Assembly: GCA_964016885.1 (NCBI GenBank)
Contig: OZ024745.1
Coordinates: 91,140,001-91,204,000 of the forward strand
Source of the DNA: Eledone cirrhosa
Taxonomy: Eukaryota
Direction of reading: 5' to 3'
DNA: 64,000 nucleotides
The notes beneath the pieces were generated by a model. That model ran no database searches. It worked only from the letters and a program-made list of their open reading frames with translations, and was not told the origin of the DNA. This document shows, in pieces, positions 1 to 64,000 of this stretch; the first letter of the stretch is position 1; every line of letters begins with the position of its first letter. A program made the position numbers and the translations under genes.

Positions 1-112
1 TATGTATATATATATGTATATATATGTATATATATATATGTATATGTATGTATATGTATATATATATATATATGTATATATATATGTATATATATATATA
101 TATATGTATATG

Positions 113-145
<33 letters not shown>

Positions 146-163
146 ATATATATATATGTATAT
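1..163. repeat. (TA)n/(TATG)n microsatellite
   Basis: Pure TA/TATGTA low-complexity tract. Confidence 0.95.
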
Positions 164-430
164 ATCATCATCATCAACGTTTAACATCCGTGTTACACGC
201 TTGCATGGGTTTGGATGGGGGTTTTCCCACTTGAGGCAAGAGTGATTGTCTTGCTCGCATAGGACTGTCTGGCAGGTTTTCTACAGTTGGATGCCCTTCC
301 TAACACCAACCACATTTACAGTGTGGGTCTGGGAGGTTTTAACCGTGTTGCCTACACGGCCACATTACAGCGTGGACTGTGTGTTTTTTTGTCGTGACAC
401 CTACACGATCTCATTTGTTTCGGCTTGGAT
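164..430 (-). mobile_element. SINE 3' portion (family A-related) with RTE-type (GAT)n tail
   Basis: Reverse complement ends cccatgcaagcg...gatgttaaacgttgatgatgatg; shares ggatgcccttcctaacaccaacc with family A SINEs. Confidence 0.7.
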
Positions 431-433
431 TTT

Positions 434-764
434 GAGGCACATGGCTTAGTGGTTAGAGCATTGGCCTTGCAATCGAAAGATTGTGAGTTCAATTCTCAGA
501 CCGGGTGATGTGTTGTTTCCTTCAGCAAGACACTTTATTTCACATTGCTCCAGTTTAATCAGCTGTAGAAATGAGATGATAGGGACTGGGGTGCATATCA
601 TTCCACTGCAAAGTGGTCGTGGAGGTGCCACGGCAAAAAAGCACCCAGCACTCACTGTAAAAATGAGGTTGGTGTTAGGAAGGGCATCCAGCTGTAGAAA
701 TCAAGCCAGAATCAGTTCCTGTCTCACCCTTGCAAGCAGGGAAAAAGAGGACATAAAATGAAAT
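434..764 (+). mobile_element. tRNA-derived SINE family A (CORE-like middle, RTE-derived tail)
   Basis: A box TGGCTTAGTGG, B box GAGTTCAATTC, CORE-like ttccttgagcaagacacttta region, tail acccttgcaagcagggaaaaag shared with the RTE LINEs here; near-identical copies at 3521 and 26709. Confidence 0.9.
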
Positions 765-1507
<743 letters not shown>

Positions 1508-1723
1508 AGTATATGCAAAAGTTCTATTTAAATTGTTGGGATACAACAAGCAAATATTTTTATAACTAATATAAAGCACTCAACAAGTATTTGGCGTAAA
1601 CATACGATATTAACAAATGGAAATTATATTTATAAAACCATATGACTATCCTGGAGCTTCCAACAGTAATGGTTGCATTTTTTAAGGGTATGTCAATATT
1701 TATTTATATATATATATATATAT

Positions 1724-1898
1724 AGGTAAGTTATTCCGGGTTGAATCGGAGGTAACCACAGTAAGTAAGGTACTCAATACATAGCAGAGTATAAAAGTTT
1801 TAATATAGATGAGATTCTACAGGACTAGAACTGCTTCATTCTTTAGAGAGGATCAGGAATCTCTAAAGAATGAAACAGTGCTAGTCCTGTAGAATTTC
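1724..1898. mobile_element. Short TA-embedded fold-back element, HHR-like family D (Penelope-like, putative)
   Basis: 36-bp inverted arms 1814-1849/1860-1895 with 2 mismatches; homologous copies at 31600-31740 and 57372-57548; carries tactcaatac motif. Confidence 0.6.
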
Positions 1899-1948
1899 CT
1901 CTCTCTCTCTCCCTCTCTCCCTCTCTCCCTCTCTCTCTCTCTCTCTCT

Positions 1949-2000
<52 letters not shown>

Positions 2001-2217
2001 GTATGTATATAAATATATATATATACACATATGTATGTATGTATATAAATATATATAAATATATATATATACACATATGTATGTATGTATATAAATATAT
2101 ATAAATATATATATATACACATATGTATGTATGTATATAAATATATATATATATACACACATGTATGTATGTATATAAATATATATATATATATATATAT
2201 ACACACATGTATGTATG

Positions 2218-2259
<42 letters not shown>

Positions 2260-2267
2260 TATGTATG

Positions 2268-2298
<31 letters not shown>

Positions 2299-2299
2299 G

Positions 2300-2347
<48 letters not shown>

Positions 2348-2359
2348 TATGTATGTATG

Positions 2360-2402
<43 letters not shown>

Positions 2403-2437
2403 GTATGTATATATATATATATACACACATATGTATG

Positions 2438-2481
<44 letters not shown>

Positions 2482-2495
2482 CATATGTATATATG

Positions 2496-2559
<64 letters not shown>

Positions 2560-2570
2560 AATGTGTGTGT
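1899..2570. repeat. (CT)n followed by compound (TA)n/ACAC/ATGT microsatellite array
   Basis: Direct reading. Confidence 0.95.
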
Positions 2571-3014
2571 AATATAGTGTGGCACATAGTTATATAGGAA
2601 AACAATTGAACAGTGTAATACACACTTAATCTCTGCTATACATATGCAAATACACATGCCTTCATCCATACACAAACACACACTTTCGCATACAGACTGG
2701 AACATACATGCTTACAGAGAACATCACCAGGAATGAAGGAAAGTTTATTAATAGCTTTCAAAAGCCCATGATCAATACAAAACACTAGTAGCCACCATGT
2801 GACTAACTCAACTAGTGCATACAACAGGCACCTACAGCTGCTTCTTGGACATATTCAATCATTTACATTCCGACACACACAAATACACATTTATATAAAT
2901 GAATATATGCATCCATCCATGCATTTGTGTGTGTGTGTATATGTATATATATATATATATATGTGTGTTATGGAATACTGTTAGCTTCTCGCTAAAACAA
3001 TTTCTATTCCTTTC

Positions 3015-3016
<2 letters not shown>

Positions 3017-3099
<83 letters not shown>

Positions 3100-3113
3100 A
3101 ACATATACATATA

Positions 3114-3175
<62 letters not shown>

Positions 3176-3235
3176 AACATATACATATACATGGGTGAGT
3201 GTGTGTGTATATATATAATATGATATATATATATC
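3017..3235. repeat. (TA)n/(TG)n microsatellite
   Basis: Direct reading. Confidence 0.95.
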
Positions 3236-3383
3236 ATCATCATCATTTTTACATTCATTTTTCCACGGTGGCATGAGTTGGACATGTCCTTTTTATTATA
3301 TATATATATCTATTCAATAATATTAAGACTAAAAAGTGAATGTTGTTACTCTGGAGTTTTGCCTGGTTATCACAGTCATCAGT

Positions 3384-3433
3384 TCTTGTCTGATGACTGT
3401 GTGATAAACAGGCAAATCTCCAGAGTAACAAGA
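3384..3433 (+). ncRNA. Degenerate type I hammerhead ribozyme in a head-to-head inverted dimer (3311-3462)
   Basis: TCTTGT-CTGATGA-CTGT..ACAG-GCAAAT-CTC CA GAG-TA-ACAAGA: 6-bp stem I, intact CUGAUGA, altered GAAA box. Confidence 0.55.
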
Positions 3434-3520
3434 CTCAATTTTAGCCTTTATATTATTGAATATTAAAACTCTACTTCACTATTGAGAACTTCTTTCTCTC
3501 AATTGTCAACTACATATGGA

Positions 3521-3850
3521 TATGGCTTAGTGGTTAGAGCATTGGCCTTGCAATCGAAAGGTTGTGAGTTCAATTCTCAGACCGGGTGATGTGTTGTTTC
3601 CTTGAGCAAGACACTTTATTTCACATTGCTCCAGTTTACTCAGCTGTAGAAATCAGATGATAGGGACTGGGGTCCCTATCATTCCACTGCAAAGTGGTCG
3701 TGGAGGCGCCACGGCAAAAAAAGCACCCAGCACTCACTGTAAATGAAGTTGGTGTTAGGAAGGGCATCCAGCTGTAGAAATCAAGCCAGCATCAATTCCC
3801 GTCCCACCCTTGCAAGCAGGGAAAAAGCGGACGTAAAATGAAATGATGAT
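3521..3850 (+). mobile_element. tRNA-derived SINE family A
   Basis: Same A/B boxes, CORE-like region and RTE tail as 434-764. Confidence 0.9.
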
Positions 3851-3974
3851 ATACACACACACACACATGTATGGAGTGTATCTGTATGTATGTATGTATG
3901 TATGTATGTATATATATCCATGTTAGCATGGAAAAATGGATGCTAAATGGTGATGATAATAATGATTAATGATG

Positions 3975-4935
3975 ATTTAACGACCTTTTTTCCATGCTTG
4001 CATGAGCTAGATGGGTTGCCACGTTATGTGACAAGTTGGGTCTGGTGATCACATCTTGCTTTTATGTATCTGTATTTTGACTTGGCTCCTATGACTGGAT
4101 ACCCTTCCTAACACCAATCATTTTAGTGTTGACTGCGTGCTTTTTATTGTGGCAGCCAAATGACCACCTAATAGATGGACTGAGTTTTTTTCGTCATGTC
4201 GCAAGTACTGCCACCTTACATGTTGGAATGAGTGCTCTCTTCTTGTGTTACCAACACAACCACTTTATGGGGTGGACTTAGTGCATTTTTTCTCATGTCA
4301 TCAGCTTGACCACTATACAAGGTGAACTGGGAGCCTCTTGTCATGTTACCTGCACAATTACATTAGAGTAGATTGGTTGTCATTTTGTCATACATGGTGG
4401 ACTATATGCTTTTGTTGTGACACCAAATTGCCATACAGGGTGTACAAATTGATTTTATATAATCATCATTATCATCATTTAACAGCAATTTTCAATGCTT
4501 GCATAGTTTAGATGGGTCGTGACTTCATGAAGCTAGCCAGGTCAGATAACCATGTCTTTCTCATAGGTTAGATGAGTTGTCACATTCTGAGACTAAACAA
4601 GCAAAAGATCAGTCTACTCTGTCTTTCGTGTCTTGCTCATACTTTCCATTTTGGCATGGTTTCTATGATGTTTATGACTGGATACTCTTCTTAATGCCAA
4701 CCATTTAATGGCATGTGCTGAATTCATTTCTTTATGGAACCAACACTATTATTTGACAGCATGGACTGGGTGCTTTTTTCATGATACCAGTACTACCACT
4801 TTACGTGTGGGCTGTGTGCATTTTATTGTGACACCATTACTATCAGTTTACAGAGTGGCTTTAGTGCATTTTAACATAACTCCAACATTTCCATATTGGC
4901 TGCTAATATTGGATAGAGTGCTTTGTGGTATTTGT
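3975..4935 (-). mobile_element. Two old family A-related SINEs with expanded internal ~45-50 bp tandem unit
   Basis: Tails (catgcttgcat) near 3990 and 4495, each followed by several decayed ccactttaca..gtggactgggtgcttttt units. Confidence 0.6.
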
Positions 4936-5527
4936 TCCAGCACTCTGCTCTCTCAAATCCCAAAGAGATCAACTTTACTTTTCATCTATTCGAGGTCAAT
5001 AATAAAAGTACCAGTCTAATACTTGAGTCAATTCTTCCTCTGTATCTCTTCCTCACTTCCTTTCTCCTACTCTCTATCCTTCTCTGGAAGATATCTGCTG
5101 TACTCAGGCCTGGAGAGAGGATGGGTTCCACCATGTTTATAAATGCCCTCAGAAATGCCATATGTCAATATGGCACCCCTACAACTTCATTACCATACCA
5201 TACCACACCACACACACACATACACACACATACACACACATTATTTTACAAAATGAGATCATGTTGGGGCACTGCCTTAAAAAACTAAGTCAATTTTATC
5301 AACTCCATGAATTTTACTGATTTTCACCAATCTAGGATGAAAGTCACAGTTAACCTGGTCAGTATTTCAACTTATTGTGTAAAGGGACATAACCACAATA
5401 TATTTTCTATAAAACTCTACCAATTTTGCTAAGAGGGACCTTCAACATAGTAGTTCTGTCAGCTAGAAACAACAGCCAAATCTACCTCATCCCACATCCT
5501 TATATTAAAAGAAGGACACATCGGTTG

Positions 5528-5930
5528 TAATAATAATAATAATGAAATTATTGTGTACAGTGCTCAGGTGCACTACAACTCATCAAAGGTGCATGTATAG
5601 TACATAGAATAATGTACAAATGTCAGGAAAACAAACAGTGTATGAGTCATGATATAATAACAATAACAATAATGAAATATTGTGCACAGTGCCCAGGTGC
5701 ACCACAACCCATCAAAAAAGTGCATGTACAGTACATAGGGCAATGCACAAACATCAGTAAAATGAACAGTGCACACATGTGTGCATGTGTATGGAAGGGG
5801 CACATCAGGTGTAGTTTTGGCGTATTTCGGGAAGCATGAGTGTCTTAAAGGATGCAGTGTCTCGGCAGCTAACAATTGACGCAGGCAGTTTGTTCCATGT
5901 TTCAGCAACTCTGAGCGTGAAAAAAACTTC
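5528..5930 (-). mobile_element. CR1/L2-group LINE 3' fragment
   Basis: Translation FFTLRVAETWNKLPASIVSCRDTASFK matches the CR1-group ORF2 C-terminal pattern; duplicated 3'UTR segment and (TTA)n tail. Confidence 0.75.
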
Positions 5931-6120
5931 CTGTAAATAGGTAATAGATAAGATGACCATGGCTGGAATACCTATGATAATAGTTCTGCTCAATTAAGGA
6001 TGACTGGGGGTGCTAAACCTCAACTACTACTGTATAAATGTTAGCAAAAGAATTTAAAAACTGTTGTTAAAAAAAAAAGATTTTAATTATCGCAATAGTG
6101 CTATAGTGACTTGCTTCTGG

Positions 6121-6437
6121 CATACATATATACACACATGTAAATAGGTTGATACACACATCCATATATATACACACATATATATATATACACATACATA
6201 TACATATATATATACACATACATATATATATACACATACATATATATACACATACATATATATATACATATATATACACACATACATATATACACATACA
6301 TATATACACACATTCATATACACAAAAATACATATATACACACTTCGATATATACACACATGTAAATAGTTTGACACTTACATATATACACACATATCAT
6401 ATATACACATATACATGTAAATAGTTTAATACACACA
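6121..6437. repeat. Compound TACA/TA microsatellite
   Basis: Direct reading. Confidence 0.9.
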
Positions 6438-6724
6438 TCTTCTTTCTCTCCTCTGGACTCTGACAACACTGAAAACTTGGAAGGTTTACAAATGACAATA
6501 GTTAATGTTTAGTTTCAATTAGTATGTTAATATTTTGTGGAAAGCTGTTGGCAGAGAAATAATTCTGGAGTAATCAGATGAGACAAAAGAAACAATGATT
6601 TCTCACATTGGCACAAATGGATACATTTGTAGCTGAGAAATAGCATTAAAAGTTTAAACAAAAGTCTGTCTTAAGCCTAGAGGCTCATCAAGCTGGAGTT
6701 TATCTCAGTTTTATGTTGCATTAA

Positions 6725-6975
6725 CCCTTTCGTTACCATATAACTAATGAACAACTGTCTAATGATTTTCAAATAATTTTGAAAATCATCAAGAACTTCA
6801 AGAAATTTGGTTAATTTTCTCATTATTTAGCTAGTGTTTGGTGCATAACTTAAACATTCTTATATAATATTATGATTGAAAATTTTTAGATAAATATAAA
6901 CATTTTAAAATAAACAGATTTGCATTGTTGAACTAGGGACAGTTTCTGGTGGTTTGGTATAAAAAAAATATAAAG
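6725..6975 (+). mobile_element. Decayed TTAA-flanked MITE (second family; related copy ~27840-28082)
   Basis: TTAA-CCCTTTCGTTACC left end; internal similarity to 27840-28082. Confidence 0.45.
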
Positions 6976-7014
6976 TGACTAAAAGTACAAGATGCCAATC
7001 TGTTTCAATTTTAA

Positions 7015-7108
7015 CCCTTTAGCATTTACATTACTCTTTATATTTACTATTGTATTTTCATGGTAAACACTTTATTTCACATAATTATCTGACATAATAT
7101 CGAATCCT
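7015..7108 (+). mobile_element. Truncated piggyBac-like MITE
   Basis: TTAA-CCCTTTAGCATTTA left end; body matches 40079-40299. Confidence 0.7.
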
Positions 7109-8039
7109 TAATTAATACAGTAAGGTGTGATTTGGTTGCTATTTCTGACAAGATGTGTGTCTATATAAAGGTTCCCTCATTGCAAAGCAGTAAGGTGTTG
7201 ATTGTCCAAGAACTTTAAAATTGATACAGATGAAATGAAGAGGAATGAAAGTGTTAACAGTACTAATAACTGATATAATGAGTTTGTGTCACAGTTCTCA
7301 GTATTGTTCAAACTTCAAATTATAGTGTTGTTGTTCTGGAAAGGATACTCTTGATTGTATAACAAACAAACAAAAAAACTATGATGACAGTGTGTGATTT
7401 TGTACTGTATTATTAACTTTATCATTTATTTTTAATGGAAAAGATGAAGTTAGCAGTCTGAAGATGTTATCTAACAGTTCTGATGATATCTCATCAAAAA
7501 GTTTTAAAATATTTAATTAAGAAAAAAAAAAACTTTAAGAATCTTACAAGTATGTTTCTGTTTACCAGTAGCTTGCAGAAAAATGTCTTTTTTCTGTATA
7601 AGCCTATGTCTTCTCGTTTATGTCATACACATATTTATTAATGTCCAAATGTGAGTCAGACATTTGGCATCCTCCATATAAAGTGGTTGACATTAGGAAG
7701 GACTTACAGCTATAGAAACTATGACAAAATATGAAACATGACCTGTCTAGTTTCGGATAGAAATAACTCGTCTAACCCATGCCAACATGGAGAATTGATG
7801 TTAAATGATGAAACATTAAAAGTATGAAATGTGAAGTTGTCTTAAGCAGAATTTGAACTCAGAAAATAGAGAAATAGAATAACATTAGAAACTTTAATGA
7901 AATACCACTTCAGCTTTTCAGCCTTCTGTAGTAATATATTTACTAATGTAGATATTTTATCATACAGTTAGAATAAGGCAGGATTTGAACTCAGAATGGC
8001 AAGAGTCGTAACTCTATGCGTCAAATATAGAAGTAGTAA

Positions 8040-8260
8040 TAATAATGGATTCTGATTTAGGCAAAAGGCCAATACATTTTGTGGGAAGGGAAAGACGATT
8101 AAATTGACCTCAGTGCATTACTGCCACTTTATTTCATTGACCTCTTAAGGATGACAGGCAGTGCTAACTTTGGTGGGATTTGAACTCAGAACATAAAGGG
8201 CTATAATTATATGCCATAAAACATGTTGTCTGAAGCACTACTGACCTTGACAATCCACCA
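8040..8260 (-). mobile_element. tRNA-derived SINE family B
   Basis: B box GAGTTCAAATCCC, central ..catccttaagaggtcaatgaaa.. block, (TTA)n tail; homologous to 46207-46390. Confidence 0.75.
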
Positions 8261-8261
8261 A

Positions 8262-9212
8262 TCTCTATATATATAATACAGAGGATGTCTGTCTGTCTGT
8301 AAATAACTAAAACTCGAGAAGTACTTGACCGATTTTTTTTTCAAACTTTGCACGGGTTACTTATATTTCTTGAAGTGCAATGAGCTAGGTGGAAAAACCG
8401 CATTTTAAAGGCATTTTGAGGCTTTTTGAGGCGTAATTTAAAGATAGTCCATCCGATTTCCTCGAAATTTGCTGCACACATTAGTTAGTCCCCTCGCATT
8501 GCTGTGGACAAAAAAGTTTCTAGGAAATTTACGAATTAGCATTGGACATTACATGCCAGTTTCATTTTCAATATAAATGCTACTTAAACATCGTAAGTAG
8601 CATATAATATTTTGTTAAAAATTTGGTTTATTTAATAGAGGACAACACTTACTTACTTTTAAGCAGGACCATTTTCGGGGGATTGAGGAAATGAGGAAGG
8701 AGGACCTTAATATTTTTGTTGGTGCCCTGTTGACGCTTCGTGCTTTCATCACGCGTAAATCTGGGCCCTGTCTACGTTGCCGTGTTATTGACACCGTAAA
8801 ACTCACGTCTGTGCTACTTCTACTAAGACCCCTGTTGTTGCACCTACACCACAGTATGAACGCCCTGCGCATGTACGCCGAACAGTGGTTATGCTAATTC
8901 CGCAGTGAGCCCTTTTGTTGCACCTGTGTTGCTGTGTAAACCCAATGCAACCAGTGCCGCCCAGCGTTTGTGCTAATTGTACTATGACTCCCTTCTGCTG
9001 CAGTTGCGTTGGCACGCTGATTTCATCATCTTAATATCCCTACTTAAACGTACATCCCTACTTGGTTTTCACACAATTGACTATGTCGCTCCTCAATCAT
9101 TCCCTGAGAATAAGAGAATTCAAAAAGTACACAGCTACATTCCTCAATCTTTGCATATGTGTGTTGCTATTTCATGTTTCCTACCCCGTGTAATGCCGGG
9201 TCCTGCTGTTAG
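8262..9212 (+). mobile_element. Non-autonomous Helitron (family H1)
   Basis: 5' TC(TC)TATATATA..GTCTGTCTGTC; 3' hairpin cccg..ccggg followed by (C/T)TAG; termini shared with 19153-19787 and 45569-46188. Confidence 0.75.
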
Positions 9213-9699
9213 TCTTATATGTAATGATTGGAGGACTGCGAGACTGTGTCAAGGATATTTTTTCTGAACACGTTATTAAAATAAGTTGGATTACTTTGAA
9301 TAAATCATAAATATTCTCATATATAATGATTGCTTATTTTAAGATTCACTTCTTTTAAAATTTTCAAATGTCAATACTTCTGGTTATGATATAATGGACA
9401 CTATATCATATCGCTTATATAAATGTTCATATATTTGCATCGTTATATCATAGCATTTATATTTCCATCACTAATTTTCTCCTTTTTCCTTTTCCTTTTC
9501 ATTACATTTTGCCGTAATGTAGTTTATATAATATCATCTTTTTTAAATGTATCATGGATTACTTTTCTGATTACAGAGTGTGACACAGTCTCTCTTCAAT
9601 TTCTGGGCATATTGTCAACTACGATTTTATTTGACGTATCATATCTACATGCATGTATATTATCAGTAGGCACACTACCTTCGGGTGGTTTTCTGCTAG
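9213..9699 (+). mobile_element. Non-autonomous Helitron (family H2)
   Basis: 5' TC, 3' ggtggttttctgCTAG; homologous to 44508-45202 and 59445-60007. Confidence 0.7.
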
Positions 9700-11506
9700 C
9701 AATAATAATGATGATTTTTAACATAGGCAAAATTACAAAATTTGTTGAGTGAGATTTGAGAAGACAATAAAAACCAACCTCTCTTTTATTTAATCACCTG
9801 GACTTAATATTGCTGATAACTACAACCTATAGACACATTAAGTAAAACGTAGCTGTTCTGTATTTAACTTTGATAACTAGACAGTTTTTCATGAATAATA
9901 GACTATGCACATAAGATATACTTAAATATAAATACATATTCTCAGAGGCACACACATAAGTTATATATAGAAATATATCTGGGAGTTATATATATATATA
10001 TAGAGGGAGGGAGAGAGTGATCAAATCTTTTGAGAAAACCCAATAATTCATTTATTTGAGTAAATTATATTACCACTATATAACATAAATAGTATATTAA
10101 CACTATATATTCCAGATTGTGTATTAATACTATATTCTGTAATTAGTATATGTAAAATATAGTATACACAGTAGAGTAGCTACATAAAGAAAGTATATTG
10201 CATTTTTATATGCTAGATTGATTATTAATAATTCTTCTAGATTTGTTGTAATTTCTAGTAATGCTTATTCATCCTTAACCTTCTATACATGGGCATCATC
10301 TAGACTCAACCTAAACACCTCATGTTAACATACACTACATCCATAAACATTGACCTTAAGAACAGTTTTCAATGTGAACATAGTAACCTTTTCTCTTTCA
10401 GTAGCACATAGATGTAATTACAAAACATCAAGAAAACAGGCTTATATCCTATCCACTCTAATCATAAATAACACACAGTTAAAATTTTCAAATTCTCTAT
10501 CTCACTACATATATTCCTTCCGGCGTGCATTAGTATTTTTTTACATATTCTATGTTTAAATCTGATTTTGTGTGTTCTATGTTTAAAGCCAATTTAGCTT
10601 TTTGTCCTTTTGGTTTGTTAATAAAATAAAGTACAAGTTGATTTAACTTTTCTTTCTCTCCAGATGTATATTCTTGTAAATATGTCAGTAATGTTAATAG
10701 AGTGAGTCTGCATCTGAGACAGTCAGTTGTCTTCTCAGCCACACACATTATTAAAAAACCTACATATGTTCAAGACTCTTTAGATAAAAGTACCTATGTT
10801 TTTTGACAAAACCTTAAACCACATGTTGTGAAGATAACTCCCTAATCACACAGGCATGACTACATTACACGAACTAGGTGTTTGGATTCAAATTGAAAAT
10901 GTATATATTTTTCCTATTGAAATCTATATTAATGTATCACTGTTCATCATCATCATTATAGTTTTTATGTCTGCTTTTCTATGCTGGTATGGGTTAGCAG
11001 AAATATTTTATGTGTTTTATGGGCAGATGCTTTACCTGACACCAACCCTTTAGCTATTTCTTATAACATGCAGTGATATAGTGTACCTATTCTAAAAACA
11101 AGGATACACATATTCTGGAAATGGTTTAAGGCTATAAACCCAATTATCTATAGAATAAATTAACTTATAAAAGACATTTATTCTTTTACCGGTTTCACTT
11201 AGTTTGTGACTATACTCAGGCATAAACTTCAAAGGATTGAATTGATCATATAACCCCCAGTGCTTATTTCATCAATTTCTGTTTAGAAATATGGCTAAGT
11301 TACCTCTTTGAAATAAAGACACACACATGCACACACACAAATGCACACATATACACACACATATTTCACTCACTTCACAATATTATGTAGATAAATATAG
11401 ATGGGTAAATAGGTATGTAGATAGATATGCCTCTCTCTAACCTATTTAGTCTTAGTCACAACCCATCAAACTCATGCCAGCTTGCAATGAAAGCGAACAT
11501 AAAATG

Positions 11507-11694
11507 ATAATTGTTTCTATTTTGGGCACAAGGCCAGCAATTACTCCAGTGCATTACTGGTACTTTATTTTATCGACCCAGTAAGGATGAAAGACAAAAT
11601 TAACTTCGGCGGGATTTGAACTCAGAATGGCAATGGCCATAACTCTATGCATCAAAGCATGGCATCCAACGCTCTACCGATACTGCCAATCCAA
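11507..11694 (-). mobile_element. SINE family B
   Basis: Close match to 44604-44790. Confidence 0.85.
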
Positions 11695-11854
11695 TGCAGA
11701 CATGAACATGCATACATGATAGGCTTCCACATACAGGTCAATCTGAAGCTACATTAGAAGAAACTTGTTCAAGGTGCTATGCATTGTGATTGATCTAGCC
11801 CCAAATATCTAAAACTATATGAGGTTGTTTGTTTTAGTTTGTTTGGTTCATAAC

Positions 11855-12395
11855 TTCTTTGTTCACTTATTCCTGAAAGGGTTTGGGGCAGGGTTCTCAA
11901 ACACTCCCACATTGAATGGTTTTGATTTAGCACCATTTATCCAAACACAAATACTAGAAAATTCATACATAGACATCAGGGCAGCAACAAGCTGTTCATC
12001 GATCCCATACTCCTGCAGAACCTTCCACACCACGTCCCATAGAACATGGTTGTATATCTTTTCAAGATCTATGAAGCATCTCATCTCAAGGTCTATGATT
12101 TCTCAAAGACCTGCTGCAGTGTGAATATTTGGTCAGCTGTGCTGCATCCAGAGTGAAAACCACACTGTTCATCAGTTAGCTTGGACTCAACAATTTTCCT
12201 ACAACTCTTTGCCAGACACTTAGCATAGATTTTATTGGGGAGCCTTAATGAGGAGATCCCTCTATATAGAGCAATTTCTCTTGTCTCCTTTTTAGAAAAT
12301 TAGGATTATCACTCCTGATTGCCATTTCTTAGGTGCCTTTCCAGAGATCTAGGCCACTTGGCACACATGGGTCTGCCAGAGAATACCTTACTTAA
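11855..12395 (-). mobile_element. RTE-clade LINE remnant with RT domain (internally deleted)
   Basis: FIDLEKIYNHV..WKVLQEYGI..VWINGAKSKPFNVGV plus upstream QCGF..TADQIFT motifs; 3' end shared with 22300 and 60603. Confidence 0.8.
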
Positions 12396-12812
12396 AGTGC
12401 CATGCACTGAGGTGGTTCTAACCCAGAATCATGTGGTTGTAGCTGCGGTTGTGATGCAAACGTTTTAACCCCACATCTAAAACTGAATCTGATGTTGTTT
12501 GTTTTAGTTCGATTGGTTCGTGACTAGAAAGATGAAATAAGTTTACAATGAACATTATTGGGCACTTCAGAGGTAAATTTACTGAAGATTACCCATGACA
12601 TCTTTCACTCTCAGATGATATTTTTGCCAGTCCTTTGATGTTATTATGTAATGTTTTTATTGAAGTCCAATGTGAAATTTATGTTGGTAATAAAACAGAC
12701 CAAAATGCTCTTTATTATACATCTTATTTGTATTTTCTCTGCAACCTTTGATTCCTTTTAGCTATGTTCATAAGCAAAAATATATTCTTTCTCAATCATA
12801 CATCTATGTAAA

Positions 12813-12879
<67 letters not shown>

Positions 12880-13874
12880 TATATATATATGCACTCGCAC
12901 ATATGCGTACACACATATCTACTTTTATGCATGTGTGTACATAATCATATATTCACTTACACACAAAATTGTGCATATTTTCTTCTCGTGTGTGTTTGTA
13001 TATGTGTAAGAGATGCAGAGAAAGAGATGAAGAGTACAATTACATGTACTGTTATATAAGTAAAAAAAAAAGCCAGACATTAATGGTTTTAGTTGTATGA
13101 AGCAGGTTATATTGAAGTAGCTCATTTATTCACCCACAACACCAGGAAGCTATACATCAAGTCATGTCATTTGTATTTCTGATGAAAAAGTTATTTGAGG
13201 CCATGTGATTTAGTCATCAGCTTGATGAAGAATATATATTGAAATCTCTAACAATTTATGAATTGTTATGATATATAGCCACAAATTTACTCATTGAGAA
13301 ACTTTTTGATCTACATCTATAAATATACACACAGGCACATAAGCACACACACACATACATGCACACAACACATGCACACACACACATTTACTCACTCATG
13401 CACCCAAATACACATATGACTTCCTGGTTTGTAACTTTCAAGTTGTATACAAAGGATATAATAATATTTCCAGTAGGATTTCCAGCTGAGTGGCTATATA
13501 TATTATGAGTTCAAATTCAGCTACTACTGCTGTTGTTTAGCTTTGCTGAAGCAGATCCATAATCACAGTGGCTTTTTTATCCAAACATAGTGTGCCTTGG
13601 ATCGCATTATCCAAAGAGTCCTTTTCTTTGTTAAGATTGTAGGGTGTGGTTTGACTGAGAATTGGCTGCTATTTCTAGCTGTTTCAGCAACCACAGAGTC
13701 TTCTTTGTTGGCTAGACTTTGAGCTATATTCCTTTTAAAATGACAGTTCCCCATTTAACTCAGTCAATATTTAAAAAGGTTATCATTTTCACTTCATTAT
13801 AGAATATGAAAAGGACATCTAACTGGATATTTGTTCGTGAAACTGGAGGCTTTATTTCATTTTATGTTGTTGTT

Positions 13875-14528
13875 TCATCATCATCATCATCATCATCATT
13901 TTACATCCGCTTTTCCCTGCTTGCAAGGGTGAGACAGGTCTTATTCAGCACAACATCTCTCCACTTGTCACGGTCCTTCGTCATCTCCACCGTGAGCTTC
14001 AGCAATCTGAGGTCTGCTCTCACTACCTCCGCCCATGTTTTTCGTGGTCTACCTCCACCACGTCTTCCTTCAACTGGCATTTCCTGGCACTTCTTCACCC
14101 ATCGGTATTCCTCCATGCACATCACATGTCCATACCACCACAGTCTCCTCTCTCGCATACTACATTCTATCCCTCTCAGACACAGTTTCTCTCTCAACAC
14201 ATCCATGCTGGGTCGTTCATGCACATTGACATTGCACATCCAATGGAGCATGCTTGCCTCATTTCTCTCCAGCCGTCACATATCCTCTGCAGTTGCTGCC
14301 CAAGTCTCACTACCATGCAGCATCGCGCTCCTCACAGAGGCATCATATAACTGGCCTTTCGTACGCAGGGTGAAACCCTTCTTCGTCAGCAGATGAAGCA
14401 GCTCCCTAAACTTCTTCCAACCTGTCCTTATTCTAGATACTATGGCCTCGGAACCCCCCCCCCCCCCATGCTAATCTGATCTCCTAGGTACCGGAAGCTA
14501 TCAACCACTTCTATAGCACCCACCTGCA
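13875..14528 (-). mobile_element. RTE LINE 3' fragment
   Basis: RRLWWYGHVMCM..VEGRRGGGRPRKTW C-terminus and (GAT)n tail. Confidence 0.9.
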
Positions 14529-14654
14529 TTTGATTATAAATTTAAACTGCATCAAGAACTGTTAATATATTAGGTAAAACTTTTGTTGATGATAATTAAT
14601 AACAAGATTTATTTCATAATTTAGTAAAAAGAGTGGAAAGGCAGAATCAATTAT

Positions 14655-15300
14655 CATCATTATCATCACTTTCATAATCATTTTATATCTTCTGTTCCAT
14701 GCTCATATGGGTTGGATGGGTCTTTTTCAGCACAGTACCTCTCCACTTGTCATGTTCCTTTGCCATCTCTTCTGAGAGTTTCAGTGATTTGAGATCAGCT
14801 CTCACCACCTCTGCCTAGGTCTTCCTTGGTTTTCCTCTACTGCAGCTTCCTTCAGCTGGGATTTTTTGGCATTTCTTCACCCAGTAATCATCATCCATGC
14901 ACATCACATGTGCTGTCTTCCCTCTTGCACACTACATCTGATTCCTCTTATACCTAGTGTCTCTCTACATTCATCTGTGCTTTGTCATTCACACACATTA
15001 ACAGTGCACACCCATTGGAGAATATGTGCTTCATGTTTCTCCAGCCAACATATATCCTTTGCATTCAATGCCCATATTTCACTACCATGCAACATTACAC
15101 TTCACAAACGGGTGTCATACAGCCAACCTTTCATTCATAAGGAGAGTCTCTTTGATTTCAACAGAGATAGTGGATTTCTAAACCTTTTCCATCCTATCGT
15201 TATTCTAGCTATGCTCTCAGAGCACCCTATTCTACTTCTAATTAGATCACCTACATAGCAGAAATTATTAACCACTTCTATGGAACCTACTGGCATTGGG
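14655..15300 (-). mobile_element. Older RTE LINE 3' fragment
   Basis: Colinear but diverged homologue of 13875-14528. Confidence 0.75.
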
Positions 15301-17914
15301 AAAGGTTTATATTACTGGCACTCTTACTATGAATTTTCCCTGAACATCAGCCACATACAAAGTCTTCCTTTCCTGTTAGTTTACCTATTATACCACTATA
15401 CCTTGTGTGTACCCAAGATTTACATTGTGTATGTCATATAGAATTGATGCCAACTTCTTTTCTACATATTGGGAGATCAAGGCTCTGTCTTCTTTCTTGC
15501 ATATTAACAACCTTCACAAAATTTTTAAGACTGTTGCAGCCAATGCCAAGCCTGAGTATCAATGTAGAAGAGAAACATGAATGGAAAGAGAACTGATGGT
15601 GGTGGTGGTGGTGGTGGGGGGGGGGGGGGGGGTCTCAATACTTACAACTGTGAACTGTTCTAAAAATATTGAAATGTTCCAAAGAGGTGAGATGAGTGGG
15701 CCAAGTGTGTCTGAAGAGGGTGACACAAAAGCAACCAGTTCTAAGAATTAGAGGCCATACTGTAGTATGAGGAATCACAGGAGGAAGTTTAGATTTCTTT
15801 TGTAAGCTTTAATACCAAAAGAGAAGAAATAATATATAGCTTTGTTGTTATTATCTACTTTTTCCCCTTTGGAATCAGTATTTATGATGCATGCATACAG
15901 TTATACATCATTTATATACTCGCGTGTGTGATTAGATAGCTATATACTTAATTCTATGCAAGGTTTTCATGCAGATGTCTGAGTGATCCTCACTCAATAT
16001 GGGCCAAGGTTAAGTGTTAAAATGCTGAGAAGTCAACTATCTAGAATTGTTATTCCTCTTTTCCATATCTATGAGAATCCCTTATAGTGATGTGGATAGC
16101 TGTGTGAAAATATTGATATGGATTTATTTGTATAGCAGCCTATTATACAAACAAACACATCTATAGAAACTTTTTTGGGGGATTAATCAAATACTTGGAA
16201 GAAGTAAATTAGTATTAAAAGAATGTTTTAATCATCTATTTTTATATCATAGGTTGGACCAGTCTATATTAATATCATTTAATTTGTAAAAAAAAAAATG
16301 AAATGAATGGTTGTTTAACTGCCAACTAGATTATTGTGAAATGGGGAGATTACTACATTTTAAAGCAATATACACTGCCAAAGCATGCATCTTAATGTGC
16401 TTTAAGTTCAACACCTTTACTGCATCTTTCAATGGAAGATTAAAGCAAATTTAAACGAATTAACACCCCAGCTAACAAATAGACTGTCTTAACACAGAAT
16501 TTATGGTGATCATTAACTTTCATCTTTTGAGCATGTTAACTTGTTAACTTATTCTTTCTTTCTGAAGTGAAATTTTAGAAGTTTCAATTCGATCATTAAT
16601 GCTTGTTTGATAATGGGATCCTTCAGGGCAGCTTTACTTGCAAGGGTCATGTAATCAACAAATAATTTGTCTGTTTACTAATGCAATTGTCAAATATTCT
16701 ATAGCAAATGGAATTACTTCTGGACAGTTCCTGAAAACAATTGTTATGAAATTAGTCAAACTAAATTATCCACAATGCCTGCATTGGATTAACATTGATA
16801 TTGGCATTGATATTAACATTGATATTGGCATGATGTCTATTGAACCAATGAAAATAATGAGAATGAAATATTTAGTTCATCAAATGTTTATATTATGAAA
16901 GCACACCCATTATTTCATATCTTTGTGCCATTTTTTTCTTCTTTGCAAAACATTGTGAATCTATGCACTAACCACAGATCTGGTCAGTTTTTTACAATAC
17001 AGTTTGAAAGCTGGTCTTCAAATATTTCATATTTCCCGTCTCATGGCTGTTATTAATTTCAAACTTTACCATTGCATACTAAATGGCATATTCTGTTCAA
17101 AGGATTGACTGTTTATTTTTGACTCTCTATCTATTTCTTCATAAAGTCAAGTAAAGTATCACATATCTTCATACCTCCCAACAAGAAACGGCTAACTAAA
17201 ATTACAGTTGTATAAAATAATGACTTCCCATTCTTGAGATGTGTTATCTTTCTGTTCCTTGTAGGAGTACTACAATGTTATCTAATTTTTAAAACTTCTT
17301 AATTATATACTGCCTCCAACTAACCACACACTTCTCACATATCACTTTTGTTAAATTGAAATGAAGAAACTACATATCTTTCCCAGGTTGAGTAGAGTCA
17401 CTTCCCTTTACTTAAATGTATTTAGAATAGATAAATCCAATGTAAATACATTTTCTCGCTGTGAAACTCAATATCACTAATAAGATCTAACAAGACTTTC
17501 TGTGTCTTTATTTTTTGGCTGTATTAAAAGGTAAATCTAGTCTTGTCATTATGCTGGTCAATTGTTCATACATGATGTAATTTTTAACAGTTAACAATCT
17601 TTGTTTGTATAAGTAGTATCTGAGTTTGATCCAATATTTAGCTCAGTAAATGGATACTGTCCAAAATATTGAATTAGAATATGTTTTTACAAGAGTTATG
17701 TTGTTTTCTTTGTTGTATTATCAAGATCATTTCCAGAAAAATATTAGATCACATTTAAAAATAATTGGCATATGTTATATACTATGACAATCTTTTACTG
17801 AGAAACCAGGTGAAAATAATTATAAGAGAGCTGTATGGTAGTGGGACTGTAGTTTTGGGGGTTTTGTTTCGGATTAAGATAGTTTTCCCCTCTGTTAGCC
17901 AGAATCATATCCCA

Positions 17915-18247
17915 TAGCAGAATCAATAGAATGTTGGACAAAATGCTTTGGAGTATTTATTCCAGTTCTCTACATACTGAAATCAAATATCACTAAGGCC
18001 AACTTTGCCTTTCATCTGTCCAAAGTTAATGAAATAAAGTCCAGTAATGCACTGGGTTTGGTTTCATTGACTTTTCCCTTCCCTTCAAAATTGCTGGCCT
18101 TGTGCCAAATGTAGAATCAATTATTATTATAACCCTGCTGAGGTTAACTTTACCTTTCATCCTTACAGAGTTGATAAAATAAAGCACCAGTAATCCACTG
18201 GAATAATTGCTGGCCTTGTGCCCAAAATAGAAACAATTATTATTATA
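17915..18247 (+). mobile_element. Tandem SINE family B copies
   Basis: Two ttgctggccttgtgcc..caattattatt tails (near 18120 and 18240). Confidence 0.75.
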
Positions 18248-18839
18248 ACCCACTCTCCACTTGGTCATTTTTCTCCTGTCTATGTATGACCTTTCTATTC
18301 TTCTTACCCCTGCTCAGTTCTTTTTGTTTTCAAATTTCAATTTGTTAGATTTGGTTCTTGTCTGTAAACTTATCTTCCTTTACAGATGATAGTTCCACAC
18401 ATCCATTCTCCCATACATCCTCGGACAGCAAAAAGGGATGTATTTTGTCGAGGTTAATAGTATGGAGTTGCATAACCGCTATCAATTAGCCAATACATTG
18501 ATAAAATCTTTGGCTTTTTTTTTTTTCCCTCTGAAACAATTATAAAACAATTGACTAATTAACTACTAAACCTTGTTGTATTTGTTTCTTTGTTCAACAT
18601 TATATACTTATCTCTGTAGTTTTTGAATACTCAACAACATGTAATAAGATACTCTTCCAAAAAACAAATTTTGGTTTGTTTTGATGGGATATTCATCAGG
18701 TTTTAATAGGGTTATAAAATCCACCATGATTGAATAGAATACATACAACTCACCTTCTCTCTCTCTCTCTCTCTCTCTCTCATCCTATCATGTGTTTCAG
18801 CTGAGGCAATGGTGGGGCACCGCTATATATATATAATGT

Positions 18840-19145
18840 TATATTATAAAGAGTCAGGACCTGAAGCCTGAGCTCTTGCTGTTTCAACAGCTAGTTCCAG
18901 ACTGTTTGCTGAAAGGCTCCATAGTTGACTGGCTGTATCATCAGGGGGTGTGGTTTGTCCATATAAGGGTATATGTTGTTCATCCAATTGTAAATTTTCT
19001 AGTTTGGAACTAGCTGTTGAAACAGCAAAAGCTCAGTCGTCAGGTTCCGACTCGTTATAATATAGCCATACTGTATTACACCAAGTATTGAGTACTCTGT
19101 TGAGTAAAAGTCTAACTAGTTTCTACCTGGTTCTATCCTCATTTA
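18840..19145. mobile_element. HHR-bearing short element family C, inverted arrangement
   Basis: 64-bp inverted repeats 18840-18903/19001-19064; minus strand reads CCCC-CTGATGA-TACAGCCAGT..ACTAGCTGTT-GAAA; gtattgagtactctg motif downstream. Confidence 0.65.
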
Positions 19146-19152
19146 TATATAA

Positions 19153-19787
19153 CTAGCAGTAAAGCCCGGCGTTGCTCGGGGTCGCTCAGTAGCTGTGTTA
19201 AAGTTACAATGTTAAGTTTCTTTTTTGGCTTAAAGTCTGTCTGCACGACTTTCTGTCTGCACGCCTAACGAAATTTACAGATACATATATTTTAAATAAA
19301 CTTATATAATTTTTGCTTTTTTTAACGAAATATTTGCTTGTTTTACGTAGTCTTTAAATAGACTTGTTTTCAAGTAAAAATATTGTTTTAAAAGGCTTTT
19401 AAATGGAAATGAAGCAAAACGGAAGCCTAGTGTTCGAACTGATGAATTTTGCAGGTCAAAATTTTGCTGGCTCGACAACTGTTCGTGTATTGTGTTAATG
19501 TCATTTTAAACGCTGAGAAAGCCAGCGTAATTTTTTTAAGTTTTGCACGCAGAAAATGTAAACAGAACAAATGGAAATAACTCGTCACTTACGCTCAAAA
19601 ATCGATACATTAGATTCGATTTCGTCACATAGGGTGGGTCAATTTGAAATATTTTTTTTCCAATGTCTTCGCTAGGGCTCAATGTACAAGTATAGCAATT
19701 TCGGCGCAATTCCGTCAGAGATTCTAAGAGGAGATGTGTGCCAAAAATCGATAGACAGACAGACAACCACAGCTTTATATATATAGA
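19153..19787 (-). mobile_element. Non-autonomous Helitron (family H1-type termini)
   Basis: Minus strand 5' TCTATATATA..GTCTGTCTGTC; 3' cccgagcaacgccggg hairpin then CTAG. Confidence 0.8.
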
Positions 19788-20397
19788 TAGATAGATAGAT
19801 AGATAGATGATAGAAATGTGAAGGTTAGATATTCATTGTTCATTTTTTAATGTAATCTGCTGTAATACGTATTTCTGTGATATTAATAAGTATGTAATTC
19901 TGCCATTATGAATTACCAACATGACTAAGACAGCATCTTAGGTAATAAGGTTAAGTAATATATTTTTAATACAATACATCAAATATAAGTATGTTTCCTT
20001 ACCAATAGCTTAATTAATGAGAGGTAATGATGCCTAATTGGCATAATTAATTAGAGAGTGCCAGCTTTTTCTTTCTATGTAAATGAAGTTCATCAGTCGA
20101 TGTTTATAAATATAAATACTATAAGCTTTTAGCTAATTTTTGTTTTAGCATCCAAGTCAGAGTTAGCTGAAGCAGAAATGGCCATTAGGGTGCTCTCCTT
20201 TGGTTGCTAAAAGACAACTGGTGAAATCCACCACTTTTAGAATTAATAGAAAAGCTATAAAAATATTTATTTACATGAACATTTCATATATGATTCAATA
20301 TACAACCCCAGTCACATCCATGTGTGAGTGTGAGATATATATATATATATTAATTCAAAATATTAATAAATGTAGACATTCACTTAATCAAAATATA

Positions 20398-20459
20398 TTT
20401 TATTATATATATTTCGGAGGTACTGTGCTGTTTTTTCAGTACGTCCTCATCAGATAAAA
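20398..20459 (-). ncRNA. Minimal type I hammerhead ribozyme, canonical core
   Basis: TTTTAT-CTGATGA-GGACGTACTG(loop)CAGTACCTCC-GAAA-TATATA-TA-ATAAAA; 10-bp stem II with 1 mismatch, palindromic stem III, 6-bp stem I. Confidence 0.7.
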
Positions 20460-22299
20460 AAATACATAAATTGATGTATTACATACCTCAACTGTGCTGA
20501 TGGTTCAATTCCAGTCTTTGCAGTAAGACTGGAATTGAACCATCAGCATACATGTATAAATACATTTTTCAATCTTAAATTGCTGTTTTCTACCGTGACT
20601 GAATGTATGTGATGTATCCCAATCATCCTCATCATTTGTAAGTGAATAAAGTTAAAGGTATCTATTTGTGAACTGAAATGCAAATTATCCTGAATTTACA
20701 GAACCAAACAAACTTTCAGTAAACTGAGAGCAAAATAAATTCTTCATAATATTGTATTGCTTTCATACTTAATGCATATTCATCATATATATTTTTCAAT
20801 AACTATAATTTTAAATACGTAAAAAGATAAATGTCTATTTGTTTATACGTGTGCATTGAACATAAGCTGTACATTGAAAAAAAAATGGATGAAAGATATA
20901 CACAAACACACACACATATACACATATTGAGTGTAATAGTTATGATAATACCATAAAATTATAATTTTCTTTTTAATGTTAGTTTATTTATTTTTTTTAG
21001 ACAAAATTCTTTCTTCATCGTTCTAAATTACTATCTTAATATATTAATCTGTTTTACATTCAAAATATATTAATGTGCTCATATTGTAAAGATAAAATAC
21101 TCTTCATCAGGTCAGGATTATTTTTATAAAACCTCATCCTATTCATTATAATCCAGTTTATTATATTTCAAATGGTGCATTGTATTGATTTTTTACTTTA
21201 ATCTCATAAAATGGTTGCACACATTCTTGTACATTTTATCTATGTTATATTACCAACTATATGTTGAATGAAGCAGCATTATGTATGTTGTCAGATAGAT
21301 TGGAGTTACCCTTAAAGCCTTAATATGTTATAAATTGAAAGTGGAATTTGATGAACTGTATAGATGACAGAAAGTTCACAGCTGATATTATATATAATAT
21401 GGTTCACAACCTCAAAGCAAATATATAACATTATACAGATTTGTTTATGTGTAGATGCCAAGGTAATATACCCTGTAAAGGCAATATAATATACATCTTA
21501 TTGTTCAGAATATAAGCTGAATACAAGATTTCACACACCATATATATTATAGCTATTACATATAGCCAAGCAAAAAGTGTCAGTAAAGCAGAAATGATTG
21601 CAAGATTTAATGTGGAGACTGTTGTATTGATAGTAATGATATAGTTATTGATAGTAAGGTATAATTTCCATGACAATCAGAGCCAGTCTGCTAGATTTCA
21701 ATATTCCATAACTATTTGCAAAGTTAGAAAAGTTAAGTTTATTTTGGTGAAATTCAATGCCTTATCATCAAATCATTCCTTACTTTAGTTGAATTAATTC
21801 CAGTTAGATGCCAAAAGGAAACTTTAGTGGTTTGCCAAAAGGTGCATTAGAGTACAAATACTGGGATACAAATTCACTGTACTTATTCAGTTATAATAAA
21901 CTAATGAGGAAGCCTCTTCATGGTCAGTCAAAGTTACTTGAGATGGCAAACAAATCTTCTTTGAATCATGCCCTAATGTTTAATAAAACGACATTAGATA
22001 ATATATTTTGGAACAGTTAAAGTGTCTGAAAAAATATATAGTGGAAACAACTTGGAAATAAATGACAAAAACAACAACTTGGTTATCCTGAATCTTTGAA
22101 ATTACTTCAAGAAAAAGAATGATAGATGCTATATAGAAAAATAACCTTTGTTTGAAGCTTAAATATTTCACATGATAGAAATAAGAACAATTTTAAATAT
22201 GATGGGAATTTTCAAAGGTTGAGATATCACCGAATTTACAGATGAAAGAGTACAAGTATTATATATCATAGAAATCTAAGAGTCATGATGTATGTAGAC

Positions 22300-22640
22300 T
22301 TCTTTTCCTTTGCCAACTTATTCCTAAGCGGGTCATGGGGGAAGAATTTTCAAACACTCCTTCTAGTGAGTCCTGTCAGAAGCAACCATCTCCAATTGTT
22401 CTTACTTGATCCCCAAGCAAGACCATCTGAGCTCATGTATGTTATCCAACCATCTTGCTCGGCATCTACTCTTGGATTGCCTGCCAGTTGGGTATCACCC
22501 GTAAAATATGTCTAGTGATTCTTTCCTGAGACATTCTAACCATGTGCCCATAATACCAGAGCTATGATGTCTTAATTTGGAGAAGTAGTGACTCTCTGGT
22601 CTCTGAGCAATGCACTCATTTCAACTGCTTGTATTTGTGA
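22300..22640 (-). mobile_element. RTE-clade LINE 3' fragment
   Basis: Homologous to 60603-61115 (cttattcct 3' end; gagacattctaaccatgtgccca). Confidence 0.65.
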
Positions 22641-22887
22641 TTATATTCTTTCAGTCATTAGACTGACAAATAAAATCAAATGGACTTATTTTATTGATCT
22701 ATATTGTCAGAAGCAATTGAAATATGATTGGTTAAAAAGTGAGGCAGAGAACTAGCAGAATCATTAATACATCAGATAGCATGCCTCTGAGTTCAAATCT
22801 AGCTGAAGTCAACTTTGTTTTTCATTCTTCCAGGGTCAAGAAATAAAATACCAGTCAAACACTTCAGTCAATTCCTCTCTCTCTCTC

Positions 22888-22942
<55 letters not shown>

Positions 22943-23421
22943 GTACTGTGAGAAGTGTAATAATATCCCTTTTCTCCAGAATTGAAGAAGACTTAAGTGA
23001 GGTGCTTTGCAACCTCTTTTCATAGAAAAATCTATATGCTATTGGAAACACCATCCAAGGATGGTTTGATGTGTAGAATAGTACAATTGGAAATCATGAA
23101 GAAAATCGACTTAAAAACTATATGGGGTTCTACTTTAATTCTATATTCTTTCACCTTAACCTTTCAGTCTCTGTTTATAAACTAATGCTATAATTGTACA
23201 TATTTGTAAAATATTCATTAAATTAAGCATAAAGCTTCTTTTTTGTTGCAATTATACATTTAAATATCATGTAGTTGCTATTTTCTTTGCATATATCCAT
23301 TAATATAGTTTCCAACAATTTCCTTTTCTTTCTCCCCTCTCTCTCTTTCTTTGTCCTTAAGCCCTTGCTTTTATTCTTACTGTCTCCTCACATTTTCTTA
23401 TCTATATTAAACTCCTCAAAC

Positions 23422-23660
23422 ACTGGTCGCTCTCTGACAGGTTTGCGGTCTTACCCCTGGCAGTGGAGACTTCTGGTGTCCTCGGCCCCAGCACTACCAC
23501 CTTACTCACCACCATAGGCGCTGAGCTGGCCAGCCTCAGGTGTGAGCCCCACGAGTTGGATTGGCTTTTCCAGCGCGTCTCCCTTGCCGTCCTCTGGGGA
23601 AACGCCTTCTCCATTCTGTCCACCGGGGCTGTGGGTGGGCCCCATCGCATACCACTGTAG
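23422..23660 (+). mobile_element. CRE-like (restriction-like endonuclease) non-LTR retrotransposon C-terminal fragment
   Basis: GC-rich island translating to PLAVETSGVLGP..LFQRVSLAVLWGNAFSIL, the typical AVET.G..G / QR.S.A..RGNA end of CRE-clade ORFs. Confidence 0.75.
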
Positions 23661-24211
23661 TTGTTGTATACAGATATTAACTCATCAAAGATAGGCATTT
23701 GTGCCTGGTTCAACGTATTTTAATATTACTTTACATACGTGTATCTTTAAATCACTGCATTAAATCTCTATCTCTCTTTTTTTTTCTTTACATATATGTT
23801 TTATTTTCTAATTCTACTACTCTCATAGTTGAATTTAACTCACCATCATCAGACTTAGATATAGTAATGTTTGACTAATGGTGGCTTTTTAAAAAAACAA
23901 AATACCTATTTTTATATCCCTAAAGTATAATACCGTATGTGTTTTGGTTTGTTGGTCCAATGACAGGTTTCACAACATATAGATAGAGTGGAATTGAGAA
24001 AAAGAGAGAATTAATATGGGTTGAAATTTGAGTATACATACTGAGCAAAGTGGCACACAAAGAATGAAGGAGAAAGGCAAATAATGCTATACTGAAATGC
24101 TTATACACACATACACATACACACACATACATATAATTGTCATCTGTTGAGTGTTTGTACGGAGTTATGTTATTTTTTCACATCTTCATTCTTATTACCA
24201 AATGGTGTGTG

Positions 24212-24242
<31 letters not shown>

Positions 24243-24794
24243 ATTCATTTTCTTGATTTCTTTTGTTTTTTTTCTCAAATCACTGCTTTCTTCAATACCA
24301 TATTTATAATGTTTGAATATGAAAAATATTATGGATCCTTTTAACCAAATGCTATGATAGTGAATTCATTTATATAGTTTTCATATATCTTTTTATTTTC
24401 ATTTGTATATTTATATTTATTCACTTTTATCCATAGTGGCAAATTTATTTTCTCAAAATTACCAAGCATATGATGGGTAACACTCTAGTACTCTAGTATA
24501 ATTTATAAAACAAAATAGTTTTCAAACTGTATAAAATTACAAATATTTACATATTTATGTCTCTTTACATCAATTAATTTCAGAGTTGCTAGACTTGGCC
24601 TCAAATACCTAATTACTCTACTTTTCAGAACTGAAGGATACATTTCTTTCTTCTTTTGGAGCTTTGAATTGTTAGACTTAATCCATTACTTGGTTTAACA
24701 GGATCGCCTGGTTCTTGTCTACCTTTGCAAAACATTTGGGCCAGGTCTCCAGTTTGAAATATACGTTATCTCCTTCCATTACACCAGTCTTTAA

Positions 24795-24971
24795 GACTTT
24801 AGCATTTACATTACTCTATATTTACTATTGTATGTTTGTGGTAAAGGCTTTATCTTACATAATTATCTCGCATAATATCGAATCTATAAGATTTCGATAT
24901 TATTTATTTTGAGAACAATACCATAACATCAGTATGAGCAGCCAGTTATGGCCAGTTAAAATGCTAAAGGG
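24795..24971 (+). mobile_element. piggyBac-like MITE
   Basis: TTAA on both sides; right TIR TAAATGCTAAAGGG; left TIR slightly mutated. Confidence 0.8.
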
Positions 24972-26708
24972 TTAAACCAGTCTTCAATGTGCTGAAAACA
25001 GTCACGGGTACTTCTCCACTCTCCCTGACTAAACAATTAAAATAAAACTTGGTACTTTAAAATTTTAATTTTTAAAAGTAAGAATCCTATTTAATTATTC
25101 AGTAAGTAAATTTGAACTAACTAACTGGTAATTCTTATAGATATATTTCTAAAATTTGCTATTAAAATTTTACATTTTGGACCACTATTTTCTCCTAATC
25201 CACTACTTTTGTGCTTCCTTTCATGAAATTAATCTGGCAACACTGGTTGGTTGAAAAATATTGCTTTTTATTGTCAGTCATTTTATAACAATAAATAATT
25301 AAACTCTTTAGTTCCTGAACTTCAATTCAGAAAATTCCTTATTAATTCTCCTCTTCTTTCACCTTCATTATCAATATTATTAATGTCAACTTCATCAATT
25401 ATTTGACAAAACAAATCATTCTACTGGCCATTTAAGAAAATTCAGTTTATTATATTCATTGTTACTTCATTTCCGAATGCTAGTATAAAACTTAAACTGT
25501 AGTTCTCTATTAATATGGCTCTTGACACTAAAGTTATGCTACATGTGTCATTCTTTCAATATATGCTGTGACATTTCAGCATATTATCTTTATCTAAATT
25601 AGGTGTCATATTTTCTTGTAATCATTCTATTCCAATCAGGATCCAATCCAGGAACTACTTTAAAGAGAAACGCTCTCAATACACTGAATGAATTTCAAAG
25701 ACCCATTCAATAGTCAAATGTCTCTATCCATTCATCCAATAATGATAAAGTGAATCAGTTTAAGATGCAATCACACTGACTATAGAACAACAGCTATCAC
25801 AACCACTAGACTATTGAGTATTTTGAATGAATGAATGAATGAATGAAATTAAATTGTTAGGAAGTTCACTATATCCTCCACATCACTACAAGGCATCATT
25901 ACATTTTATGTAAACTATAACATCCCAGAGTAACCAACTATTCTCTGTGTATGTCACATGACTTGTTTTTTTTATGGTACAATAATCACATGCTTTTATT
26001 ATAAATAAATGAGAATATTGGAATGATCTGCTGAAAATAATACTAATGCTAAAATCAATAGGCAATTGTCTACAGTGCTTCTCTCACTCTAAGGATTAAC
26101 GTTCTAAAGTATTTGGTATCAAAATTTAAATATGGATAAGGAAGAAATATGTTTTTCTCTAATAAGAAAGCTCTTGTTGTTAAAGGTTTATTTAATTGAA
26201 TGAAATGAAAACTATATAATGCCATCATTTTTAGTTAAACTGATGTATTAGAAAAGAACTTGTTCTGAAATCAAGCCACAAAACAACAAATGTTTGAATA
26301 TGAGTATTTGAGAGAAGTAAATTTATTGACATCATCATCATCATCACCAATATCATAACCAACCTTTTCCATCTTATTTTCAATGCTTGCATTAGTTGGG
26401 TGGGTTATCTTTTGTACAACTCTTCACCAATTGTGTGTGTGTGTGTGTATGTGTATATATATATATTGGAATAAACATAATGATACTCTGCTGGCCTTGT
26501 GCCTAACGTAGAAACAATTATTATTAATGCACTGCTTCTTAAGGATACCGGCTACAGTGTAATACCAAATGTGGAATACCACATCGGTAATCAGACTCGC
26601 ATTAGCATTGAGTGCTCTAACCGGTGAACCAATATTAACAAAACATTACACACTAATAAACTATATATATGTATATATATGTATATATATATATATTACC
26701 ATCATCAT

Positions 26709-27106
26709 GGAGGCACATGGCTTAGTGGTTAGAGCATTGGCCTTGCAATCGAAAGGTTGTGAGTTCAATTCTCAGGCCGGGTCATGTGTTGTTTCCTTGA
26801 GCAAGACACTTTATTTCACATTGCTCCAGTTTACTCAGCTGTAGAAATGAGATGATAGGGACTGGGGTCCCTATCATTCCACTGCAAAGTGGTCGTGGAG
26901 GTGCCATGGCAAAAAAGCACCCAGCCCACACTGTAAAGTGGACGTGGAGGTGCCACGGCAAAAAAGCACCCAGCACTCACTGTAAATGAGGTTGGTGTTA
27001 GGAAGGGCATCCAGCTGTAGAAATCAAACCAGAATCAGTTCCCATCCCACCCTTGCAAGCAAGGAAAAAGCGGACGTAAAATGAAATGATGATGATGATG
27101 ATGATG
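26709..27106 (+). mobile_element. SINE family A with duplicated internal unit
   Basis: Full head to (GAT)n tail; gtggaggtgcca..gcacccagc..ctgtaaa occurs twice. Confidence 0.9.
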
Positions 27107-27316
27107 AATGATCATCATTTGATCTCTACTTTCCCTCTTAGCAATGGCTGAATTGATCTTCATAGACGAAGTCATCATTGAGATGGGCCATCCATGTTTC
27201 CACTCTTGCATGGGTTAGATGGGTCCATCTCAGCATGGCATCCCTTCACTCATTGTCTTCCTTTGTCATCTCCTCTGTGAATGATCCATGCACATCACAT
27301 GTCCATACCATATATA

Positions 27317-27370
27317 CAGGGTGTTCCCCCAATTCTATTGAAGTGTGTATATGTTTTTTGGGACACCCTG
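27317..27370. mobile_element. Tiny Tc1/mariner-type TIR remnant
   Basis: TA-CAGGGTGTTCC ... GGACACCCTG-TG. Confidence 0.5.
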
Positions 27371-28226
27371 TGTATGATAAATGATTGTATTATATATTTG
27401 GAACATCTATGCTAAAGAATTGGATAGAATAATATTATTCTGTTACCAATAGATATAATAAAAGGGTTTTTTTAACATCCATAAATCAAAGCATAGATTG
27501 CCTCCTTTTAAGGGATTTCATTGTAAAAATCAAAGGAGGGCATCAGGTATAAAATTATTTGCTTGTAATGTTTATGCAAATATCTTCATTTGCATACTTG
27601 TTTAGTTTGTGTGATCTTGGAAAAATTGGTATGCAAGTAAATAGAATGATCAAGATAATATTTATGATTAAATGTAATTTAAATTTGGGATTTGCTGTGA
27701 ACATATTGATTAAAGAAATATTATGAAACTGGAAACTGTTTGTATATCAAAATGTTGATATAAAAATGTGATTGTTCTAATATATATCAAGCATATATAA
27801 ATTAATGATGAAATAATTGTTGAAAAGATCACATCTATTAACCTTATGTTACTATATTTCTAGTAAAATACACTGTTTATTTTCATATAATTTTGAAAAT
27901 AATCTAAACCCTTGTGTGGATTTAGTAATATAACTTTTTTCCTCTTTAGCTGGCATTTGAAATATAACTTAACAAAATTTTCTTATATAAAATTATGATG
28001 TAGGATTTAAATTTAAATATAACCACTTTAAAACAAATAGCTTTGTATCTTGGAAGTATGGGTGGTTATCATCAACGTTAAATAGATCTGCTTGATAAGA
28101 TTGTCTTGGGGCTGAACAACAACAGAGTTGTTATTACCTTCAGTAGAGAATTATGCTACACAATATCATCAAAATCTTTACATCTCAATTTCCATGATGG
28201 CATGGATTAGACATGTTTATAGTATA

Positions 28227-29430
28227 CTAGCTGGCCCGTCCGGCTGGCGCCTGGCTAGGTATACCAGCATTTTATCTTTTCAGGAATCCCCCCTCCACTG
28301 CAGTGCAAAGATACCGCCCTCTCAAGTCAGCAAGGAGGGGGGGGGGGGGGCTAACGTGCTCTGATGTTGGGCTTGAATAGTTTTTAGGATTCCCCAGTTC
28401 AGCAGCCAGTACGTTAAAGAAAATTGATAGTTACAACAATGAAGGCTGAACAGAGAACACATTTTTTAACAAACAATAATTTGTACAACCATAATGGAAA
28501 TTCCAAGTAACAGAAAATATTTAAATTACATTGTTAGAGCCTCAGAGTACACAATATTTTTTGTTCGGTCCTCCGGAGCAAAGATGAAGAGATTGTTTGG
28601 CGAGTTCACCCTAGAGCATCCTACATACAATTGACCATGGGAGAATCACTGATTTCGTAGCTCATCTCATGGAGAAGCTTTGTAGACGTTGACCTCTGGA
28701 CACTCCTGTCAGGAGCAGGTAAGCTGTAGTGACTTAGAGGCCTACCACCAATCTCCAGGACACTGTTTTCAAGACAAATGAGTGCCTCATTGAAAACGAC
28801 ATGTATGTTACATTTGGATTGTGTCTGCGTGTGCGGTGGAGGATGTCCTCAGCTAGACTTTCATTGTGGTTGTTCCACAGTGTGAGAGGGTCAGCGAGAT
28901 CGCAGTTGTGCAGCATAATAGCAAAAGGTTTTCGCAGCTGAGAAGGGACTTTAGCAGTGGCTGCTTCTTGCAGGGTGAGGTGCCAATGGCTGTAATCGTG
29001 TAACATACCACGCATCTGGCAAGCCAAATGGTAAGTGGAACATTGATGGCCATTGATGGTTCTCAGATCTTGGAAAGACTGTGGTCCTCTAACCTTGAAC
29101 AGTAACAATAATGATAAGCTGTCTGTGCTTTTGTGAAATAAATAGGTTTTCGTGTATGCAAAAATATCTGTACACAAATATATATATTAAAATAACAGAT
29201 TAAAGTTTGAGCAAAGAATCGCTGCTTTCACCCTTAATGGGATCTTCTGAAACTAAAAAAAATCCATCTGTGAACGCAGAAGTAAATATTTCAAAAACGT
29301 TATCTAATGCAGACAGCCAGCTATGTATCTATCTAAAAAGACAGACTAAGAAAAAGAAGGGAATGTTGTGCGACATCATACGAAAAAGTGGTTTGTTACC
29401 TACATACGGCCGTCATCTCCATTAAACATA
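28227..29430 (-). mobile_element. Internally deleted Helitron with Rep/Helicase pseudogene fragments
   Basis: 28790-29110 VRGPQSFQDLRTING..LAC..RGML..PSQLR..LW (Rep-helicase linker); 28526-28663 FSHGQLYVGCSRV..TKNIVYSEAL (PIF1-type helicase motif VI and C-terminus); 3' hairpin plus CTAG at 28227. 5' limit approximate. Confidence 0.9.
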
Positions 29431-29799
29431 TTAGCTGTAGGACCTAATGTTTTTGTGGGACAGAAATAAATATCACCGCTTGCTTTAAATGGTGTCAAGA
29501 AGGTATATGGACGCAAACACAACACAAACTCTGGTTGACATGAGATTAAAGTAAAAATTTGCCCAAGATGGCATGCAGTGGATTGAACTCAAAATTACAC
29601 AGTTGCAAAGCAAATGCCTCTGCCAGAATATACAAATTTACAGTTAGACTTGGATCATGGGAGATGTTTTTATGGCAGATAATGCCATACCAGAAGTTGA
29701 TTACTCCCATGCAGCCTTTGGCATGATACTGTTGATAGACTCAGCTACAGCTCTTACAAACATGATATAGCTATAACTCAATAAGGGTGATCACCATAT

Positions 29800-29955
29800 C
29801 ACCACTTGCCTTCTAGAAATAGAAGCCAAATCTCCCTCAAATCACACACTACTGTCTTAAATAAAGGACATGTTTGATATCTTGGTCATGGCTGGAACAT
29901 CTTTGATGATAGGTCTGTTTAATCAAAGTTGATTTATGTCTAAACAAAACAATAA
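29800..29955 (+). mobile_element. Dispersed repeat 3' end with (AAC)n tail (unclassified SINE/LINE family)
   Basis: aaatctccctcaaatcacac..ggtcatggctggaa..ctaaacaa; related copies near 5460, 13530-13690, 34705-34900, 36245-36460, 41270-41445 and 52735-52920. Confidence 0.55.
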
Positions 29956-30432
29956 AGAAATCATATAGCAACAATAATCACACATACTAAATATATTTAC
30001 TTAAACACTTTCTCTTGTTAATTTTTCTCAAACTTTTGTTACCAATTGTGCTTTCATTTTGTCAGTTTCGTATTATGTTGGATTAGATTGTTTTGTAGAA
30101 ATTGTTGAAGCATAGATTGTTGGTTGATTAAACTATCAATGTTGAACATTACTGTTTCCTTTCCATTGACATTATAAGACTAGAGCTAAAAAGAACATAT
30201 CAAATTGGACATAAGTTGTTTCCAGTTGTTTGCTTTCATAAATACCTACAAATAAAATAACTTATTTTCAGTGACATTTAAATGGACTAAACAAATAATA
30301 ATAATAATTTTCATTTTATTGACAAAGAACAGCAACTTCTCTATAAAACAGATTATACTACACATAAACTTATACAAACATATTGGTTGTTGAAATTAAT
30401 TTTATATATACAAATATATATATATATATATA

Positions 30433-30877
30433 TCATCATCATCATCATCATCATCATTTTACGTCCGCTTTTCCCTGCTTGCAAGGGTGGGACGGGTCTT
30501 ATTCAGCACAGCATCTCTCCACTCGTCACGGTCCCTCGTCATCTCCACCGTGAGCTTCAATGATCTGAGGTCTGTTCTCACCACCTCCGCCCATGTTTTT
30601 CGTGGTCTACCTCTACCACATCTTCCTTCAACTGGCATTTCCTGGCACTTCTTCACCCATCGGTCATCCTCCATGCGCATCACATGTCCATACCACCTCA
30701 GTCTCCTCTCCCGTACACTACATTCTATCCCTCTCAGACACAGTTCCTCTCTCAACACATTTATGCTGGGTCGTTCACGCACATTTACACTGCACATCCA
30801 ACGGAGCATGCTTGCCTCAATTCTCTCCAGCCGTCGCATATCCTCTGCGGTTGCTGCCCATGTCTCACTACCATGCA

Positions 30878-30878
<1 letters not shown>
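30433..30878 (-). mobile_element. Young RTE LINE 3' fragment
   Basis: Open frame RRLRWYGHVMRMEDDRWVKK..GRGRPRKTW; (GAT)n tail; inserted in (TA)n. Confidence 0.9.
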
Positions 30879-30911
<33 letters not shown>

Positions 30912-30914
<3 letters not shown>

Positions 30915-31007
30915 CCTTGATAAGTTCAGCTAGATTCCTGCCGTTCTAATACTGCTGGCTTAGTTCGGATCTAGCTGTCGATACGGCCAGAGCTCAGCCG
31001 TCGGGGT
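30912..31007 (+). ncRNA. Type I hammerhead ribozyme, all three stems intact, core mutated (family C)
   Basis: ACCCC/GGGGT stem I, CAGCTAGAT/ATCTAGCTG stem II, CGGC/GCCG stem III, GUC site; core reads TTGATAA and GATA. Confidence 0.65.
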
Positions 31008-31044
31008 CCTGACTCTTTTCCCTATATATATATATATATATATC

Positions 31045-31320
31045 CTCATCATCATCATCATCACCGTTTTACGTCCGTTCTTCCACGCTAGCATGGGTTA
31101 GACAGGTTGTCCTGTTGTGTGCAGTGTCTGGTCGGCTGACCATGCCTTGCTCATACAGGAACTGATCTGGCTTGATTTCTACAGCTGGATGCCCTTCCTA
31201 ACACCAACCTCATTTACAGTGAGTGCTGGGTGCTTTTTTCCGTGGCGCCTACACGTCCACTTTACAGTGTGGGCTGGGTGCTTTTTTGTTGTGGCACCTC
31301 CACGACCACCTTGCAGTGGG
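31045..31320 (-). mobile_element. SINE family A-related, 5' truncated
   Basis: Reverse complement of family A body with two internal units; alternative RTE-type tail. Confidence 0.8.
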
Positions 31321-31556
31321 GGGGGGGGGCATATTGTCTATATGCTTCAGCTTGTACCCATGGGAGGTTGGGTACTCTGTATTACTGCGTGACGTCAGAG
31401 GTCACGGTCGTCTGTCATCGCCTTGGAGAGGTGTAATTGGGTAAGGTTGGCTTTTATCACCTCATCCCAGGTCATCTTGGGTCTCCCCACTCCATAAATA
31501 TATAATATAAAACGAAGAATCAGTGACGCATCTGCTACCATCATAGCTACCATCAG

Positions 31557-31597
<41 letters not shown>

Positions 31598-31599
31598 GC

Positions 31600-31740
31600 G
31601 TTCGATATAGATGATTCTTTTTGAATGAAACAGTTTCAGTCCTGTAGAAGCAATTTCTATATTAAACTTGATGTTTACACTCTATTAATGTATTGAGTAC
31701 CTTAAAAACTGTGGTTGCACCCGATTGAACTCAGGTCTCA
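31600..31740 (+). mobile_element. Family D short element (HHR-like)
   Basis: GATGA-TTC..GAA-TGAAAC..GTC-ctgtagaa and tattgagtacc; homologous to 1724-1898. Confidence 0.55.
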
Positions 31741-32659
31741 CACAGACAACATCAGTGGTGTGGAAAGAGGAGGTTAGTATGCATGGGTGACAGCTGGTCA
31801 TCCACAAACAACCTTGTCTAGACTTGTGCCTCAGAGGCAAACCTTCTAGGTTCAAATCCCATGGTCATTTGTGACCAAAGGGGTTCTTTACCCTATGTTA
31901 ATGTGTAACACTAAAGCTTTATATATGGTCAGCAAAATTCTCACATTGTGCCATCAACTGTTGATGGAGAGGTATTGGTGTTGTCAAGAAGAAATTTAGA
32001 TTTGAGATTAATATTGAACCTTTGAATTTTTATTATCACCCAGTGTGATGGTTTGTAATGTCTGCTGTCCAACATGAAAGAAAAAGATATCAGATAATTA
32101 CTGACTAGCAACTAATTCTTTGAAGGTGATGTGGCTGACTTAAAAATTAATTTCATTTATTAAAAGAAATGTAATTACACATTTAAAAAATATCATTTTA
32201 ATTAAAAAAAGAAAAATATATATATATTGGCGTAAGTTTACAAATTATTATCCAAATTAAACCAATGGCTTGTTAAATTTCTGTTAATTTCAATTTGTCT
32301 TAACTTAGACATGTATTTCCTGTTTGAATGTTGTAACTTGAGTTGGGACATTTGATATTATCTTAGTGATAAATTCTTAAAACAACATCTACATATTTTA
32401 GTTGGCCCATTGATTGCCTGTTAACAAGGAACTGAAAAACCATCTGGTTTGTGAGTAATACTATGATGGTAGTTATCTTCTAACATGTCTGACTGCATTA
32501 GGTCATGGCATTGCATTATGTATTTTAGTATATACTTCCGTATGTATCTCAGTTTTTGAAATAAGCCCACTGTATCTGTATCCCTCCATGTTACAAGAAG
32601 CGACTAAAAGGATTCACATAAAAAAGGCATCTGGCTATAAAACACTGTTGAGTGCTTTA

Positions 32660-32965
32660 ATTGTCTCTACCATTGGTCTTTTACAGGGAGTGTCCATTGC
32701 CTCAACAGATTAAGATCTGGTTTTGGGCATGCAAAAGCCAATCTGGCAAAATAGGGATATTTAAAGGATGGGGATGTTGTGTGAGACTGTGGCATCGAAC
32801 CACAGACTACACAGCACCTCCTGATATTCCCCCTGCTAGAGCACCCTTGCACAGCATTGGACTTGACAGAGTTTAATGAGAAAGGACAGCAATGTGTTAA
32901 GCCTGGCAGAACCACATCTAGCCAAGCTTTGTAGCTGATACTCTTGTGGACATGATAAGAAGAAG
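32660..32965 (+). mobile_element. Ingi/Vingi-like LINE 3' fragment
   Basis: LNRLRSGFG..LAK*GY..*DCG.EPQTTQHLL (decayed CCHC region) and gacatgataagaagaag tail. Confidence 0.65.
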
Positions 32966-35900
32966 TGAGTGTCTTACTGAAGAAATATCTGAGCTAATAT
33001 TTTACTCCCATGGTTGAGTCACCTCAATTTTTTATTTTTATTTTGAATAGATAAGGATAGGACATAGGTCTTTCTGCAGATCACTTCATGTATTATAAAG
33101 TTCCAACATTTCATCAGCATTGTTTTTCAGAGACATATGTAAAGAAAACTGCATAGACTTTGTTTATCTTTGTTCTATGCCTGTATTTCAGATTTTTTCA
33201 AAAATAGACAGTTAGCATAATGGTAATAAGATCAATCAGTCTGCTAGGAATAACAGAGAAATCTTCCTCAATTTACATCATGCAATCTTGGAGAAGGAAG
33301 GACACGTTTGCTAATATAGACCTGGATACATTATTTCTGAAAAAAAATGTGGTTTGCTGTTGGGATGACTGCTGGCTTAGAGTTAATGTGTTCATATATG
33401 TTCAGATATACACAGATACATTACAAGCAAATAATAATCAAAGTTTAATGCTTAACATACTTAACAACAACTAACCATTTCAAATGCCTAGATTTACATA
33501 TCTAACTGACTTAAAGAAATACCAAACAGATACATGACAAAGTAGCTCTATGTACATCATCTTCTTGAAAGTAGTCATATATTTATATGTATGTGTATTT
33601 ATATATAAATATAAATGTATGACTACTTTCAGGATATATATATATATGTGTGTGTGTGTGTTTGAGTGTCACAATGACTTCCTTTTTATAATAAAGGAAT
33701 TTATTACTACACTCTAATATACATATAAATACAAAAGTATTACGGCTTTCTAGAAAAGAATAATTTATGTAATTTTGTATCCATTGTTCTGTATAGTTCT
33801 CTAATTTGATTTGACTTCCTATAAATGTGTCTTCGTAAAGCGTTGAACTTTATGGAATTCTGTCTGCAACCCAGCAGAAATGTTGCCAGAGAGAAACAGC
33901 TGAATGGTTGATATAAAAATTGTAGATTAGAAACTTGGTTTTAAATGATATTTAGACAGTTCTTTCATATACATTCATACTCAATATTGAGTGACTGACA
34001 AGCAGAAACAATTCTATTGATAACTATTTGAGATTCATCTTGATCAATGAGATAAAACAATAACAGAATGAATCAATAATGAAATATGATAGTAAACATC
34101 ATAAACTCTCATGTCTGTTTATCTAGTGAGAAAGGATGATTAGTGTTAGGATGGATGTATAACCCCAAACACCATCCTACTGGTATGTTATCTATCTAAG
34201 ATGAAAGTAGCATCTTCTAATATATTTCAGCATGTTGAAAGAACATTTGCTATGGCATTATATTCTGTAGTCTTATTGTAATTTAGAAAATTATGCATTG
34301 ATAAATAATTTGTGAAACATGTTCATATATTTTTGTTAATATTGTAGCCACAAGAGGAAATGACGCCTCTATAATCCTTTTAATGACTCCCAATATTAAT
34401 GTAATGTAGGGATGAAGTTATTCTTAGGATGTTGTGGTGATGTTAAACTGGGTTATGGATTAGGTCTACCAACCAAGCACTGGGGAATAGGGAAGTAAAA
34501 AGTAAAATCAAGATCAGCTGTTGAAAGATTCAACTTGTAGTTTACCAAAATTCTTCCCTTTGCCTTTTCTTTTTCCTTGTTGTCCATCAGAGAATCAGAG
34601 ATTTCATAAGTAGATGCCAATAGCAACACTGGCATTTTGACACCCTGGTTCTTATTGCAGAAGCAATCAAAGCCCCATAGAAGAGACTTGGAACTTGAAA
34701 GTGTATGGTTGTTGTTGAATTAGCCTTAAGTCAGCCCTGATTAAAGACTTTCTGGCCATAATCATGTTTTCTTTTTATATTAGGCATAGTATATCTAGAG
34801 TTGCATTATACAAGGTGTCCTTTCTGTTTTAAGGTTTTAGGCTGTTATTTGAGGATGATTTGGCTATTACCTCTTGCAAGTCAAGCAGCAACAGAGAGGA
34901 AATGAAGTATGCATAAAATATATTTATGTATGAATATGTAATTTTAAAATGAAGAGAAACAAGGGTAAATGCTGAATGAGAAATATTAATATAGTAGTAA
35001 AAATCTACTTTATGTATCCAACAGAAGAGTCAGGTTAAGAGATCAAGGCAAGTAACCTAGGGAAGTAATTGATCACTTGAAGTCAGGACTAGTTCCCAAT
35101 ATACTAAATGTATTAGGCTATGTCAGTTGTCTCTCTCTCTCTCTCTCTCTCTCTCTTTTCAACATGTTATATGGTAAGGAAACACGAATGCTGGATGTGG
35201 AAGATCCGCAGAAAGTGAAGAAAAATGCATTGAATCAGATCTCCGCACTCCTATAAGGTGGAATACAAGAAAACAGACATGGTACTTGGGAACGATTTGA
35301 AGCATGTTGAAGAGGCACCTATGCTAGTATGAACATATAACCTGTATTGGTGTAACCTATAACCTATATTGGTGTAACCTATTTAATGAAGAAATTATAC
35401 TTTCTATAGGTCTTACAGAAAATGCTATACTATGCTGCAGACATGTGCAACCCACACAGAATATGAAAAAGTAGACATTAAAACTCAAATGATAAAGTTT
35501 TATAAGTAATTTTTATCCAGCAATGATAAAAAATAAAACGAGGAACTTGAGTTCAGATAAAGAAAAAATCTAACAAGCAAATAGTATTTCTTCAGACATT
35601 CTGCTGATTCCATTAATGAATATTCAAAGGAGGCAGATGGTTACAGCTATTTCAATTATTTTCCAGCCACAGTTCAACAAATCTCAAATGTTAGGAACTA
35701 TTAAAACCAATGACAACAACAACAGCAACTTATGGAGTCTTTTTTATATGTTCTGTCAAAGGAAATAGAGATTACCAGAATATCACAGAGAACTCACTGA
35801 ATCTGATGATTCCAAGTGACTGATTTACTATCTATTGCTTTATATATTTATTTATTTTTCTTTAACTAAAACCATTGGTGCAAGATGAAACTTCATGTCC

Positions 35901-37100
35901 TAGACAGACTATTAATATTTTTAACATCTACACGACTTTATTACATTGAAAGCTGGTTCTTACAAGAACCAATTTCCGAAAGTATTGTTTGATATGTTAT
36001 ATTTTTTAAAAATATTTGTTTGATAACTTTTCTCAAAAAAGAAGTTTTCTTGCCAACACTAGTAGAATTGCCAATTTTTAACCAGCTGTTGTTATATTTC
36101 TATGAAAATTTGTTAATTTTTTTTTCTTTGAATGTCAAAGGAATTAACCTACAGTGACTACAATTTGTAGATTAAGGTTGGTTATCAGAAAATGATAAAA
36201 TTTATAAAGTAGTTGGAAATCACAAGAAATATAAATTTATATCTGTTGTTGTTTAGTTCAGATCAGTCTTGATCTATCAGATTTGTGATCAAAGGCATTC
36301 TACTCACAAACATTCTTTTTTTCCAGACTTAATTTATCTAATATTCCATTATTCAATATATTCTTACTTTTAGAGATTATTAAGTGAGATTTGTTGGGAA
36401 GATTTAGCTGGTAATTCTGGCCGGCTGAGGGTGTGCATAGAGTTCCTTTTATTGGCTCATATACGAAATTATTTTTCTGGGCTTGGATAGAAGGGAAGAT
36501 ATATTATCAGCAGCATAAATAAGGGGATTCTAGACCATTTAACACCAGACTCTTTATAGCTATTCTTACTTTTTTATCATTAGCAAGTAACATCTACTCT
36601 CATCATCATCATCATCTTCATAACAAACATTTTACCATGCTGGCATGGGTTAAGTGGATTGTCACCTACTGTCCTCCTAAACAGGTTTGGGATCCACGTC
36701 TTGCTTCAATACATTGTGTTTTTGGTATGGTTCCCACAGCTGGAAGCCCTTCCTAATGCCAACAACTTTACAGTGTGCATTTTATCAGGTCACCAGCATG
36801 TGGGAGGTTACCATGTCCTTGGCATGACTGAAGAGCCCTCTCTACTCTTGTGGCATGGTTTCTGTGGCTGGATGACATTTCCAATGTCAACCACCTTACA
36901 AAAGTAAACTGGGTGCATTTTATCATAACTGCAGCACCAAAGAAATTGTTAGGTCCTTGATATGACGGAAGTATCCTTCCTAGCCAGTGAGTTGAATATT
37001 TTAGATTATGCTATTACTATACATGGATGAATTCAGGCTTGTATAATGATGGCGGTTCCAATTCTTTCCATGGTAGCTGTTAGACTATGGTGTGATTTAA

Positions 37101-37307
37101 CCTTTTAGCATTTAAACCGGCCGTATCCAGACAGAATTCTTTCAAACTGGCCAAAACCAGCTGCTCATACTTATATTAAGGTATTGTTCTCAAAATAGAT
37201 AATATTAAAATCTTGTAGATTTGATAATATGTGAGATAATCATATGACATAAATTGTTTACCATGAAAATACAATAGTAAATATAGAATAATGCAAATGC
37301 TAAAGGG
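37101..37307 (-). mobile_element. piggyBac-like MITE, complete
   Basis: TTAA TSDs 37097-37100 and 37308-37311; near-perfect TIRs. Confidence 0.85.
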
Positions 37308-38510
37308 TTAAACTCAGAATAGAAAGAACTAAAACAAATACCATAAGGCACTGAAATGATTTTGCTGCTCATGCCTTCAACTGTTATTTTATTTATCATT
37401 CCTCCAGAACACAAAGAACCAGAATATATACAGCAAGGTATTTCATCCAATGCTTAAATGCTTCTGTTAAATCACTGGCCTATTTTTTTTTTTTTTTTTT
37501 TTTAACTATTTCAAATCTTAGATACCTTTCAGTTTTTGTATCCACACAGTACAGAATGGGTAGATCAACAAAGTATAGAGTATGAATGAACATCTTATAC
37601 TTTCAGTCTAATTTATTCTGTATTTAATTTTGTTCCTTAAGATATAGATAGAAATAGAATGAAACTTCAGAGGAAACAACATATCAAGTCACTGAACAAT
37701 TGCTGATCAGAATATATATTTCTTTGTTTGTATTTGTGCAATATGTCAGGAAATATGAAATTTAATTTTGAAAACACTAACTTGTGTACTTTTATGTATG
37801 AACAGTTGAACAGTTGAAAGTAATTAAGTTCGAATATGAGAAAGTTAATATATGTACTGGTAAATGTATTTGCGCATTTGATATATATAAGAAAATCAAT
37901 AACTGAGAAAATATGTGTGTATTATGTATGTATGTATGTATCAACATATTTGTTTGCCAATCTGTATGGATAACAATTAGTAGCAAAGTCTGTTTATGTG
38001 TGTAGCATGTTATTCATGTGTAACTCCCTGACCATACACTGTATCATTAATACTGAGGCTTTATCAGTCCAATATCAATTTCTTTAATATTGATATTGAA
38101 CAAACAGAACAGATTATTGAAATGCTTTTCAATAAACCCTTTTTCTAGTATTCTAATTGACTCAATATTTGATTTCTGTACAGCATGTATAGTTAAATAT
38201 TGTTTGGCACTATGTTATTGAGTACATGAATATATTCTATTAACACCAAGTGATATTTAGTTAAATATTCAATATATAAATTTCTCATGTTGCTTATACG
38301 GTTAATCAAATCAATGTATGTACATTTATTGAGTAAATAGCAAACACTTAGAAACACTTATTTTCTTTATATAATAGAAAAAATATGACAAAATAAGTCA
38401 CTAAAGATTAATCCTTTGACTACCAAGCTTTTAAACATTTTATAGCCTCTACACAGGAATCCTGGTGCATTTATTGAGACATTCTTTCCATCTTTGTCTG
38501 ACTAAAATGT

Positions 38511-39413
38511 ACCAACTACACTGCTATGAACACTTTCATCCTCACCACTAACTACACTGCTATGAACACTTTCATCCTCACCACTAACTACACTGCTATG
38601 AACACTTTCTTCCTCACCACTAACTACACTGCTATGAACACTTTCATCCTCACCACTAACTACACTGCTATGAGCATTCTCATCTTCACCACTAACTACA
38701 CTGCTATGAACACTTTCTTCCTCACCACTAACTACACTGCTATGAACACTTTCATCCTCACCACTAACTACACTGCTATGAACACTTTCATCCTCACCAC
38801 TAACTACACTGCTATGAACACTTTCATCCTCACCACTAACTACACTGCTATGAACACTTTCATCCTCACCACTAACTACACTGCTATGAACACTTTCTTC
38901 CTCACCACTAACTACACTGCTATGAACACTTTCATCCTCACCACTAACTACACTGCTATGAGCATTCTCATCTTCACCACTAACTAGACTGCTATGAACA
39001 CTTTCTTCCTCACCACTAACTACACTGCTATGAACACTTTCATCCTCACCACTAACTACACTGCTATGAACACTTTCATCCTCACCACTAACTACACTGC
39101 TATGAACACTTTCTTCCTCACCACTAACTACACTGCTATGAACACTTTCATCCTCACCACTAACTACACTGCTATGAGCATTCTCATCTTCACCACTAAC
39201 TACACTGCTATGAACACTTTCTTCCTCACCACTAACTACACTGCTATGAACACTTTCATCCTCACCACTAACTACACTGCTATGAACACTTTCATCCTCA
39301 CCACTAACTACACTGCTATGAACACTTTCATCCTCACCACTAACTACACTGCTATGAACACTTTCATCCTCACCACTAACTACACTGCTATGAGCATTCT
39401 CATCTTCACCACT
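38511..39413. repeat. 36-bp minisatellite, about 25 copies
   Basis: Unit ACTACACTGCTATGAACACTTTCATCCTCACCACTA with three recurring variants. Confidence 0.97.
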
Positions 39414-40078
39414 CAGTTTAGAATAATTTTTACTTTCAAAATCCTTATTATTTCCTTAATAATCAACTTTTCACTTTACTCATTAGAATCTTATATTTGT
39501 GGTTACTACTTGATCAGTTGATAGTTTTCTCTGGGTTATTTTTTATGATGTAGAAATATCAGAAATGTTCATACAAAGTAGACATATTTCTTGTGGACTC
39601 TTCAGTTGTGTCATAAACGAGATACCTTCTTGGTATTGGTGATCTATATTTTAAACACACTCTACAGTCTGTAAAGTGGTTGGTGATAGGAAATGTATCC
39701 AGCCAAAGAAAACCTACTAAATAAAGGGTGAGGAGGAGTCTTCAGTTGTGTCAAAGAATACAATAAAGCATTCTATCTGGCATTTCATTAACACTACCCA
39801 TTCACTGCCCTGAAAATGTTAACCATAGTACTCATGGTATACCACAGGAATATAATATTATCAATATCAACCATTAATACATTTTATTATGCCAGTTTTA
39901 CTTATCTTTATTTAAGACTTGAACACTTGCATGTTTCCATTAATATAATATTAATAGATTTGATATCTCCCCAAATTCTACATATATTGGAAGCTCCACA
40001 AGTAATTGTCTTTATTTTTAAATATTTATTCACAATCTTTGCTCATCAAAGGAATATTTAGATAAACAAGTGTTTTAA

Positions 40079-40299
40079 CCCTTTAGCATTTACATTACTC
40101 CATATTTACCATTATATTTTCACAGTAAAGGCTTTGGCTCACATAATTATCTCACATGATATTGAATATATGATATTTGGATATTATTTTTGTTGAGAAC
40201 AATACCTTAACCTCAGTATGAGTGGCCAGCTACAGCTGGTTTGAAGAGAAAGAGGTGAGAGAATTCTGGCTGGATACAGCCAGTTTAAATGCTAAAGGG
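40079..40299 (+). mobile_element. piggyBac-like MITE, complete
   Basis: TTAA TSDs; perfect 14-bp TIR CCCTTTAGCATTTA. Confidence 0.9.
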
Positions 40300-41919
40300 T
40301 TAAGGCAATTTTCCGTGCTAAAGCAGGGATTAGTTTTGGGGTTCCTGTCGTGGAATCTGTGTTTGAGTCAGTGTTTTACAGCAGGATGCTCTTCCTGACA
40401 TTTAAACCAGTTATATTATTTGAATATTTATTCATTTATGTACAATTTGGTTTGAATTTTATGTATTCCTCACATTTGTGTATATACACATAAACATGTG
40501 GAAAAAATGAGTATAAAAATGAACCATTAATTATGTCTCAGTTTTGTTAAATCTTTGAAGTAGATATGTGGCAAATATAATGATATAAGAGAACTTACCT
40601 TTATATTACCACCTCATAATAATGGCAATAAATCAGGATAAATTACAAAAACCATAAAGCAACCACATCTTTCCCAAAGTGACCCTAATGGTTTTGTTAG
40701 AGTACTATCAGTAAAATATAATTCTATGTAATATGTTTATTTCAAGCAAAAACTATTCTCTGTTCTGTTTCATACCGTTACCATTCTCTCTTATACTTTA
40801 ATGCTGCTATGTCACTAGAGAATAGTAATTTTACATTATTTTCATTCATACTTCAATTTTAACAGGTTAATTTTCTTGACTTAAGTATATCTTACATAGA
40901 AAAGCAATTACAGTTAGTTAAGCTCTTTGAAGTTAATATTACCTGATGTCAGGCAGATGCAAAGAATGAGGGAATAAAATAAACGAGAGTGAATTGATTT
41001 CTAAATTATTCATACAATTTATAGCTGGTATCTTACTAGTTGGGCTGAAAATACACTGAGGTTACTGAATAAATCGTAAAAGCAAAATACTGATAACATT
41101 TCCAAAATTTAATAAAGAAACTAATTTATCATTTCACATACAAGGATAGTAATTTATAAAAATAAATTGGCAGAATAGAAATAATGAGGATTCTCACTAG
41201 AACACTCAGATTTAACTATTAAAGCAATTAATAAATAATGGAACATATACATGATTTTCTGACCTGCTAGATATAGCAACCAAATCTTGTTCAAATCACA
41301 AACTGCTGTCTTAAAAAGAACACAGACTGATTGGATGTGGTCCAAAATGTACTGTATTCAGAAGAAAGTCAGGATGGTCATGATTTGAATGCCTTTGATC
41401 ACATGTGGGCTCAGTCTGGGTTTATGTAGAGCTGAAAAACACACTTTGATATTATAATGATTGGTGCTTCAGTAGAGCAGAACACAAAAGATCTTCAAGA
41501 ATCTGCTTCAGAATCTGTTTCAGTATATGTTTATGGTTAATCTTGCTGTTTGAATGTTTGCCATTAAAACATGAAACATTCATTTAACGATTTTAAGTTT
41601 ACCAAATTTCACTCCTAAAGCTTGTCCTTGAGGTAGAAGACATTTTCCTAAGGTGCCTTGCAGTGGGATCAAACTGGAACTAAGTGGTTGCAAAATATAT
41701 CCTTAAAAAAATTTCCTAGCAATACTCCCATGCTTGTGTTTATATATGTTATATAACTGAAACTAAGTTATTGCAAAATATGTCCTTCAAAAGATTTCCT
41801 AACAATACTCCTATGCTTGTGCTTATATATATTATAGAATTAGTAACACATAAACTGGAATTTCTCTCTCTCTCTCTCCAAAATTGCTATTAAAAATCAG
41901 TATCATTTAAGTGCTGTTA

Positions 41920-42328
41920 ATTGGCAGAATTGTTAGTGTCGAACAAAATGCATTGTGGCATTCAGTTATGGTTCTTTACATTCTGAGTTAAAATCCCACT
42001 GATGTCAACTTTGCCTTTCATCCTTTCAAGGTTGATAAAATGCAGGGCCAGTCAAGTATTGCAATCAATTTAATTGACACTCCCACCCACCAAAATTGCT
42101 GTCCTTGTGGCTAAATCAGAAACCATTATTATTAGTATTATTATTATGTGAAACTTTCTTTGAATTCTCCTTCTTTCCTATATTTTGCTGATCAACCTGA
42201 TAGCTGAGGCAAAATCCCGCCAAGGTTAACTTTGCCTTTCATCCTTACAGGATCGATAAAATAAAGTACCAGTAATGCACTGGGTAATTGCTGGACTTGT
42301 GCCAAAAGTAGAAACAATTATTATTATT
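41920..42328 (+). mobile_element. Two SINE family B copies
   Basis: gcctttcatcctt..gataaaat central block and (ATT)n tails near 42130 and 42320. Confidence 0.8.
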
Positions 42329-43985
42329 TGTCTTTTACCACTTCTTTCAGTTTTGTTTCCATTTCTTGCCGAGTGTCTTCCCGACACCTAGGGTAGAGAA
42401 ACTCATTGCATACATTGATACACCACCAAATTAAACACACCACATTGTTCGTGTCACACACTTTACACAATTACAAGTATATAATGTGCTTTATACATGT
42501 CTACATTGTGTTTAAAATCATATTTACAACAGAATGATAATTATCACCAATCATATGCGTCCATGATTATTCATAACTAACATGATTATGGAATATAATG
42601 AAATAAGGCTATGTAAAAAAAATTACATAGATGATTATCTTTTTCACAGTGATAACGCTCTTCTCAATATGTGTGCTGTACCAGTTAAAGCAATTTTTTG
42701 CACTTCTTGCAGTAATGGAAGCCTGGGATCATTCTGAAATAATTTCCTGTTCCTTTTTTTTTTTATCATTCCTAGTGCTTTGAGATGCCACATTTTTTCA
42801 ATTTCAATGAGCAAATCTTTATATTTTCTGAGCTTGCCAAATTCTATTGCTGCAATATTGTGATAATATGGGATCAATAAACAGACATTGTTATTTTGTT
42901 TTATTCAGTCTATTAGCTTTGATGTTTCTGCCTGTATGTACAGAAAAGTCCCAAAGAATTGTTACATTTTCTCCTTCAGTTACAGCCACAGGGTGATACT
43001 TATACCACTTGTCAACAGTTTTGATTTTATGATACTAATATATTAACCAGTGTAGATATTGATCACCTCTGTCATGCTTTGAAACTCTACTGGTGCTAAA
43101 ACTTCTCATCATTGCAGAATCATCACTTCAGATCTACTCCATTTCTCATCAGATTGGCTTTGTTAATAAGCGTTGATCTTGAGCAGCGAAGATGAAGTCT
43201 TCACTTTCTGCCTTTAGCCCTGAGCTATGTAGCCACTGATGAGTGTGCTTCTGATCAACATCAGTTTGTTTGCTAAAGGCCACATATTTTCCATGCAGAA
43301 GTTTCTGCTTGCAGCTCAATGCTAATTGATCATGCCCTTTTTTCTTAGACATTAATTTTACTTCCTTTGTCACAAGTGTTGCCGCAGTTTCCTTGGTCTA
43401 TCCAACATGGATATCAGTCATGAGATTAATAGCAAATTCTTTGCTTTCTTTCAAAATAGAATGAAACTTATTCCTCTCATGTTTTTCAACAAGTTCCAAT
43501 TATAGTAATTTTGTGAGAAAGTTCAAACTGGGTCAAGCCTCAGCCTCCTTGAATTCTGTGAAGGTAAAGATGGTCCACATCTACCTTTGGATGGTGCATC
43601 TTATTATAAGTCAGCAACTTACAAAATGTTTGTATCAATTCTTTATTTCATTGGGGCTATAACTAACAACTGAAATTGCTAAAGAATTTATGGCTCACAC
43701 CTTGTTATATGCATATAGCTCAGATTTCAGAACTGTTCATGCTCTCCTATAACATTCCTTCCTTATCTTGTCTTTCATGATTGCAGGCTGAATACCAGAG
43801 CCTTCATTTATACCAGGGTATTTATAAGTTTGTTCCTGCTCAAGTTCTTTTATAATTGTTTCAACATCTAGTTCGACTGAATTTGAGTTTATCAACTTCT
43901 CTTTCTTGAAAGTGGCCTTGGCACATTTATCAAGCCCAAACTCTATCCTGACATCACGGAATGCTTTCACTGTACGTAAAAGGCT
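42329..43985 (-). mobile_element. R4/Dong-like (RLE) non-LTR retrotransposon 3' half, pseudogenised
   Basis: FGLDKCAK, TYKYPGINEG, SGLKAESEDFIFAAQDQ, QKIALTGTAHILRRAL; 3' end ccctaggtgtcgggaagacactcgg. Confidence 0.8.
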
Positions 43986-44262
43986 CTGGATTGGCAAAAT
44001 CGGTAGAGCATCAGACAATATGCTATGCTTCTGAGTTCAAATCAGGCTGATGTTAGCTTTGCGTTTCATTCTTACAGGGTTGATAAAATGAAGTAGCAGT
44101 AATGCACTGGGATCGATTTAATTGACTTGACCTTTCCCCCACCAAAATTGTTGGCCATTATTAACTTTGCCTTTCATCCTTCCGGGGTCGATAGAATAAA
44201 GTACCAGTAATGCATTGGGTAATTGCTGGCCTTGTGCCAAAAGTAGAAACAATTATTATTAT
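43986..44262 (+). mobile_element. SINE family B (two joined copies)
   Basis: Head tggattggcaaaatcggtagag, B box, central block twice, (ATT)n tail. Confidence 0.8.
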
Positions 44263-44507
44263 TGTTGTTTGCATTTATCATTTTCCTTCAGTTTTGTTTT
44301 CATTACTTGCGGAGTCTTCACCTAGGGTATGGAAACTCACTGCATACATTGGTAAGCCATAAAATAAACACCAGACTGTTCACTTTACACATTTACAAGT
44401 ATATTATTTGCTTTATATATGTGCACATTATCTATTTAAAATCATATTTACAACAGAATGATATTAAATCATGTGTTCAATTATTTACAACTTACATAAT
44501 TATGAAA

Positions 44508-45202
44508 TCTAAACTATAATAAAGTAAGGAGCGCGGGACTGCGTACGGTTTATAATTTTTTATCTCATTAATAAAATAAGTTGGATTACTTTGAATAAAT
44601 AATTGTTTCTACTTTTGGCACAAGGCCAGCAAATACCCCAGTGTATTACTGGTACTTTATTTTATCGACCCCGTAAGGATGAAAGGCAAAGTTTACCTCG
44701 GCAGGATTTGAACTCAGATCGTAAAGGGCCGTAACTCTATGCGGCAAAGCATGGCGTCCGACCCTCCACCGATACTGCCAATCCACCGTCATTACTTTGA
44801 ATAAATAATGAATGAATATTACATAATTTATCTACTAAATTTCGTGGCTGTTGATTAAATATATTTTGTTTATTTAAAGATTCACTTCTTTAAAATTTCT
44901 GAAATGTCAACACTTCCGGTTAGCCATCGCTTAAATAAACATATTAATTTTCTGTCACTAATTTTCTCCTAATGCAGTTTATATATAATATCGTCTTTTT
45001 TAATGTATCATGGATTACGTTACTGATTAAATAAGACAGTGTAACGCAGTCTTCGTTCAATTTCTATGTATTATATATTGTCAATTACGATTTTATTTGA
45101 TGTATATATACCTGCGTATAATATCAATGAAATGATGATGAAATGATGATACACACTACACATGCTAGCAGAAAACCACCCAAAGAGTGGTTTTTCTGCT
45201 AG
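44508..45202 (+). mobile_element. Non-autonomous Helitron H2 inserted at A^T
   Basis: 5' TC; 3' hairpin ctagcagaaaaccac..gtggtttttctgCTAG; LINE sequence resumes on both sides. Confidence 0.75.
44604..44790 (-). mobile_element. Full-length young SINE family B with 19-bp TSD
   Basis: attactttgaataaataat at 44585-44603 and 44791-44809. Confidence 0.92.
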
Positions 45203-45568
45203 TACAATCTAATAAAGTTATGGATGATTATCGTTCTCACAGCAATAGTGCTCTTATCAATATGTGTGCTGTACCAGTTAAAATAACTTTTTGCATTTCT
45301 TGCAGTGATAAGCCAAAGATCATTCTAAAATAATTTTCTCTTCCATTTTTTATCATTCCTAATGCTCCTACATTCACTGGTATTGTAACCATTTTGAGAT
45401 ACATTTTTTTCAATTTCAATCTGCAAGTTTTTATATTTTCTAACTTTGTCAAATACTTTTGTTGCAATATTGTGATCACATGGGATGCTCATGTCAATCA
45501 ATAAATAGACTGTTAATTTAGTTTCAATAATATCTGGTCTGTTAGATTTGATGGTTCTAACTTTATTA

Positions 45569-46188
45569 TCTATATATCTAAAACAGAGAATGTCTGTCTG
45601 TCTGTCTGACTCCCTAAAACTCGAGAACCACCCAACCAATTGTTTTCAAACTTTACACATGTAATATTTATGGTCCTGTGAGTGTTTTTAGAAAAGATAT
45701 TTCAAATTGTCAATGCCCTAGGTACTGCATTATGCGATTTAGTGATCTCTCTCTATAATTCTTAGTCTTTCTTTTTAAATAGATACATAGATATAACGTT
45801 GCACCCTTATAATATCTGTCTGTATGTCTGGCTGTCTGCATTACGACATTATGACGCTATATGTGTGTGTGTATATATGTATATATAGTGTGTGTATATA
45901 TAGTGTGTAACGTTTTTCGAAATATTTACTTCTGCGTTCACAGATGATTTTTTTAGTTTCAGAAGATCCCGTTAAGGGTGAAAGCAGCGATTCTTTGCTT
46001 AAACTTTAATCTGTTATTTTAATATATATATATATATAATTATATATTCGTGTACAGATATTTTTGCATGCACAATAGCAAAATATAAACAAACGTATTT
46101 ATTTCACGAGGCTCGATAAGGATAGATATATATCAAATATATAAGAACCCTAGAGCAAATCCTGAGCAACGCCGGGCCATTCTGCTAG
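45569..46188 (+). mobile_element. Non-autonomous Helitron H1
   Basis: 5' TCTATATATC..GTCTGTCTG; 3' gagcaacgccggg..CTAG-T; shares internal blocks with 29140-29350. Confidence 0.82.
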
Positions 46189-46206
46189 TTATTATTATTA
46201 CTAGCT

Positions 46207-46390
46207 GGCGGTGGATTGGCAGTATTGGTAGAGGGTCGGACGCCATGCTTTCCAGCATAGTTACGTCCCTTTACGATCTGAGTTCAAATCCCGCCGAGGT
46301 TGACTTTGCCTTTCATCCTTACGGGGTCGATAAAATAAAGTACCAGTAATGCACTGGGTAATTGCTGGCCTTGTGCCTAAAGTAGAAACA
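46207..46390 (+). mobile_element. Full-length SINE family B with TSD
   Basis: attattattactagctggc at 46191-46209 and 46391-46409; A box TGGCAGTATTGG, B box GAGTTCAAATCCC. Confidence 0.92.
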
Positions 46391-46400
46391 ATTATTATTA

Positions 46401-46673
46401 CTAGCTGGCTCTGTGCCATCAAAAATTATGGCTAATTGTAATATCTATACGTAATATAAAAAATGAGATGTTTGTTTGTTGGTCGTTTGGTTCCTTCACA
46501 CTCATTCACACAAGTGAAACAAACATACAAACACACAGCTGTGATGAATCTTAGAACACTGGACTCCAATAGTTTCTCAACTCCTCCTTTCTCAGTTGAT
46601 GTAACCATCCCTTCTTTTCTCAGTCATCTCGAGTCTGTTAAGGACAAATACACACGGCTTTTATATAAGTAGA
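46401..46673 (-). mobile_element. Small non-autonomous Helitron
   Basis: Minus strand 5' TCTACTTATATAAAAG; GCCAT/ATGGC hairpin then CTAG. Confidence 0.55.
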
Positions 46674-46679
46674 TTATTA

Positions 46680-47220
46680 TTATATTTTCATTTGATTTCC
46701 ACTTCATTTCATCTGCCAGCCGGGTGTCAACTAGAGACCTAAAGCACATATACATTAGGTGGAGAGAAACTTATTGAGAAGGTGAGCGGTTGATGTCAGA
46801 ACAATTTTTTGAACCTCGTAGATTGTTGGTTTCCCTATGATCTAGTAAAAAATTTTGTCAGTACCTTTTTTGATCATTCCTAGGGCATTTACATCAACAG
46901 GGATGATTTTTGGTTTATAATTGCCACATCCTAGATATCTCAATATCAAGGTCTTTGTATTTAGATAATTTGTCAAATTCTTTTACTGAGATGTTTTTAT
47001 CAGTAGGAACTGTCATATCAATTAACTGACATGCCTTAGGTCTTTCATGACAATGTCTGGTGTTTCATCATTTATTTAATTACCTCTGTATATCCCATAA
47101 TCCCATAGGATGGTAACATTCTGGCTGTGGCTGGTGTTCATATCATTTCTTAGGGCGCAGGATATCACAGTGATGGCATATGCTCCTTCCTCTGCAAGAA
47201 TTGGCCGATTGTTATCATTG

Positions 47221-47261
<41 letters not shown>

Positions 47262-47790
47262 CGTTATTATTATTTTGCACACTATCACGGCATTACTGAG
47301 CACAGCTCATTATGCCTTAGGTATGTGCTGTGTGTTTTTTGTAGTGTTGTTTCTATTATATTAAGAGTACTCTACGTAATATGAGTGCAGTGCCTAATAG
47401 TACTAATTTTTGTATGCTATATATTTGTAAGTCCTGTGGTTTCAGTTATATCTTTGTCTGTGTGATTTTATTTTTATCCTTCCCAGAGCACCTATTTTTA
47501 TAGGTATTGTTTTTGTCTTAATCATCCACATTCGAGTTGTTTTTTTCTCTAGATCTTTATATTTAGATAGTTTCTCCCTTTCCTTTTTAGATATATTGTC
47601 GTCTGTTGGGATTGATATATCATTTAGAAGAAATTATTTTCTTTGTAGTCTTTGACTATAATATCTGGTGTGTCGGCTTTGATCTCCGTGTCTGTGTGTA
47701 TTGGCATATCCCAGAATATGATTGCTTTGTCATTCTCTGATACCTTTGCTGGTGTCTGTGTGTGTGTATCATCTTTTTTCTGTTGGTATT
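46680..47790 (-). mobile_element. Two further decayed R4/Dong-like 3' fragments around a (TTA)n tract
   Basis: VTILWDY, PDIV, ALGMIKK and GTAL/HI-like motifs, frameshifted. Confidence 0.6.
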
Positions 47791-50700
47791 TCATGTTGGC
47801 ATCATTTCCAGTGTATGTGGATCCCTACTCTATCATGTCTGCAGATGTATTCCTTTTTAGCATAGAGGTCAGGTCCTAAATTTTGTGGGAGAGCATAATG
47901 AATTATATCTCCCCTCGGTACTATACCTGATTGGTATTATCTAATTATCTCTCACCCACCAGGAGGATGAAATAATGAGAGAACTATTAAAATCACAAAA
48001 CTGCATATCAACAGTTTTAGAACAATTACCAAAACACACTGAACAAGTTTCTGGCATTCAAAAATTAATTAAAAGGCTATTTGAATACTGTATCATAACC
48101 AACATTATTATCTTTACTACCACTTCTTTTACTGTGTGAAGAAATTATTTCAAATTATTTGCCATTATTGTTATTATTATTGTTATTATCATTGATTTAT
48201 GAATTTTCCTTCCAGCTTTAACTTCCAAACATATTAATTAGCTCACAGTTCAAGTTATTGATTTTGTAACCCCACTTAAATCATTATATTCTATTTATTA
48301 ATTTATTTCCTATTGAAAAATTTATCCCCTTCCTCTGTCTCTTTATTTCTCTCACTCTCTTTCCTTCTCTCTCTCTCTCTTCTTTCCATCACCCCCCTCT
48401 CTCTCTTGCTCTCTCTAGTTATTTCTTTTTGGAAATTGATGCTTTGACATTGTATTTTGTTACATTTGAAATATTAATGAATCAAAAATAATGAAATCAT
48501 TATTATCACACTGAAAATATGAAAAAAAAACAAAAAGAATTATTCTAGCCCCTCCCCTTCGTCATCATCATCATCACTGACATCACAATCATACTCCTCA
48601 TCATCATCATCATCATCGTAGCTGTTTGTGTTTTTCTTTCAATTGTTTTCTTCATTATCCACTTCATAACCAGCAGAGTAATGGCATTTAATTGAAGAGG
48701 CTTCCATCATTATCATTATCATCATCTCTCCACCTTATGATAAATTTCTATCTATATTAAGTATTGAGTTCTATTAAAGTAATGTGTATACATATGATCA
48801 GATTTTTTTTTAAATATGTAAAGTAGGTATTTCCTGTTTTGTCTTAAAAGCATGGCAAGACTACTTTTGCACATTGCAACAAAAATATAGTTTTATTCCT
48901 TTTAACAATTGCCCAGGCAATATTTATAAAATCTCTTTCTTTTTTTCTTCTTCTAGGACTGCAATCATTGGATGTTTTTAAATGACATAATTCACATACC
49001 AATAAGTAATAATTTGATGTATTGCCTTCCTCCCTTGCACTAATGAATCTACACTGAATGTGATTTAATACTAATAAGTAAGTACCATACATTCTTCTAA
49101 TACAGGAGTCTATAAATTGGTTGATATCCTGGGTTTTGATGGGACTATATATTCAATAGGTCATTTGAAATGTTGGGCTAAAAAACCTGATATTTACATA
49201 TATGAAATGAAAGTACATAAAATAATACAATAAAATACAATCTGTTTATACAAATTTCTGATTTATATATTATTATCTTTATAATCTTTATTATCTGTAT
49301 ATTATATATACAGATACATTATACGGATATATTATATATAATATTTGCTGATTTTATTTACTTATTTATTTTTCTACATGTCTGGGGTTGATGAGGGGCT
49401 TAGAAATAACATCAAGGGGGTCACTGGTCTAATTGGGGATCCCGGTTCTAATTGCTACAGTTTTTCTATTTGGGGCTTTTTTCATTTACATTTTGAATCT
49501 TTAAAAAGTCTGATCTCTTAACTATTTCAGATTACTAAACCCATGATTCTATGTTTATTTAAACCTGCCAGTACTTACACCTTTATCAAGTGGTGGTAGT
49601 AGTATAAAGAATACTTATATTGGTATATGAAGCTATTATTTGGGTAATGTTTATCATCAACAAGCCTGACTTGAGGTGGGTCAGTTAACATGAGCTTATG
49701 ATTTTGAAGAGGTCTTTTCCCCTAGTTAGAGGCAAATAGAGAAACCTTTGGTAAAATATTACCTATTCTTCATAAATGTTTGTCTTTATATTTTGTTGTT
49801 ACTTATATGATTATAAGGAATTCTACATATCATCCATATGTAATCAGGACTTAGCACTGATCACTAAAATATCTGTTGAGTAGTTTGAAATGGGGCCTAC
49901 ATTTCACATTTTGTCTAGACCAATTATCAGTTGAAATTAGGCATACATTTCACATTTTACTTGCACCTACTATTCATTAAGATGAGGCCTACATTTCATA
50001 TCTGGCTTTCAGAAATCTGAAATGTCTTCTACATTAATATTTCTTTCATATCATGGAAATCTATTCTACAAATGTAAAATATCTTCTTCATCTCTAAAAT
50101 GTCTGCTATATCAATACAATGTCTTCTATACCATTGAAATATCTGCTTCATCACTGATGTTCTACATCATTAAAACAACTTCGACATCAGGACAATGACT
50201 CTATGTCAGTGTTACAAGTAAAATAGTATGAGGAAATTTGGAACCTAGGGAAACTTCCTTTTCTCTCCTCATATCTCACCTTTACTCTATTCCTTTCATT
50301 TGCAATCTTACAATCAAGGCCCAATACTACATTGATATATCTTCCCTCTTGGAAGAAAGGCAATTACTGGAAAGGTTATTCATTCATTCCTCACTGCAAA
50401 TCATCTTACTGAACGTGTCTATAACAAGACCGGCACTATGCACTAGGCAGACTGGGAGATCATCTTGAGCTCTAAATTCTGGAGATGCCACCCAAATTCT
50501 GAAGTCAAAATTTCTTATTTGACTAAAAATATGGACACCAAATAATAAAGAGAGAAAGTGAGGTCACTCCTGGAACAAAAGAGAAATGCTGTTGGGATTG
50601 GGTGAGCTAGAGGAGAGGCTCATGTGGTTTTACATGACACATAATATGGAATGGGGAAATCTGGACAGTTGAATGAAAAATGTAGGCTCAGTAATTTTCT

Positions 50701-51023
50701 TAGTGTGATCAGAGCAAAAGATGTAAAGAATTTGGTTTGTCACTTGCCTGACTGTATGTCAAAAATGTTTAAGAGAAGAGGGCACATAACTGAGAGATTG
50801 AGGCTCAGATTATAGAGCTAGATTTGAACACTGAACACCTTGGTGACTGCCCCGCTTCTAAATAATCTGGTATATCCTTAAAAACTCAAATACCTCAGTA
50901 AAATTAGTTTTTCTGTTGCATTTCATTTTACAACTTATTGAAGGTTTTATTAAATTAAATATTCCCAATATTCAATGTTCCTAACTGAACAATGATCCCC
51001 TCCCCTTCACACACATAAACAAA

Positions 51024-51241
51024 ATAATAATAATTGTTTCTACTTTTGGCACAAGGCCAGCAATTTGGAGAAAAGAGGGTCGAAATCAATTAAATTGACC
51101 CGAATGTATTACTGGTGCTTTATTTTATTGAACCTGTAAAGCTAACCGTGGCAGGATTTGAACTCAGAACATAAAGGGATGTAAGTTTATGCTGCAAAGC
51201 ATGCTGTCCGATGCTCTACCAATACTGCTGATCCACCACCC
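51024..51241 (-). mobile_element. SINE family B (long subtype) in (TAA)n
   Basis: Homology to other copies; TAA-rich flanks. Confidence 0.8.
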
Positions 51242-54200
51242 TAATAATAATAAAAATGATAATAATAAATGATACTATTTTGTATATGTCTACAAGTTAC
51301 AACTGACTGAGTTGAAACATTAATCAAGCTGCTGGCAGATCAACAATCTACATAATATTACCAATGTTAAATTATATGTATGACCAAAACCTTGACACAT
51401 CACCATTTCTGGTGCCATTAGTATCTTGTAGAGCTGCAGTCTAATTAGTACAGACATTTAGAGCATTACATAATTGATGCATGCTTTGCTGTCATCTTGC
51501 ATTGCTGAATTCAAGTTGTACTAATGCATACAGCTTGGTGGGGAAGTTTCCTGAACTTAACAAGATTAATTAACTATCAATTCATGCATTTAATTGTAAA
51601 AAAAAAAGTCACATGCTTGATTATTATACTCATGAGATTCACATCCATTTTTACCTTCTGATTTTTTTCAAAGAAGGTTTCAATCTAAATGATCCAAAGT
51701 TAGCTCTCCTGGTGGTACAAAATCTAATTTGACAAATGCTATTAATGGTGAATAAATATTTAAGTGTTTAGTGTGTTGGTTTCCTTAGAAAATGTAAAAA
51801 ACTTGAATTGAATTCCATACTGAGAATTGAATTCCCACTGAGTACTCTGCAACATTGAGCTAAACAGTTCAATGGTACAGAGCACTCAGTAGGAATTTGA
51901 GAGGCATAGAGTTCAATTCTGTGTAGTGGCTGCTGACCCCTTTTTGGGTCTCATCATCATCATCACCATTTTATGTCCATTCTTCCACGCTAGCATGGGT
52001 TAGACGAGTTGTCCTGTTGTGGGTAATGCCAGGTCATGTGACCATGTCTTGTTCAAACTATAGGGATATTTTACCTGATTGTCTAAGCTATTATTTATTG
52101 CAATCAACTGTGTTCAGTTATTTCCTGTGTTCGAGATGGTCTATAATATATAAATTATTAATTGTATTTAGCTGACAAAGGCCATCATTAGTTTCCCCAG
52201 ACTTGTGATACTGACTGACAGATAATAGATAATTATATGTAATTGTAAGAACAGGCTATATTCTGTTTGGTCTTCAGTTAATTTTACATGTCTGGAGAAC
52301 TGGATGTTAATCAGGTGAATGCTTATTAATGAAGTTATTTCAGCATTATTTATAATTGTTATGTAATATATGAGAAGGAATATGTTCCTGGCAAGAGTGA
52401 ACTAGGGTAGAATGAGTGAGTGAAAGAAACTTCTGTGATTAATATGGTAATGAGAGTGTTAATAGAGCTGACAGAGGTCAGAACAGTGTTAATGTGATGA
52501 CTAATGATGTTAGTTGACAAATTTTGTTGCTTTTGGTTATGTTGTTGCTGGTCATGTTGTTTTGCTAATAGTAATAGTAGTAGTATCAGCACCAGCAGCG
52601 GGGTGGTGGTATTGTTGCTTAGCTAGTCCTGATGGAACAAAATATTGGTCAGAATATTGTTAATCACACTACTAATGATGATGGTTGTTAATAATAATGA
52701 TGTTGATATATTAGTAATAGTAGTAGTAGTTGTTGTTGTTTAACCCCAGGTCAGGCCCAATCAAATAGACCTATAATCAAATACATTCCAGCCATAAACC
52801 ATCCTATCTTATGTTGAGGCATAGCACATTTTTCTAAAGACAATAGAATGCGATATGAAAAGATTTAGCTGCTATTTCTAGCAAGGTGAATGACCAGGTA
52901 GAACCTTCATATTTCAGCTCATAGTTACAGTAGGAGGGGGTGAAGTAGCTATGTCACAAATCATATAAATAATGATGGAACTGGAGATCTCATTGTAGCC
53001 TATTTAGAAAGTAAATTGAAAAAAACCCCTTGCAAAGCGAATAAATACAAATGCATTTTGACCAAGAAAATAAATCTCTGAGTGGGAAACACAAAAAATC
53101 TAGAGACAAATTTGGAAAAAAAAGGAGATCAATATATGATTGTAAAGAAAGAGTAAAGGGCACTGTGATGAGTGACACACAAAAAAAGTGTAGATAGGAG
53201 CATGTTGTAATTATTGACTGTAAATGTGTTGCCTTTGAAGATATAGAAGAAGCTTTAGTTATAACTGAAGGGTGTTTGTTACTTTGTAAAGGAAATCAAA
53301 GAAATTGGAACTTTTACATGAGATATAAAGATAACTCGGATTGATAAAAGTCAGTTCCATTCATTGCTTTATTTGTCTTGTGTTTGAGTTTTTGTTTTTT
53401 TGTTTATTCGGTGTTTTAATATTTCACAGCAGGAGATGAAAATGATAACTAATAGAATATTATCTTTCTTTTTAACTTTTTGAAGAAGAAATGTAATTTA
53501 TGGTAAACATTTCTTAATGGAATGAATAATTTATTATACAGGAAATAAATGATTTACTGATTTAGTACAAATTTGCACCTGTGCTTTCAGAAGTTGCTTT
53601 TTTTATATAAACCTTATCTAACCACTGGTGGAGTTATATTTATCATTATAGAAGTTAGAAACAGATTATTAGACTTAATAGAGTTTCTGACTATTTCCTA
53701 TATGATTTTACCGACAGACAGAAAGAAAAGGTGAGAGAGGGAGAGAGATTCATTTTGGGCGCAGGAAGTCAATATGATTGGTGGAATTTTAAAGATGCAA
53801 AAGCTTTTTTGAGTTAAAACTGCCATAGATGTGTTGTGCCAAAGATTAAACAAATTGTTTAACTTAACTCAGTAGATTTCTGAGTGTTCAATTTCTAAGA
53901 AAACCCTATATCTTTATGGGAAATATCCCACCCTCCTCTCCTCCGAAACTTTATCCAAATATGCTTCTTTATAAAATAACATAACCTTTCAAATATATAA
54001 AAGTATTCTAACCATTTCAGAGCATTGCAAATTTTCCTTTATTAATTTTTTTTTTCATATTTCCATATTAGTTTATGTTAGGTTTGGAATAAAAGCTTTC
54101 CTAAATCCATAAATCTATTAACATTTTGAAATCTTCACATCCTCATTTCCAGAATAAGAAAGTATTAGTGGCTTTGCATTAGCCGCAAAGGATCACAGGA

Positions 54201-54789
54201 GTACTTACAAAACAATGTATACCAGATTAAAAACTCCTTATTGGAAGGGATATGGGCAAAACTGTTCTTTATGTTTTCAACTCTAATTCTGCTAGTCATA
54301 TATATATATATGTGGTGTTGCTGTTGGTTTTATTGTTGTTGACAAAACATATGGTCCGTAATGTTTGTTTGTTTTCTTTTTTTTTTGGTTAAATGTCAAT
54401 ATTTTTCTTTCATATATGTTTTGTGGCGATAAATTAGTTCTTTTATTCTTTTTGTTGCAAATATTTGTCTGCTGAAAGTTTTTTTCTTCTGTTTTTGCAT
54501 CATGTTTGCTTGTGCATGGTGTATTTTGTTGTTATGGTGCTGTCACCATTGTTTACAAGAAATAGCATAACATTTCAAATACATACATAAATATGAGAAA
54601 ATGACCATCCAATTTCCTATATTTGTTTTAGTAAGAAATAAATGCTACTGATTCAGAATGGCTTGTGCTTGCAATGTTGGAAAAAAATAACCTCCTTAAT
54701 TCTTACTTTTTAATTTGAAAGCTCCGGAAGCTTGGATAGAAACATGTCTCACTATTTTGATAATCATGATGATGATGATAAATAGTAGC

Positions 54790-55130
54790 AATAGTTTCTA
54801 ATTTAGGCACAAGGCTAGCTGTTTGAGGGAAGGGGAAAGTATATCAAATCAACCCAGTATTTTACTGGCACTATATTTATTGACCCCCACCCCACTTGAA
54901 GGATGAAAGGCAAAGTTGACCCTTGCAGGATTTCTACTCAGAATATAAATGGCCATAACCAAATGCTGTAAACCATTTTAATGAACATTCTAACAATTCT
55001 GCCAAATAATGGTTTCTACGTTAGGCACAAGGCCAGCAATTATCCAGTGTATTACTGGTACTTTATTTTATCGACCCCGTAAGGATGAAAGGCAAAGTTA
55101 ACCTCGGTGGGATTTGAACTCAGAATGGCA
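54790..55130 (-). mobile_element. Two SINE family B copies
   Basis: ggcacaaggc(c/t)agc tails and gatgaaaggcaaagtt blocks, each twice. Confidence 0.8.
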
Positions 55131-56416
55131 CTGCCAAATAATGATCATAAAATTATAATGGTGATGATAACAGTAACAATGATAAATGGCTACAGTTTTC
55201 AGTATAAACAATACATTTCTAACCAACAATTTCAAATGAAAAATTAAACAATTTGACATTAATTAAACCATTCTTCAATTATTTGAGAGAAGAAACTTCA
55301 TTACCTAATTACAGCCAAATTGAGAGTAAGCTCATTCATTAAAATATAAATGGTAGAAAGTAAAATGATATGAATTTAATAATCATTGGTGTATGTATTT
55401 TTGAATTCCAAATGTTTGGTTACAAATGCATTATATTTATTAAAAGTATTGGCTGTTTATAATTCAATATATATTTTGATGTTAATTTAAGTCTGTACAT
55501 TATATCAAGATATGGTATCTTGCTGTGTGATATCAGCAGCATTGTTTAACATCTGCTTTCCATGCTAACAAAAGTTGAATGGTTTGTCAGTAGATCTGGT
55601 TGATATTTAAAGTGGAGGTACTGATGTACCATTTTGTTACCACCAAAGTAAGTTCAAGACACAGGTTTCAAAAAATTCCACAGAAACCACCATATCTCTA
55701 TCTGTCTCATATGTACTTGCAGAGTAGTCAACTATTAACCTTCTTACACACTGCTGTTAACAAGCAACATACATATGTACACTGACAAGTAAAATGACGC
55801 TGCTGAGCTGTCAACATTGTCACAAGGAACAGTGGCAGCAAATATAGAGACACAGCTGTTGTTAGGGAACTACCATCTATCACATGTGGTTTACCAATTG
55901 GTGGTGCTGCATTGACCATCCTCCTATGTGGATCAGCAAACAAGAAAATTAGTTCTCACTGATCTGAAGCTACATGCAGCCTCTACTGATTCCCATTTGG
56001 AAACCATATGTTTCGACACAAGCACATTTTTATGCCTATGAAACTGTAAATACGCTCCCATTCACATACACATATAAATGTATATGAGCTTATATTCAGG
56101 GTTCCTCAATTCTTTGAGGACATATTTTGATAGCTCTAACTTATCCTCAAGAAATCAATATAAGATATGGAGAGAATGCAAGTCCCAAATAAAAACAAGT
56201 CATCATGGTCAATAAGCTATAGATATTGAAAAGTTGTTTTTCCACAAAGACACACATGTAAAGCAGTTCATTAGTTGGGCAAAATAAAGTGAGTTTTTTA
56301 AGCATCAGGCGATTTGTTATAATAACCCAACGTAAGGCAAAGTTATGACATAGCTTATTATTCTCTGTATTTGTTCCATAGGCAATTAATACATTGAGCT
56401 TTCTCACACTTTCTCA

Positions 56417-56818
<402 letters not shown>

Positions 56819-56819
56819 A

Positions 56820-56952
56820 CAAAGAGGGTGTGGTAAGATACCAGGTGGAGCATAATGCACCAGAGTACTCAATACTTAGGGTAGTAGTCGGATCTAGCTG
56901 TCGGGGTTCTGATTCTTTTCCTATATATATATGATATATATATATATATATA

Positions 56953-56994
<42 letters not shown>

Positions 56995-57220
56995 TAAAAT
57001 AACAGATTAAAGTTTAAGCAAAGAATCGCTGCTTTCACCCTTAACGGGATCTTCTGAGGTTAGTTTCAGAAGATCCCATTAAGGGTGAAAGCAGCGATTC
57101 TTTGTTTAAACTTTAATCTGTTATTTTAATAAATATTTGCTCTACGGTTCTTATATATTTGATATATATTTATCCTTATCGAGCCCTCTTTGGATTTTAG
57201 TCTTAAAATTTATTATTATT

Positions 57221-57271
<51 letters not shown>

Positions 57272-57545
57272 CCGTCGAAACGGCTTCAGCTCTGCCGTCG
57301 GGGTCATACTTTTTCCTATATATATATATATATATATATATATGCATGCACATATGTGTAATATATATATATTTTAATATAGAAATGGCTTTTTACAGGA
57401 CTGGAACTGTTTCATTCAAAGGAAATCATCCTTCAATTGAAACAGTTCTAGTCCTGTAGAAACCATTTGTATATAAAAAAATGTATACTGTGTTATGTAT
57501 TGAGTAACTTACTTACTGTGGTTACACCAGATTGAAATTGGGGTA

Positions 57546-57548
<3 letters not shown>
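56820..57548. mobile_element. Cluster of four short HHR-like/fold-back element fragments separated by (TA)n
   Basis: Family C pieces 56820-56922 and 57271-57316, family E palindrome 56987-57136, family D 57372-57548. Confidence 0.65.
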
Positions 57549-57579
<31 letters not shown>

Positions 57580-57999
57580 TGTATATATGTGTGTATATAT
57601 ATATATATATGCATGTACATATGTGTGTATATATATATATATATGCATGTACATGTACATATGCGTATATCATCATTGTTTAATGTCCATCTTCCACGCT
57701 AGCATGGGTTGGACGGTTTTGTCCTGCTTGAGGCAAGATTGGTTGGGAGGCCACGTCTTACTCATATAGAACTGTTTCTGGCACGTTTTCTACAGCTGGA
57801 GGCCCTTCCTGACACCAACCACATTTACAGTGTCTCCTACATGACCACTTTACTGTGGACGGAAATGGGAGGACGTAGTAGGGTGTGTGGGGTGGAGTAT
57901 ATATTGGGTTAAGAGATGCCTACTGACTGTAGGTTTAAGTTTGTATGCAAGGGAAGGTGGGTCTTCTATATAACTGCATAGCACCAAAGATCTCAATCC

Positions 58000-58310
58000 A
58001 GTGACATTGTCTTAGAGGGGTGTAAGTGAGCAAAGTTAGCTTTTATCACCTCGTCCCAGGTTTTTCTTGGTCTACCCACTCGGTAGCTTCCATCAATTTT
58101 GATTGCTCTGCACTTTATTATACAGCAGTTGTCCTTCATACGCACCACATGTCCATACCAATCCATTCACCTCTCCTGTACACAAAATTTGATACCTCTT
58201 ATGCTTAGTCTCTCTCTCTCTCAATTCGTTTATGCTTTGCCGCTCGCGTACATTACTATTACACATCCATCGGAGCACGCAAGGTCTGTTTCTTTCTAAT
58301 CTATGCAAGT
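58000..58310 (-). mobile_element. Decayed RTE LINE 3' fragment
   Basis: DLHRLERN..VLRWMC; homologous to 30433-30878. Confidence 0.7.
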
Positions 58311-59444
58311 CTTTTGCACACACACATATATATATATACATGCATGTGTATATGTATATATATATATATATAATGTACATATGTGTATATTGTTCTGTGT
58401 GTATGTATAATATATATATATATATAATACACACACACACCCTCATGTATATGATATATAGCTGTTTTTTTTATCTATCTAGCAATTGACGATTTTTTTG
58501 TTCTCCACCAGTTATTCAACAAGTGCTATTTTTGTTTGACACAGTTGTATTGCTCCACTACTGCAGTAATATATTTTCCTTCTCTTTTTAGTTTTCCTTT
58601 TTAATGTTTTTGCCCCAAACTGTCTTACTCTTTTTTTTTTTATTATTTTTCATTTGATCATTTTTCCATTTTACTATTTGTCTTTATTCTAATTAGTGTT
58701 CAAAGTCAAAATCCAAATTTGTTCTTAAATGAATACATTAAAACTGATTTGTATCCTTTTTTATTTTTGTTTTGGTTCCTGTTTTTGTCCTTTCTTTTTC
58801 ATTCTTGTTCCTGTTGCTGCTGCTGAACATATACTTTTTCTCTTGTTTAAATGTTTTTTTTTTCTTGCATCTTTCTAATGCTTTTGTTCTTTGTCCATTA
58901 TTCTTTATCTTTTCAATATACATTTATCTTTTGTGATTTCATTTTTGTTTTTTGGCTGCCTTTTCTGTGTTTCTTCAGAGAAACGCTAAATCAATATCTT
59001 AGTGAAAGTTAATTACAAGCTAATGTCAAAGACAGAGAAAGAAACTGTTTGAAATATAAAGGAATATGGTAAAACACTATAAGCAGCTGCTTTGGACCCA
59101 TTCTTGATCAATAAATACAAAGCTTAAAGAAAAGAGTTTCAACGAATCTTTCTTTTTGATTTGAAGTTTTGTTATATTTTTCTTTTCTGTTGCTTGTTTT
59201 GTTCAGTTGTTTTTCAACGTGTGCATGGGTTTAATGATTCTGCAAATTTAGACTACTGAATAATTTATTAAAGCATATAATTCCCATATGGATACCCCTG
59301 GTTAAAGCTAGTCTTGTAACTATCATGAAATACATTTTTATATTCCAGCTAGGTTTTAAATAAATTCAGTAGGAGTAATTGATTAAGGATATATATACAA
59401 GCCAAATAATTGATGTGGCTTATATCAAAAGTTCATTAGTTAAA

Positions 59445-60007
59445 CCAGCAGAAAACCACCCTTTGCTGCTAGCATGTGTAGTGTGCATATTGATATTATA
59501 CACAAATATACATGTATGTAGATATGATATGTCAAATAAAATCATAATTGACAATATGCAGAGAAATTGAAGAGAGACTGTGTTACACTCTCTTCTGTAA
59601 TCAGTAAAGTAATCCATGATACATTAAAAAAAATGATATTATATATAAACTGCATTACAGCAAAATGTTATGAAAATGCAAAAGGAGAAAATCAGTGATG
59701 GAAATATAAACGCTAAGATGCAAATATATGAACGTTTATATAAGCGATGTGATATAGCATATGGCTATGTGTTATCTTATAATGGATGCTAACCGGAAGT
59801 GTAGACATTTGAAAATTTTGAAGAAGTGAATCTTAAGATAAGCTAATATATAAGAATATTTATGTTTAATCAAGAGCTACAAAATTTAGGAGATAAATTA
59901 CATATTTATTCATGATATATTCAGAGTAATCCAACTTATTTTAATAACGTATTCAGAAAAAATATCCCTGACACAGTCCCACAGTCCTCCAATCATTATA
60001 TATTAGA
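59445..60007 (-). mobile_element. Non-autonomous Helitron H2
   Basis: Reverse-complement homologue of 9213-9699; 5' TCTAATATATAATGATTGGAGGAC. Confidence 0.7.
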
Positions 60008-60100
60008 TTACTTAATTTTCATGATTCCTAATAATTAGCATATCAAATTAGATGAGAGGAAAATGTTTATGAACACAAGAACAAGAGCTGCTTTTAGATA

Positions 60101-60440
60101 TAGTTGAAATAGGCAATCTGAAATATAGGTGTAGTTGAAATAGGCAATCTGAAATATAGGTGTAGTTGAAATAGGCAATCTGAAATATAGGTATAGTTGA
60201 AATAGGCAGTCTGAATTATAGGTGTAGTTGAAATAGGCAGTCTGAAATATAGGTATAGTTGAAATAGGCAGGCTGAAATATAGGTGTAGTTGAAATAGGC
60301 AGGCTGAAATATAGGTGTAGTTGAAATAGGCAGGCTGAAATATAGGTGTAGTTGAAATAGGCAGGCTGAAATATATAGTTGAAATAGGCCGGCTGAAATA
60401 TATAGTTGAAATAGGCAGGCTGAAATATATAGTTGAAATA
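60101..60440. repeat. 31-bp minisatellite, about 11 copies (last ones 27 bp)
   Basis: TAGTTGAAATAGGCAGGCTGAAATATAGGTG. Confidence 0.95.
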
Positions 60441-60602
60441 TATATAGCATCAATTCTTTTTTGTTCACATATTCCTCAGCTTATATTTGGGTATATTAGG
60501 TAACTACCTGACAGTCTAGTCTGAGTAGCTGTAAATAGGTACAAAATAACAACTTGCCATTATAGTAACATGTTCCATTCATTTGTAGTGCTGGGTAAAG
60601 CC

Positions 60603-61115
60603 TTCTTCTTTTTCCCTCACTTATTCCTGAGAGGATTGTGAAGACAGAGTCCTCAAACAGTCACTCCAGCAGGTCTTGTCAGAAGCAACTGTCTCTAACT
60701 GATCTGGCTGGATCCCCACACTTGACCAGCCAAACTCATGAATGATATCCAACCATCTTGCTCGGTGTTTACCCCTGGGTCTCCTACCGGTTGGTTTTGC
60801 CCACAAAATTTGTCCAGCAATTCTTTTCTGAGACATTCTAACCACATGTCCATAGTATCGGAGCTGTGATCTCTCAATTCGGAGAAGTAGTGGCTCTGCC
60901 TGGAGTGACTCTTTGATCTCCAAGCTATGCTCTTTATCAAGTAACGTTACTCCAAAGACGTTACTCGGAAGAATCTGCTTTCGGTCACTTGTATTCGCGA
61001 TTGTATTCTTTCTGTCATGACCACATGTAAGAGTTGGCACAAAAACTGAATTGAAGACAGGAAGTTTGGTTTTTACACCTACCTCTCTTCTTCTGATTAC
61101 TGAATGCTGAAGCTT
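60603..61115 (-). mobile_element. RTE-clade LINE 3' fragment
   Basis: LLLRIERSQLRYYGHVVRM..GRRPRGKHRARWLD; (AAG)n tail. Confidence 0.85.
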
Positions 61116-62771
61116 GGTAAAATCCTAAGAACAAATAAACTCTGCAAAGTTGATATGCTTTAGGCAAACTATATATATATATGATTTTTTGATTTTAATT
61201 TATTAATTCTTCATTGAGCTTAAAAGTGAACAGTTGCAACACATATATATCTTTAATTTAATTTTATGTATATGATAACCTTTATATATATATATATATA
61301 GTTTTCTGTGGTGTCCCTAAATGCTAATGGTTATGGGACTCATATATCAAACTTTGTTACTGGAGGTTTCACTGGCTTTGTGAGAAAAATTAATAGAATT
61401 TTAAGAATCATGTATCATATATATACTTCTTTGTTTCTGTAGTTACAAATATTTATTAATGTATTGGTGGGGTTTATTTTTTATGTGGTAAATACCTTTC
61501 TTTAAAATGTCATGATTGGGTTAAAATGTGACTATAGAACATTGTTCAAAAGATTGGCAGAATAGTATCTTATATTGCCTCAATACTCTACAGAATTGAG
61601 ATGTTTATTGTAAAGGCTATTGATTACATAATTATTTTAGTGGTGATATATTGATGAGGATAATGTAATCAGTTATGTTGTTGTCAATGGCAGCAATTGT
61701 TACCCTAATCGTGGTTGGATTGTGACAATCAGATAATTCTGCTAATGGCAATGGTTTTTAATGCTGTTTTCAGCAGAAAAACTATAATTAGGTTTGATAT
61801 AGTAATATTTGCTTTATAACCATATTAATAAGATAATTTGTCATGTTTCTCAGGGATTAAATATATGTTGACTGGAATAAATAAATATATAATTCTAATA
61901 GCTGTATCTAATATTTTAAAAATTGTGACTACCACTTCTGAATACTTCTCCTTCTTGTAGTATAGTTATACTGTTTGAATCCAATTAGAAATGTTTAATG
62001 GTATATTAAACTGTTACTGAAACAACAGTAGAATAGATAAGTGTCATCTAATGGTATTCAATAAATATTGTCTTTTAATACATTAATTTGTCAGTCAATT
62101 ACTCTAATGGATATGAAGGTGGGAGGAGTTTTGGTGAAGTCTTTGATGGATTTATTCTGGATGTACATCTATTTGTATGCATCTACAACAGAAAGAAGCT
62201 GTGACTAGAGCAGAATACATCAGATTTCACAATGATTAAAGCATTAAAGTGAGATTAATGTGGTTCTTTGATAAATGTTACTTATGTGGTGTAAATATAT
62301 GAGAAGTCACGAAAGATTGAGAAAAGATATGAACAGAAATGAAAATTTGAAAAAGAAACATTTCTCATTAAGTTTTCAATTCCAAAATTAATAATTTAAT
62401 AATCTTATTACTAATCGATGAGTAGGGAGTAAAATTCTGTTGAACATCATCATCATCATCATCATCATTATTTTTACATGTTTTTTTTTCTATGCCTCCA
62501 TGGAAGCCATGTTTTTTTCTACATCTGGAAGCCAATCCTGACACCCATCCACACTTTATTGTAAGTGTGGTATATACACTGCTAACATTCATCAAACTGC
62601 TATGCTATAGAATATGTTCTTTATGGAGGACAATGTAACCACTGAAATCTTTTTATAAACCGTGTTATGACATTTTACAATGACTGGTATACACATACCT
62701 TCACCCCCTTCCACACATATATACATTACACAGACACACACACAATCAAACTCTCACCCCCTTCTGCACAC

Positions 62772-62812
<41 letters not shown>

Positions 62813-63119
62813 ACACACACACAACAGGTCTCTTACAATTTCTATCTACCAAATACACTGACAAACCATTGATAAACCTGGAACTATAGTAGAAAACATT
62901 TGTACAAGATACTAAGTAATATGACTGAAGCCAAAACCACATGGTTTAAAGCAATTTCTTAATTTCATAGCCATACTTGAACATGACTTAAGAAATTTTA
63001 GTTTCAACATGTTTTTACGATTAATATGATATATCAATATGGTATTTCGATGTGGCTACTGTTCTATACTTTTGTTTTATTATATATTATTATATGCTTT
63101 GTACCATAGAGTTATAGTC

Positions 63120-63235
63120 ATTTACATTCTGAGTTCAAATCCCGCTGAGGCTAACTTTGCCTTTCATTCTTACGGGATTGATAAAATAAAGCACCAGTAA
63201 TGCACTGCGATAATTGCTGGCCTTCCTTGTGCAAC
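63120..63235 (+). mobile_element. SINE family B, partial
   Basis: B box and central block present. Confidence 0.75.
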
Positions 63236-63599
63236 ACCGAAATAATACTACTTTCCCAAATTTTCCATTCCTTCTTTTCTATTGTGTATATAAAAAGGAT
63301 TATTTGAGGATGATAGTGATTTCTATTCTAAGCTCAATACCACATGTTAAAAGAATACAATCAATTATATCAACTGATGTTTTGTTTCATTGATCCCAAT
63401 AGAGTGAATGGCAAAGTCAAGCCCAGTGGCTTGACTTTGCCATTCAGAACATACTAGGATGATAAAGTCTGAGTTGTTTATGGTTCTAATCTTGCGTTCA
63501 ATGAAGGCTAACTTAGAAAGATTTCTCCATAAAACCAATGAAATAAGTTAGAGTAATGTATGAGAACATTGGTTTGAAATAAAAATAATTTTGCATTCC

Positions 63600-63795
63600 A
63601 GTTGAAAAATGTAAGAGATAAGAATGGAAGGGACCTATGATAAAGGTAGGCAAAGGGGATGCCTTGACAAAAAGGATGATAGAAGAGCCGAGCCTGCTGG
63701 GTTTCATAAAGACACTGTTGAACCAAGATGAGTTATGCTCTGTTTCAAACCTGTTCAGCCCATACCAGCATGGTGATAGTAGATATTAAATCAAT
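63600..63795 (+). mobile_element. Highly decayed RTE 3' end
   Basis: ggaagggacc..aggtaggcaaagg and cccataccagcatgg tail motif. Confidence 0.45.
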
Positions 63796-64000
63796 GACAA
63801 GAATAAGGATAATGAGATTGCTGCAGCTGCTGTTGCTGATGATGATAATAAGGATGATGAGGTAGCAGTGGATGAATGTTATATTGAGGTTTTAGTAAAG
63901 TCCAAAGTATTTAATGAGTTATCTCTAACTTGAGCTCTGGCCAATGCTTTATGATAGCAGATGACAGCAGCAATAATTTAAAACCCTAAGATCAAATGAT

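What the first reader, a model, noticed from the sequence alone, without database searches (positions are those of the whole stretch)
30912..31007. A larger GC-rich hammerhead reconstructable from complementary decayed copies
This copy keeps all stems (ACCCC/GGGGT; CAGCTAGAT/ATCTAGCTG around a ~30-nt loop; CGGC/GCCG; GUC site) but has core changes. The minus-strand copy at 18856-18950 keeps CTGATGA and GAAA but has damaged stems. 57271-57305 keeps GAAA-CGGC..GCCG-TC-GGGGT perfectly. Combined consensus: ACCCC CUGAUGA nn CAGCUAG..CUAGCUG UC GAAA CGGC n9 GCCG UC GGGGU. This has a true stem III, unlike minimal Penelope hammerheads, so it could act as a monomer (inference).
Basis: partly seen in the sequence, partly recalled or inferred. 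Interest (0 to 1): 0.75.

Follow-up and report, generated by a model that had tools for sequence, protein, structure and literature searches.

The report
Penelope hammerhead leaving genomic cut footprints
This is a likely dead copy of a hammerhead-shaped RNA motif from the end of a very abundant Penelope-like jumping gene, and many sister copies stop exactly at its predicted cut site, which likely records self-cutting in living cells, although most copies run through that site and so probably came from uncut RNA.

Summary
The stems are real, but the "complementary decayed copies" are three different subfamilies of one Hydra-type Penelope-like element (PLE), so the proposed consensus is a chimera. 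UUGAUAA in this copy is not decay. It is the family's U3-A8 core (67 of 72 relatives; 4,212 pattern matches genome-wide versus 22 for C3-G8), a variant already published. The only private core lesion is GAAA to GAUA. Helix III is real (5 bp) and longer than in published Hydra hammerheads. Its 9-nt loop keeps the palindrome GAGCUC in 8 of 8 subfamilies, so monomer and dimer folds are both predicted. New here: of 100 head-to-head insertion junctions, 29 have both arms ending exactly at the predicted cut. Among the 48 with extra bases, 24 left and 28 right arms end there, an indirect footprint of cleavage in vivo. Most copies read through the site, and a subfamily with a C3·A8 mismatch reached at least 914 copies, so cutting looks dispensable. 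The scan noted this motif type before in this genome and a similar junction signal in another genome. New variant of a known kind; no cleavage was measured.

The parts
30879..30911 (.). (TA)n target microsatellite, 5' side; the copy is 5'-truncated into it at a TA microhomology
   Evidence: relatives continue upstream into a ~950-nt 3' UTR and ORF
30912..30916 (+). helix I, 5' strand
30917..30923 (+). core 5' strand U3-U4-G5-A6-U7-A8-A9: the U3-A8 covariant of the C3-G8 pair, fixed in subfamily A
   Evidence: 67 of 72 relatives; variant described in PMC4209133 and PMC3088659
30924..30979 (+). helix II: G10.1-C11.1, small internal loop, 9-bp stem, 33-nt loop
   Evidence: compensatory changes between subfamilies at three pairs
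30980..30983 (+). core 3' strand, GATA instead of GAAA; A14 at 30982 is changed, so this copy is likely inactive
   Evidence: 68 of 69 relatives have A
30983..31001 (+). helix III, 5 bp with a 9-nt loop (30988-30996) holding the palindrome GAGCTC (30990-30995)
   Evidence: hexamer invariant in 8 of 8 subfamily majorities, flanking loop bases all vary; dimer fold
31002..31003 (+). predicted cleavage site, GUC|G
   Evidence: junction pile-up at this position in young subfamilies
31003..31022 (+). helix I 3' strand and 3' end, up to the first reverse-transcription start (about +17)
31023..31043 (.). (TA)n target microsatellite, 3' side
18840..18975 (-). copy of the older subfamily B (C3-G8 core, heavy CpG decay); one arm of a head-to-head insertion
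19001..19150 (+). second, tail-bearing arm of the same B insertion (3' half of the motif plus tail)
57268..57319 (+). 5'-truncated fragment of subfamily C between (TA)n runs
56813..56922 (.). A-type two-armed insertion: inverted tail, then a direct arm lacking GAAA and helix III
30459..30878 (-). RTE-like LINE fragment beside the insertion (surroundings, not part of the motif)
   Evidence: the RTE label is recalled from the peptide, not from a library hit

Best explanation
The 30912-31007 motif is a 5'-truncated, likely dead copy of the type I hammerhead in the pseudo-LTR of a Hydra-type Penelope-like retrotransposon, and intact family members likely self-cleave at GUC|G in a minority of transcripts in vivo, as a side reaction that retrotransposition probably does not need. 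Shown: the element has one RT-GIY-YIG ORF and a 3,547-nt unit with the hammerhead in both pLTRs; insertions sit in (TA)n as two head-to-head arms, one ending about 17 nt and the other about 99 nt downstream of the cut site; junction ends pile up at the cut site. Inferred: the protein primes both target strands at those two internal RNA sites. If the RNA is uncut (or religated), cDNA runs through the hammerhead into the 3' UTR and ORF. If it has been cut, the RT runs off the new 5' end at the G after GUC, adds A/T, and leaves a ~120-bp stub. Helix III is predicted to close as a hairpin (monomer) or to pair through its palindromic loop with a second copy (double hammerhead). Which form cuts in vivo is untested.
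For: Element: L121 holds ORF 2726-4879 (718 aa) and hammerheads at 2450 and 5997 plus an inverted copy. A-subfamily copies carry the related EN ~950 nt upstream (64-74% identity). Core: N7 takes U, G, A and C across subfamilies while U4, G5, A6, A9 and GAAA stay. Helix II has compensatory changes at three pairs. Two priming sites: the sense arm ends at +97 to +102 in 28 of 30 loci, matching the two internal RT starts shown for the Anolis PLE (PMC11167929). Cut footprint: first 100 of 731 head-to-head junctions. Of 48 with extra bases, left arm at offset 0 in 24, right arm in 28, both in 19 (binomial p 1e-18; 3e-11 under a conservative 8-position null). A further 10 are blunt 0/0 joins. The first extra base after a left arm at 0 is A 15, T 8, C 1, which is not a cap signature. 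Unbiased truncation sample (100 of 1,513): 16 at offset 0 versus 0-7 at the 19 other offsets from -15 to +4 (p 4e-7). Dispensability: thousands of arms run through the site; a C3·A8 subfamily has 914 pattern-intact copies and the C3 allele also appears in contigs of runs X1 and X4; catalytic mutants do not block insertion in vitro for the Anolis element.
Against: No cleavage or RNA data were obtained. The stop site is the 5' edge of a GGGG run and of helix I, so a sequence or structure cause is not excluded; my G-run control had only one other run and 22 arm ends. The 10 blunt joins can also be read as 2-nt CG microhomology. All sampled junctions are the first 100 on contig C1. Helices I and III show no compensatory change, and the count of pairs changed on both sides (5) does not exceed shuffles (248 of 500); two of the five come from a one-column shift of B rows. 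The 3-8 pair is not kept: U3·G8 and C3·A8 lineages amplified. The predicted monomer fold is poor in several copies tested (E 0.00-0.13, F 0.01-0.20, one C copy 0.01-0.26, G 0.23-0.30). 0/0 junctions also occur with the tail type that includes the C3·A8 subfamily (6 of 28 versus 15 of 37 in D; p 0.12). No helix I/II tertiary contact was identified.
Confidence: 0.72

Rival explanations
1. The ribozyme is catalytically vestigial. The fold persists as a protein-binding or priming-associated structure, and the pile-up at offset 0 comes from RT stalling or slipping at the G-run or helix I edge, or from a transcription start there.
For: Amplified C3·A8 (914) and U3·G8 (about 10 of 28) lineages; weak predicted folding in E, F and G; cleavage not needed in vitro and no RNA-seq ends at the cut site for the Anolis element.
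Against: A stall would be expected at +5 (before helix I) or -1/-2 (before helix III), not at 0. Among junctions with extra bases, left arms end at -1 in 4 and at -2 in 0, versus 24 at 0. Only 1 of 24 shows the C expected from a cap. The youngest and largest lineages keep a complete U3-A8 core with free N7.
Confidence: 0.15
2. Cleavage is productive. Both pLTR hammerheads cut, the 3,547-nt unit is ligated into a circle, and rolling-circle reverse transcription from +17 or +99 makes the longer-than-unit insertions (the model of Cervera and de la Pena).
For: Cleavage footprint. Full-length copies extend 163, 695 and 934 nt beyond one unit, so cDNA crossed the site twice. Both priming sites lie downstream of the cut, as a circle would need.
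Against: Uncut tandem transcripts explain the same structures. A predicted-inactive C3·A8 lineage amplified. Of 30 loci sampled for a start at offset 0, none runs on into the ORF.
Confidence: 0.1
3. One reading: one canonical CUGAUGA/GAAA hammerhead that decayed differently in the three copies and acts only as a monomer.
For: Subfamily B has C3-G8 (21 of 29) and is the oldest (median divergence 0.20); monomer fold predicted for A.
Against: Three subfamilies; U3-A8 fixed in A; 4,212 versus 22 matches; conserved loop palindrome and a more stable dimer.
Confidence: 0.03

Closest known systems
Hydra-clade PLEs and their hammerheads (Craig et al. 2021, PMC8557442; passages, section 11 and supplement parts 1-2 of 59 read)
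   Same: Single ORF with RT and C-terminal GIY-YIG, DKT, CxCx5C linker, CxxC and CxH, (TA)n targets, type I hammerhead near the 3' end.
   Different: All 26 listed Hydra motifs have C3-G8 and a 3-4-bp helix III with a 1-3-nt loop. Three metagenomic relatives (36-37% identity, one shared motif) are also of that type. Here: U3-A8, 5-bp helix III with a 9-nt loop, 33-nt loop II, 3.5-kb unit.
U3-A8 minimal hammerheads of Schistosoma Cercyon PLEs (Cervera and de la Pena 2014, PMC4209133; parts 1-2 of 4 read, supplements not read)
   Same: U3-A8 core in a pLTR, long helix II, short helix I, palindromic helix III region, mostly dispersed truncated copies.
   Different: Those lack helix III and were inactive as single motifs. 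The paper reports a large helix III only for fungal and protist PLEs.
PAc (Poseidon, Anolis) hammerhead and two-site internal priming (Frangieh et al. 2024, PMC11167929; parts 1-2 of 4 read)
   Same: Two RT start sites downstream of the hammerhead define a tail; both target strands are extended; uncut RNA is the main template.
   Different: Different clade; minimal, protein-assisted ribozyme; tail 30-40 nt versus about 82 nt here. They found no RNA-seq ends at the cut site, whereas here genomic junctions pile up there.
Metazoan non-LTR retrozymes (PMC7229834, PMC7761336; passages read)
   Same: Type I hammerheads; invertebrate ones can cleave as monomers.
   Different: Retrozymes are non-coding 150-400-nt tandem repeats; this motif belongs to an autonomous 3.5-kb element, and I found no short tandem unit in the loci read.
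Retroviral dimerization-initiation hairpin (HIV-1 DIS; PMC4066764, passages read)
   Same: Nine-nucleotide loop with a six-nucleotide palindrome flanked by two plus one bases; kissing and extended-duplex forms.
   Different: Analogy of layout only. The flanking bases here are purines only in subfamily B, the hairpin is part of a ribozyme, and dimerization is untested.

Membership tests
Type I hammerhead ribozyme | Three helices around the core, open at helix I | tested here: met
Type I hammerhead ribozyme | Core C3-U4-G5-A6-N7-G8-A9 / G12-A13-A14, A15.1-U16.1, H17, with a 3-8 Watson-Crick pair | tested here: met
   Met for the family as U3-A8, a published natural covariant. Not met by the window copy itself (A14 changed) or by the C3·A8 subfamily.
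Type I hammerhead ribozyme | Match to an Rfam hammerhead model | tested here: not met
   No hit in the window at E<=1 or for the intact young copy at E<=10.
Type I hammerhead ribozyme | Tertiary contact between helices I and II | not tested
   None identified; helix I is short and the site is not evident.
Type I hammerhead ribozyme | Site-specific self-cleavage | not testable with these tools
   Only the indirect junction footprint.
Penelope-like element (EN+) | Single ORF with RT and C-terminal GIY-YIG, pLTRs, inverted 5'-truncated copy, optional tail | tested here: met
   Pfam gave no hit on the ORF, so domains rest on motifs and homologues
Hydra clade of PLEs | DKT; CxCx5C linker; CxxC and CxH around the conserved E and N | tested here: met
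   DKT 116, CNCPDRSIC 571, CKH 697; CNLC read in the translation
Hydra clade of PLEs | N-terminal RWK motif | tested here: inconclusive
   RWR at the position
Hydra clade of PLEs | Insertion into (TA)n | tested here: met
Hydra clade of PLEs | Generally shorter than 3 kb (a tendency in the paper, not a diagnostic) | tested here: not met
   unit 3,547 nt
Hydra clade of PLEs | RT phylogeny with published Hydra families; absence of CCHH | not tested
   No tree or alignment to published families was made; hence 'Hydra-type'.
Minimal PLE hammerhead | No or very short helix III, obligate dimer | tested here: not met
   5-bp helix III, predicted pairing 0.75-0.96 in A, C and D copies
Non-LTR retrozyme | Short non-coding tandem unit | tested here: not met
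   Unit is 3.5 kb and coding; short copies are truncated arms

The most novel reading that the evidence does not exclude
Helix III has been enlarged into a dimer-initiation hairpin (2 + palindromic 6 + 1 loop, the layout of the retroviral kissing loop) that pairs two template RNAs, or the two pLTR copies of one RNA. Cleavage would then occur in the double-hammerhead form and also in trans between subfamilies. This would explain why the hexamer is invariant while the 3-8 pair has passed through all four states, why the C3·A8 lineage can still leave stubs at the cut site, and why both arms of an insertion often stop at the cut together. The genome would thus hold a countable record of ribozyme cleavage inside the retrotransposition complex.
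Probability: 0.22. Interest if true: 0.78.

Novelty: new variant of a known kind. Interest (0 to 1): 0.54.

Why it matters
[quoted passage not shown] Here a young, intact family of thousands of copies gives an indirect in vivo footprint of cutting at the predicted base. It also gives a natural series of core states (C3-G8, U3-A8, U3·G8, C3·A8) with different ages and folds. That makes two questions directly testable from sequence and simple assays: whether cleavage happens in the germline, and whether the element needs it. The motif class, the U3-A8 variant and two-site priming are already known.

Tried and rejected
Rfam search of the window and of an intact copy: no hammerhead hit. Pfam on the ORF: none. 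First guess of the Neptune clade was dropped after reading the Hydra diagnostics. I first took the 7 CUGAGGA copies as double mutants proving 3-8 covariation. Rejected: a 914-copy C3·A8 subfamily exists, and about 4 such single mutants are expected from the 18-in-4,212 rate; 6 of the 7 have the matching helix II. Expression: no RNA holder listed, which is no evidence either way; laid contigs cannot show ends. The G-run control was underpowered. Tail-type comparison of 0/0 junctions was not significant. Some copies failed my regex in the folding scripts and were left out (6 of 13, 2 of 12). Two of the 22 C3-G8 matches were classed from the listing only. Przybilski and Hammann 2007 and Lunse et al. 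2017 are not held, so the effect of a C3·A8 mismatch rests on other single mutants of this pair and on recall. No covariance model was built. Scrambled-order hammerheads noted elsewhere in this genome are other families.

Full report
Observation. The motif at 30912-31007 is in the sequence as described and folds as a three-way junction. On its own it is not far from shuffles (z -1.43), and Rfam misses it. The window is G000:C5:91140001-91204000 in a 3.0-Gb animal genome, whose species I did not determine. A DNA search gave 2,838 candidates, of which 40 were scored.

The three copies are three subfamilies. Blast-defined full-length motifs from the loci held (132 distinct) split into A (72, includes 30912), B (29, includes 18856), C (26; the 57271 fragment matches it best) and D (5). 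Positions 3 and 8 read U/A in 67 of 72 A, C/G in 21 of 29 B, U/A in 22 of 26 C and 5 of 5 D. The window copy departs from the A majority at four places, and only 30982 (A14) is private and in the core. Exact genome-wide patterns give U3-A8 4,212, C3·A8 914, U3·G8 28 (about 10 form a subfamily E) and C3-G8 22 (13 inverted-arm artefacts, 7 CUGAGGA, 1 B, 1 chance); every backwards control is 0. The patterns need intact CpG-rich stems, so old subfamilies such as B are undercounted. Median pairwise divergence is B 0.20 (n 10), A 0.11 (33), E 0.067 (5), C 0.054 (15), F (C3·A8) 0.053 (11) and D 0.0 (19). U3-A8 is a published natural covariant (PMC4209133, parts 1-2 of 4; PMC3088659, passages).

What carries it. 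Homology runs upstream through a long 3' UTR into a GIY-YIG endonuclease, which has 60,052 first-look candidates. L121 is a complete young copy: a 718-aa ORF, hammerheads in both pLTRs 3,547 nt apart, and an inverted truncated copy. Its motifs (RWR, DKT, CxCx5C, CxxC, CxH) and (TA)n targets fit the Hydra clade (PMC8557442 section 11). No tree was made, and the unit is longer than the usual <3 kb. The 26 published Hydra hammerheads have C3-G8 and a 3-4-bp helix III with a 1-3-nt loop. So do three metagenomic relatives sharing one motif. The enlarged helix III and the U3-A8 core therefore look lineage-specific.

Structure. On 36 copies, 89.3% of cells pair versus 84.6% in shuffles (0 of 500), and the covariation score is 0.165 versus 0.099 (0 of 500). 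The number of pairs changed on both sides is not above shuffles (248 of 500). Three real compensatory pairs lie in helix II; two apparent ones come from a one-column shift of B rows; helix III and, apart from that artefact, helix I show none. The sequences are related, so these are not probabilities. N7 varies freely while the rest of the core holds. The predicted probability of all three helices as a monomer is 0.16-0.86 for the window copy, depending on flanks. It is 0.31-0.68 for D, 0.00-0.82 and 0.01-0.26 for two C copies, and at most 0.30 for E, F and G; in F and G an alternative hairpin often captures GAAA. Loop III keeps GAGCUC in 8 of 8 subfamily majorities, while loop positions 1, 2 and 9 all change. 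The homodimer MFE for A, C and D is a double hammerhead, 13.9-16.5 kcal/mol below two monomers at standard state. Monomer and dimer are thus both open. No compensatory change in the palindrome was seen, so selection on it is suggested, not shown.

Insertion anatomy. Copies end either about 17 nt or about 99 nt downstream of the cut site. In head-to-head insertions one arm has each end (sense arm at +97 to +102 in 28 of 30; also L121, L132, L134). This matches two internal RT starts and extension of both target strands, shown for the Anolis PLE (PMC11167929, parts 1-2 of 4). Templates that gave hammerhead-containing copies were therefore uncut or religated at GUC|G.

Footprint of cleavage. If some templates were cut, cDNA should run off at the G after GUC. 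An exact pattern for starts at that G gave 332 matches, some being one-base indels. In an unbiased sample of truncations between -15 and +7 (first 100 of 1,513), 16 start at offset 0. The other 19 offsets from -15 to +4 have 0-7 each (p 4e-7). The 28 at +5 to +7 were left out of the test because chance matches inflate them. In short head-to-head junctions (first 100 of 731, all on C1), 48 have extra bases between the arms. Of these, 24 left arms and 28 right arms end at offset 0 and 19 have both (p 1e-18, or 3e-11 with an 8-position null). Ten more are blunt 0/0 joins that CG microhomology could also explain, and 18 have an arm reaching -2 or beyond. The first extra base is A 15, T 8, C 1, as expected from non-templated addition at an uncapped end (inference). 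A stall at helix I or III predicts other offsets. A G-run effect is not excluded. A back-of-envelope estimate from these counts puts stops at the cut at roughly a tenth of tail-bearing arms.

Mechanism. Shown: element anatomy, core states, two 3' ends, and the junction peak. Inferred: cleavage at GUC|G in a minority of templates gives abortive ~120-bp stubs, while productive copies come from uncut RNA. The amplified C3·A8 lineage, whose C3 allele is also seen in contigs of runs X1 and X4, argues that an intact core is not required. This agrees with the in vitro result that catalytic mutants still insert. A productive circle cannot be excluded: full-length copies exceed one unit by 163, 695 and 934 nt. 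Loop III has the nine-base, six-base-palindrome layout of the HIV-1 dimer-initiation loop (PMC4066764, passages); this is an analogy only.

Novelty. Known: PLE hammerheads, U3-A8, palindromic helix III, two-site priming. I found no paper reporting a 5-bp helix III with a 9-nt palindromic loop in an animal PLE, genomic junctions at a PLE hammerhead cut site, or an amplified C3·A8 lineage. Lunse et al. 2017 and Przybilski and Hammann 2007 could not be read, and the supplements of PMC4209133 were not read; they may hold such variants. Also seen: passages of PMC6765202, PMC7761336, PMC7229834 and PMC7151607 and part 1 of 5 of bioRxiv 10.64898/2026.07.22.740005. Earlier scan notes describe a large U3-A8 motif of this kind in this genome and a junction signal in another genome (seen after my test); they are unchecked leads. 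Verdict: new variant of a known kind; interest 0.54.

Noticed in passing
G000, e.g. L193, L194, L199: A subfamily with a C3·A8 mismatch in the hammerhead core and a predicted alternative hairpin over GAAA amplified to at least 914 pattern-intact copies.
   Followed up: partly
L163, L168-L170, L172, L178, L179, L181, L182, L187: Small subfamily E with a U3·G8 wobble core; with A, B and F the lineage shows all four states of the 3-8 pair.
   Followed up: partly
L121:2726-4879 and L122-L134: Near-identical young copies with long ORFs (up to about 790 codons between stops) suggest recent or ongoing activity of this Hydra-type PLE.
   Followed up: partly
window 56813-56922; also L347, L361, L380: Copies with internal deletions between the GCYGTC/CGGC repeats that flank GAAA and helix III, perhaps by template slip.
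   Followed up: no
offsets about -36 to -45: A second cluster of arm ends in loop II near the GTCCAGAA word; cause unexplained (microhomology or a structural stall).
   Followed up: no
L135:6541 (+), L070:232 (+): Other hammerheads with C3-G8 core and short helix III beside these elements, apparently from other PLE families.
   Followed up: no
G000:C2:276988324, 276994560, 277001088: Three starts at the cut site with the same 5 upstream bases, spaced 6.2-6.5 kb apart, probably a local tandem duplication.
   Followed up: no
window 38367-39566 and 60033-60437: Tandem arrays with 36-nt and 31-nt units.
   Followed up: no
window 434-661, 3515-3742, 26710-26937: Three copies of a tRNA-like ~230-nt repeat, probably a SINE.
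   Followed up: no
window 56995-57130: A long near-perfect inverted repeat centred near 57062, also seen beside a copy in L051.
   Followed up: no
window 28734-29186 (-): Peptide resembling a Helitron-type replication protein (resemblance recalled, not tested).
   Followed up: no
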